A stretch of DNA of 64,000 nucleotides from a bacterium. Its GTDB lineage: Bacteria; UBA8248. Below, piece after piece: positions 1 to 64,000 of this stretch. The notes under the pieces are model-generated. The model saw nothing but the letters and a program-made list of their open reading frames with translations. It was not told the DNA's origin and searched no databases. Numbering within the stretch: the first letter of the stretch is position 1; each line of letters begins with the position of its first letter. The position numbers were made by a program, and so were the translations under genes. The stretch spans positions 2,880,001 through 2,944,000 of the forward strand of contig OZ241875.1 in the NCBI GenBank assembly GCA_965203325.1, in the 5' to 3' direction.

Positions 1-761
1 AAACTCACGCGGTCCGCGCACTCGAACGGCGTGGTGTGGCCCGCGCCTTCCACCAACTCGATGACGGAGGCGCTCAGCCCCTCGTGCAGGGCGGTCATCT
101 GCGCGTGCGGCACTAGTGCATCGCCCGTGCCGCCGAACACCATGCAGGGAACGGCGATTTCGCCTAAGCGCGGCGTCAACTCCTCGCGCCTCCTGAGCGC
201 GTCGATGAGCAAGGCGATGGAATCGGGAACCTGGGAGAGCACGACCTTCTCCGTTGCCTCGATTTCGAGCGGGTGGGAGGCGATGTAGTCGGGCGCGAAC
301 AGGCTCTCGATGAAGTGCCCCGCGAAGCCTGCCATCCCCTCGTCGATGACGGTCTGCATGTGCTGCAGTCGCACCTTTTTTCCTTCTTCGGTATCCGCCG
401 TCGCCCGGGTGCTGATGAACCCGCACGCGCGCACCCGGAGCGGGTGGCGCAGCACCATCTCGAGCAGGATGTAGCCGCCCAGCGAAAAGCCCGCCACGGC
501 GGCGGCGCTGATGTCGAGCGCGCCCAGAAAAGCCGCCATGTCGTCGGCCATCATCGCGACCGAGATGGGGCCGCCCGTATGCGGCGTCCGCCCCATGCCG
601 CGCAGGTCGGGGCACAGGAGGCGGTAGCTTCTCTGCAGCGCTTCGACCTGGCGGTCCCAAATGGTGTGATCCAGCGAAAAGCCGTGCAGGAGCAGGAGCG
701 GCGGCCCGCTCCCCGATTCCTGGTAGGCGATATCGATTCCGTTCACGGATACGGTTTTCAT
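1..761 (-). CDS. Alpha/beta-fold hydrolase (partial, runs off left edge)
   Basis: Not in the ORF track; translated by hand from ATG 761: MKTVSVNGIDIAYQESGSGPPLLLLHGF...DLRGMG...GFSLGG (GxSxG nucleophile)...GAGH; no stop before position 1. Confidence 0.9.
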   Translation of the reverse strand, partial: MKTVSVNGIDIAYQESGSGPPLLLLHGFSLDHTIWDRQVEALQRSYRLLCPDLRGMGRTPHTGGPISVAMMADDMAAFLGALDISAAAVAGFSLGGYILLEMVLRHPLRVRACGFISTRATADTEEGKKVRLQHMQTVIDEGMAGFAGHFIESLFAPDYIASHPLEIEATEKVVLSQVPDSIALLIDALRRREELTPRLGEIAVPCMVFGGTGDALVPHAQMTALHEGLSASVIELVEGAGHTTPFECADRVS

Positions 762-906
762 TGCGCGCTCCCATCGTGTCTGAACCGGCTTGTAGGCGCC
801 GAGTTGTTTTTAGAGGCCACGATTCTAGCACAGCAAGGAAAGCGCCGGAACGCGGGGAGGAATGGGGGAGGCTTGAGGCGAGTTATTAGTCGGACCTGCT
901 GGTTTC

Positions 907-2187
<1,281 letters not shown>

Positions 2188-2326
2188 CGATCTTGGGCGG
2201 TGAGCGGTTCGATGTCAACAATTGCGCAGAGAAGCGTTTTTTTGTTATCCATGCGGGAGATTTGGTGGTATGTATTGGTTCGTTTTTGTTCCAAGCGTTT
2301 CATCGCCCGCATAAGGAAAACCCGAG

Positions 2327-3034
2327 TTGAACGGCAAGACGAAAATCCTGTGGACGGCGGGGCTGTGCCTGCTGGCGGCGGCCTTGCTCGCCTACCTCTT
2401 CTGGGGGCAGATAGACGACGCCTGGGCGTACCTGGTGAAGCTCCAGGACAAGAAAGAGCGGTTCAGGGACTGGATTTGCTCCTTCGGCCCCTGGGGGCCG
2501 GCCGTGTTCATCGGCGTACAGGTGCTCCAGGTGGTCTTCTCCCCCATACCGGGCGAGTTGACGGGTTTTCTGGGCGGCTACGTCTACGGCGCGCTCACAG
2601 CGACGATCCTGAGCACCATCGGCCTGACGATAGGCAGTTTCCTCGCGTTCTATATCGGGCGGAAGCTCGGGCGTCCCTTCGTGGAAAAACTCATACCGCC
2701 CAAAATTCTGGATAAATTCGACTTCCTCATCACGAACAGGGGCGCGTTTCTCGCCTTCGTCTTCTTCTCGATTCCCGGCTTCCCCAAGGACTACATGTGC
2801 TACCTCCTGGGTCTGAGTCCGCTCAGGACGCTGACGTTCGTGATCATCGCGTGTCTCGGCAGAATCCCCGGCACCATCATGCTGGGGGTCCAGGGGGCGG
2901 GGATGTACGAGGAGCAATACGGCCTGGTGGTCGCGCTTCTCATCGTCGCCGTGGTGGCCGGGGCGGCGGCGGTCTACTTCCAGGAGCCTCTGAGAGAATG
3001 GCTCAAGGAAAAGGCCGGCCGGGGTGAGACGTAA
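2327..3034 (+). CDS. TVP38/TMEM64 (DedA/VTT) family membrane protein
   Basis: QVVFSPIPGE, GSFLAFYIGRKLGR, IPGFPKDYMCYLLGLS; hydrophobic pattern. Confidence 0.88.
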   Translation: MNGKTKILWTAGLCLLAAALLAYLFWGQIDDAWAYLVKLQDKKERFRDWICSFGPWGPAVFIGVQVLQVVFSPIPGELTGFLGGYVYGALTATILSTIGLTIGSFLAFYIGRKLGRPFVEKLIPPKILDKFDFLITNRGAFLAFVFFSIPGFPKDYMCYLLGLSPLRTLTFVIIACLGRIPGTIMLGVQGAGMYEEQYGLVVALLIVAVVAGAAAVYFQEPLREWLKEKAGRGET

Positions 3035-3123
3035 GACGAATCAAGGGCGGCCACACACCGAATCACGTAATCAGGAATTTTCCACAACCCCCATTGGCCG
3101 CAATTCGGCGGCAATCCCGGCCC

Positions 3124-4008
3124 TTATGAAACTCCCAGATAGAGCAGAAGCAGGGGTATGGTGACAAGGCTCAGCGCCGTGCCCGTGAACACGATGGAGG
3201 CGGCCAGCGACCCCTCATCCCCGTAGCGTTCGGCGAAGATGTAGTTCAGCACGGCGGGCGGGCTGCACGACATCAGGAAGAGCGCCGCGCGGAACGCGCC
3301 CGTGAGCGCGAAGGCTTCCGAAAGCACCCATGCCAGCACGAAGCCGAGCCCGAACCGGAGCGCCGCCACCAGGAGGCTGATTCTGAAATCCGACGCCCGG
3401 ATGGAGCGGAGCCTATAGCCCAGCGTGAAGAGCTCCACCGGGAACATCCCGCGTCCGGTCAGATGCGAGAAGCGCAGGATGAACTTGGGCACGGGAATCG
3501 CCGCCATCGCCACTACGATGCCCAAAATCGCCGCGTAAAGGGCGGGCATTTTGAGGGGCTCCCTGACGCTCGCGCCGCCGCCGTAGGCCATGATCCCCAG
3601 GGTGAAGGAGATAAAGACGTTCGGTATGGAGAGCAGCACCACGTACGCCAGACCCTCCTCGCCGAAGGCCAGAAGCGCCAGGGGATAAGGCAGCGAGACG
3701 GAGTTCATGAGCATCACGCTGGGCACGAAGGGGCGTTGCGTCATGCCCGCCCAGCGTTTGACGGCCAAGGCGACGGCGCCCGGAATGATATGAATCAGCG
3801 TCGAGATGACGCCCGTCTGGATCAACTCCTCCCACATAATACGCTGCCGCGCCAAGGCGTCGAACATCACGGCGGGAGCGAGGAGGAACAGGACGAGTTC
3901 GGCCAGTACCTTGGGGTCGAGCTTTTTCCACCGGCCGTAGAGGAAGCCGACCCCGATCACGGCCATGACCGGGAAGACGATGTTCAAAAGCGGCAATACG
4001 GAAGACAT
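3124..4008 (-). CDS. AEC (auxin efflux carrier) family transporter
   Basis: About 10 TM segments, NSVSLPYPLA and PPAVLNYIFAERY motifs; start placed at MSSVLPLL. Confidence 0.85.
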   Translation of the reverse strand: MSSVLPLLNIVFPVMAVIGVGFLYGRWKKLDPKVLAELVLFLLAPAVMFDALARQRIMWEELIQTGVISTLIHIIPGAVALAVKRWAGMTQRPFVPSVMLMNSVSLPYPLALLAFGEEGLAYVVLLSIPNVFISFTLGIMAYGGGASVREPLKMPALYAAILGIVVAMAAIPVPKFILRFSHLTGRGMFPVELFTLGYRLRSIRASDFRISLLVAALRFGLGFVLAWVLSEAFALTGAFRAALFLMSCSPPAVLNYIFAERYGDEGSLAASIVFTGTALSLVTIPLLLLYLGVS

Positions 4009-4215
4009 GCGTTTCTCGAGAATCCTTTTTGTTCCGGAAAGAGGCTGAGTATACATACCGTTCCTTCGGGTGGCCATCCCGGTGGGGCGGCTGCTCCGCC
4101 GGGCGCGCCGCTTGAGCCGGGAAGAATTTGCGCAAGGGCGCGGGGACGCGGTAGCCTGCGGGCGGTTTCTCGTTGCTTCAATACGCCATGCCATACATTT
4201 TCTTGGGAGTGAAAC

Positions 4216-4653
4216 ATGCCGAAAGTCGATCATCTGGGCTACGCCGTGAGCAATCTCGATGAGAAGAAAAACGTGATGGAGGATTTGCTGGGCTTCCAGT
4301 TTCTGGAGAGAAGGGTGTATGAGCGGCCCGGCAACACCGCTCGCCTCGATTTCTACGAGGCCGAAGACGCGGTGATGGAACTCGTGGAGATGAGCGACCC
4401 CGAGGCACCGCTCAACCGGTTCATCGCCTCACGCGGCGAGGGACTGCACCATATCTGTTTCGTCGTCGATGACCTGAGGGCCACGATGGCCGAATGGGAG
4501 GCGAAGGGAGTCGAGTTCGTCCTCGCCCCCACCTACGGCTCGCGCGGCGGGGTCATCACCTTCACGAACGCGGCGACCACGGGCGGCCTCGCGGTGGAAC
4601 TGGTGCAGTACGTCCCCGAAGGAGAGGAGGTTCCTGACTGGGCGCAGAAGTAA
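4216..4653 (+). CDS. VOC-family protein, methylmalonyl-CoA epimerase-like
   Basis: DHLGYAV...ELVE...GEGLHHICFVVDD...GGLAVELVQ metal-binding pattern; GGAG upstream. Confidence 0.82.
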   Translation: MPKVDHLGYAVSNLDEKKNVMEDLLGFQFLERRVYERPGNTARLDFYEAEDAVMELVEMSDPEAPLNRFIASRGEGLHHICFVVDDLRATMAEWEAKGVEFVLAPTYGSRGGVITFTNAATTGGLAVELVQYVPEGEEVPDWAQK

Positions 4654-4838
4654 GGAAGCGCCATTCGCATAACCCGCACCACGCGCCCGGCTTGCCTGCA
4701 AGTAGAGAAAAGACGTGCTCGCGGTGCGGGTATGCGGCCTGCCGGGGGAGAAGGGATTATATGTACCTTCTTATACTTTGGATGACGCGGGGTTGATGAA
4801 AGAATTCGCCAAGTCCGAACGAAAGCCTCATTTTTCGC

Positions 4839-4867
4839 TTGACAAGCAAGGTCCAATCCCCCACTAT
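4839..4867 (+). promoter_or_regulatory. Putative sigma70 promoter of the candidate ncRNA
   Basis: TTGACA (4839-4844), 17-nt spacer, CACTAT (4862-4867); predicted start near G4875, the first base of the 16-bp helix. Confidence 0.5.
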
Positions 4868-4874
4868 TTCACCC

Positions 4875-5391
4875 GGCATACAATCCACGTGTGGTCGATC
4901 TCACGGGCTGCCCGCTGAATACAAGACGACTCTTCCTGAGAGTTGAAATAGGCGGGAACCCACATTTCTTCCAAAACGTGGATTGTATGCCAACCAGCCC
5001 GTATTTCATCCGTGGGTTCGGGTGAATCAATCCGCGTGTGGATTGGGAAGGATTGTATGGGTCGAGCTAGTTCATGATGAACATACCTATCTAAACCATA
5101 TAAAGGCGGCTTTTTCAGGAAACTGATGACAGGGATGCACTATAGCGAAAAATGACTGGTTGGTCAAATAGGGAAGCCGGTTGCCGCGTCGTAGGTGAAG
5201 AAGCGGTGCCGGTTTCTAGCGGCGGCCGGAAAGGGCGATGGGGCGGGTTTCAAAAGCGCCTCCGGAGCTCAGGCAAGAAGATGAAGAATTTGGGGGTTAC
5301 TCATTAGCTGCTTGACCTCGTGGAGTAGCGAGTACCGTTCCGGGTTCGAGTTGGGTCCTCAGACCCGCAACGGGAATAATGAGTAACCCCC
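4875..5391 (+). ncRNA. Candidate large structured non-coding RNA (~520 nt), class unassigned
   Basis: No ORF of 60 aa or more within 4919-5378 in any frame; perfect helices 4875-4890/4976-4991 and 5292-5306/5377-5391; 8-bp pseudoknot-type pairings; GAAA tetraloop hairpin; pyrimidine tail. Confidence 0.65.
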
Positions 5392-5631
5392 TCCTTCTTT
5401 CATCGATGCGTACTCGAAAGCAGATTCCAATACGAGCGACTTTCGCGCCGGCTCCCCGGGTCGGGGGCGAGCATCCCCATTATAGTCTCATCTTGTCGCC
5501 GATTGCGAGTTTTTTCCCGAACGCGGGTTTCGCTCCTCGGCGCCGGCCGCTTCCGGGGTACACGGCGAGGGGCCTGTTTTCGGTTTTCGTGCGGCCCGCC
5601 GAGGGGGGAGGGCTGCATTCCGAGAGGGTGC

Positions 5632-5640
5632 TGGTATAAT
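5632..5640 (+). promoter_or_regulatory. Extended -10 promoter (TGnTATAAT) for the DUF5678-like/retropepsin pair
   Basis: TGGTATAAT about 70 nt upstream of ATG 5707; GGAGG precedes the ATG. Confidence 0.55.
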
Positions 5641-5706
5641 GAATTTTGCTCTCTTCCGTGTTTTTGGCTAACCGGCTGAATTCGCGATTTGTTCGGGAGG
5701 CTCGCC

Positions 5707-5952
5707 ATGGAAAATGGATTGAACGATGAATTTGAATACTATTTGGAAAACCAGCTCGATCTCACCGAGAAGTATGAAGGCAGATATATCGTAATCAAAA
5801 ATCGCAATGTGATCGGAGACTACGATACCAAGAGAGCTGCAATCGAAATGACGATGAAAATGCATATGTTGGGCACTTTTCTGGTGCAGAAATGTAGCAG
5901 TGACCCCAACAGCATAAAAAAAAGGTTTCTGTCGCGGGCCTATTTTTCGTAA
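5707..5952 (+). CDS. Small DUF5678-like protein
   Basis: EFEYYLENQLDLTEKYEGRYIVIKNRNVIGDYD pattern; its stop overlaps the next ATG (TAATG). Confidence 0.7.
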   Translation: MENGLNDEFEYYLENQLDLTEKYEGRYIVIKNRNVIGDYDTKRAAIEMTMKMHMLGTFLVQKCSSDPNSIKKRFLSRAYFS

Positions 5953-6415
5953 TGTTCAAAAAGAAAAGTTCTGCTTTCACGACATATTGCCGAGGATATG
6001 AAAACGTCCTTTCCAATCTGGTCGAGGTCGCGCCTGCTTATGACCCCGAGTTAGGTTTCTCCAGGTCTTTTTCAGGAAATACAGAGCGGTTTCGGATACA
6101 GGCGCCACGCACAGCGCGATAACGTCGCAAGTGGTTCGGGATTTCGCCTTGCGAGCTACTGGCATGGCCGTCGTTTATGACGCCACCACTACGCAAAATG
6201 TCCATACGTATTCAGTCAATATCTTATTACCCAACCATGTTGAGTTTTCCGATTGGGAAGTGACCGAGGCGGGTGGACTTGTTGGCGATGAAGACATCCT
6301 GATTGGTATGGATATTATCGGGGCCGGTGATTTCGCGGTTAGCAATAAAGAACGAACGGTATTCACCTTTCGCTATCCTTCACAAGAAGAGATCAGTTTT
6401 TCCAAGCAAGGCTAA
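5952..6415 (+). pseudogene. Retropepsin-like (clan AA) aspartic protease, split by a -1 frameshift
   Basis: The ATG 5952 frame stops at 6120-6122; the -1 frame carries DTGATHSAIT (6095) and ILIGMDII; T5 run at 6068-6072 is a likely site. Confidence 0.75.
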
Positions 6416-6473
6416 GCTCCCACGCATTCTACCGGGAACATGGCGCAATGATTCAATGGGCCCCTCTCCCGCG

Positions 6474-7484
6474 CTATGGCTTCCTGCTCTCTCCTCCGGC
6501 GAAAAACGCGGCGATCTTGCCCAGCGACGCCGGGATGTCCACGTCCCACTGGCGGTTCGAGCCGCCGCCGGTGTGGGGCAGCAAGACGGCGTTGGGAAGG
6601 CCGATGAGGGGGCTGTCGGCGGGCAGGGGCTCGTAGCAGTAGACGTCGAGCCCGGCCATGGCGATCGCGCCCGTTCTGAGCGCATCTGCGAGCGCCGCCT
6701 CATCGACGAGCGCGCCCCGGCCCACGTTGATGAGGGCCGCCGTATTCTTCATGCGCGCGAGCTGTTCCGCGCCGATCATCCCCTCGCTCTCTTCTGTATG
6801 CGGAAGCACGAGTACGAGGTAGTCGACCTGCTCAAGCAGATCTTCAAAGGGAAGATACGCCGCCCGGTACTCCGCCTCCACGTCCGGCGTGTGGCGCGTG
6901 CGCTGGTAGTAGAAGATCTCCATGTCGAAGGCCAAACAGCGCCTGGCGATGTCCATGCCGATGTCGCCCAGTCCGATGATTCCGACGTTCTTGCCGAATA
7001 GCTCCGCAACGCCCTCGATCTCCGGCCAGTTGGGCCGGATGTTCCACTGGCTGGTCGCGACGGGTTCCAGCCCCATCTCGCGGTAGACGCCCGCCTCGAC
7101 CGCCCGCTGGCCTAAAATCGTCTTGCGCTCGCAACACAGCATGAGAGTCAGGGCTTGTTCGGCCACGGTGGCGTTGCGCATGAGCGACTGCGTGCCGACG
7201 GGGATTCCGCGCTCGCGCGCCGCGGCCGCGTCGATGTTCTTGCAGTTCAGGCCGTGTTTCTGGATGTAGCGGAGCTTGGCAGCCGCCTGGATGACCGAAG
7301 CCGGCAGCGCCGCCTTGTAGCATAGGATCGCCTCGGCTTCCGGTGCGAGTGCCAAGAGCGCGTCTTCCTCCGTGCTGTCGGGCGCGATGATATCGAAAGG
7401 CTCGGAGGCTGCGTTCGCCTTGACCCGGCTCAGAAAACGGCCCGACGCCCCGTCGGTGACGAGCAGGCGTATCTTGTCGTTCAT
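6474..7484 (-). CDS. D-isomer-specific 2-hydroxyacid dehydrogenase
   Basis: GIIGLGDIG Rossmann motif, INVGRGALVDE, GLDVYCYEP, LLPHTGG. Confidence 0.92.
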   Translation of the reverse strand: MNDKIRLLVTDGASGRFLSRVKANAASEPFDIIAPDSTEEDALLALAPEAEAILCYKAALPASVIQAAAKLRYIQKHGLNCKNIDAAAARERGIPVGTQSLMRNATVAEQALTLMLCCERKTILGQRAVEAGVYREMGLEPVATSQWNIRPNWPEIEGVAELFGKNVGIIGLGDIGMDIARRCLAFDMEIFYYQRTRHTPDVEAEYRAAYLPFEDLLEQVDYLVLVLPHTEESEGMIGAEQLARMKNTAALINVGRGALVDEAALADALRTGAIAMAGLDVYCYEPLPADSPLIGLPNAVLLPHTGGGSNRQWDVDIPASLGKIAAFFAGGESRKP

Positions 7485-7756
7485 GTGCTCTCCTTGCGTG
7501 GGGTGTGATGTGAGAAACAGAAGGTTCTTCTTATCATAGTCGGGGCGGGGGTTGCTATTGGGTGTTTTTTTTTGTTGGCAGTTTCTCCCCAGGAGGGTTT
7601 CAAAAATTACTCCCCCTCGGGGGTTTTTGAAAGAGCCGGTTTCGGGCGCGGCGGTACGGGGATTACTCAGCGGCGTCATGGGAGTTCGCGTAGGGGGGAG
7701 CAGTTCTTCTTTAATCGGTTGCCGATGACTCTCAAGGGGGCGCCGGTTTCTTTTCT

Positions 7757-8176
7757 TCAGCTCTCCGCCAGCTTTTTCAGATTCGCCAGTTCCACGATGT
7801 TCTCTTCCGTCCCGCCCCGGTGGAGGGTCTGGTCCTCGTAAGCCTCGTTGTCCACGGTGTGCATCACGTGGGTGAGGTCGCCCACCTGCTCGAAGCGGTA
7901 GGTGATGACCTGGGCGGGCTTATCGCTCCCGCCGACGTAGTTCTCCCAGACGATCTTGGAATGAGGCTCCCATACGGTGATCACCGAGTCGCACTCGGGC
8001 CTGTCGTGAAAGGTCTGGTGGAACCGGGTCCCCGCCCCCTGGTGGCCTCCAGGCGAGGTGATCGTCACCTCCTTGGAGAACGGCGCGATTTGGGGATGCG
8101 TCTCCACGTTCCCGACGAACTCGAAAACCTTATCGACGGGAGCGCGGACTTGTTCGAGGACGACGACTGGCGGCAT
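7757..8176 (-). CDS. SRPBCC (polyketide cyclase/START-like) protein
   Basis: VRAPVDKVFEFV...GAGTRF...VITVWEP pattern; AAGGA upstream; follows the ABC permease. Confidence 0.75.
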   Translation of the reverse strand: MPPVVVLEQVRAPVDKVFEFVGNVETHPQIAPFSKEVTITSPGGHQGAGTRFHQTFHDRPECDSVITVWEPHSKIVWENYVGGSDKPAQVITYRFEQVGDLTHVMHTVDNEAYEDQTLHRGGTEENIVELANLKKLAES

Positions 8177-8232
8177 CGGTTCTTTCCTCCATGTGCTGAC
8201 CGGCCCGCGTTCCAGATGGGCCGGAGAGTCGT

Positions 8233-9144
8233 TTAACCGGGAATGACGGTTTCCTGCCCCATCCGGCTCGTGGGCCGCCAGCGCAGGGCGCGCCCTTCGG
8301 CCCAGTTCAATATCTGGTTCACCAGGATGACCAGGAACATGAGCAGGAAGATGATCAGGATGAGGCCCGTGGTGTAGTACTCGTTGTTGTAGCGCTGCAG
8401 CAGGTAGCCGAGTCCTTTGTCGGCGATGATGTATTCGCCGACGATCGCGCCCACCATGCCGAAGGGGATGCTGATCTTGAGACCGTTGAATATCCACGGC
8501 GAGGCGGAGGGAATCACGATCTTGCGCAGAATGGCCAGCTTGCTCCCCCCCAGAACGCGCGAGACGTTGATGAGGTCCCGGCTCACGCCCCGGATGCCCG
8601 CGAACGTGCTCACGAAAGTCAGGAAGAACACGATGGTCATCACCAGGATGATCTTGGGCTGTCGCTCGATACCGAACCACGCGATGAACAGAGGAGCGTA
8701 CGCGATGCGCGGAACTCCGTTGAAAGCCATGATGAACGGCTCGATGACCAGGGCCACGACATCGATTTCCGCCAGCAGGAAGCCGAAGAGAATCCCGGCG
8801 AGGGCGCCGAAGACATAGCCCCAGAAGGTGTTCTCCACCGTGTAGAAGAAGTGCACCCACAAGGAGCCGTCCGGATTGGCCGGGTCCGCGATCTCGAAAA
8901 ACGACGTTACGAGCAGACTCGGGCTGGAGATGGTGCGGTGGTCGATGAGACGCCCCGAAACGGCTTCCCACAATACGATCATGATCACGCCGAACAGAAC
9001 GCGCAGCGCCGCCACGCGCACCCAGCGGAGCTCCTCCGCGTTCCTCACCCGCCACCACAGCAGGCGCGCTCCTGTGACTTCTGGAGGAAGGAGGAGGTCC
9101 AGTTCCTCAGGAGGCGTGGATTTCACTTCGTCGGTCTGCGCCAT
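8233..9144 (-). CDS. NitT/TauT-family ABC transporter permease
   Basis: VPRIAYAPLFIAWFG, EAA-like loop, GAIVGEY...GLGY. Confidence 0.92.
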   Translation of the reverse strand: MAQTDEVKSTPPEELDLLLPPEVTGARLLWWRVRNAEELRWVRVAALRVLFGVIMIVLWEAVSGRLIDHRTISSPSLLVTSFFEIADPANPDGSLWVHFFYTVENTFWGYVFGALAGILFGFLLAEIDVVALVIEPFIMAFNGVPRIAYAPLFIAWFGIERQPKIILVMTIVFFLTFVSTFAGIRGVSRDLINVSRVLGGSKLAILRKIVIPSASPWIFNGLKISIPFGMVGAIVGEYIIADKGLGYLLQRYNNEYYTTGLILIIFLLMFLVILVNQILNWAEGRALRWRPTSRMGQETVIPG

Positions 9145-9923
9145 TACATCACCTTCGCCACTTCGTCTCTGAGCTCTTCCCAGAGCTTGTCGTAGATCTC
9201 GCGGTAAGCTTGGGAGTCGTGGATGTGGTAGACGTCGCGCGGTCTCGGGATCGTCACGGGGGTGACGCTCTTGATGGTCCCGGGCCGGCCCGTCATCACC
9301 ACCACTCTATCGGCCAGCGTGATGGCTTCGGCCAGGTCGTGCGTGATGAAGACGATGGTCTTGCGCTCTTCGCGCCAGAGCTCGAGCAACTGGTTCTGGA
9401 GCGTGAGGCGGGTCTGGGCGTCCAGGGGGCCGAAGGGCTCATCCATCAGGATGACGCGGGGGTCGCATATCAGGGTGCGGATGATGTTTACGCGCTGGCG
9501 CATTCCCCCCGACAACTCGTGCGGGTAATGGTTCTCGAAGCCCGAGAGGCCCACCTTGTCGATCAGGGCCTGCACGCGCTCGGCGACGCCGTTCGAGACG
9601 GACACACCGCGGAACTCCAGGGGGAGCAGCACGTTCTTGCGCAGGGTCCGCCAGGGCAGCAGGTTGTCCTGCTGGGTCACGTAGCCGATCTCGGGGTTCA
9701 GCCCGCTGGTGCGCTCTCCCCGGAAATGCACCTCCCCGCTGCTGGGGGGGAAGAGCCCGGCCAGGATGTTCAGCAGGGTGCTCTTGCCGCAGCCGCTCGG
9801 CCCGACGATGGTCACGAACTCCCCCTCGCCCACGTCGAGGTTCACGTCGGACATCGCATGGACGATGGTCCCCCGCGAGAGGAACCGCTTGCCGACCTGC
9901 CGGATGGACAAAGACGCCGTCAA
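9144..9923 (-). CDS. NitT/TauT-family ABC transporter ATP-binding protein
   Basis: [30 protein letters not shown]. Confidence 0.95.
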
Positions 9924-10096
9924 CGAATCATGCTCCCTAAGCTCCTCCGGCCGGAGCGTTCACGCCCCGGCGGGGTTGTTGAATCATCCTGCAATGGCGG
10001 GATGACGAGCAAAACCACGCCTTCCTTGAGGTTCTTTTCACTCCCCCCTTGAGGGCGATGTTGAAAAAGCCCACAGAAGGAGCATGCAACATTTCA

Positions 10097-10246
10097 CTCC
10101 CCCCTTGAGGGGGAGTCGATGAAGCCGAGCGTATTTTGCGAAGGCTGAATCGGTGGGGGGACATGCCACAGAAAAAAAACTCCCCCCACCAGCGCGGTTT
10201 CGGGCTAAAGCCCTCGCCTTGCTGACTCCCCCCTCAAGGGGGGAGT
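10097..10246. repeat. MITE/REP-like element with GC-rich palindromic ends
   Basis: ACTCCCCCTTGAGGGGGAGTC...GACTCCCCCTCAAGGGGGGAGT inverted arms; partial copies near 10040, 10356 and 16350-16390. Confidence 0.7.
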
Positions 10247-10402
10247 GGAACTTCCCTCTTCTTGTACGGCAATAGGCCGCATGGGGGAAGTGAAGTCTCC
10301 TCTCCCCCCGGTCAGCCCCATACGCCGAATCAAGCAATCATCACTTTTGAAACAGCCCCCCTCACAGGAGGGAGGCTGCACAGAATCTACAGAAAAACCC
10401 GC

Positions 10403-11425
10403 CTACTTGAGAAAATCGTCCGTCCACACGTCGCTGCGCTTGACGCTCTTGAGGTTCTTGAGCTTGCCGCCGCTCTTCATGATGTTGAACGTGGTCTGGA
10501 CGGCCTCGTCGGTCATCCTGCCGGTCGGGTTGACCGCGCCCTTCACCGTGGCGACCGAGATGCGAAGCGCCTCGGGCGTGACGCGCTTGCCGAAAAACGG
10601 CGTCATGTCCTTGGTGAGCTGCTCGACGGAGGTCTTCTGGATGTAGTTCTGCGACTTCATGACCGCCCGCGCCATCCGCTTCACGAGGCCGGGGCGCTCC
10701 TTCATGAGCTTGGGCGTGGCCATGACGGCCGTCATCATGAACTCCTTGATGGCCTTGTCCTCGCCGGCCGCCCAGTTCACGAACCAGATGCCGAGCCCCT
10801 GGGAGAGCATGCGTTCGGGGTGCGGCGTGGAGATGGTGAAGATGTCGATCTTGCGGTTCTTGAAAGCCGGCAGCATGGTGCCGCCGCCGCCCACGGCGAG
10901 GATGCGCACGTCTGCGGGAACCTTGAGGTTTGCGCGGCCCAGCAGGTTGCGGGCGAGCACGTCGGTGAGGGCGCCCGGCCGCGTCACGCCTATCTTCAAG
11001 CCCTTGGCGCGCTTGACCTTATCCATCAAGGGCATGCCGTCCTTGATGCCCGCCTTCTTGGCCGCGTCCTTGTGGATGACCATCCCGATGATGTTGCGCC
11101 GCAGCAGGTCCACGAAGCCGATGGCCCGCTTGCCCGAGTTGAGCGCGTTCAACTGGTAGGTGCCCGGGCTGGCGGTGAACTCCGCCTTGCCCGCCAGGAC
11201 GGCCGTCAGGTGCGGTCCGCCGCCTGCGGTGGCCTTCACGTCCAGGGTGAGGCCCTCTTCCTTGAAGAATCCTTTTATCCGTCCCACGTAGATCGGGAAA
11301 AAGCTCAGGCTGTCTACCGGCTGGGTGAGAATGACCTTGTCGGCGGCCGGGGCGGCGCTTGTGAGCGTGAGCGAAAGCGCGAGTGCTGCGATTACCGGGA
11401 GAATCCGTATCCATTTACGCCACAT
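10403..11425 (-). CDS. NitT/TauT-family ABC transporter substrate-binding protein
   Basis: Signal peptide MWRKWIRILPVIAALAL; KGFFKEEGL, IGVTRPGALTD; same strand as ATPase and permease. Confidence 0.9.
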   Translation of the reverse strand: MWRKWIRILPVIAALALSLTLTSAAPAADKVILTQPVDSLSFFPIYVGRIKGFFKEEGLTLDVKATAGGGPHLTAVLAGKAEFTASPGTYQLNALNSGKRAIGFVDLLRRNIIGMVIHKDAAKKAGIKDGMPLMDKVKRAKGLKIGVTRPGALTDVLARNLLGRANLKVPADVRILAVGGGGTMLPAFKNRKIDIFTISTPHPERMLSQGLGIWFVNWAAGEDKAIKEFMMTAVMATPKLMKERPGLVKRMARAVMKSQNYIQKTSVEQLTKDMTPFFGKRVTPEALRISVATVKGAVNPTGRMTDEAVQTTFNIMKSGGKLKNLKSVKRSDVWTDDFLK

Positions 11426-11931
11426 GAAATTACTCCTTTCAACCAAAGTTAAAGATCGGCTCCGGGGACGTTCGCCGTCCCGAAGCGTAGAATGACCACA
11501 CCGGATTCGCCCGGTGTTGATGGCGTGAACGATGTCTGACTTTTGGTAGCGAAAGAATCTACAGACAATGGGTTGTGCTGTCAATTCTGGGGGGGGATCA
11601 GGGGCGTGCGGGCAGGGGGAGTAAATCCCGAACCGCACATTGCCGGAAAATATATGCAATCCCTCCCACCATCTCCGCCGCATGTTCCAACGGAAAGTCG
11701 ACCGGGCGCGCGATGAAGCGCAGGCGCGGGGCTGGCTCCGTCCATTTCCAAACCATTGTAAATATTTCCGGTTTGCCCTATACGCGCACAATAAAGGGAT
11801 CAAGGCGAAAGAAAGTCTCTCGAACTCGCGCTCCGCACGGGTGCAGGGCATGCGGCGGCCAACGATGAGCGGTGGGGGAGGATTCCCGATCATGCGGAAA
11901 TCGGGGTCGCCGGGGCCGGAAAAGGGGAGTC

Positions 11932-13056
11932 ATGGCTGCCGTTGATCTCATCGATGTGACGAAGCGCTTCGGCCGGGTCACCGTCATCACCGATCTGAAC
12001 CTGCAGATCGCAGAAGGCGAATTCGTGGTGCTGGTCGGCCCCTCGGGGTGCGGAAAGTCCACGACGCTTCGCATGATCGCGGGCCTCGAGGAAGTCTCGG
12101 CGGGCCGGATCATGATCGCCGGAAAAGACGTCACTCACGCGTCTCCCAAGGCCCGCGACATCACCATGGTGTTCCAGTCCTACGCGCTCTATCCGCACAT
12201 GGACGTGGCGGGCAACATGTCGTTCTCGCTTCGCCTCGCCAAGTTCCCGAAGGCGGAGATCGCAGCACGGGTGGCGCGCGCCGCGGAAATGCTCGGTCTC
12301 TCCGAGCTGCTTCACCGCCAGCCGCGAGAGCTGTCGGGCGGACAGCGCCAGCGCGTCGCCATGGGCCGCGCCATCGTGCGCGACGCCTATTGCTTCCTGT
12401 TCGACGAACCCCTCTCGAACCTCGACGCCAAGCTCCGCGCCCAGATGCGCACCGAGCTGGCGTTGCTGCACAAGCAACTCGACCGCACCATGATCTACGT
12501 GACCCACGACCAGATAGAGGCGATGACCATGGCCGACCGCATCGTGATCATGGACGAGGGGGTCATCCAGCAGATCGGCACGCCGCCCGAGGTCTACAAC
12601 CACCCGGTCAACCGGTTCGTCGCCGGCTTCATCGGCTCGCCGGCCATGAACATGCTGGACGGAGAGATCAGAGGAGATGGCTCGGAATACGTCATCGTCG
12701 GAGACGGCTTCGAACTGCCGGTTCCCAGGGCCTTCCACGAGAGCCTGGAGGGCGCCGCCTCCCGGAACGTCGTCGCGGGCCTGCGGCCCGAACATTTCTC
12801 CTCGACGGGCGCGAGGGATTCGGGCGGCGCCACGGCCCCGGTGCAGCTGACGGTCGACGTCGCCGAGTATGTCGGCGCCAACCAGTTTCTCGCCGCGCGC
12901 ATCGGCGAGCAAAGGATTTCCGTCTCCGTGGAAGCCGGCCCGGAGCACGGGCGGATGGAGTCGGGCACCTATTATTTCGAAACGGAGAGGCTCTACCTGT
13001 TCGACAAGGAGACCGGTCTCGCGCTCAAGCCCGCCGCTCGGGCCGGGACGTTTTAA
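11932..13056 (+). CDS. Carbohydrate (CUT1) ABC transporter ATP-binding protein, MalK/UgpC-like
   Basis: [43 protein letters not shown]-like C-terminus. Confidence 0.95.
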   Translation: MAAVDLIDVTKRFGRVTVITDLNLQIAEGEFVVLVGPSGCGKSTTLRMIAGLEEVSAGRIMIAGKDVTHASPKARDITMVFQSYALYPHMDVAGNMSFSLRLAKFPKAEIAARVARAAEMLGLSELLHRQPRELSGGQRQRVAMGRAIVRDAYCFLFDEPLSNLDAKLRAQMRTELALLHKQLDRTMIYVTHDQIEAMTMADRIVIMDEGVIQQIGTPPEVYNHPVNRFVAGFIGSPAMNMLDGEIRGDGSEYVIVGDGFELPVPRAFHESLEGAASRNVVAGLRPEHFSSTGARDSGGATAPVQLTVDVAEYVGANQFLAARIGEQRISVSVEAGPEHGRMESGTYYFETERLYLFDKETGLALKPAARAGTF

Positions 13057-13081
13057 TTACTAACCTCATAAGGAGGAAATC

Positions 13082-14437
13082 ATGAAATCGAAATGCAGAA
13101 ACCTGGGGATGGCTGTGCTCGCGGCGGCCCTGGCCCTGACGTTCAGCGCCACGACGCTGATGGCCAATCCCTACGAGAAGTACAAGGGCAAGACGCTGGT
13201 GGTTAGCTGGCCCTCGAATTCGCACTTCAAGAAGGCCAAGCAACTGGTCGCCGAGTTCACCAAGGAGACGGGCATCAAGGTCGAGATCGACTACTCCCAG
13301 TACCTCAAGATGCGGAATCGCCAGCTTCTGGAGATGAGCAAGAAAGACGGCGATTTCGACGTCGTCGCCTGGGTGGTGATGTGGAAGGGCGAGTACGTGG
13401 CGAAGGGCCTGTTGACGCCCCTGTCGCAGTTCTTCACCAGCCCCGCGTTCGTCGACCCGAACTTCGATATCGAGGACATCTCCGACGCCTACATCCAGAA
13501 CGGCGGCATCGTCGGCGGCAAGAAGGGCTATCTCCCCGGCAAGTCGGGTGCGCTCTACGGCCTGCCGTTCGGCGCCGAGACCTCGATCCTGGCCTATCGC
13601 AAGGACGTGTTCAAGAAGCTGGGCCTCGCCGTGCCGAAGACCTACGCCGACGTGCGCAAGGCGGCGAAGACCATCAAGGAGAAGACGGGAATGGGCGGCC
13701 TCACCATGCGCGGCAAGACCGGGCACCAGGTCACGGCCGCTTGGCTGTTCCATGCCGCGCCCATGGGCGCCCGCGTCTTCAATGACAAGTGGGAGCCCGT
13801 CTTCAACAGCCCCGCCGGCGTGAAGACCGCGGAGTTCCTGCGCGAGACGGTGAAGTACGGCCCCCGCGGCATTCCGTCCTACAGCTACGGCGAAGCGTCC
13901 AAAGCGTTCCTGCATGGCGACGCCGCCATGTACATCGACTCGCTGAAGATCGCCGCCCGGGCGCGCGACCCGAAGCAATCGAAGGTCGTCGGCAAGGTCG
14001 GCTACGCGCTGCACCCGACCGACGTTCAATGCGGCTCCGAGACGGGCGGTTTCGCCATGGGCATACCGGCCAACTCGAAGAACAAGGAGGCGGCGTTCCT
14101 GTTCATCCAGTGGATGACCTCGAAGAAGGCCGACCGTCGGATCGTCGAGCTCGGCGGCGACCCGATCCGCATTTCCACGCTCACCGATCCGGTGTTCTCC
14201 AAGAAGTTCCCGGAATACCCGGTGATCGCGGAACAGCTCAAATGCGCCGACCCGGACTGGCGGCCGCTGATCCCCGAGTGGAACGAGCTGAACATCAAGG
14301 TGCTCGGCATCGCGCTTCACCAGGTGCTGACTTCCGACAAGCCCATCAAGCCGATTCTGGACAAGGCGGCGGAGCAGGCGCGCGCCGTCATGAAACGCGA
14401 GGGCTACTATCAGTGGCAGTCGATATCTTCCAAGTAG
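13082..14437 (+). CDS. Carbohydrate ABC transporter substrate-binding protein
   Basis: Signal peptide, FTKETGIKV, LAYRKD, KNKEAAFLFIQW; AAGGAGG RBS. Confidence 0.92.
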   Translation: MKSKCRNLGMAVLAAALALTFSATTLMANPYEKYKGKTLVVSWPSNSHFKKAKQLVAEFTKETGIKVEIDYSQYLKMRNRQLLEMSKKDGDFDVVAWVVMWKGEYVAKGLLTPLSQFFTSPAFVDPNFDIEDISDAYIQNGGIVGGKKGYLPGKSGALYGLPFGAETSILAYRKDVFKKLGLAVPKTYADVRKAAKTIKEKTGMGGLTMRGKTGHQVTAAWLFHAAPMGARVFNDKWEPVFNSPAGVKTAEFLRETVKYGPRGIPSYSYGEASKAFLHGDAAMYIDSLKIAARARDPKQSKVVGKVGYALHPTDVQCGSETGGFAMGIPANSKNKEAAFLFIQWMTSKKADRRIVELGGDPIRISTLTDPVFSKKFPEYPVIAEQLKCADPDWRPLIPEWNELNIKVLGIALHQVLTSDKPIKPILDKAAEQARAVMKREGYYQWQSISSK

Positions 14438-14519
14438 CCGAAACCCCTGAACCCGCCTCCCCCGGCCCTGCCGGGGGAGGCGCTTCACCTGCGGACAGCC
14501 GGTTCCCGGAACGTGCGCG

Positions 14520-15431
14520 ATGAGCGACCCGTCCCCTCCGGTCGCAACGGGCATGCGGCGGTGGCTCGTCGGTTACCTGTTCGTCGCGCCCGCCGTCCTG
14601 CTCATGGGCGCGGGCCTCATCTATCCGGTCGTCCAGGGACTGTTGCTCAGCATGCAGGACTGGGCGATCGGCACGCCGATGTCCACGGCGGAGTTCATCG
14701 GCGCGGAAAACTATCTGCGCATGCTCCGCGACGAAAACGTCCAGGAATCCATGTGGGTGACGTTCAAGTTCGGCTTCTTCACGATCACTATCGAGATGAC
14801 GCTGGGGGTCGCGCTGGCCCTGCTGCTCGAGAAACCGATTCGCGGCGCGTCCATCTTCCGGACGATCTTCATCATGCCGCTCATGATCTCGCCGGTGGTG
14901 GTCGGATTGGTATGGCGCTACCTCTACGACGCACGGGCGGGCTGGATCAACCATTACCTGGAACTCGCCGGCTTCGAGCCGCTGATCTGGCTGGGCGAGC
15001 CACACCTCGCGTTTTTCGCCATCGTGTTCACGGACATCTGGCAGTGGACGCCGTTCGTCTTCATCATCGTGATCGCGGGCCTCCAGGCGCTGCCGTCGGA
15101 GGTACTCGAAGCATCGCGCATCGACGGCGCCAATACGTGGCAGCAGATATTTCTCGTGAAGCTGCCGATGATCAGGTCGATCCTGATCATCGCCCTCCTG
15201 CTCCGTATCATCGACGTTTTCAAGGGGCTGGAGGTCATGCTGATCATGACCGAAGGCGGGCCGGGACTGGCGACGGAACTGCTGTCGCTGCACGTCTATA
15301 AGACCGCCTTCGACGCCCAGCAACTCGGCTATGCGGCGGCTATCTCCGTCCTCCTGCTGCTGATCGTCTTCGCGCTCAGCCTGGCGATCCTGCTGATCAG
15401 CAACCCCATGAAGTCCCGCGCCGACGTGTGA
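14520..15431 (+). CDS. Carbohydrate ABC transporter permease
   Basis: DIWQWTPF, EASRIDGA (EAA motif), GGPG, LGYAAA. Confidence 0.93.
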   Translation: MSDPSPPVATGMRRWLVGYLFVAPAVLLMGAGLIYPVVQGLLLSMQDWAIGTPMSTAEFIGAENYLRMLRDENVQESMWVTFKFGFFTITIEMTLGVALALLLEKPIRGASIFRTIFIMPLMISPVVVGLVWRYLYDARAGWINHYLELAGFEPLIWLGEPHLAFFAIVFTDIWQWTPFVFIIVIAGLQALPSEVLEASRIDGANTWQQIFLVKLPMIRSILIIALLLRIIDVFKGLEVMLIMTEGGPGLATELLSLHVYKTAFDAQQLGYAAAISVLLLLIVFALSLAILLISNPMKSRADV

Positions 15432-15432
15432 G

Positions 15433-16275
15433 GTGAAGGCGATGCGCATCGAATCGACGAAAGCGAGGATGCTCTTCCATTACGCCGGGCTGATCGTGTT
15501 GTCGATAATCTGCCTGACGCCCATCTACATCATGATCAGCACGTCCTTCAAAAACGAGGTGGTGATCTTCGACGGCAATCCCGTGTGGTTTTTCTTCTTC
15601 CCCACGCTTCAGAACTACGCCGACATCATCGGCGATTCGCACTTCGACCGGTATCTGGTGAATTCCATCATCGTGGGCGTTTCGGCGACCCTCATCACGC
15701 TGACGACCGGCGGCATGGCGGCCTACGCTCTGGCCCGCATGCAGTTCCCGGGACGCCAGTCCATCGCCAACGGGGCGCTCCTGGTCCGCATGATACCGCC
15801 GGCGGTGCTGGCAATCCCGGCCTTCGCGGTCTCTATCGTGCTGGGAATCGCGAACCAGCTTTCGGGTCTCATCTTCTTCTACACGGCGCTCAACCTGCCC
15901 TTCGCCATCTGGCTGCTCTACGGCTTCGTGAAGCAGGTCCCGATCGAGCTCGAGGAAGCCGCCATCGTCGACGGGGCCACGCCCTGGCAGGTTTTCACCC
16001 GCGTTCTCTTCCCGGTGATGAAGGCCGGTTACGCGGTGACCGGCATCTTCGTATTCCGGATCGCGTGGAACGAGTTCATCCTGGCCCTGCTGCTGACGGA
16101 CAGGACCACGCGCACGCTGCCTGTCGCCACCAGCCTGTTCCTGACGGACGCGGGTCCCGAATGGGGGCGCATCATGGCCATGGGCACGCTGATCGTCATT
16201 CCGCCGCTGATCTTCACCTTCTTCTCCGCGCGGCAGATCATCGCGGGCATGACGGCCGGCGCGGTGAAAGGGTAA
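15433..16275 (+). CDS. Carbohydrate ABC transporter permease
   Basis: ELEEAAIVDGA, WNEF, GMTAGAVKG C-terminus. Confidence 0.93.
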   Translation: MKAMRIESTKARMLFHYAGLIVLSIICLTPIYIMISTSFKNEVVIFDGNPVWFFFFPTLQNYADIIGDSHFDRYLVNSIIVGVSATLITLTTGGMAAYALARMQFPGRQSIANGALLVRMIPPAVLAIPAFAVSIVLGIANQLSGLIFFYTALNLPFAIWLLYGFVKQVPIELEEAAIVDGATPWQVFTRVLFPVMKAGYAVTGIFVFRIAWNEFILALLLTDRTTRTLPVATSLFLTDAGPEWGRIMAMGTLIVIPPLIFTFFSARQIIAGMTAGAVKG

Positions 16276-16692
16276 CCGGAAGGGGCTGTTGAAAAGCCGT
16301 TATGCGACCCCTGCGAAGATTACCTTCCACCGAGGAGAATTCCGAAACCACTCCCCCTTGCAGAGCGCCCAACAACCACTCCCTTGAGGGTCGGGCATCC
16401 CGATGAGGAGATGCACGACGAACCGAAAAAGCCCGTCTCGCAACGGGTTGCCAGCGGCGGGCAGGACGTCTCTTCTCGCCGGGGAGAGGATTCATACTCA
16501 GGCGGGTCGAAGAGGCTAGCTGAGATTTATAGACGCGCTTCGCGCATGACGCCTGCGATGATGTTTCATGGATTTCATCCGCGCATCGGGTTCGGCACCG
16601 GTGGACATGAACGACTCCGGGTTCGCCTCTATACGGATCGGGTATGTATGTGTATAGTGATCCGAAATTACCCTTTCATAAGAAGAAACCTA

Positions 16693-18213
16693 ATCAGAAA
16701 CAATCATTGTTTCGCTCGAAGGGTGTTCACCGTTCTTCTCTCGTTCGCGTTGATATTGCCGGGTTGCGGCGGAGGCGGGGGCGGAGGTTCTAATCACACA
16801 CCTGTTGTTATGCCGGATCCTCCTGAGATGGAAAATATCCCCGTACCATCCGGCATCGAGAATGTCGCGGGGGTGGATATTCGGGATACGTGGAAATCGC
16901 CTGAGCCGATCAAGTCCTATTTCGGTCTTGAAAGAGGCGGCAATCTCTCCCAGTTCGAGGGATTGGATGCGTCGCAGTATTCCGTCCTGGGGTCCAAAAA
17001 CGGGATTACATACGCGCAGCGGATGTCGGGTCCGACGGACACGATTGATATCGACTTCACCGGGTATTTCGACCCGTTGCCGGATTTTGTGAAGGGAGGC
17101 CTGGAAAGAGCGGGAAAGGCCTGGTCTCACAGGCTCAAGGATATACTTGGCCCCTTCATGTCAGGTGATTCTGTGGTGACACGCAAGGGGTTGGATGAGC
17201 ATGGGCAACAGATCCCGCGCCTGGTGGACGGGATTCTTCTTGACTTTGAAACTGATTTCGAGAATCCCAAGTGGGCTGGTAGACCTTGGGGTTACTCCAG
17301 GGGGCTATATCGGTACGAACAGGTGGAGGGGCAGGATTTTACGGTAAGGACGGGCTGGTTCGAGGTGGCGGCAATAGACATCAACAGAGGACCATCGTGG
17401 TTCGTTTATATCGCCGCTCATGAGATTGGCCACGCAATCGGGCATAGTGCGTCAAGCACTACGGTGCCGGAGGCAATTTCCCGTTATGTGGACCTCGACC
17501 GGGGGGTATGGACCGGCCCGGCAGTGACGGCTGCCAATGGAGGCAGGAACGTAGCTTTCCAGAGCGACCACAACGGCGAACCGGATGTTGGTCATCTGGG
17601 CGCTTGCGAGATGATCATGTCCTATTGCGGTCCTGAGATTGCAATCCCGCATGAGATGGATTTCGCCTATATGAAGGATATCGGGTACACCGTGGCGGAC
17701 GATTATCCTTCCGAGCCCGAGCTGTACAGCTATGGCGCATGGGCGGAACACTCGGCGTGGGTGGTTACGGCGGCCCGGCGCATGACTTTCACTTCCACTC
17801 GCATCACCGATCGCATTACGGTGGAGGCAGACGTTTTCGGGAACCCGGCAGTCACCAGTTTCGCCGACGCCCACAGGGGAACGCTGACGTGGAGCGGCTC
17901 CTTGCTGGCTACCGATATGAGTAAGTTCGCTCCGGTGTTCGGCGAGGCGGAAATCGTTCTCTCGGCCGAGGCGCTCGACGGCACGGTGCAGTTTATGAAC
18001 CTTCGCTCGGTAGTAGACGTGGAAGCGCAGGCCTGGCTCACGAGATGGCGGAAATCCGGCCTGGCGTATGACGTGACGGTGGAAGAAAACGGGTTCACGG
18101 ACGCAGACGGCAAAGTGATTGGCGGGTTTTACGGCCCGAACCACGAAGAAGCGGCGGGGATTCTCGATGATCGGACGGAGAAAATTCTCGGCGCCTTCGG
18201 CGGGAGAAGATGA
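16693..18213 (+). CDS. Lipoprotein with zincin metallopeptidase motif and C-terminal TbpB-like beta-barrel
   Basis: Lipobox LPGC plus poly-Gly linker; HEIGHAIG; C-terminal GGFYGPNHEEAAG...GAFGG; start uncertain (ATC 16693 by analogy with the paralog, or an upstream ATG/GTG). Confidence 0.7.
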   Translation: MRNNHCFARRVFTVLLSFALILPGCGGGGGGGSNHTPVVMPDPPEMENIPVPSGIENVAGVDIRDTWKSPEPIKSYFGLERGGNLSQFEGLDASQYSVLGSKNGITYAQRMSGPTDTIDIDFTGYFDPLPDFVKGGLERAGKAWSHRLKDILGPFMSGDSVVTRKGLDEHGQQIPRLVDGILLDFETDFENPKWAGRPWGYSRGLYRYEQVEGQDFTVRTGWFEVAAIDINRGPSWFVYIAAHEIGHAIGHSASSTTVPEAISRYVDLDRGVWTGPAVTAANGGRNVAFQSDHNGEPDVGHLGACEMIMSYCGPEIAIPHEMDFAYMKDIGYTVADDYPSEPELYSYGAWAEHSAWVVTAARRMTFTSTRITDRITVEADVFGNPAVTSFADAHRGTLTWSGSLLATDMSKFAPVFGEAEIVLSAEALDGTVQFMNLRSVVDVEAQAWLTRWRKSGLAYDVTVEENGFTDADGKVIGGFYGPNHEEAAGILDDRTEKILGAFGGRR

Positions 18214-18321
18214 GGACGGTCGCGACGCCAGCAAACATGAACGACTCCGGGTTTGCCTGTAGACAGATCGCGTATATATATCTATTTTTGAATTCCACCC
18301 TTTATCCTGAAAGGATAACAA

Positions 18322-19869
18322 ATCAAAAATAAAAAATGTTTCGCTCAAAAGGCATTCACCGTTCTTCTCTCGTTCGCGTTGATATTACCCGGCTGCGGCG
18401 GGGGTGGTGGCGGGGGTGGACGAATTTCCCGAACACCCATGTTCGTACCTGATGAGCATGATTATCATAGTACGATAGTCATCCTTCCATCCGAGGGACT
18501 GCCTTATCCGTTCTATCATGAAGGGAATGTGAGCGGTGGCCTTTATACACACTTCAGCATATCCGAACTGCCGGATCAGGATCCATCCGAAGCCAGGCAT
18601 CAGCCCGTCTATCATGACCACCAAGGAACCCAGCGCCTGTTCGTAGGTATCGACCAAGGCACAGCTTACTCGACTGGATACACGAGAGAACTTCCTGTCT
18701 ACCAAAGGCGATCCGGTACGGTTATACGATACGGCCAATTGGATTTTGACCCTGACCGTGGAGAAGTTGTTGCATTCATCGATGATGCGATGGACGAATC
18801 ATCGAACGTGAAACGCTATACGAAGTCTCCGGAGGTGCGAATTACCGGTCCCTCGACCCAGAAGGACAGAAATCGTGTAATTGCCGCCGTGAGGCTTGTA
18901 AATGCGTCTCTGCCCCCGCAATACAAGATGACCGTGGGACCGTCATTGCCCTCGAGCGCATATGATTATGATCGCGACATTACCAGGGACAACACCATCC
19001 ATATCCAGTTCAATCACGAAGATGTTGCGATTGCGCCTAACGCCGGTGGTATCACGTTTAATTATCCGATTAACGAAGACGGCGATATCGATGGCAATGA
19101 GATCAAGAGTTCGTTCATCGAGATAAACAAGGACGCGCCGGTATACATGGACTTTACGGACCGCCGTAACGTGATACTGATAGCGCATGAATTGATGCAT
19201 GCTTTGGGGTTCTATGGAGGAGATCATGTAGACTGGGTCAGATTCGCCTCAATCCTGGAGGGATACAACACCATATATCTTAACGGCCAGAGCACACCCC
19301 CATATGGGCATCCGTTCGCCCAACCGATGTCTCTCCTTTATCCGGTAGACCGCGCAGCAATCAGGGCGCTTTATTCATTGGATCCCGGCGACTCTCCCTA
19401 TGCACTCGGACCATGGAGCAGCACAGCGACGCACATTCACGGGAATCGCAAGCATACAGGTTTCGGTGTGGCTTATCGCAACGGCTATGCGGAACCGTGG
19501 GCTTACGGCTACAATCCGCCGTTCGACCTGAGACAGAACACATCCCTTCGCGGAAACGTCACCTGGCGAGGCACGTTACTTGGCTTTACGCCCCAGGTTC
19601 AGGCCGTTGCCGGCAACGCATTTGTAAGCGTGAATATGAGCAGTCTCAATGTACGTGCTGACTTTACCGGACTTGAGTTTTGGCGCACAGATACAGTCTG
19701 GGGAGATGGAAACCTGACATATTCGATCGCTGTCCGCGGCAACACCTTTAAGCAGACAGGTGGTGATGCCGGTATCCTGACAGGCATTTTTGTCGGTCAA
19801 TCTCATGAGGGTGCAGCCGGTACGCTCGAAAGAAGTGATTTAACAGCAGCCTTTGGCGCATCGCGATAG
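18322..19869 (+). CDS. Paralogous zincin lipoprotein with TbpB-like C-terminal barrel
   Basis: Near-identical signal region, HELMHALG, C-terminal GIFVGQSHEGAAG...AAFGASR; the full signal peptide requires a start at ATC 18322 (track gives TTG 18379). Confidence 0.7.
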   Translation: MKNKKCFAQKAFTVLLSFALILPGCGGGGGGGGRISRTPMFVPDEHDYHSTIVILPSEGLPYPFYHEGNVSGGLYTHFSISELPDQDPSEARHQPVYHDHQGTQRLFVGIDQGTAYSTGYTRELPVYQRRSGTVIRYGQLDFDPDRGEVVAFIDDAMDESSNVKRYTKSPEVRITGPSTQKDRNRVIAAVRLVNASLPPQYKMTVGPSLPSSAYDYDRDITRDNTIHIQFNHEDVAIAPNAGGITFNYPINEDGDIDGNEIKSSFIEINKDAPVYMDFTDRRNVILIAHELMHALGFYGGDHVDWVRFASILEGYNTIYLNGQSTPPYGHPFAQPMSLLYPVDRAAIRALYSLDPGDSPYALGPWSSTATHIHGNRKHTGFGVAYRNGYAEPWAYGYNPPFDLRQNTSLRGNVTWRGTLLGFTPQVQAVAGNAFVSVNMSSLNVRADFTGLEFWRTDTVWGDGNLTYSIAVRGNTFKQTGGDAGILTGIFVGQSHEGAAGTLERSDLTAAFGASR

Positions 19870-20025
19870 AAAGAGAAGGAAAGACAGGAATGCCAGAGTG
19901 GGGATGGGGAAATATCAGGCTGATTCGTATCTTCCTGAAGAATCACTTCCCTCGGTACTGACTATTCGCCCGTCTTCGAGCAATCTGGAAAGGCGACAAA
20001 AAACGAAAAGAGAAATGCAAATTCC

Positions 20026-20165
20026 CTGGATTCCGACAATTCCTTCCTCCTCGGTCGGGGTTGATTGCCGGAATGACGGAAACCTTCGGATCGGCCTATT
20101 ACGGATTCGGAACCTGTAGGGACAGGTCGCGACCTCGGACAGGCATAGGGGCCTGACCGACTACA
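20026..20165. repeat. REP-like palindromes between convergent genes
   Basis: CTGGATTCCG...CCGGAATGACG and TGTAGGGAC...GACTACA (GTAG-type ends). Confidence 0.45.
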
Positions 20166-20193
20166 GAGTCGAGCGCTCCCCACTTCGAAATTT

Positions 20194-20586
20194 TCAGAGA
20201 ACGTCCTCGTCCTCTAACAGCACCTTCGCCTTGGCCTCGTCGTCCGCGGTCAGGGCGACGTTCGCGTAACCGGCGTGGCGGTTCAGGATGTGCATGCTCT
20301 GGATGTTCACGCCCGCGACCTTGAATTTCTCCGCCACTTTGGCGAGCGCGCCGGGCTCGTCGCGCAGCCTGATGATCATCGCCTCGTCCGAGATCGCCCG
20401 GAAGCCCGCGTTCATGAGCACGCGCAGGGCGCGGTCGGATTCGTCCGTGGTCAGGATGACGACGCCCTTCTCCCCTGCGACTTCGGTGTTCAGGGCTTCG
20501 ATGTTGATGTTCTCGTCGGCCAGCGCCTTGCTGATGTCCGCGATGACGCCGACTTCGTCGCGCACCGTGATGATGATTCGATTCAT
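20194..20586 (-). CDS. Tandem ACT-domain protein
   Basis: RDEVGVIADISKALADENINI and RDEPGALAKVAEKF...GVNI repeats. Confidence 0.9.
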   Translation of the reverse strand: MNRIIITVRDEVGVIADISKALADENINIEALNTEVAGEKGVVILTTDESDRALRVLMNAGFRAISDEAMIIRLRDEPGALAKVAEKFKVAGVNIQSMHILNRHAGYANVALTADDEAKAKVLLEDEDVL

Positions 20587-20598
20587 CGAGAATCCTCC

Positions 20599-21729
20599 TC
20601 AGGCCGTTCGCCTGTGTTTTTGCTTCACGCAGTCGTCGACGAACTCGTTCACCATCTCGCGCGTGACGTGCGGCATGGTGATGATGTGGGCGATGTCGCC
20701 CAGCGGCGCGATTTGCCACTTGCGCGACACCTCGCCCGGGGGTCTCGGGAAAACGACCGTCACCGAGTTCTTGTGGCGCCACGCGGGGACCCCGAACTCG
20801 CCGAAGCGCTCGACGGCGTATTCGGCGACCGCGAGCATCTCCGCCACGAGCTCGCGGAACCCGTCCATCCCCAGGCGCTCGAAGGCGTACCACATCATGA
20901 GCGGCGTCAGCGCGTTGCGCGAGCCGGGCAGCGTGGTGTCGAGCACGCCGACGTATTCTATCGAGCGCGCGATGCGCGCCACGTAATCGCGCTTCGTCAG
21001 CACGACGCCGCAGGGCAGCGGACAGCCGATGAGCTTGTGGCCGCTGATGGATACGCTGTCGAAGCCTGCGTCGAAACCGTAGGGCTGCGGCTCGTCGACG
21101 AAGGGCAGAATCATGCCGCTCAGGGCGGCGTCCGCGTGGATGTAGGCGTTCGTGACGGCCAGGTCGTCCAGGATGCCGCGCACCTTGCCGACGTCGTCCA
21201 CGGCGCCTTTCATCGTGGAGCCGATGTTCGCCATGAAGATGACCGGCGCGTCGCGGTGGATGCGGATGGTCTCGCGGAGGTCCTCGTAGTCGATTTCCCC
21301 GTCGTCCCGGCTCTTGATCATGATGTTGCGCACGTTCAGCACGCGCAGGATCTTGAGGACGCTGTAGTGCGTGTCCTGGGAGAAATACACCACTCCGTCC
21401 GGGAACAACTCGCGCCCCATGTAGATGCCGTACATGTTGCCCTCGGTTCCGCCGGAGGTGACGTAGCCCCAGGCCTGCTCCTGCTCCAGATGCATCAGGG
21501 AGGCGAACCGGGCGATGACCTCGCGCTCGATCTCGTGGGTGTTGCTGCGGAAATTGCTGTCGTGAAAGGGGTCGCCGACGTTGTTGAGGGTGTATTCCAG
21601 AAAGGGCAGCAAGTCCGAATAATCGAAACTCTGGTTGCAGGGGTAGCCCACCTGCCGCTGCGCCAGCTCCTCGAAGTCGCGTTTCAAGGCGTCGAGATGC
21701 GCCCTGATCAGTGGATTCGGTTCGTTCAT
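20599..21729 (-). CDS. PLP-dependent group II decarboxylase, histidine/serine decarboxylase family
   Basis: GYPCN, LNNVGDPF, GYVTSGGTEGN, THYS, HADAAL, SISGHK (PLP lysine), GSRN; start placed at MNEPN. Confidence 0.88.
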   Translation of the reverse strand: MNEPNPLIRAHLDALKRDFEELAQRQVGYPCNQSFDYSDLLPFLEYTLNNVGDPFHDSNFRSNTHEIEREVIARFASLMHLEQEQAWGYVTSGGTEGNMYGIYMGRELFPDGVVYFSQDTHYSVLKILRVLNVRNIMIKSRDDGEIDYEDLRETIRIHRDAPVIFMANIGSTMKGAVDDVGKVRGILDDLAVTNAYIHADAALSGMILPFVDEPQPYGFDAGFDSVSISGHKLIGCPLPCGVVLTKRDYVARIARSIEYVGVLDTTLPGSRNALTPLMMWYAFERLGMDGFRELVAEMLAVAEYAVERFGEFGVPAWRHKNSVTVVFPRPPGEVSRKWQIAPLGDIAHIITMPHVTREMVNEFVDDCVKQKHRRTA

Positions 21730-22058
21730 GGCTGGAGCCCTCCTGCTCGCGCGAGAGCAAGGCCTTTGGATTTTTCTCCGCACCCCCATCTCCCGCGGCT
21801 TTGGACGCCGGATGGCGGCGAAGATTCCACACGGCTTCAAGATACCCTATTTTCGGGGAGAGAAAAACGCCGGAATTTTCAACGCGCGGGCAACAAAACA
21901 GAATAGAGGTTGCGTGTGGTTCGGGGCGGTTTATGGTTTATGGCCTATGGGGCGGTGAATTGTTGACACCATGGGATGCCAGCCGTAAGATGCGCTCGAT
22001 TCGACATCCCGTGTGGCATGAGAAAAAGGTGCGTGTTGGAGCGCCGTGGGGGCAGGAA

Positions 22059-22415
22059 ATGCCGGAAGAATATCTACCCATATTGATTCTGATCGCGCTG
22101 GCCGTCGGCTTCGCCGTCGTGAACTTGGGCGTGACGTTCCTCCTGGGCAGGCGCAAGTCCACGGTGGAAAAAGACTTCGCCTATGAGTGCGGCATCGTGC
22201 CCGAATCGAACGCGCGCGGGCGCTTCAGCGTGAAATTCTTTCTGGTGGCGATACTGTTCATCGTCTTCGACGTGGAACTCATCTTCCTCTATCCGTGGGC
22301 GGTGAACTTGAAGAGCATGGGCGTGTACGCTTTTCTCGCGATTCTGCCTTTCATGGCTTTGCTGGTGGCCAGCCTGATTTACGAGTGGCGCCGGGGAGCA
22401 CTCGAATGGGACTAG
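22059..22415 (+). CDS. nuoA: NADH-quinone oxidoreductase subunit A (set 1)
   Basis: [21 protein letters not shown]. Confidence 0.95.
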
Positions 22416-22903
22416 AACAACAACTCGAAGGCCAGGTGGTGCTGGGCCGCGCGACCGACGTCATCAAATGGGCGCGTAAGAACAGCCTGTGGCCCGCGCT
22501 TTTCGGGCTGGCGTGCTGCGCCATCGAGATGATGTCGACCTCGGCGGCGAAATACGACATCTCGCGCTTCGGCGCCGAGGTGTTCCGCGCGTCGCCCCGC
22601 CAGGCGGATCTGATGATCGTGGCGGGCCGGGTGTCGCGCAAGATGGCGCCCGTGCTCCGGCAGATATACGATCAGATGCCCGAGCCGAAATGGGTGATCT
22701 CCATGGGCGCGTGCGCGTCCACGGGCGGGATATTCAACAACTACGCGCTCGTGCAGGGCGTGGACGAGGTCGTGCCCGTCGATATCTACGTGCCGGGCTG
22801 TCCGCCGCGCCCCGAAACGCTCATCGACGGGATCATGAAGCTCCAGGCGAAGATTGCGGATGAAAAGCTCTACCGAGAGGATTCCGGCGTCACCTCGCTT
22901 TAG
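22406..22903 (+). CDS. nuoB: NADH-quinone oxidoreductase subunit B (set 1)
   Basis: [24 protein letters not shown]. Confidence 0.96.
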
Positions 22904-23012
22904 ATGATGTGAGAAGGCTCCCCACGCCACGTGAGTTGGAAGTCAAAGCAGGGGCGGGGTGAGCGCTTTTTCGTGAAATGAACAAACCTTTGTGAAATGA
23001 GGGGTTAAGCCG

Positions 23013-23573
23013 TTGAGCGAAGAGGAGCGGGAGCAAACCGAGGCCGAAGAGCCGATCGAGAAAAAAGACCCCGACCTCGTTTTGCTTCAGGCGAAAATCG
23101 GGGAGGGCTTTCTCGGAGCGACGGAACATCGCGGGCAGATTTCCGCCCGGGTCGCGCCGTACGCCCTGCTCGATGCGGCGCGGTTTTTGCGCGATGAAAG
23201 AGGCTACAAGCTGCTGAGCTTCGTCTGCGGGGTGGATTGTCTGGAACTGCCGGTGTCCTACCGCTTCAAGGTGACGTATTCACTCCTGAACCCCGAGAGA
23301 TCGCGGCGTCTGCGGCTCGAAGCCCCTTGTGCGGACGATCTCGAGCCGGCGATGCCCAGCGTCTGCGGGATATGGCCGGGCGCGAGACTCCATGAGAGCG
23401 AGGCGTACGACCTTCTGGGCATCACCTTCGAGGGGCACCCCGAACTCGAGCGCATCCTTACGCCCGAGGGCTTCGAAGGTCATCCCCACCGCAAGGATTT
23501 CGACATCTCCGCCGAGCCTGTGGCGTTTACGTTCCGGGATACCCCCGCGGGCAAGCCCAAGGCGGCGGAATAA
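23013..23573 (+). CDS. nuoC: NADH-quinone oxidoreductase subunit C (set 1)
   Basis: ESEAYDLLGITFEGHP, GHPHRKDF. Confidence 0.93.
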   Translation: MSEEEREQTEAEEPIEKKDPDLVLLQAKIGEGFLGATEHRGQISARVAPYALLDAARFLRDERGYKLLSFVCGVDCLELPVSYRFKVTYSLLNPERSRRLRLEAPCADDLEPAMPSVCGIWPGARLHESEAYDLLGITFEGHPELERILTPEGFEGHPHRKDFDISAEPVAFTFRDTPAGKPKAAE

Positions 23574-23591
23574 GGATTACGGGAGCTGGTT

Positions 23592-24815
23592 ATGGTAACG
23601 GATGCCCGGCAAACGGACCCCCTCGACAGCGACATGCTCGGTCCCATCCAGACCGAGACCATGACGCTCAACATGGGGCCGCAGCACCCGAGCACCCACG
23701 GGGTCTTGCGCGTAGTGCTCGAACTCGACGGCGAGACGGTGCTCACCTGCAAGCCCGTCATCGGCTACCTCCATACCGGCATCGAGAAGAACATGGAGGA
23801 GAAGACCTACAACAAGGCCCTCCCCATGACCGACCGCATGGATTACCTGGCGCCCATGTCGAACAATCTCGGCTTCGTCCTGGCGGTCGAGAAACTCCTG
23901 GACATGGAGGTTCCCCGGCGCTGTAAATACCTGCGCGTGCTGCTCGCGGAGATGACGCGCCTGAACAGCCACCTCGTCTGGCTCGGCACCCACGCGCTCG
24001 ATCTGGGGGCGATGACGGTCTTTCTCTATTGCTTCCGGGAGCGCGAGCAGCTCCTGAAGATTTTCGAGAAAGTTTCGGGCGTCCGCATGATGACCAGCTA
24101 TTTCCGGGTGGGCGGCGTGGCGCGCGAGCCCTACCCGACGTTTTATGACGACTGCCGGAATTTTCTGGAACCATTCTCAGAGCGCGTGGACGAGTACGAG
24201 GAGTTGCTCACGAACAACCCCATCTACCGGAGGCGCGCGGAAGGCGTGTGCGCCATGACGGTCGAGGAGGCCTACGCGCTCGGCATCACGGGGCCGCTGC
24301 TCAGGGCCTGCGGCGTTCCCTACGACATCCGCAAGAACGAGCCCTACTCGGGCTATGAAGAGTTCGACTTCGAGGTCCCCGTGGGCGAGCGGGGCGATAT
24401 TCTGGACCGGTATCTGGTGCGGGTCGCCGAGATGCGCGAGTCCCGGCGCATCGCCATGCAGGCGTTAGAAGGCATGCCCGAGGGTCCCCTCATGGCGGAC
24501 AACCCCAAGGTGGTGCCGCCGCCCAAGGAGCAGCTGGCCCACGACATGGAAGCGCTGATCCACCATTTCAAGATATTCACCGAAGGATACAGCGTGCCCG
24601 AGGGCGAGGTGTACCATGCCATCGAGTCCCCCCGGGGGGAGCTCGGCTATTACATCATCAGCGACGGCAGCCCGAGCCCTTATAAGGTAAAAGTGCGCGC
24701 GCCGAGTTTCGCGAACCTCCACGCGCTGGCCGATATCACCCGTGGCGGGCTGATGGGCGACGTCGTGGCCGCCATCGGCAGCATCGACATCGTGCTGGGC
24801 GAGATAGACCGCTAG
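23592..24815 (+). CDS. nuoD: NADH-quinone oxidoreductase subunit D (set 1)
   Basis: [34 protein letters not shown]. Confidence 0.97.
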   Translation: MVTDARQTDPLDSDMLGPIQTETMTLNMGPQHPSTHGVLRVVLELDGETVLTCKPVIGYLHTGIEKNMEEKTYNKALPMTDRMDYLAPMSNNLGFVLAVEKLLDMEVPRRCKYLRVLLAEMTRLNSHLVWLGTHALDLGAMTVFLYCFREREQLLKIFEKVSGVRMMTSYFRVGGVAREPYPTFYDDCRNFLEPFSERVDEYEELLTNNPIYRRRAEGVCAMTVEEAYALGITGPLLRACGVPYDIRKNEPYSGYEEFDFEVPVGERGDILDRYLVRVAEMRESRRIAMQALEGMPEGPLMADNPKVVPPPKEQLAHDMEALIHHFKIFTEGYSVPEGEVYHAIESPRGELGYYIISDGSPSPYKVKVRAPSFANLHALADITRGGLMGDVVAAIGSIDIVLGEIDR

Positions 24816-24839
24816 AGATAAATAGAGGATGACCTCGTT

Positions 24840-25439
24840 TTGGCGTTGATACGGTTTCCCCATTCCGGGCAGGAAGAGCGCTTCGAGTTCTCGCCCGAGA
24901 ACCGCGCGGAACTAGAGCGCATCATCGCCAAGTATCCCGTGAAGCGCTCGGCCCTCATCCCCGCGCTCCAGTTGGCCCAGGAGCAGGAGGGTTTCATCAC
25001 CAGCGCGGTGATGCAGCATGTGGCCGAGATTTTCGAGGTTTCCCCCATGGAGGTGTGGGGCGTGGTGAGCTTCTACACCATGCTCAAGACCCAGCCCATC
25101 GGGGAATACCACGTGCAGGTGTGCAACAACCTCTCGTGCGCCCTCATGGGTGCGGGCAGGCTGCTGCGCGAGATCGAAAACCGCCTCGATTGCCGCGTCG
25201 GCCACACGCGCGAGGACGGGAAATTCTCGATCGAGGCGGTCGAATGCCTGGGCGCGTGCGGGGGCGCTCCTTGCGTGCAGATAAACGAAAACTATTTCGA
25301 ATGCGTCACGCCCGAGATCATGAACGATATATTCAGCGCGCTGGAAAAGGGCGAGACCGTCTCGCCCATCGGGGCGGACGAGGTGGTATCGCCCGCACTG
25401 GCAGGCGCCGAAGAAGCAGACGGCGAAGGCCAGGGCTGA
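24840..25439 (+). CDS. nuoE: NADH-quinone oxidoreductase subunit E
   Basis: VCNNLSC and ECLGAC 2Fe-2S ligands. Confidence 0.95.
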   Translation: MALIRFPHSGQEERFEFSPENRAELERIIAKYPVKRSALIPALQLAQEQEGFITSAVMQHVAEIFEVSPMEVWGVVSFYTMLKTQPIGEYHVQVCNNLSCALMGAGRLLREIENRLDCRVGHTREDGKFSIEAVECLGACGGAPCVQINENYFECVTPEIMNDIFSALEKGETVSPIGADEVVSPALAGAEEADGEGQG

Positions 25440-25449
25440 GGGTCTGAAG

Positions 25450-26754
25450 ATGGCGTTGGTACTGGAAAAAATCGTGACGGGCCGGTTCGACAACCCCGAC
25501 GCGCCGCACATCGCGGGTTATGAGGCCACGGGCGGCTACGAGGCGATTCGGGGGCTCCTGGGTGGCGTCGAACCCGCAGACGTCATCGAGATGGTGAAGG
25601 CCTCAGGGCTGCGCGGGCGCGGCGGCGCGGGGTTTCCCTGCGGCCTCAAGTGGAGCTTTGTGCCCCAGGTGGACGGGCCGAAATACCTGGCCGTGAACGC
25701 GGACGAGGGGGAACCCGGCACGTTCAAGGACCGCGAACTCATGCTGCGCGACCCGCATCAGCTCATCGAGGGCATCCTCATCGCGTGTTACGCCGTGGGC
25801 ATCGAGAAGGCTTACATCTACATTCGCGGCGAGTTCGTCGCCCCCTGGCGCGCGGTGGAAAAAGCCCTGGCCGAGGCTTATGAAAAAGGCTACGTCGGCC
25901 AGAACATCATGGGCAGCGGTTTTTCGTGCGATATCTACACCCACCGCGGCGCGGGCGCCTACATCTGCGGCGAGGAGACGGGCCTTTTGGAGTCGCTCGA
26001 GGGCAAGCGCGGGCACCCGCGCCTCAAGCCGCCGTTTCCGGCGGTCATCGGCCTCTATGCGCGGCCCACGGTCATCAACAACGTGGAGACGCTCGCGAAT
26101 CTCCCCCACATCGTGAACAAGGGGGCGGAGTGGTTCGCCGGCATCGGAATCGACGAGAAGAACTCGGGCACCCGCATGTACTGCGTCTCGGGGCACGTGG
26201 CGAAGCCGGGCCTGTATGAACTGCCGCTCGGCCTCACGTGCGAGGAGATGATTCACGAGCACTGCGGCGGCATGCGGAACGGCGCGGCCTTGAAGGCGGT
26301 GATTCCCGGCGGCGCGAGCGCGCCCGCCCTCACCGCGCAGGAAGTATACGAAGACAAGGTGACGATGGATTTCGACTCTTTAGCCAAGGCGGGCAGCATG
26401 GGCGGCAGCGGCGGGGTCATCGTCATGGACGAGACGACGTGCATGGTGCAGGCGGCCGGCAGGCTCGCCGCCTTTTTCGAGCACGAATCCTGCGGGCAGT
26501 GCTCTGTCTGCCGGGAGGGAACCGGCTGGGTGTCCGAGATTCTGGCGCGCATGGAACGGGGCGAGGGGGTGCCCGACGATCTCGATACGCTCGCGTCGAT
26601 AGACCCCAACATGCGCGGCAACACCATCTGCGTGTTGTCTGATGCGTGCGCCATGATGTTCGGCGCGTTCCTGACGAAGTTTTACGATGAGTTCGAAGCG
26701 CACATCTCTCTGGGCCGCTGCCCGCTGGGCAGCCCGTATCCCGCCGCGATGTGA
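25450..26754 (+). CDS. nuoF: NADH-quinone oxidoreductase subunit F
   Basis: GLRGRGGAGF, NADEGEPG, GAGAYICGEET, ESCGQCSVC. Confidence 0.97.
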   Translation: MALVLEKIVTGRFDNPDAPHIAGYEATGGYEAIRGLLGGVEPADVIEMVKASGLRGRGGAGFPCGLKWSFVPQVDGPKYLAVNADEGEPGTFKDRELMLRDPHQLIEGILIACYAVGIEKAYIYIRGEFVAPWRAVEKALAEAYEKGYVGQNIMGSGFSCDIYTHRGAGAYICGEETGLLESLEGKRGHPRLKPPFPAVIGLYARPTVINNVETLANLPHIVNKGAEWFAGIGIDEKNSGTRMYCVSGHVAKPGLYELPLGLTCEEMIHEHCGGMRNGAALKAVIPGGASAPALTAQEVYEDKVTMDFDSLAKAGSMGGSGGVIVMDETTCMVQAAGRLAAFFEHESCGQCSVCREGTGWVSEILARMERGEGVPDDLDTLASIDPNMRGNTICVLSDACAMMFGAFLTKFYDEFEAHISLGRCPLGSPYPAAM

Positions 26755-26771
26755 TGGGGGAGAGGCGATAG

Positions 26772-29369
26772 ATGTCGAATGAGCAGGTAACATTCGTATT
26801 CAACGATCAAAGCATCACGATGGACAAGAGCCTGCCCGTCCTGGAGGCCGCGCTGCGCATCGGCGCGCACGTTCCGCATTTCTGCTACCACAAGAACCTC
26901 TCCATCGTGGGCCAGTGCCGGGCCTGTCTCGTCGAGGTACTCGACGCCGGCAACGGCCGGCCGATACCCAAACTCCAGCCTTCCTGCGCCACGTATGCGG
27001 CCGAGGGCATGGTGATCAGTTCCGTGACGCCTCGCGTCATCGAGGCGCAGGAGGGGGTGTTCGAATTCCTGCTCAAGAACCACCCGCTCGATTGTCCGGT
27101 ATGCGACCAGGGCGGCGAGTGCCCCTTGCAGGATCAGACCATGGCCTACGGCAAGGCGATCAGCAGGACGCACGAGTTCCGGCGCATTTATCCGAGCAAA
27201 GAGATCAGCGCTTTCATCAAGCCCGAGATGAACCGCTGCGTGCACTGCACCCGGTGTATCCGCTTCACCGAGGAGATCGACGGCGGGGCGGAGTTCGGCT
27301 GGGCGCAGCGCGGCGACCGCACCGAGGTGGGCGTCTATGAGGACCTGCCCCTGACGAGCGTCGTCTCGGGCAACGTCATCGACATCTGCCCCGTCGGCGC
27401 GCTCACGGACAACAAATATCGCTTCACCGCCCGCGTGTGGGAGATGGAGGAAACGCAAGGTCCCTGCACCCTGTGCAGCGTGGGCTGCCGCCAGGGCGTC
27501 TGGACGAAGGACGGCGAGATCAAGCGCGTGACGGCGGCGGAGAACGAGAGGGTCAACGACACCTGGATTTGCGACGTCGCGCGCTACGGCTGGAGCGGGG
27601 CACACGGCGAGGGCCGCATCACCCAGCCGATGATCAGAAAAGACGGTGAGTTGAAGCCCGCCGCTTGGGCGGAGGCGGTCGGCGAGGCGGCGAGAGGCTT
27701 CGGCGCGCTCATCGAACAAGCGGGCGGCGGCGCCATCGCCGGTCTGGGCGGGGCATCCTCCACGAACGAGACGGCCTATCAGTTCGGCGCCTTCATGCGC
27801 TCGGTCCTGGGAACCAACCACCTGGACAGCCGGATTCATCCGCGCGACATCGTGCAGACGGACTTGCAACGCGCCGCCCTGGGCGGCGTGGGCGGCGCAG
27901 GCTCCATCGAGGAGTTGGGGCGTTCGAAGGCCGTCATCATCGTGGGCAGCGACCCGTTCACGCAGCACCCCATCCTCGCGCTTCAGATCAGAAAGGCGCA
28001 CCGCGCGGGCGCGGTGGTCATCAACGTGAACCAAAGGCGCATCGACTTGCGCGTTTCAGGCCGCGTGCATCATCTGGTGCCGGTTCTGGGCGGCATCTCG
28101 CGCACGCTGCGCGCGCTGGCGGCATGTCTCGCGGACGGCGGCGCGAGACCCGAAGGAGAGAACGCGGAAGAATACGCCGCGTTCGTAGGTTCCGCCGACA
28201 TGAGCCGCCTGTGCGAAGAGGCGGACGTGTCGTCCGATGACCTCATGGCCGCCGCCCGGGCGATCCTGGCGGCCGAGGGCTCCGTGAGCATACTCTCCGG
28301 CCCCGGTGAGACGGGGAAGGTCGCGGTTTCCGAGGCGATCAATCTCGGGATTCTGCTCCGCGCCAACATGCTCTTCGCCACCGGCGCGCCGAACTTACAA
28401 GGCGCAATCGACATGGGTCTGCATCCCGCAGCCCTGCCCGGCGGGGATATGTCGGATGAAGATGCCCGCGCCGCCTGCGGGGAGGCATGGGGAAGGCCGC
28501 CCGGCGCGCAGGCCGGTAAGGACGCGAACGCTATACTCGACGGCCTCGCGAGCGGTGAACTCAAGGCGCTGTACATTCTGGGCTGCGACCCTGTGGCCGA
28601 GCATCCCGATGGCGCGCGGGCGAGAGAGGCGCTGGAGAAGGCCGATTTCGTCGTTCTGCAGACATCTCACTTGAACGCGAGCGCGAAGTATGCGGACGTC
28701 GTGATTCCCGCACCCACGCTGTATGAGGAAACGGGCAGCGTCACGAACCTGGAGCGCAGGGCGCAGTCTCTCCCGCGCGCGCTCAAGCCGATGATCGACA
28801 AGATGGTTCCCGAAGCCTGGCGGGCCTTCGCCGATATCGGAAAGGCGATGGAGCGGCCCATGCGGGCGAACTCGCTGGACAAAATCCGGATTCAGGCGCG
28901 CTCGCTGGTCGACGATTACGCGGACGCCTTCGGCCGTATTCCCGATGAGGGCCTGCATTTAAGACGAGAGGGGCGGCGCGCCTATCAGATCGCGCAGATT
29001 CCGGAGAAAGAAGCGCAAGCGCCGGGCCTCAGGATGCTGTTGACGCCCGTCTTGTGGCTCTCGGGGGCTTATGCGGCCTCTGCCTATCATCTGGCCGACA
29101 TGCCGGAAGCCGCGCTCGCCCTCTCGCCGAGCGATGCGGAAAGCCTCGGCGTTTCAGATGGCGAACTCGTGGAATTCGAAGTGGGCGGGGAGGTCGTTCG
29201 GCTTCCCGCGCACGTCGAGAAGAACGCGCCCGTGGGCGTCGCCTTCGCGCCGGAGGGTTATTTGCGCGCGCACGGAGCTTCGGCGCTCAACACCGGCGGC
29301 GCGCCGGGCCGCCAGGGGCTGGAGATTCGGGCCCGCAAGGCGGAAAAACCCCAGGAGGTGGGCGCATAG
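26772..29369 (+). CDS. nuoG: NADH-quinone oxidoreductase subunit G
   Basis: HFCYH...CRAC, HPLDCPVCDQGGEC, CVHCTRC, CTLCSVGC (N7-type). Confidence 0.95.
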   Translation: MSNEQVTFVFNDQSITMDKSLPVLEAALRIGAHVPHFCYHKNLSIVGQCRACLVEVLDAGNGRPIPKLQPSCATYAAEGMVISSVTPRVIEAQEGVFEFLLKNHPLDCPVCDQGGECPLQDQTMAYGKAISRTHEFRRIYPSKEISAFIKPEMNRCVHCTRCIRFTEEIDGGAEFGWAQRGDRTEVGVYEDLPLTSVVSGNVIDICPVGALTDNKYRFTARVWEMEETQGPCTLCSVGCRQGVWTKDGEIKRVTAAENERVNDTWICDVARYGWSGAHGEGRITQPMIRKDGELKPAAWAEAVGEAARGFGALIEQAGGGAIAGLGGASSTNETAYQFGAFMRSVLGTNHLDSRIHPRDIVQTDLQRAALGGVGGAGSIEELGRSKAVIIVGSDPFTQHPILALQIRKAHRAGAVVINVNQRRIDLRVSGRVHHLVPVLGGISRTLRALAACLADGGARPEGENAEEYAAFVGSADMSRLCEEADVSSDDLMAAARAILAAEGSVSILSGPGETGKVAVSEAINLGILLRANMLFATGAPNLQGAIDMGLHPAALPGGDMSDEDARAACGEAWGRPPGAQAGKDANAILDGLASGELKALYILGCDPVAEHPDGARAREALEKADFVVLQTSHLNASAKYADVVIPAPTLYEETGSVTNLERRAQSLPRALKPMIDKMVPEAWRAFADIGKAMERPMRANSLDKIRIQARSLVDDYADAFGRIPDEGLHLRREGRRAYQIAQIPEKEAQAPGLRMLLTPVLWLSGAYAASAYHLADMPEAALALSPSDAESLGVSDGELVEFEVGGEVVRLPAHVEKNAPVGVAFAPEGYLRAHGASALNTGGAPGRQGLEIRARKAEKPQEVGA

Positions 29370-30350
29370 ATGGTTACGCTGCTCATCATCCTCGGGAAAG
29401 TGCTCGTGGGCTTCGGCGGGCTTTTGCTGCTCGCCGCCTACATGACCTGGATGGAGCGGCGCGTGTTCGCGCTCATACAGGTGCGGGTGGGCCCCAACCG
29501 CGTGGGTCCCTCGGGGCTGTTGCAGCCCATCGCCGACGGCATCAAGCTCATGTTCAAGGAAACCATCATTCCCGCCCAGGCAGACAAGGTGATTTACGTC
29601 CTCGCGCCCGCCGTCACGCTCATTCCGGCGCTGGCCGCCTTCGCCGTGGTGCCCTTCGGCGATTCGGTGACCGTGCTCGGCCAGAAGGTGGACCTGGTGT
29701 TGGCCGACATCAACGTCGGCATCCTCTACATCTTCGCCATGGCGGGCATCGGCGTGTACGGCATCGTGCTCGGCTCATGGGCGTCGAACAGCAAGTACCC
29801 GCTCATCGGCGGGCTTCGCTCGGCGGCGCAGCTCATCAGCTACGAACTCTCGCTCGGCATGTCGCTTCTGGGCGTGGTCATGATCTCCGGCACCCTGAGC
29901 TTGAAGGGGATCGTCGAGGGCCAGGCCGGGATGCCCTACATCGTATTGCAGCCCCTGGGCTTTCTGCTCTTCGTCATCTGCATGCTGGCGGAGACGAACC
30001 GGGCGCCGTTCGATTTGCCCGAGGCCGAGAGCGAACTCACCGGCGGATTCCATACCGAGTACAGCAGCATGCACTTTGCGGTTTACTCCATCGCCGAGTA
30101 CTGCAGCATGATTACGCTCTCGGCGGTGGGGGCGACTTTTTTCCTCGGCGGATGGCGCGGGCCGCTGCTGCCGCCCGTCGTCTGGTTCCTGATCAAGGTG
30201 CTGGCGTTCATGTTCTTCTTCATGTGGCTGCGCGCCTCCACGCCGCGCCTGCGCTATGACCAACTGATGGGTTTCGGATGGAAGGTGCTCCTGCCGCTGT
30301 CCATCCTGAACGTGATACTCACGGCCGGCGCCGTCGTTTTCATCGGCTAG
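29370..30350 (+). CDS. nuoH: NADH-quinone oxidoreductase subunit H (set 1)
   Basis: [31 protein letters not shown]. Confidence 0.97.
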   Translation: MVTLLIILGKVLVGFGGLLLLAAYMTWMERRVFALIQVRVGPNRVGPSGLLQPIADGIKLMFKETIIPAQADKVIYVLAPAVTLIPALAAFAVVPFGDSVTVLGQKVDLVLADINVGILYIFAMAGIGVYGIVLGSWASNSKYPLIGGLRSAAQLISYELSLGMSLLGVVMISGTLSLKGIVEGQAGMPYIVLQPLGFLLFVICMLAETNRAPFDLPEAESELTGGFHTEYSSMHFAVYSIAEYCSMITLSAVGATFFLGGWRGPLLPPVVWFLIKVLAFMFFFMWLRASTPRLRYDQLMGFGWKVLLPLSILNVILTAGAVVFIG

Positions 30351-30375
30351 CGGGCCGCTCAAGGGGGGAGGTTTC

Positions 30376-30855
30376 ATGTTAGGCGAGATTTGCAAGGGGT
30401 TGTGGCTGACGCTCAAGCATTCCTTCAAAAACCGCGTGACCGTGCAATACCCCGACGTCAAAGAGGAGATGCCCGTGGGCTACCGCGGCCTCCACAAGCT
30501 GCTGCGCTGGGAAGACGGCCTGGAGCGCTGCGTGGGGTGCAAGCTCTGCTCGGCGGCCTGTCCCGTGGATTGCATTTACGTGGAATCGGAGGAGAACGAC
30601 CCCGAAGCGCCCACTTCCAAGGGCGAGCGCTACGCCAGCATTTACGAGATCAACGAGCTTCGCTGCATCTTTTGCGGATACTGCGAAGAAGCCTGCCCGG
30701 TCGGCGCGGTCGTGCTGGGCAACGAGTACGAATTCTGCCAGGACGACCGGGGCAAGTTCCTCTACGAGAAGGGCGATTTGCTCGTGGAAAGCACCGAGGA
30801 TCATCCGGAGCTTCATGCCCGCTATGACGAGAAAAACCTGCTCACGTATGTCTAG
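30376..30855 (+). CDS. nuoI: NADH-quinone oxidoreductase subunit I
   Basis: CVGCKLCSAACP and CIFCGYCEEACP (2x 4Fe-4S). Confidence 0.97.
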   Translation: MLGEICKGLWLTLKHSFKNRVTVQYPDVKEEMPVGYRGLHKLLRWEDGLERCVGCKLCSAACPVDCIYVESEENDPEAPTSKGERYASIYEINELRCIFCGYCEEACPVGAVVLGNEYEFCQDDRGKFLYEKGDLLVESTEDHPELHARYDEKNLLTYV

Positions 30856-30900
30856 GGTTCGATTTGAAGCGGGCGCCCGCCCGCTGGAGGAAGGGCGGTA

Positions 30901-31419
30901 GTGGCCAGTTCCCTGTTTTTTTATTTCCTGGCGGTGGTGACGACGGTGGGCGCGATAGCCGTCGTCGCGTTCCCAAGCCCGCTCTACAGCGTGCTCGCCC
31001 TCATCCTCACTTTTCTGGGTCTCGCCGGTCTGTATCTCTCGCTTCACGCGCAGTTCGTCGCCATCGTTCAGGTGATCATCTACGCCAGCGCGATCATGAT
31101 GCTCTTCCTGTTCGTGGTGATGCTGATTAACCTGGGCCGGGAGGAGAAGCGGGAGTTGCGCCTGCCCGGCCAGAAGCTGCTGGGCGCCATCGCGGGACTC
31201 GCCGTCTTCAGCGTACTGCTCAAGATATTCCTCTCCACCTCTCTCATGACGGGAAAGAAGGGGAGTTTCCCGCCCGAGCGGGTGAGCGAACTGGGCAACA
31301 CGCAGATTATCGGAAACCTTTTGTTGACGGATTACGTCCTTCCGTTTCAGGCGATGGGCGTCTTGTTGTTCGTGGGCATCGTCGGCGCCGTGGTGCTGGC
31401 GCGCAGGCGAAGCCGCTAG
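30901..31419 (+). CDS. nuoJ: NADH-quinone oxidoreductase subunit J (set 1)
   Basis: QVIIYASAIMMLFLFVVML, YVLPF; position in operon. Confidence 0.93.
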   Translation: MASSLFFYFLAVVTTVGAIAVVAFPSPLYSVLALILTFLGLAGLYLSLHAQFVAIVQVIIYASAIMMLFLFVVMLINLGREEKRELRLPGQKLLGAIAGLAVFSVLLKIFLSTSLMTGKKGSFPPERVSELGNTQIIGNLLLTDYVLPFQAMGVLLFVGIVGAVVLARRRSR

Positions 31420-31431
31420 GAGGGGTGAGAC

Positions 31432-31734
31432 GTGGCGCCGCTTGAGCATTACCTGATTCTGAGCGCGGTTCTCTTCTCCCTCGGCGTCGTGGGCGTCGTG
31501 GTGCGCAGGAACGCCATCGTCGTCATCTTGTGCATCGAGTTGATGATGAACGGGGCGAACCTGGCGTTCGTGGCCTATGGCCGCTTCCTGGATTCCATGG
31601 CGGGCCAGATGATCGTGTTTTTCGTGATGGCTGTGGCCGCGGCGGAGGCCGCCATCGGCCTGGCGATCGTGGTGCTGATCTACAGAAACCGCGAATCCAC
31701 CGACCTGGACGAGATCAATCTACTGAAGCTATAG
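31432..31734 (+). CDS. nuoK: NADH-quinone oxidoreductase subunit K (set 1)
   Basis: [16 protein letters not shown]. Confidence 0.95.
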
Positions 31735-31746
31735 AGTTAAGGAATC

Positions 31747-33651
31747 ATGGATAGTCTGACCCTCATATTGCTGTTCCCCCTCATCGGCGTGCTGGTGAAC
31801 CTGATCTTCGGCTGGAAGCGCGGGGAGAAGTTCGCCGGCTGGGTCGCGACGCTGGCGATGGCGCTCGCTTTCGCGGCGTCGATTGTGGGCTGGCTCCGCC
31901 TCCTGGGGATGCCCGAGAATGGGCGGCTCATCCGCGTCGTCTTGTTCGATTGGATTCCGGTGGGCGCCTTCGAGGTCAAGGCGAGCTTCTCGCTGGATCC
32001 GCTCTCCGCCGTCATGGCGCTCGTCGTCACCGGCGTCGGGACGCTCATCCACCTCTACTCGATGGGCTACATGCACGGCGACCGCGGCGTGGTGCGCTAT
32101 TTCATCTACCTGAACCTTTTCTCGCTCTCGATGCTCACGCTCGTCCTGGGCGACAACTTCGTGGTCATGTTCGTGGGCTGGGAGGCGGTGGGTCTTTGCA
32201 GCTACCTGCTCATCGGCTTCTGGTACGAGCGCAAGGCGGCGGCCGAAGCCGGCAAGAAGGCCTTCATCGTGAACCGGGTGGGTGATTTCTGCTTCCTGAT
32301 AGCGCTTTTCTACATCTACAGCGTCGCGGGCTCGCTGGATTTCGCGGCCGTGTTCTCGAAGGCTCCCCAGTTGCTCGGCCCCGAAAGTGCGGCGGCGACG
32401 ATCATCTGCCTGTTGCTCTTCGCGGGCGCCACGGGCAAGAGCGCGCAGATTCCGCTTTACGTCTGGCTGCCCGACGCGATGGAAGGCCCCACCCCGGTCA
32501 GCGCCCTGATACACGCGGCCACCATGGTGACCGCAGGCGTCTATATGGTGGCGAGAGCGCACGTGCTCTTCGAGTTGTCTTCTACGGCGATGCTGGTGGT
32601 GGGCGTCGTCGGCGCGCTCACGCTGTTGATGGCGGCTTCGATCGCCCTGGTCCAGACCGACATCAAGAAGGTGCTCGCCTACAGCACGGTGAGCCAACTC
32701 GGCTATATGTTTCTCGCATGCGGCGTGGGGGCGTTCTCTGCGGCGATCTTCCACCTGATGACCCATGCGTTCTTCAAGGCGCTCCTGTTCCTGGGCGCGG
32801 GGAGCGTGATTCACGCGCTGGACGGCGAGCAGGACATCCGCAGGATGGGCGGACTCCACGCGGCCCTTCCGCGAACGAGCAACACCTTCGTGGTCGGTGC
32901 GCTGGCCATCGCGGGCGTATTTCCCTTCGCCGGTTTTTTCAGCAAGGACGCCATTCTCTACTCGGCCATGACAGCCGAGCGCGGCGGTATTCTCCTGTGG
33001 CTCGCCGGCGCGGCGGGCGCGCTCATGACCGTGTTCTACATGTTCAGGCTCTTGTTCCGCGTGTTCTTCGGCACCTGCAATCTGAGCCTGGAGGAGCAGC
33101 AGAAAGTCCATGAATCTCCCACGAACATGACGCTCCCGCTACAGGCGCTGGCGGCGCTCTCCATCGTCGGCGGCTGGGTGGGGATTCCCGTCATCACGGG
33201 TGCGAACGTATTCGGCGATTTTTTGGCGCCCGCTTTCGGCGGCCACGTGGAGGCGCACCACGAGGTGGTGTTCGAGATACTGATGATGGTCTTCTCGCTC
33301 GCCATCGCCTTCATCGGCATTTACGCGGCCTACAATCTCTACGTGCTGAAGAGCGACGGCGGGAGCGCGTACGCGAAACTCTGGCCGGGCATCCACCGGC
33401 TTTTGGTGAACAAGTATTACGTGGACGAGATATACGACGCCGCAATCGTCCAGCCGGTGAAGCGGGCGTCGATCTGGTGCTGGCGAGCGTTCGAGGACGG
33501 CCTGGTGGACGCGGCCGTGAACGGGGCGGGCTTTTTCGTGCGGTCCCTGGGCGGCGTCCTGAGGCGCCTCCAGACGGGCTACGTGAAGAGCTACGCCGTT
33601 TCGATGCTGGTCGGCGCGCTGGCGATCCTGCTGTATCTCACGGCGCGCTGA
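31747..33651 (+). CDS. nuoL: NADH-quinone oxidoreductase subunit L (set 1)
   Basis: GKSAQIPLYVWLPDAMEGPTPVSALIHAATMV. Confidence 0.97.
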   Translation: MDSLTLILLFPLIGVLVNLIFGWKRGEKFAGWVATLAMALAFAASIVGWLRLLGMPENGRLIRVVLFDWIPVGAFEVKASFSLDPLSAVMALVVTGVGTLIHLYSMGYMHGDRGVVRYFIYLNLFSLSMLTLVLGDNFVVMFVGWEAVGLCSYLLIGFWYERKAAAEAGKKAFIVNRVGDFCFLIALFYIYSVAGSLDFAAVFSKAPQLLGPESAAATIICLLLFAGATGKSAQIPLYVWLPDAMEGPTPVSALIHAATMVTAGVYMVARAHVLFELSSTAMLVVGVVGALTLLMAASIALVQTDIKKVLAYSTVSQLGYMFLACGVGAFSAAIFHLMTHAFFKALLFLGAGSVIHALDGEQDIRRMGGLHAALPRTSNTFVVGALAIAGVFPFAGFFSKDAILYSAMTAERGGILLWLAGAAGALMTVFYMFRLLFRVFFGTCNLSLEEQQKVHESPTNMTLPLQALAALSIVGGWVGIPVITGANVFGDFLAPAFGGHVEAHHEVVFEILMMVFSLAIAFIGIYAAYNLYVLKSDGGSAYAKLWPGIHRLLVNKYYVDEIYDAAIVQPVKRASIWCWRAFEDGLVDAAVNGAGFFVRSLGGVLRRLQTGYVKSYAVSMLVGALAILLYLTAR

Positions 33652-33687
33652 TGGTTTTTTCGATTCTTTGAGGAGCGTGAGGGGCGA

Positions 33688-35244
33688 GTGCCTGGAATAA
33701 TCACCTCGATACTGTTTTTGCCCATGCTGGGGGGGCTGCTGCTCCTTCTCCTGCGTGAGGGCGAGGGAAAAGACGGCGGCGGCATCCGCGCGTTCGCGCT
33801 GGCGGCCTCCCTGGTCACGTTCGCCCTCTCGGCGGTGATGTATCTGGGTTTCCGGCCCGATTACGCGGGCATGCAGTTCGTCGAGGAAGCGGCGTGGATT
33901 CCGAGGTTCGGGATTTCCTACAAGGTGGGCGTGGACGGCATCAGCCTGCTGCTCGTGATGCTGACCACCATCCTGACGCCCGTTGCGATCCTCTTCTCCT
34001 TCGACGACGTTCGGAAGAAGACGCGGCTCTACTACATGTCCCTGTTGTTCCTGGAGACGGGGATGCTCGGCGTGTTCTTCGCGCTCGATTTCTTCCTGTT
34101 CTACGTCTTCTGGGAAGGAATGCTGATTCCGATGTACCTCATCATCGGGGTCTGGGGCGGTGGCCGCCGGATTTACGCGGCCGTCAAGTTCTTCCTCTAC
34201 ACCATGGCCGGAAGCGTGCTGATGCTCGTGGCGATCATCTGGCTGTATTTCGCGAGCGGGGTCGGCACGTTCGACATCCTCGCGCATTTCAGAGAACCGG
34301 TGGACGCCGCTCTCCAGCCGTGGCTGTTCGCCGCGTTCGCCATCTCCTTCGCCATCAAGGTGCCGATTTTCCCGTTTCACACCTGGCTGCCCGACGCCCA
34401 CGTGGAAGCGCCCACGGCGGGGAGCGTCATCCTCGCCGGCGTCCTCCTGAAGATGGGCACGTACGGCTTCATGCGGCTGGCGATGCCGCTGTTCCCGACG
34501 GCGGCGCGCGAGTTCGCGTTCCTCATCATTTGCCTGGCGCTGGTGGGGATCATCTACGGGGCGCTCATGGCCATGGTGCAGACCGACGTGAAAAAGCTCG
34601 TGGCCTACTCCTCGGTGAGTCACCTGGGGTTTGTGATGCTGGGGCTTTTCTCCTTCAACCTGCTGGGCGCCTCGGGGAGCGTCATCCAGATGGTGAACCA
34701 CGGCATCAGCAGCGGGGCGCTCTTCCTGATCGTGGGCTTCATCTATTCGAGGCGGCACACGAGGCAAATCGAGGAATTCGGCGGGCTGCTCCGGGTGATG
34801 CCCGTCTTTTCGACGTTTTTCATCATCACCGCACTCAGCAGCATCGGCCTGCCGGGGCTGAACGGCTTCGTGGGTGAGTTCACGATTCTGCTGGGCGCGT
34901 TCGAGCGCAACGCCTGGTTCGCCGTAATCGCGGCCACCGGCGTGGTGCTCTCCGCTGTCTACATGCTCTGGATGCTCCAGCGCGTCCTGTTCGGCGAGGT
35001 GAGCGTGCGGGCGAACCTGGGGCTCGCCGACATGAACAGACGCGAGTGGCTCGTCATGCTGCCCATGGTGGCGCTGATGTTCTGGATCGGGCTGTATCCC
35101 AAGCCGTTGTTCAACCGCATCGAGCCCTCGGCCAAGGCCTGGCTCTCGCAGGTGAACCGCCGCGTGCTGCGCGTGGAGAAGGCGCCTGATCTGAAATTGC
35201 AAAAGAGCGCGCTCGCTTATGCGCAAAGAGTCGAGGTGAAATAG
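33688..35244 (+). CDS. nuoM: NADH-quinone oxidoreductase subunit M (set 1)
   Basis: PFHTWLPDAHVEAPTAGS, LLKMGTYG, GLPGLNGFVGE. Confidence 0.97.
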   Translation: MPGIITSILFLPMLGGLLLLLLREGEGKDGGGIRAFALAASLVTFALSAVMYLGFRPDYAGMQFVEEAAWIPRFGISYKVGVDGISLLLVMLTTILTPVAILFSFDDVRKKTRLYYMSLLFLETGMLGVFFALDFFLFYVFWEGMLIPMYLIIGVWGGGRRIYAAVKFFLYTMAGSVLMLVAIIWLYFASGVGTFDILAHFREPVDAALQPWLFAAFAISFAIKVPIFPFHTWLPDAHVEAPTAGSVILAGVLLKMGTYGFMRLAMPLFPTAAREFAFLIICLALVGIIYGALMAMVQTDVKKLVAYSSVSHLGFVMLGLFSFNLLGASGSVIQMVNHGISSGALFLIVGFIYSRRHTRQIEEFGGLLRVMPVFSTFFIITALSSIGLPGLNGFVGEFTILLGAFERNAWFAVIAATGVVLSAVYMLWMLQRVLFGEVSVRANLGLADMNRREWLVMLPMVALMFWIGLYPKPLFNRIEPSAKAWLSQVNRRVLRVEKAPDLKLQKSALAYAQRVEVK

Positions 35245-35246
35245 CT

Positions 35247-36725
35247 TTGGAAATCGTTCATCCCACCATCCATTGGGGATACCTGCTGCCGGTGATCCTG
35301 CCGGTGTGCGGGGCGGTGCTGGTGTTGATGTGGGACGCCTTTCTCGCCAAAGGGGAGCGCTCCGTCATCGTCATCATCACGCTGGTGACGCTGGCCGCCG
35401 CCCTGGGCGTGACGCTCGGCGCGCGCGCGCTGCCGGGGCTGGCCGCCTCGTTCGGCGGCATGTACCTCTTCGACGGGTTCACGCAGTTCCTCTACGTCGT
35501 CATCCTGTTCGCGAGCATCTTCGCGGTGCTCATCGCCGCGGCCCAGCGCGAGCTGGACGAAACGCCGGCGGGCGAGTATTTCGGCCTCATCCTCTTCGCT
35601 ACCTCGGGCATGATGCTCATGGCGGCGACGCGGAACCTCTTGATGATCTTCGTGGGTCTCGAGGTGTTCTCCCTGTCGCTCTATGTTCTGGCGGGGTATC
35701 TGCGCTCGCGTCCCGAGGGCAACGAGGCGTCGCTCAAATACTTTCTGCTCGGTTCGTTCGCCTCGGGCTTTCTGCTCTACGGCATGGCGCTCATTTATGG
35801 CGCCACCGGCTCGGTCGATCTGATCGAAATCGCCATCCGGCTTCACGAGAACCCCGCATCGCGCGGTGCCGCCTTCCTGATGGGTCTGGGCTTCATGGTG
35901 GTGGGCCTGGGCTTCAAGGTGGCCGCAGCACCTTTCTACATGTGGACGCCCGATGTTTACGAGGGCGCGCCCACCGCGGTGACGGCGTTCATGTCCGTGG
36001 GCCCCAAGGCGGCGGCTTTCGCCGCGTTCTTCCGGGTGTTTCTCTCCGCGGGCGACGCGGGCGGGAGTCTCGATTCGGTCTTGTGGGTCATGGCCGTCCT
36101 CACGATGAGCCTGGCGAACCTGGTCGCCATCTGGCAGTCCTGCGTGAAGCGGATGCTCGCCTATTCCAGCATCGCCCACGCCGGCTATCTCATGGTCGCG
36201 CTCGTGGCCTCGCGCACGAGCGCGGAACTAGCCACGAGCGGGTTTCTCTACTACATGCTCGTCTACGTTTTCATGAACATGGGCGCTTTCTGCGTGCTCA
36301 TCCTCATCTCGAACATGCGCGAGGACGGCGGTACGCAGTTGGACAACCTCGCGGGGCTGGCTTCTTTCCGGCCGGGCCTCGCGGCGGCGATGGCCGTGTT
36401 CATGGTGTCGCTCTCGGGGCTGCCGCCCACCGGGGGTTTCGTGGCGAAATTCCACGTGTTCAGCGCGGCGCTGAACGGCGGCTACGTCTGGCTGACCGTG
36501 ATCGCGGTGCTCAACAGCGTGGTGGCCGTGTATTATTACCTGCGTCTCGTCGTGGTGATGTACATGCGCGAACCGCAAGGCGCAGTGGCGAGCAGCGTTC
36601 CGCATCCGGGCTGGTCCTACGCCGTCGCAGCGCTCGTGCTCGCCGTCGCGAGCACCCTGCAACTGGGGATTTTCCCCTCCTCGGTGCTGGATTTCGCCCA
36701 TCGCTCCACAGTCTTTTTTAATTGA
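35247..36725 (+). CDS. nuoN: NADH-quinone oxidoreductase subunit N (set 1)
   Basis: EASLKYF, WTPDVYEGAP, KRMLAYSSI. Confidence 0.96.
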   Translation: MEIVHPTIHWGYLLPVILPVCGAVLVLMWDAFLAKGERSVIVIITLVTLAAALGVTLGARALPGLAASFGGMYLFDGFTQFLYVVILFASIFAVLIAAAQRELDETPAGEYFGLILFATSGMMLMAATRNLLMIFVGLEVFSLSLYVLAGYLRSRPEGNEASLKYFLLGSFASGFLLYGMALIYGATGSVDLIEIAIRLHENPASRGAAFLMGLGFMVVGLGFKVAAAPFYMWTPDVYEGAPTAVTAFMSVGPKAAAFAAFFRVFLSAGDAGGSLDSVLWVMAVLTMSLANLVAIWQSCVKRMLAYSSIAHAGYLMVALVASRTSAELATSGFLYYMLVYVFMNMGAFCVLILISNMREDGGTQLDNLAGLASFRPGLAAAMAVFMVSLSGLPPTGGFVAKFHVFSAALNGGYVWLTVIAVLNSVVAVYYYLRLVVVMYMREPQGAVASSVPHPGWSYAVAALVLAVASTLQLGIFPSSVLDFAHRSTVFFN

Positions 36726-36894
36726 CCTCAGGGGTTGGTTTTTCGGTTCTCGCCATGATATAAGTCATGGCGGTTCGCTCGATTTCAGGCTTTTGTTCCA
36801 GGGGTTTTCGAGGGGAATGACCGCCCTGCGGCGACGATGCGGGCGGCGCATTTCTCATCGCCCCGGCGGTTAGCGGTTTTTGTGGGGGCCACGC

Positions 36895-37296
36895 ATGGAT
36901 CCGGTGGAGATTGTAGGCGCATTTTTCAGGGATTATCAGGCCATCAATCCCTACATCCCCATATTTCTGGTCACGCTCATGGCGGCCGCACTCGCCGCGA
37001 GCATTCTCATCTTCGCGCTGATCGTCCGCCCGCACAACCCGGACCCCGAGAAAAACTCCCCCTATGAGTGCGGCATGCCCCCGCTGATGGAGGCGCACGA
37101 GCGCTTCTCCATCCGCTTCTACCTGCTGGGCATACTGTTCCTGCTTTTCGACGTGGAAGCCTTGTTCCTGTTCCCCTGGGCGGTGCAATATGACGCCCTC
37201 GGGTTGTTCGGATTCATCGAGATGATGCTGTTCATCGCCATCCTGTTGGTGGGTTATTTCTACGCTTGGCGAAAAGGAGCGTTGGAGTGGGCATAG
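36895..37296 (+). CDS. nuoA: Complex I subunit A (set 2)
   Basis: [18 protein letters not shown]. Confidence 0.94.
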
Positions 37297-37763
37297 TCGA
37301 GGGTAAGTTCAGCGACAACTTCATCACGTCGAAGGTCGACAGCCTGGTCGCCTGGGCGAGGAAGAGCGCGCTCTGGCCGATGACCTTCGGCCTGGCGTGC
37401 TGCGCCATCGAAATGATGGCCTCGGGCGCGGCGCGCTACGATTTCGACCGTTTCGGCGTGATCTTCCGGGCCACGCCGCGCCAGTCCGACGTGATCATCG
37501 TGGCGGGCACCGTCACCCACAAGATGGGGGACGCGATTCGCAAGGTCTACGACCAGATGCCCGAGCCGCGCTGGGTGATCGCGATGGGCAACTGCGCCAC
37601 CTGCGGCGGCCCGTACGCGAACTATGCGGTGATGCAGGGAGTGGATGAAATCATCCCGGTGGACGTCTACGTTCCGGGTTGCCCGCCCAGGCCCGAATCC
37701 TTGATGTGGGGCGTCATGCAGCTTCAGAAAAAAATCGAACAGGAAAAATACATCCGCCGGTAA
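37287..37763 (+). CDS. nuoB: Complex I subunit B (set 2)
   Basis: [27 protein letters not shown] start after AAGGAG. Confidence 0.95.
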
Positions 37764-37789
37764 AAGCCTGCGGCGCACAAGGGAAGAAG

Positions 37790-38380
37790 ATGCCCGACGA
37801 AGTGGTGGAAAACAGCGAAGAAACGAGCGGCGCGCCGGATTCCGGCGAGACCGCCGAAGAGGTGAAGACCCCGCCCGGCGAGGACTTGAAGGAAGTGGTG
37901 GAATCGGCGTTTCCGGGCGCGGTGCTGGAGCAGAGCGCCTATGAGGATGATGAGGACGAGACGACGTTCGTCCTGGGCGTCGATTCGCTCGTCGCCGTCG
38001 CTACGCATCTGCGCGATCACGGCGATTCGCTCTTCAAGCTCCTCACCGATTTGACGGCGGCGCACTACCCGGAGGCCGAGAATCCCTTCGAGATGCTCTA
38101 TCAACTCTACAGCATCGAGCATAACCGCAGGCTGCGTCTCAAGGTGCGGATCAAGGAAGGCCAGGCGGTGCCCACGGTTTCGGGCGTGTGGACCAGCGCG
38201 GACTGGATGGAGCGTGAGGTGTACGATTTGTTCGGTATCGAATTCGAGGATCATCCGGATCTCAGGCGGATTCTTCTGCCCGACAACTGGGGCAGCCATC
38301 CGATGCGGAAGGACTATCCGCTCGAGGGCCGGGGAGAGCGGATTTACACCAAGCCGACGCGCAAGGAAATCGGCGATTAG
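37790..38380 (+). CDS. nuoC: Complex I subunit C (set 2)
   Basis: EREVYDLFGI, HPDLRRIL, HPMRKDYP. Confidence 0.94.
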   Translation: MPDEVVENSEETSGAPDSGETAEEVKTPPGEDLKEVVESAFPGAVLEQSAYEDDEDETTFVLGVDSLVAVATHLRDHGDSLFKLLTDLTAAHYPEAENPFEMLYQLYSIEHNRRLRLKVRIKEGQAVPTVSGVWTSADWMEREVYDLFGIEFEDHPDLRRILLPDNWGSHPMRKDYPLEGRGERIYTKPTRKEIGD

Positions 38381-38409
38381 AGCGGCATAGCTTTTGAGGG
38401 AATGAGGAA

Positions 38410-39552
38410 ATGGTCGGCGTAGCGAACGTGTCTCGCATCGAGCAGCAGAGCACCCTGCACGGGACCGAAGAACTCGTCATCAACATGGGTCCCCAGCACC
38501 CGAGCACGCATGGCGTGCTCCGCGTCATCCTGAAGCTCGACGGCGAGACGGTGAACGATCTCGACTGCGACATCGGCTACCTCCACCGCGGCACCGAGAA
38601 GATCGGCGAGAACATCACCTACACGATGTTCATCCCCTATACGGACCGCCTCGATTACATCGCGGCGCCCTCGAACAACCTCGCGTGGGTCACGGCGGTG
38701 GAGAAATTCTTCGACTGGGAGATCCCCATGCGGGCGCAGTACATCCGCTCGATGGTGGGGGAGCTCTCCCGCATCGCCAGCCATCTCCTCTGGCTCGCCA
38801 CCCACGCGCTCGACATCGGGGCAATGACGGTGTTCCTGTGGTGCTTCAGGGAGCGCGAGATGGTGCTCGACCTCTTCGAGACGGCCTTCGGCGGCCGCCT
38901 GACGGTGAACGCCTTCCGTCTCGGCGGTCTGCACGAGGACGTGCCGGACAAGTTCCTGCAGCTCACCCAGGAATTCGTCGACATCTTCCCGAGCAGAATC
39001 GACGACTACGAGACGCTGCTCACCAACAACCGCATCTGGCTGCAGAGAACGCGCGACGTGGGCATCATCTCCGCCGAGGACGCGATGGATCTGGGTCTCA
39101 CGGGGCCGATCATCCGGGGCAGCGGGGTGAGTTGGGACTTGAGGCGCGCCAAGCCATACGCGGCGTATCCCTATCTCGATTTCGTCGTGCCCGTCGGCGA
39201 GAACGGCGACATCTACGATCGCTATCTGGTGCGCATCGAGGAGTTGCGCCAGAGCACCCATATCATCCAGCAGTGCCTGGAGCAGCTTCCCGGCGGGCCG
39301 GTGACCTGCAAGACGCCCCGGACCATCAAGCCCCCCGAGGGCGAGATATACCACAGCATCGAGAACCCCAAGGGCGAGTTCGGCTTTTACATCGTGAGCG
39401 ATGGGACGACGACGCCCTATCGCGTCCGCATCCGCCCGCCATCGTTCATCAACCTGGGTGGTCTGAAGAAGCTGTGCGTCGGGCAGCTGGTCGCGGACGT
39501 GGTGGCCATCATCGGAAGCATCGACATCGTTTTGGGCGAATGTGATCGGTAA
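38410..39552 (+). CDS. nuoD: Complex I subunit D (set 2, shorter form)
   Basis: [34 protein letters not shown]. Confidence 0.96.
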
Positions 39553-39563
39553 GGAGCAGTTCG

Positions 39564-40535
39564 TTGGACATGGCGCTTGAAATCGCGGTCGCCGCGATAA
39601 AGATATTCATCGTGCTGAACGTGGTGCAGCTCGTGGTGGCGTATACGATCTACGTCGAGCGGAAGGTGATCGCCCACGTTCAGATGCGCATGGGGCCGAT
39701 GCGTGTGGGCTGGCACGGGCTTCTCCAGCCGATAGCGGACGGGCTGAAGCTGTTCTTCAAGGAAGACATCATACCCGACAAGGCGGACCGCATCGTGTTC
39801 GTGCTGGCGCCCGTGATGGTGCTGGTGCCCGCCTTCGTCGTCTACGCGGTGTTGCCCTTCAGCGCGACGTTCTACATCACGCAGATCAACATCGGGCTGT
39901 TCTTCATCCTGGCGATCAGTTCGCTCGGCGTATTCGGCATCGTCATGGCGGGCTGGGCCTCGAACAGCAAGTACTCGCTTCTGGGCGCGCTCAGGAGCGC
40001 GGCGCAGATGCTGAGCTACGAGATTTTCCTGGGCTTCTCCGTCATCGGGCCGCTGATGCTCGCGGGTTCCATGAACTTGCAAGAGATCGTGCACGCGCAG
40101 AGCGACGTGTGGTTCGTGTTCTATCAGCCCATCGCGTTCATCGTCTTCTTCATCGCGGCGATGGCGGAGACGAACCGCGCGCCCTTCGACCTGCCCGAGG
40201 CGGAAACCGAACTCGTGGCGGGCTTTCACACCGAATACAGCGGAATGAAGTTCGCGTTCTTTTTCCTGGCGGAATACGCCAACATGTTTGTCGTATCGAC
40301 GGTGGGCATCGTGCTGTTCTTCGGCGGATGGGATGGGCCGGATTTCATTCCGCTTCCCGGTTTCGTCTGGTACGTCCTGAAGCTCTCCGCATTCATGTTC
40401 GTGTTCATATGGCTGCGGGCGACGCTGCCGCGCTACCGCTACGATCAGCTGATGCGCGTGGGCTGGAAGTTCATGTTCCCGCTCGTGATGCTCAACATTT
40501 TCCTGACCGGATTCCTGAAGTACCTGTTCTTGTAA
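39564..40535 (+). CDS. nuoH: Complex I subunit H (set 2)
   Basis: [25 protein letters not shown]; directly follows nuoD. Confidence 0.96.
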
Positions 40536-40554
40536 CTCGCGGGAGAGACGCAGA

Positions 40555-41064
40555 GTGGAGCTATATTTCTTCTATATGTTCTCGGGCGGGATGATCATCG
40601 CCTCCTTGCTGATGATCACGCGCGCGAACGTGATTCACGCGGCCTTGTTGCTGGTGCTGACGTTCTTCTTCCTCGCGGGCATCTTCGTTCTGGCGGGGGC
40701 GGAGTTCCTGGCGGCGGTGCAGATTCTGCTCTACGCGGGCGGCATCATGGTGCTCTACCTGTTCTCGATCATGCTGATGAACGTGGAGGTGGCCGTTCGG
40801 ATGCGGCAATGGCACCGTCAGGGCGTCATGGTGTTCGTGGCGGCCGCCCTGCTGGGTCTGGAAATATGGGCCGTGCTGGCGGGTGTGGATTTCCCGGCGG
40901 CGAAGCAGTGGGAGTGGTCACTGGGCGCCACGCCGGGCAACGTCGAAGCGCTGGGCGCGGTCTTGTATACGAAATTCCTGTTCCCCTTCGAGGTGGCCTC
41001 CGTCCTCCTGCTGGCCGCGATGATCGGCGCCATCGTCCTGGCGAAGCGTACGATAGAGAGATAG
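40555..41064 (+). CDS. nuoJ: Complex I subunit J (set 2)
   Basis: [22 protein letters not shown]; only 19 nt after nuoH. Confidence 0.93.
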
Positions 41065-41083
41065 AGGGGAGAGAGTACCCGCG

Positions 41084-41386
41084 ATGATACCGATGACTCA
41101 TTTTCTTATCCTGGGCGCCATATTGTTCCTCATCGGCGCGATGGGCGTTCTGATGCGCCGCAACGCCATCATCATCCTGTTGTCCATCGAGTTGATGCTC
41201 AACGCCGTGAACGTGACCTTCGTGGGCTTCTCGCGCCACCTGGCGGACATGACGGGCCAGGTGTTCGCCATCTTCGTCATCACCGTGGCGGCGTGCGAGG
41301 CGGCCGTGGGACTTGCGATTCTCATCGCGCTCAACCGCGACCGCACGATGGTCAACGTGGACGAAGTCAACCTTTTGAAGTGGTAG
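41084..41386 (+). CDS. nuoK: Complex I subunit K (set 2)
   Basis: [16 protein letters not shown]. Confidence 0.95.
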
Positions 41387-41393
41387 GGGAATC

Positions 41394-43415
41394 ATGATCG
41401 AACTGGCTTGGCTCATTCCCGTTTTTCCGGTGATCGGGGTTCTGATCAACGGATTGTTCGGAAGGCACGTGGGCGAGAGGGCGGGCCCCATCGCTTCCGT
41501 CATGGCGGGCTTGTCGCTGCTCGTGGTGCTGGGCATCGCTGTTCAGATGATCTTCGGCGCGGGCGGCAGCCATACTGTGCCGCTCTGGACGTGGGTGGAA
41601 GCGGGGAGCTTCAGCGCCTCGATGAGCTTCCTCATCGACCCGCTGAGCACCATCATGCTGCTCGTGGTGGCGGGCGTGGGTTTTCTGGTGCACGTATACG
41701 CCGTGGGCTACATGCACGGAGACCCGGGCTATCCGCGCTTTTTCACCTATCTCAACCTGTTCATGCTCTCGATGTTCCTGCTGGTGCTGGGGGACAACTA
41801 TCTCGTGATGTTCGTCGGCTGGGAGGGCGTGGGCCTTTGCAGCTACCTGCTCATCGGCTTCTGGTACGAGAAGCAATCCGCGTCCGACGCGGGCAAAAAG
41901 GCGTTCATCGTCAACCGCATCGGCGACGCGGGCTTTCTGCTCGGCATGTTCCTCATCTGGACGCTGACGGGCAGCCTCACCTACACGGAAGTGTTCAAGG
42001 AGGCGCCCGAGATGAGCGCGGCGGCGGCATCGGCCGTCGGTCTTCTGCTGTTCGTCGGCGCCGTCGGCAAAAGCGCGCAGATTCCGCTCTACGTCTGGCT
42101 GCCCGACGCCATGGAAGGTCCGACCCCCGTCAGCGCCCTCATCCACGCCGCCACCATGGTGACGGCAGGCGTCTACATGGTCGCGCGCACGAGCCCCATC
42201 TACGTCATGGGGCCGGACGCGATGAGCGTCATCGCCATCGTCGGCGCGCTCACGGGCCTGTTCGCCGCGAGCATCGGCCTGGTGCAAAACGACATCAAGC
42301 GCGTGCTCGCCTACAGCACGGTCAGCCAGCTCGGCTTCATGTTCATGGCGCTGGGCGTGGGCGCATTCACGGCCGCCATCTTCCATCTGATGACCCACGC
42401 CTTCTTCAAGGGCCTGCTCTTTCTTGGCAGCGGGAGCGTCATCCACGCGCTTCACCATGCGCCGGAAGAGCAGCAGCAGGACATGCGCTACATGGGCGGT
42501 TTGAAGGACAAGATGCCCGTGACGTACTGGACGTTCCTGATAGGCGCTATCGCCATCGCGGGCGTGCCGCCGCTGGCGGGCTTCTGGAGCAAGGACGAGA
42601 TTCTGGCGAACGCCTTCTTCACGGGGCACTACACGGTCTGGATCATGGGCACCGTCGCGGCCTTCATGACGGCCTTCTACATGTTCCGGCTCATCTTCAT
42701 GACGTTTCACGGCGAGATGCGCGTCGATCATCACGCCCGCGAACACATACACGAATCGCCCGCCACGATGACGGTTCCGCTCATCATCCTGGCGGTCCTG
42801 AGCGTCATCGGCGGCGTGATTCCCGGCTTCCCGCCCGAGGCCGGCTGGATACACCGCTTCCTGGCGCCCTCGCTGGCGAAGATGCCGGCCGGCGGCCACG
42901 CCACGGAGCAGGGCGTGCACCTGATGAACGCCGCGGCCGGCGGCGGGCACAGCGGGCCGGCGGTGGTGTTCCTGATCATACTGGCCATCGCCGTCGCCGT
43001 GGGCGGCATCGCCCTGGCGTGGTACATGTACGTCAAGGACACGGAGGCGCCGCGGCGCTTGTACGAGCGCTTTACGGGCTTATATCGTCTGCTTCTGGAA
43101 AAATACTATATCGACGAGATTTACCAAGCCTGCATCGTCGAGCCGGTCTACAAGCTCATGCGCGGCTTGTGGACTTTCGATGCGAAGGTGGTGGACGGGG
43201 CGGTGAACGGCAGTTCGCTCATCACCGTCGTGTCGAGCCGCTTCTCGGGAATTTTCGACCTTCGGACGGTGGACGGGGCGGTGAACGGCACGGCGAGCTT
43301 CATCCGCTTTTTCTCCCAGGTATTCAAATACCTGCAATCCGGAATGGTTCAGAATTATCTTTTCGTGATGCTGTTGGGCATCTTCGTGATGCTGAGCGCC
43401 TACCTTTTCCGCTGA
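41394..43415 (+). CDS. nuoL: Complex I subunit L (set 2)
   Basis: GKSAQIPLYVWLPDAMEGPTPVSAL. Confidence 0.96.
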   Translation: MIELAWLIPVFPVIGVLINGLFGRHVGERAGPIASVMAGLSLLVVLGIAVQMIFGAGGSHTVPLWTWVEAGSFSASMSFLIDPLSTIMLLVVAGVGFLVHVYAVGYMHGDPGYPRFFTYLNLFMLSMFLLVLGDNYLVMFVGWEGVGLCSYLLIGFWYEKQSASDAGKKAFIVNRIGDAGFLLGMFLIWTLTGSLTYTEVFKEAPEMSAAAASAVGLLLFVGAVGKSAQIPLYVWLPDAMEGPTPVSALIHAATMVTAGVYMVARTSPIYVMGPDAMSVIAIVGALTGLFAASIGLVQNDIKRVLAYSTVSQLGFMFMALGVGAFTAAIFHLMTHAFFKGLLFLGSGSVIHALHHAPEEQQQDMRYMGGLKDKMPVTYWTFLIGAIAIAGVPPLAGFWSKDEILANAFFTGHYTVWIMGTVAAFMTAFYMFRLIFMTFHGEMRVDHHAREHIHESPATMTVPLIILAVLSVIGGVIPGFPPEAGWIHRFLAPSLAKMPAGGHATEQGVHLMNAAAGGGHSGPAVVFLIILAIAVAVGGIALAWYMYVKDTEAPRRLYERFTGLYRLLLEKYYIDEIYQACIVEPVYKLMRGLWTFDAKVVDGAVNGSSLITVVSSRFSGIFDLRTVDGAVNGTASFIRFFSQVFKYLQSGMVQNYLFVMLLGIFVMLSAYLFR

Positions 43416-43438
43416 TGCGATAAGGTTTTGGAGGAACT

Positions 43439-44986
43439 ATGAGCAACATGCCGCTTCTTACGCTGATCACCTTCCTGCCCGCGGTGGGTGCGGTGATTAT
43501 CATGCTCTTCATGAAGAAAGAGCAGACGAAAGCCATCAAGGGTTTCGCCACGGCGGTGGCGGTCTTGGACTTCCTGATTTCGCTTCCCCTCTGGTTCAAT
43601 TTCGATCAGTCCGAAGCCGGATTCCAGTTCGTGGAGAAGGTGAGCTGGATACCCACCATCGGGGTGAGCTATTTCGTCGGCATCGACGGGATCAGCGTGC
43701 TGCTCGTCCTGCTCACGACGCTCACGATGATCGTGGGGGTCGTGTGCTCGTTCACCGCCATCGAGGAGCGCGAAAAGGAATACTACGTCTGCCTCCTTCT
43801 GCTGGCGACCGGTATGCTGGGCACCTTCATCGCGCTCGACATCTTCCTCTTCTACGTGTTCTTCGAGGTCACCCTGGTGCCGATGTATTTCCTCATCGGC
43901 GTGTGGGGCGGGCCGAGGAAGCTCTACGCGGCGATCAAGTTCTTCCTCTATACGCTGTTCGGCAGCGTGTTGATGCTGTTGGGAATTCTGGCGTTCTACT
44001 TCGCCAACCTGAAAATGGGCACCGGAACCCTTACGTTCGACCTGGTGGAGTTGTACGGCGTGGGGCCGAAGATACCGCTTTCGCTCCAGATATGGATATT
44101 CCTGGCGTTCTTCATCGGCTTCGCCATCAAGGTCCCCATGTTCCCCTTCCACACCTGGCTGCCGGACGCGCACGTGGAAGCCCCGACGGCGGGCAGCGTG
44201 ATCCTGGCGGGCATTCTCCTGAAAATGGGAACCTACGGATTCGTGCGCTTCGCCCTGCCCCTGCTGCCCCAGGCGAGCCAGGTTTTCGTGCCCTTCATGG
44301 TGCTGCTCTCCATCATCGGGATCATTTACGGGGCGCTGGTGGCCATGGCGCAAACGGACATCAAGAAACTGGTGGCCTATTCCTCGGTGAGTCACTTGGG
44401 CTTCGTGATGCTGGGTATTTTCGCCTTAAACGAGCAGGGCGTCCTCGGCGGACAGCTTCAGATGATCAACCACGGAATCAGCACGGGCGCCTTGTTCCTT
44501 CTGGTGGGCGTCGTTTACGAGAGGCGTCATACGCGCCTCATCTCCGATTACGGCGGCCTCTCGAAAATCGTGCCCGTCTATACGGTGCTCTTCGCCATCA
44601 CGATGCTGAGCAGCATCGGGCTTCCGGGGCTGAACGGTTTCGTGGGCGAGTTCCTGATCCTCATCGGCGCGTTCAAGAAGAGCTACGTCTACGCCGCGTT
44701 CGCCGTCATCGGCATCGTTCTGGGAGCGGCGTACATGCTCTGGCTCTTCCAGCGGGTGTTCTTCGGGAATCTGGATAATCCCGAGAACGAGAAGCTCACC
44801 GACTGCAACGCGCGCGAGGTTCTCTATCTGATGCCGCTGATCATCCTGATGTTCTGGATCGGCCTGTATCCCAAGCCGTTCCTGGGGAGGATGGAGGCGA
44901 GCGTGAAGAAAGTCGTGAAGATGGTGAACGTGGCGGAGGCGCCGCAAAAGGCCGCGCTCGGCAAAATGACGAAGCTCGAGAAGTAA
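43439..44986 (+). CDS. nuoM: Complex I subunit M (set 2)
   Basis: PFHTWLPDAHVEAPTAGS, GLPGLNGFVGE. Confidence 0.96.
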   Translation: MSNMPLLTLITFLPAVGAVIIMLFMKKEQTKAIKGFATAVAVLDFLISLPLWFNFDQSEAGFQFVEKVSWIPTIGVSYFVGIDGISVLLVLLTTLTMIVGVVCSFTAIEEREKEYYVCLLLLATGMLGTFIALDIFLFYVFFEVTLVPMYFLIGVWGGPRKLYAAIKFFLYTLFGSVLMLLGILAFYFANLKMGTGTLTFDLVELYGVGPKIPLSLQIWIFLAFFIGFAIKVPMFPFHTWLPDAHVEAPTAGSVILAGILLKMGTYGFVRFALPLLPQASQVFVPFMVLLSIIGIIYGALVAMAQTDIKKLVAYSSVSHLGFVMLGIFALNEQGVLGGQLQMINHGISTGALFLLVGVVYERRHTRLISDYGGLSKIVPVYTVLFAITMLSSIGLPGLNGFVGEFLILIGAFKKSYVYAAFAVIGIVLGAAYMLWLFQRVFFGNLDNPENEKLTDCNAREVLYLMPLIILMFWIGLYPKPFLGRMEASVKKVVKMVNVAEAPQKAALGKMTKLEK

Positions 44987-45021
44987 ACAGAGATTTCGCT
45001 TGATTTGATGGAGTCTTTCTG

Positions 45022-46524
45022 ATGGAAGTGGTGATTCCCGACATCGCCTTGTCCCTGGCGCTTCCCGAGATAGGGCTGGCCATTCTCGTCTGCGCGGTTC
45101 TGATACTCGACCTGTTCGTGTCGATAGAGAACAAATCGCGCGTGGGCGTCGTGGCGTTCGTGGGGGTCGTTATCTTGGGGCTCATCGCCTTCGGGCAATG
45201 GGGCGAGGGCGCGAGAACGACGTTCAACGATTTCTACGTGGTCGACAACCTGAGCGTGTTCGTGAAGGTGTGCGTGCTGCTGTGTACGGCCATCTCCATC
45301 CTGTTGCTGCTCCAATACGCCAAGGTCGAGAAGATCAACTACGGCGAGCTCTACGCCATGCTGCTCTTCTCGGTGTTCGGCATGCTGGTGATGGCGTCGG
45401 GCAACGATCTGATTACGATCTATCTGGGTCTGGAGACCATGAGCATCAGCATCTACGTGCTCGTGGCCTTCATGCGGCATGACCCTCTGAGCAGGGAGGC
45501 GGGCCTCAAGTATTTCCTCATGGGCGCTTTCGCCTCGGGCGTTCTCCTCTACGGCATGGCGCTGACCTACGGGTTCACCGGGACGACCTCGATTCGCGGG
45601 ATCGCGGCGGCGTTCTCGGGCGAAGGCGGCGCCGCCATCGCGCAGAACCCGGTGATGATTTTCGGCCTTATTCTCCTGGTCGCAGGCTTCGGGTTCAAGC
45701 TGGCGCTGTCGCCGTTCCACATGTGGCTGCCCGACGCCTACACGGGCGCGCCGACGCCGATAACGGGCTTCATGTCCGTGGCCGTCAAGTTCGCGACCGT
45801 GGCCGCCCTGATGCGGATATTCTTCGTGGCGCTTCCGGCCATGGCGGACAGGTGGAACGCCCTCTTGTGGGCGCTCACGGCGTTCACGCTGGTGTGGGGG
45901 AACGTGGCGGCCATCGCCCAGACGAGCCTGAAGCGCATGCTGGCGTATTCGAGCATCGGGCACGCGGGCTACGTGCTGATGGGCGTGGTGGCCACCATGA
46001 GCGTCGTGGACGGCAAGGTGACGTTCACCGACATCGGCATCAGCGCGGTGGCGTTCTATCTGCTCGCCTATCTGTTCACGAACCTGGGAGCCTTCGGCAT
46101 GCTGATTCTCGTTTGCCGCGACGGCTACCGGGGCGACAACATCGAGGACTGGAAGGGCATCGGCCAGGCGCACCCCTGGGCGGGGATGGCCTTCGTGGTG
46201 TTCCTGCTCTCGCTCGGCGGCATCCCGCCGACGGCCGGCTTCGTCGGCAAGCTCTACCTGTTCGCCGCGGCGGTGCAGAACGAGTACTACTGGCTCGCCG
46301 TGATCGGCCTCGTGATGAGCGCGGTCTCGATGTACTATTACGGGCGCATCATCATGGTGATGTACATGGAGAACCGGGGCGAGAGCCAGGAGGTGATGAG
46401 TTTCTCGAGCGCGCCCTCGCTCTTCTTCGCACTGGTGGTGCTCGTGGTGGCGACGCTGCTGCTGGGCATCTTCCCGGGCAGCTTCCTGGACGCGGCGAAG
46501 GGCACCGTCGCCGGGTTCATCTAG
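45022..46524 (+). CDS. nuoN: Complex I subunit N (set 2)
   Basis: EAGLKYF, WLPDAYTGAP, KRMLAYSSI. Confidence 0.95.
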   Translation: MEVVIPDIALSLALPEIGLAILVCAVLILDLFVSIENKSRVGVVAFVGVVILGLIAFGQWGEGARTTFNDFYVVDNLSVFVKVCVLLCTAISILLLLQYAKVEKINYGELYAMLLFSVFGMLVMASGNDLITIYLGLETMSISIYVLVAFMRHDPLSREAGLKYFLMGAFASGVLLYGMALTYGFTGTTSIRGIAAAFSGEGGAAIAQNPVMIFGLILLVAGFGFKLALSPFHMWLPDAYTGAPTPITGFMSVAVKFATVAALMRIFFVALPAMADRWNALLWALTAFTLVWGNVAAIAQTSLKRMLAYSSIGHAGYVLMGVVATMSVVDGKVTFTDIGISAVAFYLLAYLFTNLGAFGMLILVCRDGYRGDNIEDWKGIGQAHPWAGMAFVVFLLSLGGIPPTAGFVGKLYLFAAAVQNEYYWLAVIGLVMSAVSMYYYGRIIMVMYMENRGESQEVMSFSSAPSLFFALVVLVVATLLLGIFPGSFLDAAKGTVAGFI

Positions 46525-46690
46525 CAATCACACGCGACATCTGAAGCAGTACCCCTGACTCTCATGCTTGAGCGGGGCGTGGAAGCGCGTTTTTGCGGAA
46601 TAGGTGCGCTTGTATGGAGTGGCGCACACGGCGACGCTCTTGCCGGTTATGATTCCGGGCGGCACCGAGGAAGAGATGATCACCCTCACC

Positions 46691-46805
46691 GGCTGCGGGA
46701 CGCGGGCGAAGCCGGGGAGGTTTTCCGGATGAAGGAAGGCGGAGTCGCCGGGCTTGTTCGGAAGTGAAGAAAAGCAATTTATGCAAGTAACTATATAGAA
46801 AAATA
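46691..46805 (+). repeat. ~115-bp direct repeat, copy A
   Basis: GGCTGCGGGACGCGGGCGAAGCC...TCGCCGGGCTTGTTCGGAAGTGAAGAAAAGCAATTT recurs at 49265-49381. Confidence 0.9.
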
Positions 46806-46913
46806 TAGGGAACTGCGTACGTGACTTGACGGAACTATCGGGATTCACCGATCCGGACATGCGCGTAATCAAGATATTCAGCAAGTCCGGATCGGTTGAA
46901 TTTGATGGTGATT

Positions 46914-47837
46914 TCACTTTTTCTTTAAAGACGGGTGGGACTCATACACTCTGATAACAGCATTATGTTCGATGTAATAGGCTGGATTTCCGTCTTTGTC
47001 CCATTGCTCCTTTACCCTTCGTGCACCGGTGACAACCAATTTCGCACGTATTTTAGTCCCGTCGCCAAGAGTGTATTCATTGAATTTCTCGCTTGAATCT
47101 TCTATTGGTATTTCGTATCCGGTCACATTTTTCCCATCTGGCATTGTGATTTGAACTTCAGGGTATTCAATGTCGTCCAAGTTGCTCACTTTCTTTTCTC
47201 CTACGTTAGGGTGGAAGAGGGAGCATAGTTTTTCAATATCTTGAATGCCTGCATCCCTGCGTAAATAAGGTTGAAGTTGCTCCGGTTTAATATCACTAAT
47301 TTTGGTGTTCCCTTCTGTACGAATTTTCTTGACTGCACGGGCTAGCTGCGGCATCAAAGAATTGACTATCCTTTCAGCTTCAATATATTTCTTTTCGACC
47401 TCATCGTTTTTGTTCAATATGTGCTTGTTTTGGGCGAAATAATTTTTAGTGAGCTTAAGATGATGTTCAGGTTGATTTTGAAACCATACGGCCAGCCCTT
47501 CTTCCAGAAAAGTGACATCTTCTATTTTTACCGGGTCGATAAGATGCACGCATTCATGAGCGATTTGCCATGCTGCTTGGTCACAGTAAGCATTGTCCCA
47601 AGCGGTTCTGGAAATATAAATATTAACGGGGCAATTTCCCATGTAATGATGGTTCTCTGGGAAACATATATATGGGCCATCATCACTAATGGCATTCGGT
47701 TTATTTTCAGGAGCCCTAGATATAGAATCTAAATCGAACCTTGTATCTCGCGGCCCGAAAATCCTTTGAATTTTGCTCATATATCGCTGATATTGTTTTT
47801 GTAGGAACATTTCAAATTTTGAATGTTGTGTTTGCAT
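46914..47837 (-). CDS. Putative gluzincin metallopeptidase fused to a ~90-aa C-terminal domain
   Basis: IAHECVH followed by LEEGLA; AT-rich codons; internal AGGAG + GTG at 47189. Confidence 0.65.
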   Translation of the reverse strand: MQTQHSKFEMFLQKQYQRYMSKIQRIFGPRDTRFDLDSISRAPENKPNAISDDGPYICFPENHHYMGNCPVNIYISRTAWDNAYCDQAAWQIAHECVHLIDPVKIEDVTFLEEGLAVWFQNQPEHHLKLTKNYFAQNKHILNKNDEVEKKYIEAERIVNSLMPQLARAVKKIRTEGNTKISDIKPEQLQPYLRRDAGIQDIEKLCSLFHPNVGEKKVSNLDDIEYPEVQITMPDGKNVTGYEIPIEDSSEKFNEYTLGDGTKIRAKLVVTGARRVKEQWDKDGNPAYYIEHNAVIRVYESHPSLKKK

Positions 47838-48120
47838 TACTCGGAACCGTCCTGATACTCCCGTTAATTGGGGCGGGCATTGTAGCACCTAAGGTGTATG
47901 CGGAAAACAAAAAGCCCTTGGCCAAAGCCGGGGGTCTTGTGTTGTAGCCAATAGAGGTGCCGATTCCATCGGGGTTCGTCTCCGAACGCGGCCTGCCCAC
48001 TGAAAGGACTGTGCAGGTGTACGGGGCCGACATGGCCATTCACGATGTCTGGGACAGGGGCTAATTTCGTTAATCCCTTTCATGGCTTCCCCCACTTTCC
48101 TGTAGATTTGGTGACACCAC

Positions 48121-48154
48121 AAAAAAGACGGGGGCCAAAAAGTCCTCCGTCTTT
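48121..48154. terminator. Putative intrinsic terminator
   Basis: AAAGACGGGGG/CCTCCGTCTTT stem; T-tract on the minus strand, downstream of 48221-48750. Confidence 0.55.
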
Positions 48155-48220
48155 GTCTGGTCTGGCTTCTAAATCCACCGCCGCGAATTCGATTTCCCGA
48201 CCTCCACCGTTCTTGGAATA

Positions 48221-48415
48221 CTATAATTTAGAGGATTTTACCCCATCCTTAAAACCGAGATCATAGATGCAAAAGGGACATTTGCCTTGGGCTATCTGGA
48301 GGCCCATTGGATGATCCTTTAGTTCATCGATCTTTTCCTCGAGGACCCTTATGTCCTCCGGCATATTATCTCGGAATTTAACTTGATGTTTCACACAATA
48401 ATCAGCAAATCCCAT
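48221..48415 (-). CDS. Small hypothetical protein (CPFC motif)
   Basis: GAGGA RBS, 64 aa, co-oriented with the YHYH gene. Confidence 0.55.
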   Translation of the reverse strand: MGFADYCVKHQVKFRDNMPEDIRVLEEKIDELKDHPMGLQIAQGKCPFCIYDLGFKDGVKSSKL

Positions 48416-48444
48416 TTACGTTTCCTCTTTTCTCGACAAGCGGC

Positions 48445-48750
48445 TCAGAACCGCAGCTTCCATAAAGTTCCGATCTGGTCAGTTTGGGCCTGAACGGCAG
48501 AGAGGGGGTTCTTCTGTTTTTTCAGCATCCAGCCGATGAGGCCCACGACCACCACGACCCCCAGGACGATGAGCAACGTATCCTTCGAATTGCCGTCATC
48601 GCCACCTCTGTGGCAATGGTATCCACCGGTCGCTGTTTCGTTATGACATCCAGCCCTATTCAGACCTCCTCCGTGAGCACCGGCATGATAGGATGTGACG
48701 ACTAGAAAACACGCTACGAATAAGATGGTGATACAGCGCTTTGCAATCAT
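48445..48750 (-). CDS. YHYH-domain exported/membrane protein
   Basis: Signal peptide, then AHGGGLNRAGCH...GGYHCH, then a TM helix; GAGGA RBS. Confidence 0.8.
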   Translation of the reverse strand: MIAKRCITILFVACFLVVTSYHAGAHGGGLNRAGCHNETATGGYHCHRGGDDGNSKDTLLIVLGVVVVVGLIGWMLKKQKNPLSAVQAQTDQIGTLWKLRF

Positions 48751-49264
48751 GGTTGGGTCCTCTGATTTTGGGTGTGCAAATTATTCCTCGTGCGTCAAAT
48801 AGTGGCATTACTTATGAAAAATCCCTCCCGGTCTATATCAAAGGTGACTTAGTGAGTAGAAATAGTTAGCGCGAAGACCGATCCTCAATAATTTTCACTT
48901 CTCAAATTCTTTACAAATTCCCGGATCAAAATGCGGCCAGGACGTGGTTCGAGGAAATGCGCAGGACATCGCAGTTGCCCGAAGCGCGGATCCACGACCA
49001 CGGCGAACATGCAAACGAGAAATTGCAGTCCTACCAGTGATGCAAATACTAGAGATAACTCTCGGTCATGATTCGCATCATCGCCGTATGAGCCGGTATT
49101 TGGAATGAAGGGAGTTTGTCCGAACAGGACGGATCCCGAATTACAGGGATCCCTTACACATTCCTATACCCGTGTTTATGTGTCGCATGAGCACCGTGGC
49201 ATGCAGGCGATTGGGTGTCAAGACGGACGAGCCAGACGTTTGTGAAGTGACGGCCGGCTTCGTG

Positions 49265-49535
49265 GGCTGCGGGACGCGGGCGAAGCCAGGGAGGTTTTCC
49301 GGATGAAAACAAGCGAAATCGCCGGGCTTGTTCGGAAGTGAAGAAAAGCAATTTAATGCAAATAATAATTTCTGAAAAATACGATAAAATATGATAAATT
49401 CACGGTGTTTTTCGATAAAAAACTGAAAATTTATTTTCCTGGGAGATGACGCCGCGGGATCCGGACGCAGGGTGATTCTGCCACGGCCCGCGCTTTACGC
49501 GATGACGCCAATTGCGCGGAAATGCGGGGAGTTGC
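49265..49535 (+). repeat. Composite repeat, copy B (left part matches copy A; right part matches inverted copy C)
   Basis: 49265-49381 is similar to 46691-46805; 49367-49535 is similar to the reverse complement of 53195-53362. Confidence 0.85.
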
Positions 49536-49971
49536 GAGGGTTTTTTTCGTTATGAGCACTTTAGGGTTTTTCGTGGGACTTACCCGAGTCCCTGATTGAC
49601 ATTTTGTCAGACGAAAACCGACGGTTCCCGAAAAATCGTCAAAGGGTGATGCCGCTCTGCTGAGACCGAAAGGCGCTTTCCGGAAATTTCCGCGTTGAGC
49701 AGGCTCTATATCTCATTGAAATGCATATGGTTATGGGCAGAGTTTATTTTCGGCGCAGAGTGCTCCGTTTTGGCACGATTTATGCTCATTTAAATAAGTG
49801 TGAGAACCGTTTGCCCTCAATGGGCGCCTTTTATAGAGGAGCCTTTTCTCCCCGGTGGTCAGTTGAAGGATCCCCCGATACTGATTCACTGACATCTCGC
49901 CAAGTGATTCGCCCGAGTTGGGCGGATTCCTTCCTGAATGGGGCATGTCTTTCGGGGCGTGCCCCAAGTCT

Positions 49972-50556
49972 TTATTTATCAAGGAGTTGATCGAGAAGGG
50001 CAGGCGCCTCCCGGAGGGTGGGAAGGGTCAGGTCACTGGGAATCGAGGAGGGTTCCGCCAGGTGGACAGACAACATTCCGGCCGCTTCGGCCGCCATCAT
50101 GTCGTATTTCCCGTCCCCGATGACGACGCATTTCGGGGGCGATACGCCGATCGCCTTGGCGCCCGCCAGCAAGGGCCGGGGGTCCGGCTTCCAGTAGCCG
50201 ATATCCCGGGTGATCAGAACCTCGAACGAGACGTTGATTTTTTTCACCATTTTCAGGACATGCCGCTCCGCGTTGTTCGTCACGACCCCGAAGGGGATTC
50301 TTTTCGTTCTCAGGTAAGCGAGCAAATCATGCGCGCCTTCATTCGCCTCAGCCATGTCGGCGGCTCTAAGTTCATGTTTATCAAGGATATCCGATATTTC
50401 ACGCGCACGTTCAGTAGGGAGAGTGGGGAGCAGATCCAGAATGGATACATCTCCGTCGAGCAAGCCCATCTCCTCTTTCATGGCGGGCCAGTCGAAGGCG
50501 GGTTTCGTGAGGGTGCCGTCAAAATCGAGCAGCACACCCTCCATGGTTCGTTTCAT
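49972..50556 (-). CDS. HAD-superfamily hydrolase
   Basis: DFDGTL, VVTN, KPDP, IGDGKYD motifs. Confidence 0.92.
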   Translation of the reverse strand: MKRTMEGVLLDFDGTLTKPAFDWPAMKEEMGLLDGDVSILDLLPTLPTERAREISDILDKHELRAADMAEANEGAHDLLAYLRTKRIPFGVVTNNAERHVLKMVKKINVSFEVLITRDIGYWKPDPRPLLAGAKAIGVSPPKCVVIGDGKYDMMAAEAAGMLSVHLAEPSSIPSDLTLPTLREAPALLDQLLDK

Positions 50557-50566
50557 TCTAGTTTCC

Positions 50567-51580
50567 TCACAGCACTTTTGAGATTTCATCAGAATCAAAG
50601 CGTTTCAGCGGCGAGGTTTCATCTCCGCGCCGAATCATGATTCCCGATTCAGGCGCGCAGAATTTGCCGATGCGAACACCCGTCGCGCCCGTCGCCGTGA
50701 GCGCTTCCCGAACGATTTCTTCGCCTTCCGCCGGAACCGCCAACAGAAGCGCTCCCGACGTAATGACGCCCAATGGGTTGATATCCAACGCTTTACAAAT
50801 CTCTCCACCCTCAAGGGATATGGGGATACGGCTCTCCTCCACGAGCGCCCCCAAACCCGCTGCCCCCGCCATTTCATGGACGCCGGTGGCGAGGCCGCCC
50901 TCGGTCGGGTCGTGCATCGCGTGTACGGAGCCGGTTCCGGCCGCCGCCAGAGCTTGCGCCACCACGCTGATGCCGGGAGATTCCAGGTATTTTTTCGCAT
51001 TCTCCAGTATCTCGACATCCAGGATGTTTTTCAGAAAATCGTATTTCGCATCCGCCAGGATCGCCGTTCCCTCGACGGGTACAGGGCGCGTAACCAAAAT
51101 AAAATCATCTGCTTGCGCGTCGGCTCCGCGTATCAGATTCTCCTTCGAGACTTCCCCCAGCATGTGGCCCGAGAGAATCGGGAATTCCAGGCCTGAGGTA
51201 ATCTCCGTATGTCCGCCGCATAAGGTGACCCCCAGATCGGCGCATGCGTCTCCCACTTCCTGCCAAATGCGGCTTACCATCGACTCGTCAGTGCGCCCTT
51301 CGGGCAGGAGAAGCGTCATCAGGAACCACAGAGGGGTTGCGCCCATGCAAGCGACGTCGTTCGCGTTCACGTGTACGGCATAGCGTCCGATATGACGCTC
51401 CACGAACGTAATGGGGTCTGATTTCGCGACGAGATAACGCTTTCCCATATCGATGACGGCCGCGTCTTCTCCAACCTGTGGACCCACTACCAGACGCGGA
51501 TGCGAAGTCGTGTTCTTGAGCAGAGCGCCCAGTACGTCCGGCGGAAGCTTGCCTACGGGATATGGAGATCGCTTCACCAT
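50567..51580 (-). CDS. AIR synthase-related (PurM/HypE-like) protein
   Basis: VGKLP, GEDAAV, SDPITF, NANDVA, GGHTE, MHDPTEGG; start placed at MVKRS. Confidence 0.85.
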   Translation of the reverse strand: MVKRSPYPVGKLPPDVLGALLKNTTSHPRLVVGPQVGEDAAVIDMGKRYLVAKSDPITFVERHIGRYAVHVNANDVACMGATPLWFLMTLLLPEGRTDESMVSRIWQEVGDACADLGVTLCGGHTEITSGLEFPILSGHMLGEVSKENLIRGADAQADDFILVTRPVPVEGTAILADAKYDFLKNILDVEILENAKKYLESPGISVVAQALAAAGTGSVHAMHDPTEGGLATGVHEMAGAAGLGALVEESRIPISLEGGEICKALDINPLGVITSGALLLAVPAEGEEIVREALTATGATGVRIGKFCAPESGIMIRRGDETSPLKRFDSDEISKVL

Positions 51581-51772
51581 CCTCTTACCATAGGGAGGAG
51601 GTTTCCTCGCATCAAGTCCCGCATCAAGGATGCAAGGCGTTTTCATGTTGACGCCTGAGATTGCGCGTTTTAGAATCCCGGCTTCCTGATAAGGGCATGG
51701 AAACGCTTGCCTTTCCGGGAAATGAGCCGATAGGGAACAACCCTTGGTTGTCCGTTGGTTGCTCCACATACT

Positions 51773-51848
<76 letters not shown>

Positions 51849-51866
51849 GAAACGCCCTCGTTCACG

Positions 51867-52430
51867 TCAATCTGCGGCCGTGATTCCCCCGAGTTCGATG
51901 TTTTCGCCGTTCAGTTCAACCGTGCTCGTGAGCGGCACCGCCGTCTGAACCATCTGCTCGGCATAGCAGCCCTGTTTCGCCAACCGGATGATGTTCAGGA
52001 TTTTCTCTTCCGAATCGCTCGATTCGACTTTGAAATGGGTGCGTACCCTTCGGCATCCCGAGTTCACGTCGCCTTTCAGGACGGAACCTTTCAGGAAATA
52101 ATCGAATTCCACGCGGCAGGCGGCCTTCTCGAAGGTCGTTTTCGTCATATGGGCGTACCGCCCAAGCTGGGTCAGCAGTCAGAAGCCGACCCCCATGGCG
52201 ATATACGTGAGAGGTTGCGGATACCTGTCCTCCCCACCGATGCGGGGCGGCTCGTCGCTGAACACCTCGAAATGCCGGAATCGCCCGATTTTGAGCTGCC
52301 CGTCGTCCATCGTCTCCGTCTCCGCGAGCATGGTGATCTCGTAACCGTCTTTGGGTAGTTCTGGCTTGTCGATCGGCCGCTCGCCGGGCACGGTGCTCTC
52401 ATGCCAGGGATAATTGATGCTCTCCACCAT
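51867..52430 (-). CDS. OsmC-like protein, probable selenoprotein (UGA read as Sec)
   Basis: Two track ORFs join in frame across TGA 52181-52179: SDEPPRIGGED...MGVGF-U-LLTQLGRYA...GCYAE; GGAGG RBS; hairpin just downstream of the UGA. Confidence 0.82.
52150..52164 (-). promoter_or_regulatory. Candidate bacterial SECIS hairpin
   Basis: UGGGCG-GUA-CGCCCA, beginning 14 nt 3' of the UGA, with G in the apical loop. Confidence 0.6.
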
Positions 52431-52497
52431 GTTTGTCTGTCCTCCCGGGTTTGGATGCGAATGGTTCCATTCACGCAAATGATTGTTTGCAGGGGCG

Positions 52498-53169
52498 TTA
52501 CTCCCATTTCAGCACGCCGATGTAACCCTCCTGCGGAATCCGGACGAGCGGTTCCAGGCCTTCCTCTTTCTTGTGCATCTGGATGGTGTTGAGGTGTGCG
52601 TACGCCTCCCAGAGGATGTGGCGGAACGTGTATTCGAGGTTGAAGTGAAACAGTTCCGTATCTTCGGGGTCGATCCACACGCCGGTGCGGTGGGCTTTCA
52701 GGGTGACGTTTTCGCGCCACCTGCGCACGTCCTCGCCGGTTCCGGGCCGTACCATGCCTTGCGGCACGCGCTCGGTGATGTTTCTCCCGTCGCGGATGGA
52801 TTCGCCCGTCTCGGCTCCCAGCACCTCCCAGGCGAGGCCGAACGAGTCCCGCATGACGCCGATAAGGTCTTGAATTTTCGGGCAATACGCGTCCTTCATC
52901 ATCCGCCCGTCGAAGCGGGTGAGGAGCGCCTCATCGCGCGGGAGGTCGTCTCCGAAGAGGATCGCCCCCCAGCGGACCAGCAGCCACCGATAGGGCAGGG
53001 AAGCCACGTGGCTCACCTGATCGCGGATCGACCAGGCGCCCCAGCCCTTCTCCTCCCTCGTTCTGCGCAAGACCGCCTCGGAGAGGCCTTCCGTCTCTGC
53101 CTCATATAAATCAGCGACTTGGCGGATTTCAGGGAAAAGCGCGCGCGCTGGATTCTCTCGTTCCTGCAT
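52498..53169 (-). CDS. DinB/YfiT-like protein
   Basis: WSIRDQVSH and RHILWEAYAHL helical motifs; GGAGG RBS. Confidence 0.65.
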   Translation of the reverse strand: MQERENPARALFPEIRQVADLYEAETEGLSEAVLRRTREEKGWGAWSIRDQVSHVASLPYRWLLVRWGAILFGDDLPRDEALLTRFDGRMMKDAYCPKIQDLIGVMRDSFGLAWEVLGAETGESIRDGRNITERVPQGMVRPGTGEDVRRWRENVTLKAHRTGVWIDPEDTELFHFNLEYTFRHILWEAYAHLNTIQMHKKEEGLEPLVRIPQEGYIGVLKWE

Positions 53170-53194
53170 CTTATGGATTCCTCCGGTCGAACGT

Positions 53195-53362
53195 GCAATT
53201 CCCCGCATTTCCGCGCATTTGCCGTTATCGCGGGAGTGGCGGGCCATGGCAGTATTCCCCTGCGCCCCGGTTCGCCGGCGCCATCTCCCGGAAAATAAAT
53301 TTTCAGTTTTTTATCGAATTACCCCGTTAATTTATCGAATTTTCTCGTATTTTTCAGAAATT
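53195..53362 (-). repeat. Inverted repeat copy C, upstream of the DinB-like gene
   Basis: Reverse complement aligns by eye to 49367-49535; contains TTTATCGAATT twice, 21 bp apart. Confidence 0.85.
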
Positions 53363-53518
53363 CATTTTTCCCGTTCGATTTCTTCCCGAAGCGCCACCAT
53401 ACCCGACCCGGGACTTCGCCGCCACGCGCAAATGCGGGCTAATGCGCCATCCGCCCCCGTCGGACGCGGGAGGGCGGGGCCCGAACCAGGCCGTCTTCCC
53501 GGAGTCCCGAATGCGGTT

Positions 53519-54265
53519 TCAGCCGCCGAACGCGCGGGCGGCGAGGTAGGCGCCCAGCGCGAGGAGGGAGAGGAAGAAGATTCTGCGGAACAGCCCCTCG
53601 GAGAGCCTCTTCCGGATGCGCTGCCCGGCGGCCATCCCCGCCGTCGCGGGCGCGAGCGCCAGGGTGGAGAGCGCGCCGTGCTCGAGCCGCAGCAGGTCGT
53701 TCGCCTGGAGCGAGAAGGCAAGCGCGAGCGTCGAAACCGTGAAGAGCATCCCCATCGCCTGGATGAGCGCGTCCCGCGGGAGGCCGAGCGCCTGTAAGTA
53801 CATCACCCCCGGCACGACGAACGAACCCGTCATACCCGTCAGGACGCCGTTCACGAGCCCGGCCAGCGGGCCCGCCCACTTCTCGCGGTGCGCTTCGACG
53901 CGGAACCCGAGCCCGAGCAGGTTCGCGGCGGCGTAGGCCGCGAGCAGCAGACCGAGGAGTGCGGAGAGCAGCGCGAAGTCGACGCGCGTCAGCGCGGACG
54001 CTCCGAGCCGCACGGTGACCGCCGCCACCAGCAGGAAGGGCCATATCCGGCGCAGGAGGTCCCGTCCGTGGCCGCCGACGGCCCCCTGCCAGACGTTGGT
54101 CACGAACGATGGGACCAGGAGCAGGGCCATCGCGGTCGGCAGGTCGATCGCCACCGCCAGGACGGCGAGGCTGACCGTCGGGAGACCCAGGCCGATGACT
54201 CCCTTGACCGCGCCCGCGAGCAGGAAGGTCCCGGCGATTACGAGGATGGTGCCGGCGTCGAACAT
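53519..54265 (-). CDS. Sulfite exporter TauE/SafE family protein
   Basis: AGAVKGVIGLG, GLVNGVLTGMTG; about 8 TM segments; AAGGAAGG RBS. Confidence 0.88.
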   Translation of the reverse strand: MFDAGTILVIAGTFLLAGAVKGVIGLGLPTVSLAVLAVAIDLPTAMALLLVPSFVTNVWQGAVGGHGRDLLRRIWPFLLVAAVTVRLGASALTRVDFALLSALLGLLLAAYAAANLLGLGFRVEAHREKWAGPLAGLVNGVLTGMTGSFVVPGVMYLQALGLPRDALIQAMGMLFTVSTLALAFSLQANDLLRLEHGALSTLALAPATAGMAAGQRIRKRLSEGLFRRIFFLSLLALGAYLAARAFGG

Positions 54266-54641
54266 CGGGTCCTTCCTTTAGGTCGTTCGCAGAGTTGCCT
54301 GGAGCGGTGCGTTCTCCCCGTCGGATAATGGTTTCACCGTCTCAGTATCGCACGGCCGACGCGGCGGCGCTCCTCTTGCGCGGTTACGATTTTCGGGAGT
54401 ATGATCCGCCTCAACACGAGGTACAGGCCCGAAAAAACAGGTGGAAACGGAAGGCCCAGACACTGGCGCGACCGCAGCCGGTGAGACCGTTTTTCCCTTC
54501 GGCTCGTCCATCCGACGAGCGTTTCCCCACGATACATTTGAACGCATGTCCTCGTTCACGGCGCGAGCCGAGCCATAGGCTCCGATTCGATGAGGACAAA
54601 TACGACATGGCAACTCTCCGGTCACATCAGGGACGTTCGCC

Positions 54642-57600
54642 ATGAAGGCGGAGGGCGCGCCGGCTTCAGGTCGGAACGATTCCTTTCGGCCCCGCTGCCT
54701 GTCGGTGGACCTGGAGGTCAGCAGGAATGGCGTTATCCACGCCTTGGGCGCGGTGCGCTCGGACACCGGCGAGAGCCTGACGCATTCCGGCGGCGGCCTG
54801 ACGGCTGCACTGGCGAAACTCGACGAGCTCGCCGAGGGGGCGTTGTTCATCCTGGGCCACAACCTGATCGCCTTCGACCTGCCGCATCTCATGGCGGCGA
54901 AACCCGATCTGCGGCTGTTGAAGCTGCCGATGGTGGATACGCTGCGCCTCAGCCCCCTCGCCTTTCCCCGCAATCCCTATCATCATCTTGTCAAGCACTA
55001 CCAGGACGGCGGTCTCAAGCGCGGGCGAGTCAACGACCCCGAACTCGACGCCCGCCTCGCGCTGGAGGTCTTCGGCGATCAAGTGAAAGAGCTGCGGAAG
55101 GCGCATCCGGATCTGCTGGTGGCATGGCACTGGCTGACCACACCGGAGCCCGATGGCGCGGACCGCGCCCTGGACGATCTGTTTTCCGGGTTTCGCCGCT
55201 CGCGCCGCCCCTCTGACGCCGAAGCGCGCGCGGCGATAGGCCAGCGGCTCGAAGGCGTTGCCTGCGCGACTTGGGGGCGTGAGATACTGGCGAAAGCAGC
55301 CAGTTTCGGATGGCCGCTTGCCTACGTGCTGGCGTGGCTTTCGGTGGCCGGCGACAACTCGGGCTCGGTCATGCCGCCTTGGGTGCGCCACCAGTTCCCG
55401 GAAGCGGGCGAGCTGGTGCGCCGTCTCCGGGACACCGCATGCGCCGATCCCGCCTGCGTCTGGTGCCGCGAGATGCACGACGCCCGCAAGGAGCTTGCGC
55501 GCCGGTTCGGTCCCAAGATCAAGAATTTTCGGCCGAAGCCGGCGGTCGACGATGGACGTCCCATGCAGCGCGCCATCGTCGAGGCGGCGATGGCGGGGGA
55601 GCACGTCCTCGGCATCCTGCCCACGGGAACCGGCAAGTCGATCTGCTACCAGGTTCCCGCGCTCTCGCGCTACGAGAAGACGGGCACGCTCACGGTGGTC
55701 ATCTCGCCCCTGGTCGCGCTGATGAAAGATCAGGTGGACGGGCTGGAAAAGAAAAAGCGCGGCGTCGGCTGCTGCGTGACCATCAACGGGCTGCTGTCGA
55801 TGCCCGAACGGGCGAACGCGCTCGACCAGGTGCGGCTGGGGGAGGCGGCCATCCTGATAATCTCGCCCGAGCAGCTCCGCTCCCGCTCCCTCCGCCGGGC
55901 GATCGACCAGCGCGAGATCGGCGGCTGGGTGGTGGACGAGGCCCACTGCGTGTCGCAGTGGGGTCACGACTTCCGTCCCGACTACCGTTACGTGGGCCGA
56001 TTCATCCGGGAGAAGGCGGGCGAAGGGTCGGTTCCTCCCGTGCTGTGCCTGACCGCCACCGCCAGGCCCGGCGTCGTCGAGGACGTCAAGCGGCAGTTCC
56101 GGGAGAAGGTCGGGGTCGAGCTCGATGTGTTCGACGGCGGCGCAGAGAGGCCCAACCTGACGTTCGAGGTCATCCCGACCACGGGGGGCGAGAAGTTCGC
56201 CCACGTCCAACAGGTGCTGGAGTCGCACCTGCCGTCCGATGCGCCCGGCGGCGCCATCGTCTATTGCGCGACGCGGCGGGGCAGCGAGGATATCGCCGAA
56301 TTCCTGAAACAGAAAGGCTTGGCGGCGGAGCATTTCCACGCGGGCCTCTCGCCGGAGATCAAGAAGGACGCGCAACAGCGCTTCATCGAGGGCGAGCTGC
56401 GCGTCATCGCGGCGACCAACGCCTTCGGCATGGGGATCGACAAGCCGGACGTGCGCCTGGTCGTCCACGCCGACATACCGGGGTCGCTAGAGAACTATTT
56501 CCAAGAGGCGGGCCGCGCCGGGCGGGATGGGGCGCCGGCGCGGTGCGTGTTGCTCTACACGGCGGAAGACGTGGAAAACAGGTTTGGCATGTCGGCGCGT
56601 TCGCGTCTTACCCGGCGGGAGATACACGGCATTCTCCGGGCCTTGCGCAGCCTGGACCGCAAGAAACGCTCCGGCGGCGAAGTGGTGGCCACGGAGGGCG
56701 AGATACTGGGGGAGGACGAGGAGAACGCGTTCGAGCGCGACTCGGCCACCGACGACACGCGGGTGCGCACCGCCGTCGCATGGCTGGAGGAATCCGAACT
56801 TCTGGCCCGAGAGGAGAACGTGGTGCATGTGTTCCCCTCCTCGCTCCGGGTGGGTTCGGTAGAAGAGGCCAAAGAACGGCTTGCGAAAGCGAACATTACC
56901 CAAGCCTATCGCGGCCAGTTGCTGCGCATCGTCGAAGCGCTTATTGACGCTCCCCCGGACGATGGCGTCAGCACCGACGAATTGATGGGGGTCTCGGGGT
57001 TGAGTTCCGAGGGCGTGCGGGGCGCATTGCACGATCTGGAGCGGCTGGGCATCGCCAGCAACGACACCGCGCTCACCGCGTTCGTCCATGCCGGCGTGGA
57101 GCGCCATTCCCAAAAGCGCCTCGAAGAAGCGGTGGCGTTGGAGGCCGCTCTGATCAGGCACATGCGCGAGGCGGCGCCGGATATGAGGAAGGGAGAGGCG
57201 TGGACGCTGCATCTGCGCATCGCCGCCCAGAAGCTGAGGGATGAGGGCTTGCCCGACCCGCTGCCGGAACGGCTCTGGCGCATCCTCCGAGGTATCGCCC
57301 GGGACGGCCGCGGCGAGGACGGCGCGGGCGGGAGCCTGACGGTGCGGAAACGGGACGCGGAGACGGCGCAGGTGACGCTGCGGCGGGAATGGGGAGACTT
57401 GGAGGAGACGGCGGAACTCAGGCGCGCGGCGGCCTCACGGCTGCTGGAGCATCTGCTCGCCTGCCTGCCGCCGGGGAGCCGCGGCGTGGATCTGCTGGCG
57501 GCAACCACGCTCGGCAAGCTGTTGGAGGCGATCCAGTCCGACCTGATCCTGAAGAGCAGGGCCCGCCACCCCGACAAACTCCTGGACCGCGCCCTGCTGT

Positions 57601-59798
57601 GGCTGCACGAGATGGAGGCCATCCGCCTGAACAAGGGCCTCGCCGTGTTCCGACGCGCCATGACCATCCGCCTGGAAAACCGGCAGCGGCGCGGCTTCAC
57701 GAACGCGGATTTCGAGCCCTTGGCCCATCATTACAAGGGACAGACCCTCCACGTCCACGTGATGGCGGAGTTCGCCGAGCGCGGCCGCGACGCCATACGC
57801 GATGCGGAGCGTCTGGCGATGGACTACTTCACGCTGAAAGAGGAGGCGTTTCTCGCACGCTGGCTGCCGGGCCGGGACAGGGAGATCGGACGCCAGACCA
57901 CGCCCGCATCGTGGCGGGCCATCGTTGAGAGCCTGAAGAACCCCCACCAGCAGCGCATCGTCGCGGACGACCGGGAGCAGACGAACGTGCTGGTGCTCGC
58001 GGGTCCCGGATCGGGCAAGACCCGGGTGCTGGTGCACCGCCTCGCCTGGCTGATCCGCGTGAGGCGGGAGAACCCCCGCAGCATCCTGGCCCTGGCCTAC
58101 AACCGCCATGCGGCGGTCGAGATACGCCGCCGTCTTAAAGAGTTGATCGGCGACGACGCCCGAGGCGTGACCGTCCTCACCTGCCACGCCTTGGCGATGC
58201 GCCTGGCCGGGTTCAGTTTCCTGAACCGGGCGGAACGCCCTGACGAGGAGGTGTTCAAGGAGATGCTCCGCCGCGCCGCGGAATTGCTGCGCGGAGAAGG
58301 CCTGCCGCCCGAGGAAGCGGACGAGCAGCGCGAGCGATTGCTGGCGGGCTTCCGCTGGATACTGGTGGACGAATATCAGGACGTCGGGAAAGAAGAGTAC
58401 GCGTTGATCTCGGCCCTGGCCGGGCGGACGCTCGCGGATGAGGACGGCAAGCTCACCCTGTTCGCGGTCGGCGACGACGACCAGAACATCTACGCCTTCA
58501 CCGGCGCCTCGGTGGAATTCATCCGCCGCTTCGAGGAGGACTATAAAGCCCGCCCCACCTATCTCACGGCGAACTACCGTTCCACGGCCCACGTCGTGGC
58601 GGCGGCCAACGCGGTGATCGAACAGGCCCGCGAACGAATGAAAGCCGCCCACCCCATCCATGTCGACCGCGCGCGCCAGAATGACCCGCCGGGCGGGGCG
58701 TGGGAAAAGCGGGACCCGGTCTCGCGGGGCCGGGTGCAGATACTGCCTGCGGGCCGCGACCCGATCCATCAGGCGCGGGCCGTCATGGCGGAGTTGCTGC
58801 GTCTTGCGTCGGTTGCGCGGGAGGATTGGGACTGGTCGCGCTGCTCGGTGCTCGCGCGCGAGTGGAAGTATCTATTCCCCATGCGCGCTTTCTGCGAAGC
58901 GAAGGGCGTTCCGGTTCAGATGGGGGACGAGGAGATTCCGGGCTTCTGGCATCTGCGGGAGACCCGTGCATTCCTCGAATGGCTGCGCGGGCGCAGACCC
59001 CGCGTGGTCGACGGGGCGGCTCTCGCCGGTTGGGCAGAAGCGCGCCCGCCCGGTGCTTGGAACGACCTTCTTCGCCAGGCGGTCGAGGAGCACGCGCTCG
59101 AAACCGGCGGAGCGGAGACGCCGGTGGATCATTTTTTCGAATGGCTGGCGGAGTGGGGCCGGGAGGTGCGCAGGCGGCAGCGTGGCCTCCTGTTATCGAC
59201 CGCCCATGGCGCCAAGGGGCTGGAGTTCGACCACGTGGCCGTGCTGGACGGCGGCTGGAGCCGCGTCGGGCAAAACGAGGATGAAGACGCGCCGCGCCGT
59301 CTATACTACGTGGCCATGACGCGCGCCCGGCATACCCTGACGCTTGCGCGTTTCGAAGACGCCAACGGGTTCCCGGATGAATTGGCGGGTCATCCCGCCG
59401 TCATACGCCGCGAGCCAGCCGATCTTCCGCCGCCCTCTGCGGAACTCGGATATCACTACGTCCGCCCGAGTCTTAAGGAAGTGGACCTGGGCTTCGCCGG
59501 ACGGCGGGCTGCCCGCGATCCGGTTCACCGCGCCATCGCCGGACTCTCGGCGGGCGATCCGCTCGAGACGCGCATCACGGCTCAGGGGCGCTGGGAGTTG
59601 TTGGACAAGACGGGTGGGGTGGTGGGACGCCTCGCCGCTTCTTTCCAGTCGCCGCCCGAAACCCGTTGCCGCTCCGCCGAAGTATGGGCCGTCACCGGGT
59701 GGAGCCGTGAAGCCTCGAAACCCGAGTATCACGACTCCATACGATGCGACGCCTGGGAAGTGATCGTGCCGGAACTCGTATTCGAGCCGGTTCGTTAG
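54642..59798 (+). CDS. Fusion of DnaQ-like exonuclease, RecQ-type SF2 helicase and UvrD/Rep-type SF1 helicase
   Basis: VDLE...GHNLIAFD; PTGTGKS, DEAH, QWGHDFRPDY, QEAGRAGRDG; AGPGSGKT, DEYQD, VGDDDQ, NYRS, YVAMTRAR. Confidence 0.9.
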   Translation: MKAEGAPASGRNDSFRPRCLSVDLEVSRNGVIHALGAVRSDTGESLTHSGGGLTAALAKLDELAEGALFILGHNLIAFDLPHLMAAKPDLRLLKLPMVDTLRLSPLAFPRNPYHHLVKHYQDGGLKRGRVNDPELDARLALEVFGDQVKELRKAHPDLLVAWHWLTTPEPDGADRALDDLFSGFRRSRRPSDAEARAAIGQRLEGVACATWGREILAKAASFGWPLAYVLAWLSVAGDNSGSVMPPWVRHQFPEAGELVRRLRDTACADPACVWCREMHDARKELARRFGPKIKNFRPKPAVDDGRPMQRAIVEAAMAGEHVLGILPTGTGKSICYQVPALSRYEKTGTLTVVISPLVALMKDQVDGLEKKKRGVGCCVTINGLLSMPERANALDQVRLGEAAILIISPEQLRSRSLRRAIDQREIGGWVVDEAHCVSQWGHDFRPDYRYVGRFIREKAGEGSVPPVLCLTATARPGVVEDVKRQFREKVGVELDVFDGGAERPNLTFEVIPTTGGEKFAHVQQVLESHLPSDAPGGAIVYCATRRGSEDIAEFLKQKGLAAEHFHAGLSPEIKKDAQQRFIEGELRVIAATNAFGMGIDKPDVRLVVHADIPGSLENYFQEAGRAGRDGAPARCVLLYTAEDVENRFGMSARSRLTRREIHGILRALRSLDRKKRSGGEVVATEGEILGEDEENAFERDSATDDTRVRTAVAWLEESELLAREENVVHVFPSSLRVGSVEEAKERLAKANITQAYRGQLLRIVEALIDAPPDDGVSTDELMGVSGLSSEGVRGALHDLERLGIASNDTALTAFVHAGVERHSQKRLEEAVALEAALIRHMREAAPDMRKGEAWTLHLRIAAQKLRDEGLPDPLPERLWRILRGIARDGRGEDGAGGSLTVRKRDAETAQVTLRREWGDLEETAELRRAAASRLLEHLLACLPPGSRGVDLLAATTLGKLLEAIQSDLILKSRARHPDKLLDRALLWLHEMEAIRLNKGLAVFRRAMTIRLENRQRRGFTNADFEPLAHHYKGQTLHVHVMAEFAERGRDAIRDAERLAMDYFTLKEEAFLARWLPGRDREIGRQTTPASWRAIVESLKNPHQQRIVADDREQTNVLVLAGPGSGKTRVLVHRLAWLIRVRRENPRSILALAYNRHAAVEIRRRLKELIGDDARGVTVLTCHALAMRLAGFSFLNRAERPDEEVFKEMLRRAAELLRGEGLPPEEADEQRERLLAGFRWILVDEYQDVGKEEYALISALAGRTLADEDGKLTLFAVGDDDQNIYAFTGASVEFIRRFEEDYKARPTYLTANYRSTAHVVAAANAVIEQARERMKAAHPIHVDRARQNDPPGGAWEKRDPVSRGRVQILPAGRDPIHQARAVMAELLRLASVAREDWDWSRCSVLAREWKYLFPMRAFCEAKGVPVQMGDEEIPGFWHLRETRAFLEWLRGRRPRVVDGAALAGWAEARPPGAWNDLLRQAVEEHALETGGAETPVDHFFEWLAEWGREVRRRQRGLLLSTAHGAKGLEFDHVAVLDGGWSRVGQNEDEDAPRRLYYVAMTRARHTLTLARFEDANGFPDELAGHPAVIRREPADLPPPSAELGYHYVRPSLKEVDLGFAGRRAARDPVHRAIAGLSAGDPLETRITAQGRWELLDKTGGVVGRLAASFQSPPETRCRSAEVWAVTGWSREASKPEYHDSIRCDAWEVIVPELVFEPVR

Positions 59799-59837
59799 GC
59801 GGCTTTCGCGCGACCCCCGACCTCCCTCTTTGAAACG

Positions 59838-60004
59838 AACCCCCCTACCCCCCTTGTCAGGGGGGTATGAAAAGGCGATGCGTCCCGGCCGGGTCGAGGG
59901 GTTTGCTTTTTTTTGTCCCTCTTGCCAAGGGGTATTGCTTTTACCCTCCCATCAAAGGGGCGTTGTTTTTCTTGCCCCCCTGACAAGGGGGGGTAGGGGG
60001 GGTT
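59838..60004. repeat. MITE-like element with ~28-bp terminal inverted repeats
   Basis: AACCCCCCTACCCCCCTTGTCAGGGGGG ... CCCCCCTGACAAGGGGGGGTAGGGGGGGTT. Confidence 0.8.
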
Positions 60005-60150
60005 GCTCTTTTGGCAAAGGCTTTTCAACGCCCCCTGCTCGCTCGGAATTGCCCCCCCCGATTTCGTGGACAAACGCCGTCCGAGCATGTAGATTGACGC
60101 TCATTCATCGACTTATCATTTCGCGGTTCTCTTCTCATCAGGAGCATGCC

Positions 60151-62445
60151 ATGGCGGAAGCCAAAGACATGGGCGGCGCCGTAGTCGGCGAGTCTCTTCC
60201 CTTTCTGGACGACCCCGAAAAGGCGGCGGGCACAGCGGATTACCTCGACGACCTCCAGCTTCCGGGGATGCTGGTGGGCAAGGCGCTTCGCAGCGAACAC
60301 GCGCACGCCGAGATAGTATCGCTCGACGCGAGCGAGGCGCTGCGCGTCCCCGGCGTCGTCGCCGTACTCACGGGAGACGACCTGGCCGAGCATCCCTGCA
60401 TCACCGCCCACGTGCGGGCCATGCCCGTCATCGCCCACGACAGGGTGCGCTACACGGGCGAGGTGGTCGCGCTCGTCGCGGCGGAGACGCTCGAGGCGGC
60501 CGAGGCGGCGACGCGGCTGATACGGGTCGAATACCGGCCCCTGCCCGTCGTCTCCTGTCCGCGCGAGGCGATGGAAGAGGGCGCGGAAATCATCTTTCCC
60601 GGCGGGAACGTGCTCAACCAGGCGAAGATACGGAAAGGGGATATCGAGGAGGGCTTCGGGAAGGCCGACGTGATCGTCGAGAACGAATACTCCACACCCG
60701 CCGTCGATCACCTCTATCTCGAAGTGGAGGCGGCGTGCGCGAGCCCGAACCCCGGCGGCGGGATCCAGATATGGGGTTCGACCCAGCAGCCCTTCCTGGT
60801 GCGGCAGAACGTCGCCCGGATACTGGGCCTCAGGGGCGAGAGTTCGGTCCGTTTCGTCCAGACGACCACCGGCGGGGCTTTCGGCGGGAAGAGCGAGGCG
60901 AGCCTCGACGTGTGCCTGCGCGCCGCCGTCCTCGCCCGCGCCGCCGGCAGGCCGGTGAAGCTCGTCTATTCGCGCGAGGAGAGCATGATCGCCTCCACCA
61001 AGCGCCACGCGGCGTTCATCCGCTCGAAAACCGGGGCGACGAAGGACGGACGCCTGGTGGCCGTCCAAGTGGAGGTTTGGCTCGACAAGGGGGCGTACGT
61101 GGCCAACGGGGGGGACAACCCGCCCGCGTTCAAGCGCGCGACCTACCATGCCGCGGGCCCCTACCAGGCGCCCAACGCGAAGGTGGACGTCCACTGCGTG
61201 CACACGAACCACCCCTACGGGGGACAGATGCGCGGGCCGGGCTGTCCCCAGGTGCACTTCGCGGGCGAGCAGCAGATGGACGCACTCGCCAGGGCGCTTG
61301 AGATGGACCCCATCGAGATCAGGCGCGTGAACGGGCTCAGGGTCGGCGCCCGGACGGCGTGGAACCAGCACCTGCCCGAGAGCGTCGGTTTTCTCGATAC
61401 GCTGAGCGAGGTGGAGCGGGCCTCTTCCTGGGGAGGCTGTGGAAACGGGAGAGCCGCGGACGGCCGCTTGCGCGGGCGCGGCGTGGCGAGTTGTCTCTAC
61501 GGGACGGGCAACGCCTATTCCCCGGCGGAGGCGCACGTCTTCTTGACGGCAGAGGGCAAGGTGCAGGTGGCTGCAGGCGTCGTGGATTTCGGCCAGGGCA
61601 GCAAGACGGTGCTTTGCCAGATCGCCGCCGAGACGCTGGACATCCCGTATCCTGAGTTCCTGATGGATAGCGTGGACACAGCCATCGACCCCTTCGGCGG
61701 AACGAGTTCGAGTTCGCGCATCACCATGCAGGGCGGAAAGGCGGTCTACAACGCCGCCCTCAAGGCGCGCGAGGAGTTGCTGCGCCTCGGCGGGATCCTG
61801 CTGGAGGCGGACCCCGAAGACCTGGAGCTTCGCGGCGGCGTGGTTCGCTCGCGCTCGCATGAGGAAACGCGGGTCACGCTCGCCGAGATCGCGGGCGCCT
61901 TCGTCGCCGATGAACTCAAGCAGATCGGCGCCGCGGACAGCATCCCGCCGCCCGCCAGGACCGACAAGGAGACCGGCCAGGGCGAGCCTTATGAAATCTA
62001 CGGGTTCGGCAGCCAGGTGGCCGAGGTGCTCGTGGACGAGGAGACGGGCGAGGTGGAGGTGACCGGCGTCTGGGCCGCGCACGACGTGGGCCGGGCCATC
62101 AGCCCCATGGGCGTGGAGCAGCAGATCGAGGGTGGCGTCTACATGGGTATCGGGTTCTGCATGATGGAGGAGGTCGTCCAGCGCGAGGGCCTGATGCAGA
62201 ACCCCGACATGCACGGCTACCTCGCTCCCACGGTCGAAGACGTGCCGGACCGGGTGGCGTCCCTCATCGTGGAGGATGCCTACTCGAACGGCCCTTACGG
62301 GGCGAAGGGCGTCGGCGAGCAGGTGACCGTGCCCACGGCGGCGGCCATCGCCAACGCGATCTACGACGCCACGGGCGTGCGGTTCCACGACCTGCCCCTG
62401 ACGCCGGACAGGGTCGCGATGGCGCTCCTGAAGGCGAGGTCGTGA
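60151..62445 (+). CDS. Xanthine dehydrogenase-family molybdopterin-binding subunit
   Basis: GGAFGGK, MRGPG, FGQG, QQIEGG, GAKGVGE; AGGAG RBS. Confidence 0.93.
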   Translation: MAEAKDMGGAVVGESLPFLDDPEKAAGTADYLDDLQLPGMLVGKALRSEHAHAEIVSLDASEALRVPGVVAVLTGDDLAEHPCITAHVRAMPVIAHDRVRYTGEVVALVAAETLEAAEAATRLIRVEYRPLPVVSCPREAMEEGAEIIFPGGNVLNQAKIRKGDIEEGFGKADVIVENEYSTPAVDHLYLEVEAACASPNPGGGIQIWGSTQQPFLVRQNVARILGLRGESSVRFVQTTTGGAFGGKSEASLDVCLRAAVLARAAGRPVKLVYSREESMIASTKRHAAFIRSKTGATKDGRLVAVQVEVWLDKGAYVANGGDNPPAFKRATYHAAGPYQAPNAKVDVHCVHTNHPYGGQMRGPGCPQVHFAGEQQMDALARALEMDPIEIRRVNGLRVGARTAWNQHLPESVGFLDTLSEVERASSWGGCGNGRAADGRLRGRGVASCLYGTGNAYSPAEAHVFLTAEGKVQVAAGVVDFGQGSKTVLCQIAAETLDIPYPEFLMDSVDTAIDPFGGTSSSSRITMQGGKAVYNAALKAREELLRLGGILLEADPEDLELRGGVVRSRSHEETRVTLAEIAGAFVADELKQIGAADSIPPPARTDKETGQGEPYEIYGFGSQVAEVLVDEETGEVEVTGVWAAHDVGRAISPMGVEQQIEGGVYMGIGFCMMEEVVQREGLMQNPDMHGYLAPTVEDVPDRVASLIVEDAYSNGPYGAKGVGEQVTVPTAAAIANAIYDATGVRFHDLPLTPDRVAMALLKARS

Positions 62446-62592
62446 TTCCGGAACGCGTTGGTCCGTAGGGGTGTCGAACTTCCCCGAGGAGGGGGAGTTC
62501 GAGTGTGCCCGCCCGATTCAAGTAGTTCGGCAATCCGGTTGCAGGGGTCGTTCGCGAACGACTCCTACGGAAACTTGCGGTTCTCGCCCTGA

Positions 62593-62747
62593 AAACCAAC
62601 CCCCCTACCCCCCTTGTCAGGGGGGCAAACGCGAGTGATGAACGAGCGTTTGCATGAGCCATTGACGAGAAACACATCGTCTTGCAAAACCTCCCTCTTC
62701 GGTCGGTTTTGACCCCTGACAAGGGGGGGTAGGGGGGGTTGGTTTCA
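62593..62747. repeat. Second MITE-like element with the same terminal repeats
   Basis: AAACCAACCCCCCTACCCCCCTTGTCAGGGG ... CCCCTGACAAGGGGGGGTAGGGGGGGTTGGTTT; internal sequence differs from the first copy. Confidence 0.8.
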
Positions 62748-62823
62748 AGACGAGGGAGGACTAGGGACGCAAAATACCTCATCCCGAGTAGGCCCCGAAG
62801 GGGCCGTATCGAGGGGCCCCCCG

Positions 62824-64000
62824 TCAATCCTTCCGGTCGAGGGCCATCAGCAGGGTCGGCAGAAGCAGGAAATCGGCCAGGAGCGCGAAGGAGATCGTGA
62901 TCGCCACCATCAGGCCGAGCGCCCAGCTGACCTCGAACCCCGATGAGGCGAACACCAGAAAACCGAGTGACAAGACCGCGGTCGTGGTCCACAGCGCATG
63001 GCCCACCGTGCGGAATACGGCGCGCACGGACTCGGTCGCGGAGAGGCCCTCGCGGCGGAATCTCAGATACTTGCTCAAGAAGTGGATCGTGTCGTCCACG
63101 ATGATCCCGAATGCGATGGCGGTCATCACCGAGCCGGCGAGACCCAGGCGGCCGACCAGATGGCCCCACAGGCCGAAGGTCATGGCGGCGGGGAGGAAGT
63201 TCGGCACGAGGCTGATGAGACCGATGCGCACGTTCTTGAAGACCAGGATGAGAATGAGTGAAATGAGGGCCATCGCGATTATCGTGCCGCGCAGCATGCT
63301 GTGGATGTTCCTGAGCGTGAGGTGAGCGAAGACCATGGTGATCCCCGACGCCTCGGCCGCGAACTCGGGTATGTTGGCGCGGAGCCAGGCTTGCGCGTGT
63401 TCGTCGAAATCGCGCTGGTCCTTGGAGGATAGGCTGCGGATCACGACGGTCATGCGCGTCGTGGATTTCGCGACGTCGATGCGGTTGTTCAGGTCCATGC
63501 CGAAGGGGAGCGAAAACTCGTAGAGCAGCAGATATTGCGCGGCGAGCCTGGGGTCGTCGGGGATTTTGTAGAAGGCCGGGTCGTCGCCGTGCATGTTCTT
63601 GTTCAGGCGCTTCATGACGTCCGGGAAGGCCCTCACGTGGCTCACCTTGGGCTGCTTCCGGCACCATTCGGCGAAAGCCTCGACTTTCTTCAGGTACTCA
63701 GGATCGGTGATGCCGCCCTCGCGCCCCGATTTGAGCGAGTATTCCAGCGAATCCAGGCCGGTCAGGTTCTCGAACACGAAATCCGTATCGCGGCGGAACT
63801 CGTAGCGCTCGTCGAAGTAGTGCGCCCACCGCTCGGTGAGCTCGTTGCGGGGAATGCCGCTGATGAGAACGAGCGTCAGAACCGCGACGAACGCGAGCAG
63901 AACCGCACGGCGCTCGACGACGAAGGCGCCGAGGCGGTCGAAAACGGAGGATTTCTCGGGCGGAATCCGGCGCGCGCGCAGCGGGAGGATCGAAAGCAGC
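62824..64000 (-). CDS. MMPL/RND-family transporter (C-terminal part; start beyond right edge)
   Basis: Frame open to 64000; GIIVDDTIHF, SLVPN, ADFLLLPTLL. Confidence 0.9.
   Translation of the reverse strand, partial: LLSILPLRARRIPPEKSSVFDRLGAFVVERRAVLLAFVAVLTLVLISGIPRNELTERWAHYFDERYEFRRDTDFVFENLTGLDSLEYSLKSGREGGITDPEYLKKVEAFAEWCRKQPKVSHVRAFPDVMKRLNKNMHGDDPAFYKIPDDPRLAAQYLLLYEFSLPFGMDLNNRIDVAKSTTRMTVVIRSLSSKDQRDFDEHAQAWLRANIPEFAAEASGITMVFAHLTLRNIHSMLRGTIIAMALISLILILVFKNVRIGLISLVPNFLPAAMTFGLWGHLVGRLGLAGSVMTAIAFGIIVDDTIHFLSKYLRFRREGLSATESVRAVFRTVGHALWTTTAVLSLGFLVFASSGFEVSWALGLMVAITISFALLADFLLLPTLLMALDRKD

Follow-up and report, generated by a model that had tools for sequence, protein, structure and literature searches.

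Positions 4839–5401 of the window (the whole 64,000-nt stretch of DNA analysed) are best read as a surface-lipoprotein transcription unit emptied of its coding sequence by deletion, a reading to which we assign a probability of about 0.75. The region is modular and not one 520-nt fold: a 5′ RNA element (H1) and a 3′ RNA element (H2), both covarying and both conserved above the synonymous sites of a neighbouring gene, flank a middle (Table 1). As the first-pass annotation had recognized, the locus forms a promoter-to-terminator-like unit without coding sequence, both ends of which are structured RNAs on the + strand; it had also correctly reported no ORF of 60 aa or more in 4919–5378, where the longest ORFs have 53, 51, 47, and 44 aa. 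Its proposal of a single large RNA in the OLE/ROOL/GOLLD size class is contradicted by the presence of two separate families, a variable middle, and a gene between the ends in relatives.

Table 1. Features of the gene-less unit, in window coordinates
Feature	Position	Strand	Basis
Sigma-70-type promoter	TTGACA 4839–4844, 17-nt spacer, CACTAT 4862–4867	+	Sequence and conservation
H1, Xcc1-like structured leader RNA, ~127 nt	4875–5001	+	Covariation, fold z, covariance model R1
H1 long helix	4875–4890/4976–4991	+	Perfect 16 bp
H1 pseudoknot or outer helix	4904–4910/4995–5001	+	96% of cells paired
H1 P2	4911–4915/4952–4956	+	Alignment A1
H1 internal loop, conserved	4916–4926	+	Alignment A1
H1 P3	4927–4932/4940–4945	+	5/6 pairs changed on both sides
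mid1 leader segment	5002–5105	+	Syntenic locus only, without paralogs
mid1 hairpin CAATCC/GGATTG	5028–5045	+	Sequence
SD-like run in mid1	5045–5052	+	Sequence
Six-codon mini-ORF, MGRASS-stop	5057–5077	+	Alignment of 17 sequences
5′ UTR remnant of lost lipoprotein gene	5106–5206	+	Aligns upstream of the gene in G003 and G005
Predicted antisense promoter	TTGACC 5167–5162, 17-nt spacer, TATAGT 5144–5139	−	Consensus scan and conservation
Last 16 codons of deleted lipoprotein gene	5237–5284, stop 5282–5284	+	Alignment to L019/L020
A-rich run ahead of H2	5276–5291	+	Sequence
H2, three-way-junction 3′ element	5292–5391	+	Covariation, fold z, covariance model R2
H2 P1	5292–5305/5378–5391	+	Both-side changes in 4/14 pairs
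H2 P2	5307–5312/5324–5329	+	Alignment A2
H2 P3	5335–5344/5364–5373	+	Both-side changes in 6/10 pairs
H2 P4	5348–5350/5358–5360	+	Alignment A2
Pyrimidine-/T-rich tail directly after H2 base	5392–5401	+	Tail counts in family

Modular anatomy of the locus

The dense structure described in the first-pass annotation is real for the stretch as a whole (z against shuffles: −5.29, + strand; −5.07, − strand), with the excess stability confined to H1 (z = −6.88) and H2 (z = −6.70). Between these, the middle (5002–5283) folds no better than shuffled sequence: z was −1.47 for 5002–5105, a stability that 18 of 200 shuffles attained, and −1.91 for 5106–5236. Three stems proposed there (TGTATGG/CCATATA, CGGCTTTT/GGAAGCCG, and TCAG-GAAA-CTGA) are present in the sequence but show, by eye, uncompensated changes in relatives; the helices of H1 and H2 carry compensatory changes among homologs. 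One of the suggested nested pseudoknots, that of H1 (4904–4910/4995–5001), is supported; the others are not.

A search of the window with all 4227 models of Rfam 15 gave nothing at gathering score in 4600–5750, and its sole hit in the 64 kb was a tRNA at 51773–51845. At E ≤ 10, the same interval returned three chance-level matches only: M23 (20.5 bits against a threshold of 41.2), mir-2818, and isrK. The covariance models of OLE, ROOL, GOLLD, HEARO, and raiA matched neither at gathering score nor at E ≤ 10 in 4600–5750.

All 16 related loci share one order: glyoxalase gene, promoter, H1, mid1, a variable middle, and one to three copies of H2. A DUF5678-like gene follows H2 in nine syntenic loci, i.e. 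in all that extend so far. Three observations argue that the unit is an mRNA minus its coding part. Its ends belong to two separate multi-copy families that occur apart in the genome, relatives, which have one to three H2 copies depending on species, vary in the middle or lack it, and a gene lies between the ends in G005, where it is intact, and in G003, where it is split. The gene-less arrangement is found within one contig in two DNA assemblies, one identical to the locus (X1) and one with 26 differences (X4), and in pieces in two others (X2 and X3).

Structure and family of the H1 leader

The TTGACA-17-CACTAT promoter noted earlier is present, with a predicted transcription start near G4875. 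The locus and its 16 syntenic relatives agree in both hexamers, apart from one relative that reads CAGTAT, but not in the spacer, and the TTGACA/nAnTAT layout lies immediately before the 5′ arm in most H1 paralogs. This promoter is absent from a simple consensus scan because its −10 hexamer is weak; the weak hexamer and the omission from the scan both count against our best explanation.

On comparative grounds, H1 is a member of a widespread, multi-copy family of long leaders with strong covariation and a core that distantly resembles sRNA-Xcc1. In alignment A1 (28 sequences), 93.5% of cells pair and 14 of 32 pairs are changed on both sides, a covariation that none of 500 shuffles matched; slid alignments, used as a further control, left 25–40% of cells paired. 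The perfect 16-bp helix of the first-pass annotation is confirmed, with both-side changes in 7 of 14 pairs in A1, and the pseudoknot shows such a change in one of its seven pairs. A local hairpin that would compete with the long helix has 91% of its cells paired and zero compensatory changes.

The family spans Nitrospinota and at least three other lineages, preceding surface-lipoprotein, autotransporter, sugar-transferase, and mobile-element genes. In its own genome, R1 has 15 matches, of which seven are full copies and eight are promoter-less copies within a 1.9-kb repeat. The next gene is a lipoprotein or secreted-protein gene for the copies at 3273049, 1446221, 254568, and 621375, and a sugar transferase gene for the copy at 1457404. 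By ORF translation, the next same-strand gene at 19 paralog loci in relatives encodes a sugar transferase (seven), a GC-GGGG lipoprotein (six), or an autotransporter (one), with two integrases, one lipoprotein 2.2 kb away, and two unclear cases making up the remainder; Pfam confirmed one example each of three downstream gene types. Outside the phylum, R1 scores 61–79 bits in MAGs labelled Terriglobia, Defluviicoccus, and Paracoccaceae and in one unclassified MAG (L096). The Defluviicoccus-labelled MAG has H1 directly before lipobox/poly-Gly lipoproteins with GAFGAKRQ-type ends, and in the other three the genes that follow encode DNA methylases and other proteins that are secreted or lie in the membrane.

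In most copies H1 occupies the position of a cis-acting leader, between a promoter and a co-oriented gene, and it ends 15–40 nt ahead of the SD/ATG in five of them (1446221, 254568, L131, L135, and L138); its alternative pairings do not covary. Tandem copies occur at L043 and L058. A likeness to tRNA or tmRNA was considered from 77-nt nhmmer hits, which are the promoter-less H1 copies of the 1.9-kb repeat, and was dropped, as ARAGORN finds neither at any H1 or H2 locus. The idea that the repeat carries a TnpB omega-RNA was likewise rejected: its sole Pfam-recognized ORF is HTH_17, and no transposase was found.

The middle and the lost lipoprotein gene

The 5′ part of the middle, mid1, contains a mini-ORF that has six codons in 15 of the 17 aligned sequences, two codons in one, and more in another. 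Positions 5050–5059 repeat the H1 3′ arm and are therefore complementary to 4877–4886 (10 nt); four relatives carry an uncompensated mismatch in this pairing (GGATCG).

Beyond mid1, both edges of the missing gene can be recognized. Positions 5098–5206 match 33–141 of L020 (E = 2e-7), and the downstream side resumes at 5210–5297, which aligns to 932–1021 of the same sequence (E = 4e-9); 5237–5300 aligns to 958–1021 of L019 (E = 3e-8). The deletion joint lies at ~5206–5210, with ~790 nt missing. An intact 289-aa lipobox ORF between mid1 and H2 is found in G005 only, ending at the equivalent place in L019, and the gene of G003 is split into frames of 259 and 62 aa. No ORF longer than 100 aa lies between mid1 and H2 in the remaining 15 of the 17 sequences. 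Among relatives, the gene has been lost from between conserved flanks through several distinct deletions, and the middle segment mid2 is alignable over 25–62% in nine of 16 relatives and not at all in the other seven.

The H2 element and its link to lipoprotein genes

The closing helix proposed earlier is present (5284–5306/5377–5399), and its P1 portion shows compensatory changes. In alignment A2 (38 sequences), pairing extends to 93.4% of cells, both sides have changed in 15 of 33 pairs, and the covariation score is reached by none of 500 shuffles; R2 gives H2 143 bits in sense orientation vs. 35 bits in antisense.

R2 finds 12 sense copies in the genome, and 11 of them lie 12–118 nt after the stop codon of a LAGC-lipobox lipoprotein paralog. 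Among 51 genomes of the phylum, H2 occurs in 16 of the 22 in the genus, and outside it in one weak match (41 bits) from another family of the class; the H2 family, which is uncatalogued in Rfam, is found almost only in the genus. Eight metagenomic contigs carry H2, five after lipoprotein stop codons and three in the gene-less syntenic arrangement. No match to H2 was found in four H1-bearing genomes of other lineages. Where H2 occurs in tandem, each copy is preceded by ~50 nt of gene end.

The base of P1, GGGGG/CCCCC, is invariant or nearly so. Among the 38 family members, at least five of the first ten bases after P1 are T in 30, and the pooled tails are 54% T and 86% pyrimidine; H2 has a mixed pyrimidine tail and no clean U run, and a simple terminator scan of the locus did not list it. 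A simple hairpin followed by T6 lies further on, at 5496–5516. An identity of H2 with integron attC sites was dropped on its arm order, which is unlike that of attC core sites.

Proposed working of the unit and alternative readings

In the reading we prefer, the sigma-70 promoter would start an RNA near 4875 whose first 127 nt form H1, followed by the leader segment with its SD-like run and mini-ORF, the stump of the 5′ UTR, the last 16 codons, and H2. The 5′ arm of H1 would have two possible partners, the 3′ arm of the long helix and the repeat of it where the mini-ORF begins; a leader of two shapes would result, and H1 may in this way gate the sequence downstream. H2 would end and protect the transcript as an elaborated intrinsic terminator, and the antisense promoter may damp the unit through convergent transcription or RNA pairing. 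Against this picture stand the mismatch of four relatives in the alternative pairing, the lack of compensatory change in the local hairpin of H1, and, for H2, the branched form, the missing clean U run, and the simple hairpin with T6 at 5496–5516.

H1 is 90–98% and H2 83–100% identical to the syntenic relatives, compared with 72–95% at the third codon positions of the neighbouring glyoxalase gene in the same relatives. Because both elements exceed this synonymous yardstick, the CDS-less unit may still be functional. With no gene between the leader and H2, a purely cis role leaves the conservation of H1 and H2 in 15–16 gene-less genomes unexplained.

A less likely reading is that the CDS-less unit is a working RNA gene, producing either a trans-acting Xcc1-like RNA or a decoy for a factor that binds the paralog leaders. 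All 17 sequences retain the promoter, H1, the mini-ORF, the antisense promoter, and H2, yet the gene is intact in one, and H1 and H2 stay above synonymous-site conservation in genomes without it. A precedent exists in the Xanthomonas founder RNA, which the available text of PMC2996969 describes as a free 88-nt RNA with determined ends. The conservation could also stem from a DNA-level constraint or from recent loss, however, and the decay and variation of the middle mean that at most the modules, not the 520-nt whole, are selected. It is doubtful that an mRNA has here turned into a regulatory RNA, that is, a ~520-nt CDS-less transcript kept by purifying selection, acting in trans on the paralogs and controlled by the facing antisense promoter. 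If true, this would imply action in trans on surface-protein genes sharing the leader and trailer, for example as a decoy for a common RNA-binding factor.

The functional product could instead be a minus-strand RNA, transcribed from the promoter at 5167–5139 and antisense to mid1 and H1, which we consider unlikely. That promoter is nearer to consensus than the one before H1 (10/12 in the consensus scan, and 11/12 in L019), its TTGACN-17/18-TAnAnT layout, with spacers that vary, recurs in all 17 sequences, and the minus strand of H1 folds well (z = −4.52). It is directed toward the H1 promoter, and a TGAC-N-GTCA palindrome overlaps its −35 hexamer. Against this reading, the G-U pairs of the H1 helices become A-C mismatches on the minus strand, R1 matches H1 on the + strand only, and the convergent promoter is absent from the one own-genome paralog inspected (L025). 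The preference of G-U pairs for the + strand, asserted in the first-pass annotation, is borne out and extends to the covariance-model scores.

It is improbable that H1 and H2 are DNA-level elements (MITE/REP-like hairpin repeats or recombination flanks of lipoprotein cassettes) with the RNA folds as by-products. Both are multi-copy with palindromic ends, tandem H2 copies each bring ~50 nt of gene end, several distinct deletions fall between conserved flanks, and a promoter-less H1 copy lies at the end of the 1.9-kb repeat. Eleven of the 12 H2 copies, however, follow members of one gene family, on one strand and with nearly constant spacing; dispersed contexts, both orientations, and target duplication, which would mark a MITE/REP-like repeat, were not observed for H2, and no target-site duplications were seen by eye in its flanks, contrary to the MITE alternative raised earlier. 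The G-U pairs and the strand-asymmetric model scores point to RNA, full H1 copies bring their own promoter, and R1- and R2-type patterns have no matches in viral contigs.

Very improbable, and already largely refuted, is one integrated ~520-nt structured ncRNA of a new class comparable to OLE, ROOL, and GOLLD: a promoter and a terminator-like end do bracket an ORF-free stretch with an overall z of −5.3 and no Rfam match, but excess structure is limited to the two ends (middle z of −1.5 to −1.9), these are separate families found apart elsewhere, H2 varies from one to three copies, and the middle is variable, duplicated, or gene-replaced in relatives.

The claim of a giant new ncRNA class thus narrows to smaller elements that are still undescribed in Rfam. 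H1, a lengthened version of sRNA-Xcc1, which is itself poorly understood, appears as a promoter-proximal leader for surface-protein and mobile-element genes in several phyla; H2, nearly restricted to the genus, is a branched 3′ RNA that resembles a terminator and accompanies a single family of TbpB-type surface lipoproteins. As a pair, they suggest regulation in uncultured Nitrospinota of a large and rapidly evolving repertoire of surface proteins through RNA modules that the messages have in common at their 5′ and 3′ ends. The gene-less locus is a natural experiment in which the protein part is gone and the RNA parts are kept, offering a handle on the stand-alone roles of the modules.

Comparison with known systems

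The genes flanked by H1 and H2 resemble those of the Slam-dependent TbpB/fHbp-type surface lipoproteins, a family described in the available text of PMC5449769: their products carry a lipobox and a poly-Gly linker, the C-terminal barrel ends in G-x-F-G-A-x-K-Q, and TbpB_B_D exceeds its Pfam cut-off (26 bits) in two of three lipoproteins tested (31.6 and 27.0 bits). In the literature on surface lipoproteins and Slam, the available text of the matches listed mentions neither a “leader RNA” nor a linked structured RNA, and a literature search on non-coding RNA of sponge Nitrospinota found nothing. The 289-aa syntenic protein of G005 differs in falling below the Pfam cut-offs (FHBP_C, 22.2 vs. 28.1 bits; TbpB_B_D, 18.7 vs. 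26 bits).

Xanthomonas sRNA-Xcc1 is reportedly called trans-acting in the title of Chen et al. 2011. H1 shares with this family (RF02221) an outer helix enclosing a hairpin with an AAUACAAnAC/GAAAUA internal loop and followed by a second short hairpin. The Xcc1-type helices pair in 91–96% of cells on A1, and the promoter-less paralog L024 aligns over the whole model (1–87), loop included. Both RNAs have their own promoter, precede a gene in the same orientation, and are multi-copy with tandems: in the text available for each source, the gene after sRNA-Xcc1 in Xanthomonas integron cassettes is symE (bioRxiv 10.1101/2025.06.18.660453), and Xylella has five tandem copies (PMC12189769). The scores, however, stay below the gathering threshold of 53 bits (29.2, 28.8, 27.6, and 21.1 bits for the best genome paralogs), and H1 at this locus has no hit at E ≤ 10. 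H1 is also longer (~127 vs. 88 nt), adding a 14–16-bp helix, formed by a 5′ extension with the 3′ half of the second hairpin, through which the outer helix becomes a pseudoknot.

Correia, ERIC, and REP/BIME elements are transcribed hairpin repeats found after genes. H2 resembles them in being multi-copy, ~100 nt long, bounded by inverted repeats, located downstream of genes, and probably co-transcribed, but it keeps to a single gene family in a single orientation, without target duplication or random insertion sites.

H2 also resembles intrinsic terminators and 3′ stabilizing stem-loops, with which it shares an A-rich run, a G/C-rich stem base, a U-rich (though mixed-pyrimidine) tail, a position just after stop codons, and the occurrence of tandem copies. 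Branched intrinsic terminators are unusual, and H2 departs from the simple form by a ~70-nt three-way junction on its stem, which is conserved, loops included, and whose arms covary.

Two structured modules between a glyoxalase and a DUF5678-like gene

The studied stretch (4839-5401) occupies a gap of about 1 kb between a glyoxalase/VOC gene and a small DUF5678-like gene. As the first-pass annotation had described, no ORF of at least 60 aa lies within 4919-5378, and both the perfect 16-bp helix (4875-4890/4976-4991) and the closing helix (5284-5306/5377-5399) are present. The 526 nt from 4875 fold at -209.5 kcal/mol (z = -5.29 vs. shuffles; -5.07 for the opposite strand). Piecewise folding, however, does not bear out the proposal of one integrated, highly structured RNA, as structure sits in two modules: H1, a leader RNA module behind a TTGACA-17-CACTAT promoter (z = -6.88), and H2, a three-way-junction 3' element (z = -6.70 for 5284-5400). 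The leader segment that follows H1 (mid1) gave z = -1.47, equalled by 18 of 200 shuffles, and 5106-5236 gave -1.91. Only H1 and H2 have paralogs in a DNA search of the 4.39-Mb genome.

At Rfam 15 gathering scores, the whole window yielded a single match, a tRNA at 51773-51845, and none at the studied stretch; a search of 4600-5750 at E ≤ 10 returned three chance-level matches and nothing else. Some 100 nt past H2, a small stem-loop with T6 behind it (5496-5516, inside the chance-level isrK match) could be a second, simple terminator. The DUF5678-like gene is followed by a 94-aa ORF without a Pfam hit, and this pair (5689-6415) is kept with the locus in relatives.

Features of the locus, in window coordinates
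Feature	Position	Strand	Remarks
Glyoxalase/VOC gene	4216-4653	+	Pfam Glyoxalase_4, E 3e-18
H1	4875-5001	+	structured leader RNA module
mid1	5002-5105		leader segment
SD-like run	5045-5052	+	upstream of mini-ORF
Mini-ORF MGRASS-stop	5057-5077	+	putative; six codons in 15 of 17 sequences
Predicted antisense promoter TTGACC-17-TATAGT	5167-5139	minus	near-consensus; consensus scan 10/12
H2	5292-5391	+	three-way-junction 3' element
Small DUF5678-like gene	5689-5952	+	Pfam E 6e-4, below Pfam's cut-off

Conservation of the locus

The region was matched in 23 of 61 related genomes, the window's own included, and in 18 of 22 within the genus. Sixteen syntenic loci share the order glyoxalase gene, promoter, H1, mid1, a variable middle, and one to three tandem copies of H2; in the nine that extend far enough, the DUF5678-like gene comes next. 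The segment running from TTGACA through H1 is nearly invariant across the 17 sequences. Relatives are 90-98% identical to the window in the promoter-plus-H1 segment and 83-100% in H2, as compared with 72-95% at third codon positions within the glyoxalase gene. The variable middle is only 25-62% alignable in nine relatives and not alignable in seven.

H1 covaries and often precedes surface-protein genes

Alignment of 28 H1 copies (the window, three syntenic relatives, three own-genome paralogs and 21 paralogs from relatives) supports a fold comprising a long helix, a pseudoknot/outer helix, P2 and P3, with 93.5% of cells paired. Both sides changed at 14 of 32 pairs, a result reached by 0 of 500 shuffles, with slid controls at 25-40%; here, as for H2, these shuffle and slide controls are not phylogeny-aware. 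Compensatory changes occur at 7 of 14 long-helix pairs (e.g., GGCAUAC/GUAUGCC vs. GCGACAC/GUGUCGC), and the frequent G-U pairs are compatible with the + strand only. In nearly all full copies, a TTGACA, 17-18 nt, nAnTAT promoter abuts the 5' arm.

A covariance model of H1 matched 15 sites in the own genome: seven full copies and eight without promoter. The latter sit at the right-hand terminus of a 1.9-kb repeat in which HTH_17 is the sole recognisable ORF. One copy of this repeat lies at 3371471-3373367 of the own genome (272-2168 of fetched locus L024, HTH_17 ORF at 930-1649, minus strand), with about 8-10 more elsewhere; its right end carries the promoter-less Xcc1-like element and then a GC-rich hairpin, and its left ~550 nt recur upstream of several lipoprotein paralogs.

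Own-genome H1 copies are followed by a lipoprotein or secreted-protein gene at four loci and by a sugar transferase gene at one. At 19 paralogous loci in relatives, with gene classes mostly read off translations, the next gene encodes a sugar transferase (7), lipoprotein (6), integrase (2) or autotransporter (1); one further locus has a lipoprotein gene 2.2 kb off, and two lack a clear class. Pfam, applied to one example each, confirmed Bac_transf, Autotransporter and Phage_integrase.

A pattern scan of the genomes of 185,579 species returned 45 H1 loci. Those with a taxon in the record title, the source of all taxon names used here, are mostly Nitrospinota or Nitrospinaceae; many others are untitled "MAG: bacterium" records, some being contigs of genus relatives. 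Loci labelled Terriglobia, Defluviicoccus and Paracoccaceae, plus an unclassified MAG, scored 61-79 bits with the H1 model, and the long helix is compensated there too; a Clostridia-labelled pattern locus gave no match to the model. In the Defluviicoccus-labelled genome, the element stops 15-40 nt ahead of the SD/ATG of genes for lipoproteins that contain a lipobox and poly-Gly and terminate in GAFGAKRQ-type sequences; one exceeds the Pfam TbpB_B_D cut-off.

H2 follows lipoprotein genes

Across 38 aligned H2 copies, 93.4% of cells in P1-P4 are paired and both sides changed at 15 of 33 pairs; the covariation score was reached by 0 of 500 shuffles, and further pair types were not above shuffles (338 of 500). 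Sense copies scored 55-143 bits, vs. a reverse-strand best of 35 bits at this locus and 20-30 elsewhere. Of 12 sense copies in the own genome, 11 are preceded, at a distance of 12-118 nt, by the stop codon of a gene for a 280-1068-aa LAGC-lipobox lipoprotein, leaving only the orphan in the window without one. A ~150-nt repeat (query positions 5751-5990), with ~100 copies genome-wide, is dense near the lipoprotein paralogs.

Among 51 genomes of the phylum, H2 was found in 16 of 22 within the genus and in none of the 19 family members outside it, with one weak match in the class. It was not found in four H1-bearing out-of-phylum genomes or in viral contigs. Eight metagenome contigs carry H2: five copies are downstream of lipoprotein-like C-termini, the other three in the gene-less syntenic arrangement.

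A probable shell of a lipoprotein unit

In one relative (G005), mid1 and the first H2 flank a 289-aa ORF with a lipobox-like VAGC, a poly-Gly linker, the C-terminal end ...GAGFEGAFGAHKRK, and Pfam FHBP_C and TbpB_B_D matches, both sub-threshold. A second relative (G003) has the counterpart in two pieces of 259 and 62 aa; this full-length but frame-split gene represents either ongoing decay or an assembly error. At this site, no ORF exceeds 100 aa in any of the remaining 15 of the 17 sequences. Window 5098-5206 aligns to the 5' UTR of the lipoprotein gene and 5210-5297 to its final codons plus the start of H2, with ~790 nt absent. In frame, 5237-5284 reads DGAGFKSASGAQARR-stop and is, judging from sequence, a decayed copy of the gene end. 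Deletions differ by species and are smaller elsewhere, one locus keeping a 33-codon stump in which the signal-peptide region is fused to the C-terminus. The gene-less form also occurs in contigs from sequencing runs, which, being DNA, show its existence as DNA only. We read the locus as the shell of a surface-lipoprotein transcription unit from which the coding sequence was deleted.

Stems that the first-pass annotation placed in the middle are unsupported by relatives; the predicted antisense promoter and putative mini-ORF, absent from it, are conserved there. All 17 syntenic sequences carry the former in the form TTGACN-17/18-TAnAnT, with variable spacer, and it points toward the H1 promoter ~260 nt away. 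A palindrome covers its -35, with half-sites that co-vary between lineages (TGACC/GGTCA, CTGAAC/GTTCAG). The mini-ORF shows third-position variation in codons 4-5, and its start region duplicates the H1 3' arm, so that the H1 5' arm could pair with either; four relatives carry an uncompensated mismatch in the pairing with the mini-ORF start.

Proposed mechanism and comparison with known systems

On this established anatomy, with its module homologies, covariation, deletion and conservation, H1 would gate downstream expression as its 5' arm switches partners, H2 would terminate and protect the transcript, and the antisense promoter would damp the unit. This scheme leaves the conservation of H1 and H2 at gene-less loci unexplained, and a transcript functional in itself without a coding sequence is therefore an alternative reading, though a less likely one. 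A 10-nt run in the H2 P2 loop (5313-5323) recurs in the 3' arm of a second H1 subtype (L025, own genome, ~3290-3300, minus strand), making the loop complementary to the 5' arm of that subtype, which could reflect a 5'-3' contact or common origin.

H2 resembles an intrinsic terminator in its A-rich run preceding P1, the G/C-rich P1 base (GGGGG/CCCCC) and the T-rich tail (at least five T in 10 bases for 30 of 38 copies), but has a conserved three-way junction where a simple loop is expected. Second H1 copies, tandem or partial, stand upstream of the same gene at three loci (L043, L058 and L025 ~2990-3090, minus strand), an arrangement reminiscent of Xylella, for which sRNA-Xcc1 copies in tandem have been reported. 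The promoter-less H1 version can be aligned to Rfam sRNA-Xcc1 over the full length, but its 28.8-29.2 bits fall short of the 53-bit threshold, so H1 is not a member of that family and would be at most a distant, longer relative.

Follow-up and report, generated by a model that had tools for sequence, protein, structure and literature searches.

Several riboswitch classes, among them SAM-II, preQ1-II/III, fluoride, ZTP and c-di-GMP-II, fold into a pseudoknot that is closed by the 3' tail of the aptamer and share that tail with the expression platform; individually, they were compared with the present RNA by way of the Rfam scan. The c-di-GMP riboswitches are typically found in many copies per genome, ahead of surface, secreted, adhesion and polysaccharide genes. 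A third group of related systems, SreA/SreB and Rli55/EutX of Listeria and Enterococcus, consists of riboswitch-derived or riboswitch-controlled small RNAs for which the aptamer class and the ligand are known. Here we describe a locus that bears comparison with all of these. Positions 4875-5002 (+ strand) of the window, by which we mean the whole 64,000-nt stretch of DNA analysed and to which all coordinates refer, almost certainly contain the gene for an RNA domain of ~130 nt that has the fold described below and belongs to a multicopy RNA family.

As in the riboswitches with tail-closed pseudoknots, members of this family start next to a promoter, have variable helices arranged around invariant junction nucleotides, and end in a 3' tail that pairs into a loop or junction or, alternatively, with the sequence before the ORF; they also occur in several copies per genome, including tandem arrangements. 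Unlike those riboswitches, they match no Rfam entry in sequence or structure, have an unusually long helix P1 (14-17 bp across the family) and precede genes for exported proteins, mostly of unassigned function, and the copy in the window has no adjacent ORF at all. With the c-di-GMP riboswitches (GEMM-I, RF01051, and c-di-GMP-II, RF01786) the family shares the kind of gene set regulated, the comparison being one of regulons only, whereas the fold and the conserved nucleotides are different. Neither RF01051 nor RF01786 was matched in the genome, the negative for RF01051 being uninformative in that this model was silent in the control genomes too. The analogy with c-di-GMP riboswitches is a weak one, since the genome has a single match to the GGDEF domain. 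Like SreA/SreB and Rli55/EutX, the window copy is an aptamer-like domain that follows a predicted promoter of its own and is not followed by an adjacent ORF; any action of this copy in trans would be a matter of conjecture.

The fold is organized around P1, a perfect 16-bp helix found by complement search and supported by family covariation, in which the 5' arm (GGCATACAATCCACGT, 4875-4890) pairs with the 3' arm (ACGTGGATTGTATGCC, 4976-4991). A linker, L1 (4891-4902), whose sequence and length vary throughout the family, leads from P1 to the 5' strand of P2 (ACGGGCTG, 4903-4910), which lies within the P1 loop and is complementary to the P2 3' strand (CAGCCCGT, 4995-5002), located 3 nt past P1, where it closes the pseudoknot. 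P3 is formed by CCCGC (4911-4915) and GCGGG (4952-4956), and P4 is the hairpin GACTCT-TCCTG-AGAGTT (4928-4944, stems 4928-4933 and 4939-4944), variable across the family in both length and sequence. The P3-P4 arm is flanked, inside P1, by the near-invariant unpaired stretches GAAUACAAGAC, GAAAUAG and AACCCAC, and the arm with its junctions GAAUACAAGAC, (G)AAUAG and AACCCAC is completely present in the window copy (4911-4963). The junction GAATACAAGAC (4917-4927), unpaired in the model, is invariant in an alignment of 12 sequences and nearly so in the family alignment; in the junction GAAATAG (4945-4951), which connects P4 to P3, AATAG is kept in both alignments. The stretch AACCCAC (4957-4963) is kept across family types and, being near-invariant with no conserved Watson-Crick partner found, is probably part of the functional core.

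Support for this fold comes from the alignment of 73 distinct family members. Changes on both sides of the helix were found in all 16 pairs of P1, in 5/5 pairs of P3 (93.3% of cells paired), in 6/6 pairs of P4 (90.6%) and in three of the eight pairs of P2 (87.2%), the latter helix being absent from the covariance model R1 that built the alignment. One P2 pair appears as CG in 32 members, UA in 25, UG in nine and AU in one, and the neighbouring pair as CG in 28, UG in 20 and UA in eight. For all helices pooled, 88.5% of cells were paired, as compared to 73.0% when the letters of the 3' strands were shuffled and 33-41% when the partners were slid by 1-3 columns. In a set of 12 diverse members, the respective share was 93.7%, with 19 pairs showing changes on both sides, a result matched by none of 500 shuffles; family members are related by descent, and such shuffle and permutation counts overstate their independence. 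All of this covariation comes from paralogs, the helices being invariant within the 15 orthologs of the window copy. G-U pairs are common (one of the P1 pairs is UG in 24 cells, for instance), so that only the + strand fits, and in P1 the G-U wobbles are confined to the strand of the 5' arm (4875-4890). The nested part of the fold (4875-5003) has a minimum free energy of -55.1 kcal/mol, as opposed to -32.2 ± 4.0 kcal/mol for shuffled sequences (z = -5.72).

The family was found in a clade of uncultured, metagenome-derived Nitrospinota. Model R1 matches 24 of 51 Nitrospinota genomes, with up to 15 matches per genome, and 20 of the 22 other genomes of the genus to which the window belongs; paralogs in the window's own genome were found with nhmmer and blastn. 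The window copy scores 134 bits (E = 1.7e-27) against R1, in part by construction, being among the 12 sequences from which the model was built. A search with the junction GAATACAAGAC as a pattern returned 19 genome and four metagenome stretches, the former from records whose titles name Nitrospinota or Nitrospinaceae MAGs, or give no more than 'bacterium'. In Rfam 15, at the gathering threshold, the only match in the window was to a tRNA located elsewhere; nothing overlapped 4875-5026 even at E values of up to 10, and nine paralog loci gave no match at E values of up to 1. The literature searched (on riboswitches of Nitrospinota, on eukaryotic-like and ankyrin proteins of sponge symbionts, and on noncoding RNA of Nitrospinota in sponges) contained no account of such a family, which has no Rfam match either.

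Analysis of the genomic context showed that most family copies begin just downstream of a TTGACA-type promoter and that most have their end 20-60 nt ahead of an ORF whose product is exported or surface-located; in many members the distance from the motif to the ORF start is 19-62 nt. Of 71 distinct upstream regions, 47 carry TTGAC between -48 and -32 relative to the model start, a placement seen for 0.9% of random genome positions, and each of these 47 regions also has nAnnnT at a spacer of 16-19 nt. By a crude heuristic of our own, signal-peptide-like N-termini are encoded by 24 of 38 distinct nearby ORFs and by 289 of 3131 control ORFs. Among 42 downstream proteins, Pfam matches were to Sel1, Ank, fn3, OMP_b-brl, CsgG, GH113, Bac_transf, Glyco_transf_25, TbpB_B_D, DUF4875 and SNase, and 20 had no Pfam family. 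The genes downstream of the family do not encode the kind of transporter or biosynthetic enzyme from which a metabolite could be guessed. In some cases, tandem copies of the domain occur before one gene. One leader-type copy in the window's own genome, at ~1446226-1446345, precedes a lipoprotein ORF.

The same leaders show signs of an alternative fold. In 71 members, the P2 3' strand (extended by 3 nt) can form duplexes with the following 40 nt at a mean energy of -11.9 kcal/mol, as compared to -10.3 ± 0.23 kcal/mol with permuted partners and -9.7 ± 0.29 kcal/mol with shuffled sequence, and none of the 200 runs of either control reached the real value. This excess complementarity lends family-level support to the mutually exclusive conformers suggested in the preliminary description of this DNA. 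Some members show a U-run after the hairpin that competes for the P2 3' strand. A direct test for such hairpins with RNAfold gave a weak signal, with 5.7 of the eight P2 3' bases paired downstream versus 4.8 in shuffled sequences, and with at least five of the eight so paired in 58 of 73 members. We consider the chances that these RNAs switch in a riboswitch-like manner through the P2 3' strand to be about even.

The window copy is the most conserved member of the family. It has P1, P2, the P3-P4 arm with its junctions and, ahead of P1, a predicted sigma-70-type promoter (4839-4867) consisting of TTGACA (4839-4844), a 17-nt spacer and CACTAT (4862-4867), which is conserved in the orthologs. 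A simple promoter scan did not flag this element because CACTAT matches the consensus at only three of six positions. The transcription start predicted from it, at ~4874-4875, would coincide with the first base of P1. On the upstream side, a VOC-family gene is present in all 35 orthologous loci that were matched, at a spacing of about 220 nt. On the downstream side, there is no ORF for an exported or envelope protein within about 20-160 nt. The next plausible ORF on the + strand, a DUF5678-like one at 5707-5952, lies ~700 nt away and has, as read by eye, a TGnTATAAT-like -10 element of its own. Having no ORF for ~700 nt downstream, the window copy is an orphan member of the family; among its orthologs, no conserved hairpin that would compete for the P2 3' strand is seen. 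The window copy is probably not a simple mRNA leader but a small sensing RNA or the 5' portion of some longer non-coding transcript, the particular role being a tentative assignment.

The sequence past the domain is under different constraints. Orthologs of the window copy have in common a 3' extension (5003-5112, + strand), delimited in the ortholog alignment. Within this extension, CAATCC and GGATTG make up a small hairpin (5028-5045), and positions 5050-5059 bear a second GGATTGTATG, a repeat of sequence from the P1 3' arm. Mean identity to 14 orthologs is 96.0% in the core (4875-5002) and 78.7% in the extension, compared to 80.3% for the third positions of codons in the adjacent gene. About 135 nt downstream of the window copy there is a conserved putative promoter in convergent orientation: the promoter scan predicted a sigma-70-like element (TTGACC, 17 nt, TATAGT; 10/12 matches) on the - strand at 5139-5167, directed toward the RNA, and TTGACN-N16-18-TAnnnT is found at the same position in 15/15 orthologs, with different spacer sequences.

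Taken as a whole, the reading that the family RNA is a pseudoknotted leader with riboswitch-like switching and the window copy its orphan member seems to us a reasonably probable one. In such a leader, the conserved junctions and the pseudoknot would make up a pocket in which either a small ligand or a protein factor binds, thereby stabilising P2. In most members, the P2 3' strand could otherwise pair with the sequence that follows it, giving a hairpin, sometimes with a U-run, placed 20-60 nt ahead of the start codon of a gene whose product is exported or surface-located. Whether the pocket is occupied would then determine which of the folds is adopted and, through this, the level of transcription read-through or of translation. 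A different arrangement, which we consider unlikely yet worth keeping in view, is that a protein binds the leader: a dedicated RNA-binding regulator or antiterminator would co-regulate ~15 mRNAs for surface proteins, and the orphan copy, as a stand-alone small RNA, would titrate that protein, by analogy with CsrB/RsmZ, which titrate CsrA. The gene set fits this arrangement in being a coherent one of exported and envelope proteins and not a metabolic pathway, tandem arrays of units exist, and the window copy combines a strong predicted promoter and the highest conservation among the copies with the lack of a nearby ORF; however, invariant junctions, variable helices and a pseudoknot with the 3' tail are equally typical of small-molecule aptamers.

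The preliminary description had proposed a more intricate fold, in which the loop of the 16-bp helix pairs two or three times with the sequence just downstream. The complementarities behind it are real, as seen by repeat search and direct reading, and their three downstream partners all fall within 4995-5019, immediately 3' of the helix: besides P2, they include the perfect complement GAACCCAC (4956-4963)/GTGGGTTC (5012-5019), returned by the repeat search, and TGAAAT (4944-4949)/ATTTCA (5003-5008), confirmed by direct reading. Jointly they exceed chance. The 159 nt of 4868-5026 contain four perfect inverted repeats of at least 8 bp, as compared to a mean of 0.149 in 2000 dinucleotide-preserving shuffles, of which a share of 0.0005 had at least three and none had four. 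On the other hand, the wider 1151-nt region has nine complementary pairs of exactly 8 nt, so that a lone 8-mer by itself means little. What decides the matter is the behaviour of the pairings in homologs, one of the checks that the preliminary description had itself put forward. Covariation backs P1, the nested stems P3 and P4, and the loop-to-tail pairing P2, whereas the 4956-4963/5012-5019 and 4944-4949/5003-5008 pairings break in the 15 orthologs with no compensation. Thus, the pattern of a long helix kept and short pairings lost, named in that description as contrary evidence, is seen for two of the three pairings and not for P2. In the AACCCAC/GTGGGTT pairing just 67.3% of cells are paired, in six of the seven pairs the sole variation consists of breaks without compensation, and 14 of the 15 orthologs have an unchanged 5' strand; the closest relative, at 98% identity across the region, reads GTCGGTTC, a single change that breaks the 8-mer. 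In GAAAT/ATTTC (4945-4949/5003-5007) the central A-U pair is kept in 3/15 orthologs. The 3' partners of both (5003-5008 and 5012-5019) sit in the extension, which evolves about as fast as third codon positions, that is, drifts at a near-neutral rate. Judged by these alignments, the additional complements of 8 and 6 bp are peculiar to a single genome, and the conserved fold has one genuine pseudoknot, in which P2 crosses P1, and not three. That the window copy has nonetheless acquired a threefold pairing as a lineage-specific elaboration we consider very improbable, even with all three complements perfect in its own genome.

Among the possibilities listed in the preliminary description, that of a structured, pseudoknotted, riboswitch-like RNA is the one that the comparative data support. 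Self-cleaving ribozymes and self-assembling RNA nanostructures would have only general features in common with the family, namely a pseudoknot, unpaired nucleotides that do not vary and several copies in each genome; such an RNA is made highly improbable by the lack of matches to any Rfam family, ribozymes, ROOL, GOLLD, OLE, raiA and HEARO included, at E values of up to 10 for the window copy and up to 1 for nine paralog loci, and by the promoter-proximal 5' leader context, with a motif of ~130 nt that starts at a promoter and stands directly before ORFs with apparent expression platforms. Least credible of all is an element that acts as DNA, such as a recombination site, a transposon end or a miniature inverted-repeat element. 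Perfect 16-bp inverted repeats in multiple copies would suit it, as would truncated copies that border a repeated unit of 1.3 kb and, in one relative, a tandem array with an integrase gene on its downstream side. But the helix sequences differ wholly among copies while pairing is kept, with many G-U pairs whose opposite-strand equivalents would be A-C, and the window copy is syntenic at all orthologous loci. The 1.3-kb unit itself is a segment of paralogous gene clusters with an HTH_17 gene and genes for cadherin-like, fn3 and Calx-beta surface proteins; it has no transposase, and a mobile element was rejected as the source of the truncated multicopy variant.

A bolder extension of the leader reading, speculative and rather unlikely in our estimate, is that the family represents a new class of riboswitch or riboregulator that coordinates the surface and secreted proteome of uncultured Nitrospinota, including 'eukaryote-like' proteins of the ankyrin, Sel1 and fibronectin types, in response to one intracellular or host-derived signal, with the orphan copy as its trans-acting arm. 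The orphan would then be a small RNA buffering the ligand or protein for ~15 cis leaders or, alternatively, would gate a sense/antisense pair with the convergent promoter at 5139-5167. Envelope, adhesion-type and eukaryote-like proteins are thought to mediate the contact between symbiont and host. If the leader reading itself holds, there would be a class of regulatory RNA with well over 100 members before genes for envelope, adhesion-type and eukaryote-like proteins, offering a handle on surface switching by such uncultured bacteria and an orphan aptamer for which in vitro screening might identify the ligand or the protein partner.

Several further complements around the domain were examined. 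An additional one, TTCACCCG (4868-4875)/CGGGTGAA (5019-5026), absent from the preliminary description, corresponds to an outer helix (4868-4874/5020-5026) that, as read by eye, has all seven pairs in 5/15 orthologs and one to three mismatches in the others; its 5' strand lies upstream of the predicted start, and we provisionally treat it as lying outside the conserved fold. The P1 5' arm could also pair with the second GGATTGTATG (4877-4886/5050-5059), but this alternative is not supported as a conserved switch: the second GGATTGTATG reads GGATCGTATG in 4/15 orthologs, giving an A-C mismatch that P1 does not compensate. A helix between GUGG of L1 and CCAC of AACCCAC seemed positive in a permutation test (-5.03 versus -4.38 ± 0.18 kcal/mol) before the alignment was consulted, where 42.1% of cells were paired, with no gain over slid controls, and it was likewise set aside. 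In B-type copies, the bases of the latter helix can instead lengthen P1.

The RNA encoded at 4875–5002 on the plus strand is closed by a long helix, P1 (4875–4890/4976–4991), which contains a second helix, P3 (4911–4915/4952–4956), and a hairpin, P4 (4928–4944). According to the preliminary description, the loop of P1 also pairs two or three times with the sequence just downstream, as a multi-pseudoknot or as mutually exclusive conformers. All of the complements it named are present: an inverted-repeat search recovered the P1 arms (16 nt, perfect), the strands of the first loop-to-tail pairing, P2 (4903–4910/4995–5002, a perfect 8-mer), and the second loop-to-tail complement (4956–4963/5012–5019, likewise a perfect 8-mer), whereas the 6-mer TGAAAT/ATTTCA and the nested stems are visible by direct reading of the sequence. 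The same search found one further perfect 8-mer (4868–4875/5019–5026) absent from that description. The 159-nt stretch 4868–5026 contains four perfect inverted repeats of at least 8 bp, compared with a mean of 0.149 in 2000 dinucleotide-preserving shuffles, none of which reached four, and the nested fold of 4875–5003 has an energy of −55.1 kcal/mol versus −32.2 ± 4.0 kcal/mol for shuffles (z = −5.72). The complementarities are therefore real and, in this sequence, not due to chance.

Paralogs of this RNA were found by blastn and nhmmer in the 4.39-Mb genome that holds the window. The full-length ones have entirely different P1 sequences and an identical core, CGGGCUG-CCCGC-UGAAUACAAGAC-[hairpin]-GAAUAGGCGGGAACCCAC ... 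P1 3′ arm ... CAGCCCG. In an alignment of 12 diverse copies, P1, P2, P3 and P4 together are 93.7% paired, with two-sided changes at 19 of 35 pairs, a level of covariation reached by none of 500 shuffles. Among 74 family members (73 distinct) aligned to a covariance model built from these 12 copies, two-sided changes affect all pairs of P1 (16/16), P3 (5/5) and P4 (6/6) and three of the eight pairs of P2. P2 had been left out of the model and the alignment was therefore not fitted to it; one of its two freely switching pairs is CG in 32 members, UA in 25, UG in nine and AU in one, and the other is CG in 28, UG in 20 and UA in eight. When the partners were slid by 1–3 columns, the paired share fell from 88.5% to 33–41%. 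The abundance of G-U pairs assigns the RNA to the plus strand. The strands follow one another in the order P1 5′ arm, P2 5′ strand, P1 3′ arm, P2 3′ strand, so that P2 crosses P1, and the first of the proposed pairings is thus a genuine, conserved pseudoknot.

Each paralog type has its own sequence beyond P2, so only orthologs allow a test of the other two pairings. In an alignment of 15 orthologs of the window copy, AACCCAC/GTGGGTT (4957–4963/5012–5018) is paired in 67.3% of cells, and six of its seven pairs vary solely through uncompensated breaks on the 3′ side, the 5′ side being invariant in 14 of the 15. The central pair of GAAAT/ATTTC (4945–4949/5003–5007) is kept in three of the 15, and the closest relative (98% identity over 1.1 kb) already has GTCGGTTC. 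Mean identity to 14 orthologs is 96.0% for the core (4875–5002), 78.7% for the tail (5003–5112), which contains both of these partners, and 80.3% for third codon positions of the neighbouring VOC-family gene (4216–4653). By this sequence comparison, the core is strongly constrained and the two additional 3′ partners are not. For two of the three pairings, this is the result by which the preliminary description would count them as refuted, and the triple-pseudoknot fold was rejected; what survives of the earlier interpretation is a riboswitch-like RNA with one real pseudoknot.

No Rfam family matched the RNA stretch at gathering thresholds or at E values up to 10, or nine paralogous loci at E values up to 1. 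A search by sequence pattern, covering one genome per species, yielded 19 stretches from records titled as MAGs of Nitrospinota or Nitrospinaceae, or just as 'bacterium', and the JGI metagenome collection added only four. Of the 51 Nitrospinota genomes searched, the covariance model matched 24 (up to 15 matches per genome), including 20 of the 22 other genomes of the window's genus, one from another genus of its taxonomic family and two from a different family within the class. The family was not found in the accessible portion of the published literature on Nitrospinota riboswitches and noncoding RNA. Its closest counterparts are riboswitches with a pseudoknot closed by a 3′ tail that is shared with the expression platform; it belongs to none of the curated Rfam families and is a further type of riboswitch-like RNA. 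A truncated variant without the P1 5′ arm occurs in at least eight copies in the window's genome (e.g. C1:1263785–1263870, equivalent to L117:5786–5871, and at least seven other places), where it forms the edge of a ~1.3-kb repeated unit, ~415 nt upstream of a divergent HTH_17 gene that is followed by genes for cadherin-like, fn3 and Calx-beta surface proteins.

Members of the family lie close to promoters. Of 71 distinct upstream regions, 47 carry TTGAC 32–48 nt before the model start, usually at −34 or −35 (random genome positions: 0.9%), and every one of these has nAnnnT at a spacing of 16–19 nt. In the window, the predicted plus-strand promoter (TTGACA, 4839–4844; 17 nt; CACTAT, 4862–4867) would place the transcription start at the first base of P1. 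Most members are followed by an ORF that starts 19–62 nt past the P2 3′ strand, and tandem RNA units, two to four in number, stand before several genes. The RNA is associated with genes for exported proteins: a crude in-house heuristic called signal-peptide-like N-termini in 24 of 38 distinct nearby ORFs versus 289 of 3131 control ORFs of the genome, many with a lipobox and then a glycine run. Pfam matches among 42 downstream proteins comprised Sel1, ankyrin, fn3, outer-membrane beta-barrels, CsgG, GH113, Bac_transf, Glyco_transf_25, TbpB-like lobes, DUF4875 and SNase, and 20 had no family. At one locus of a relative (G020:C1, ~4431664–4433418), three tandem units precede a phage-type integrase gene (Arm-DNA-bind_3 and Phage_integrase), where other genomes have a lipoprotein gene at the orthologous position.

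In nearly all members, the P2 3′ strand is followed directly by a hairpin that uses the strand's CCCG(G) a second time, in some cases with a U-run behind it. Averaged over 71 members, the duplex of this strand (+3 nt) with the following 40 nt has an energy of −11.9 kcal/mol, compared with −10.3 ± 0.23 for partners permuted among members and −9.7 ± 0.29 kcal/mol for shuffled sequence (the real value was reached in 0 of 200 runs of either control); a simpler RNAfold count of the competing hairpin differed weakly from shuffles. The invariant junctions and P2 may together create a binding pocket, for a small ligand or for a protein, whose occupation would stabilise P2 and block the downstream hairpin; this hairpin could act as a terminator in some members and, in others, as a structure close to the ribosome-binding site. 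Such a choice between P2 and the hairpin would amount to riboswitch logic. The downstream gene set resembles the regulons of c-di-GMP riboswitches. The window's genome has a single GGDEF match and no match to GEMM-I or c-di-GMP-II, in a search whose RF01051 control was silent in every control genome. A dedicated RNA-binding protein is as plausible a partner for the pocket as a small ligand.

The window copy, the top-scoring type in 16 genomes, lies ~220 nt downstream of the VOC-family gene in all 35 orthologous loci recovered and is followed by ~700 nt without an ORF. In its tail are a small conserved hairpin and another copy of the P1 3′-arm motif, neither with compensatory support among the orthologs. 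About 135 nt past P2, a predicted convergent sigma-70-like promoter on the minus strand (5139–5167; TTGACC, 17 nt, TATAGT) is directed back at the RNA; all 15 orthologs retain TTGACN-N16–18-TAnnnT, with a divergent spacer sequence. Its transcript would be antisense to the 3′ extension of the RNA and perhaps to the motif too. Given the ORF-less stretch, the conserved synteny, the tail and the convergent promoter, we conjecture from sequence that this copy, unlike a simple mRNA leader, might act alone as a sensing RNA or begin a longer non-coding transcript as its 5′ domain, and that it may belong to a sense/antisense pair.

Directly past the VOC-family stop codon, 4672–4731 is a 22-nt imperfect inverted repeat (82% complementary, 16-nt loop), whose role as a terminator is uncertain because a U-run is absent on both strands. 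Downstream of the RNA, a second structured element on the plus strand (5284–5399) has a 14–15-bp closing stem, GGGGGTTACTCATT/AATGAGTAACCCCC, around ~70 nt. Among 16 copies the arms of this stem are completely invariant and compensatory changes affect five of 31 predicted pairs. The element has no Rfam match (E values up to 10) and a paralog at 4032338–4032446 of the same genome; in 17 of the genus's 23 genomes, one to three copies lie downstream of the RNA. Further downstream on the same strand are a small DUF5678-like ORF (5707–5952; a weak Pfam match, E = 5.5e-4, under the curated cut-off) and an ORF that is retropepsin-like by eye (6131–6415; DTG motif) and apparently continues from another frame beginning near 5952; this pair is found in some of the orthologous loci only.
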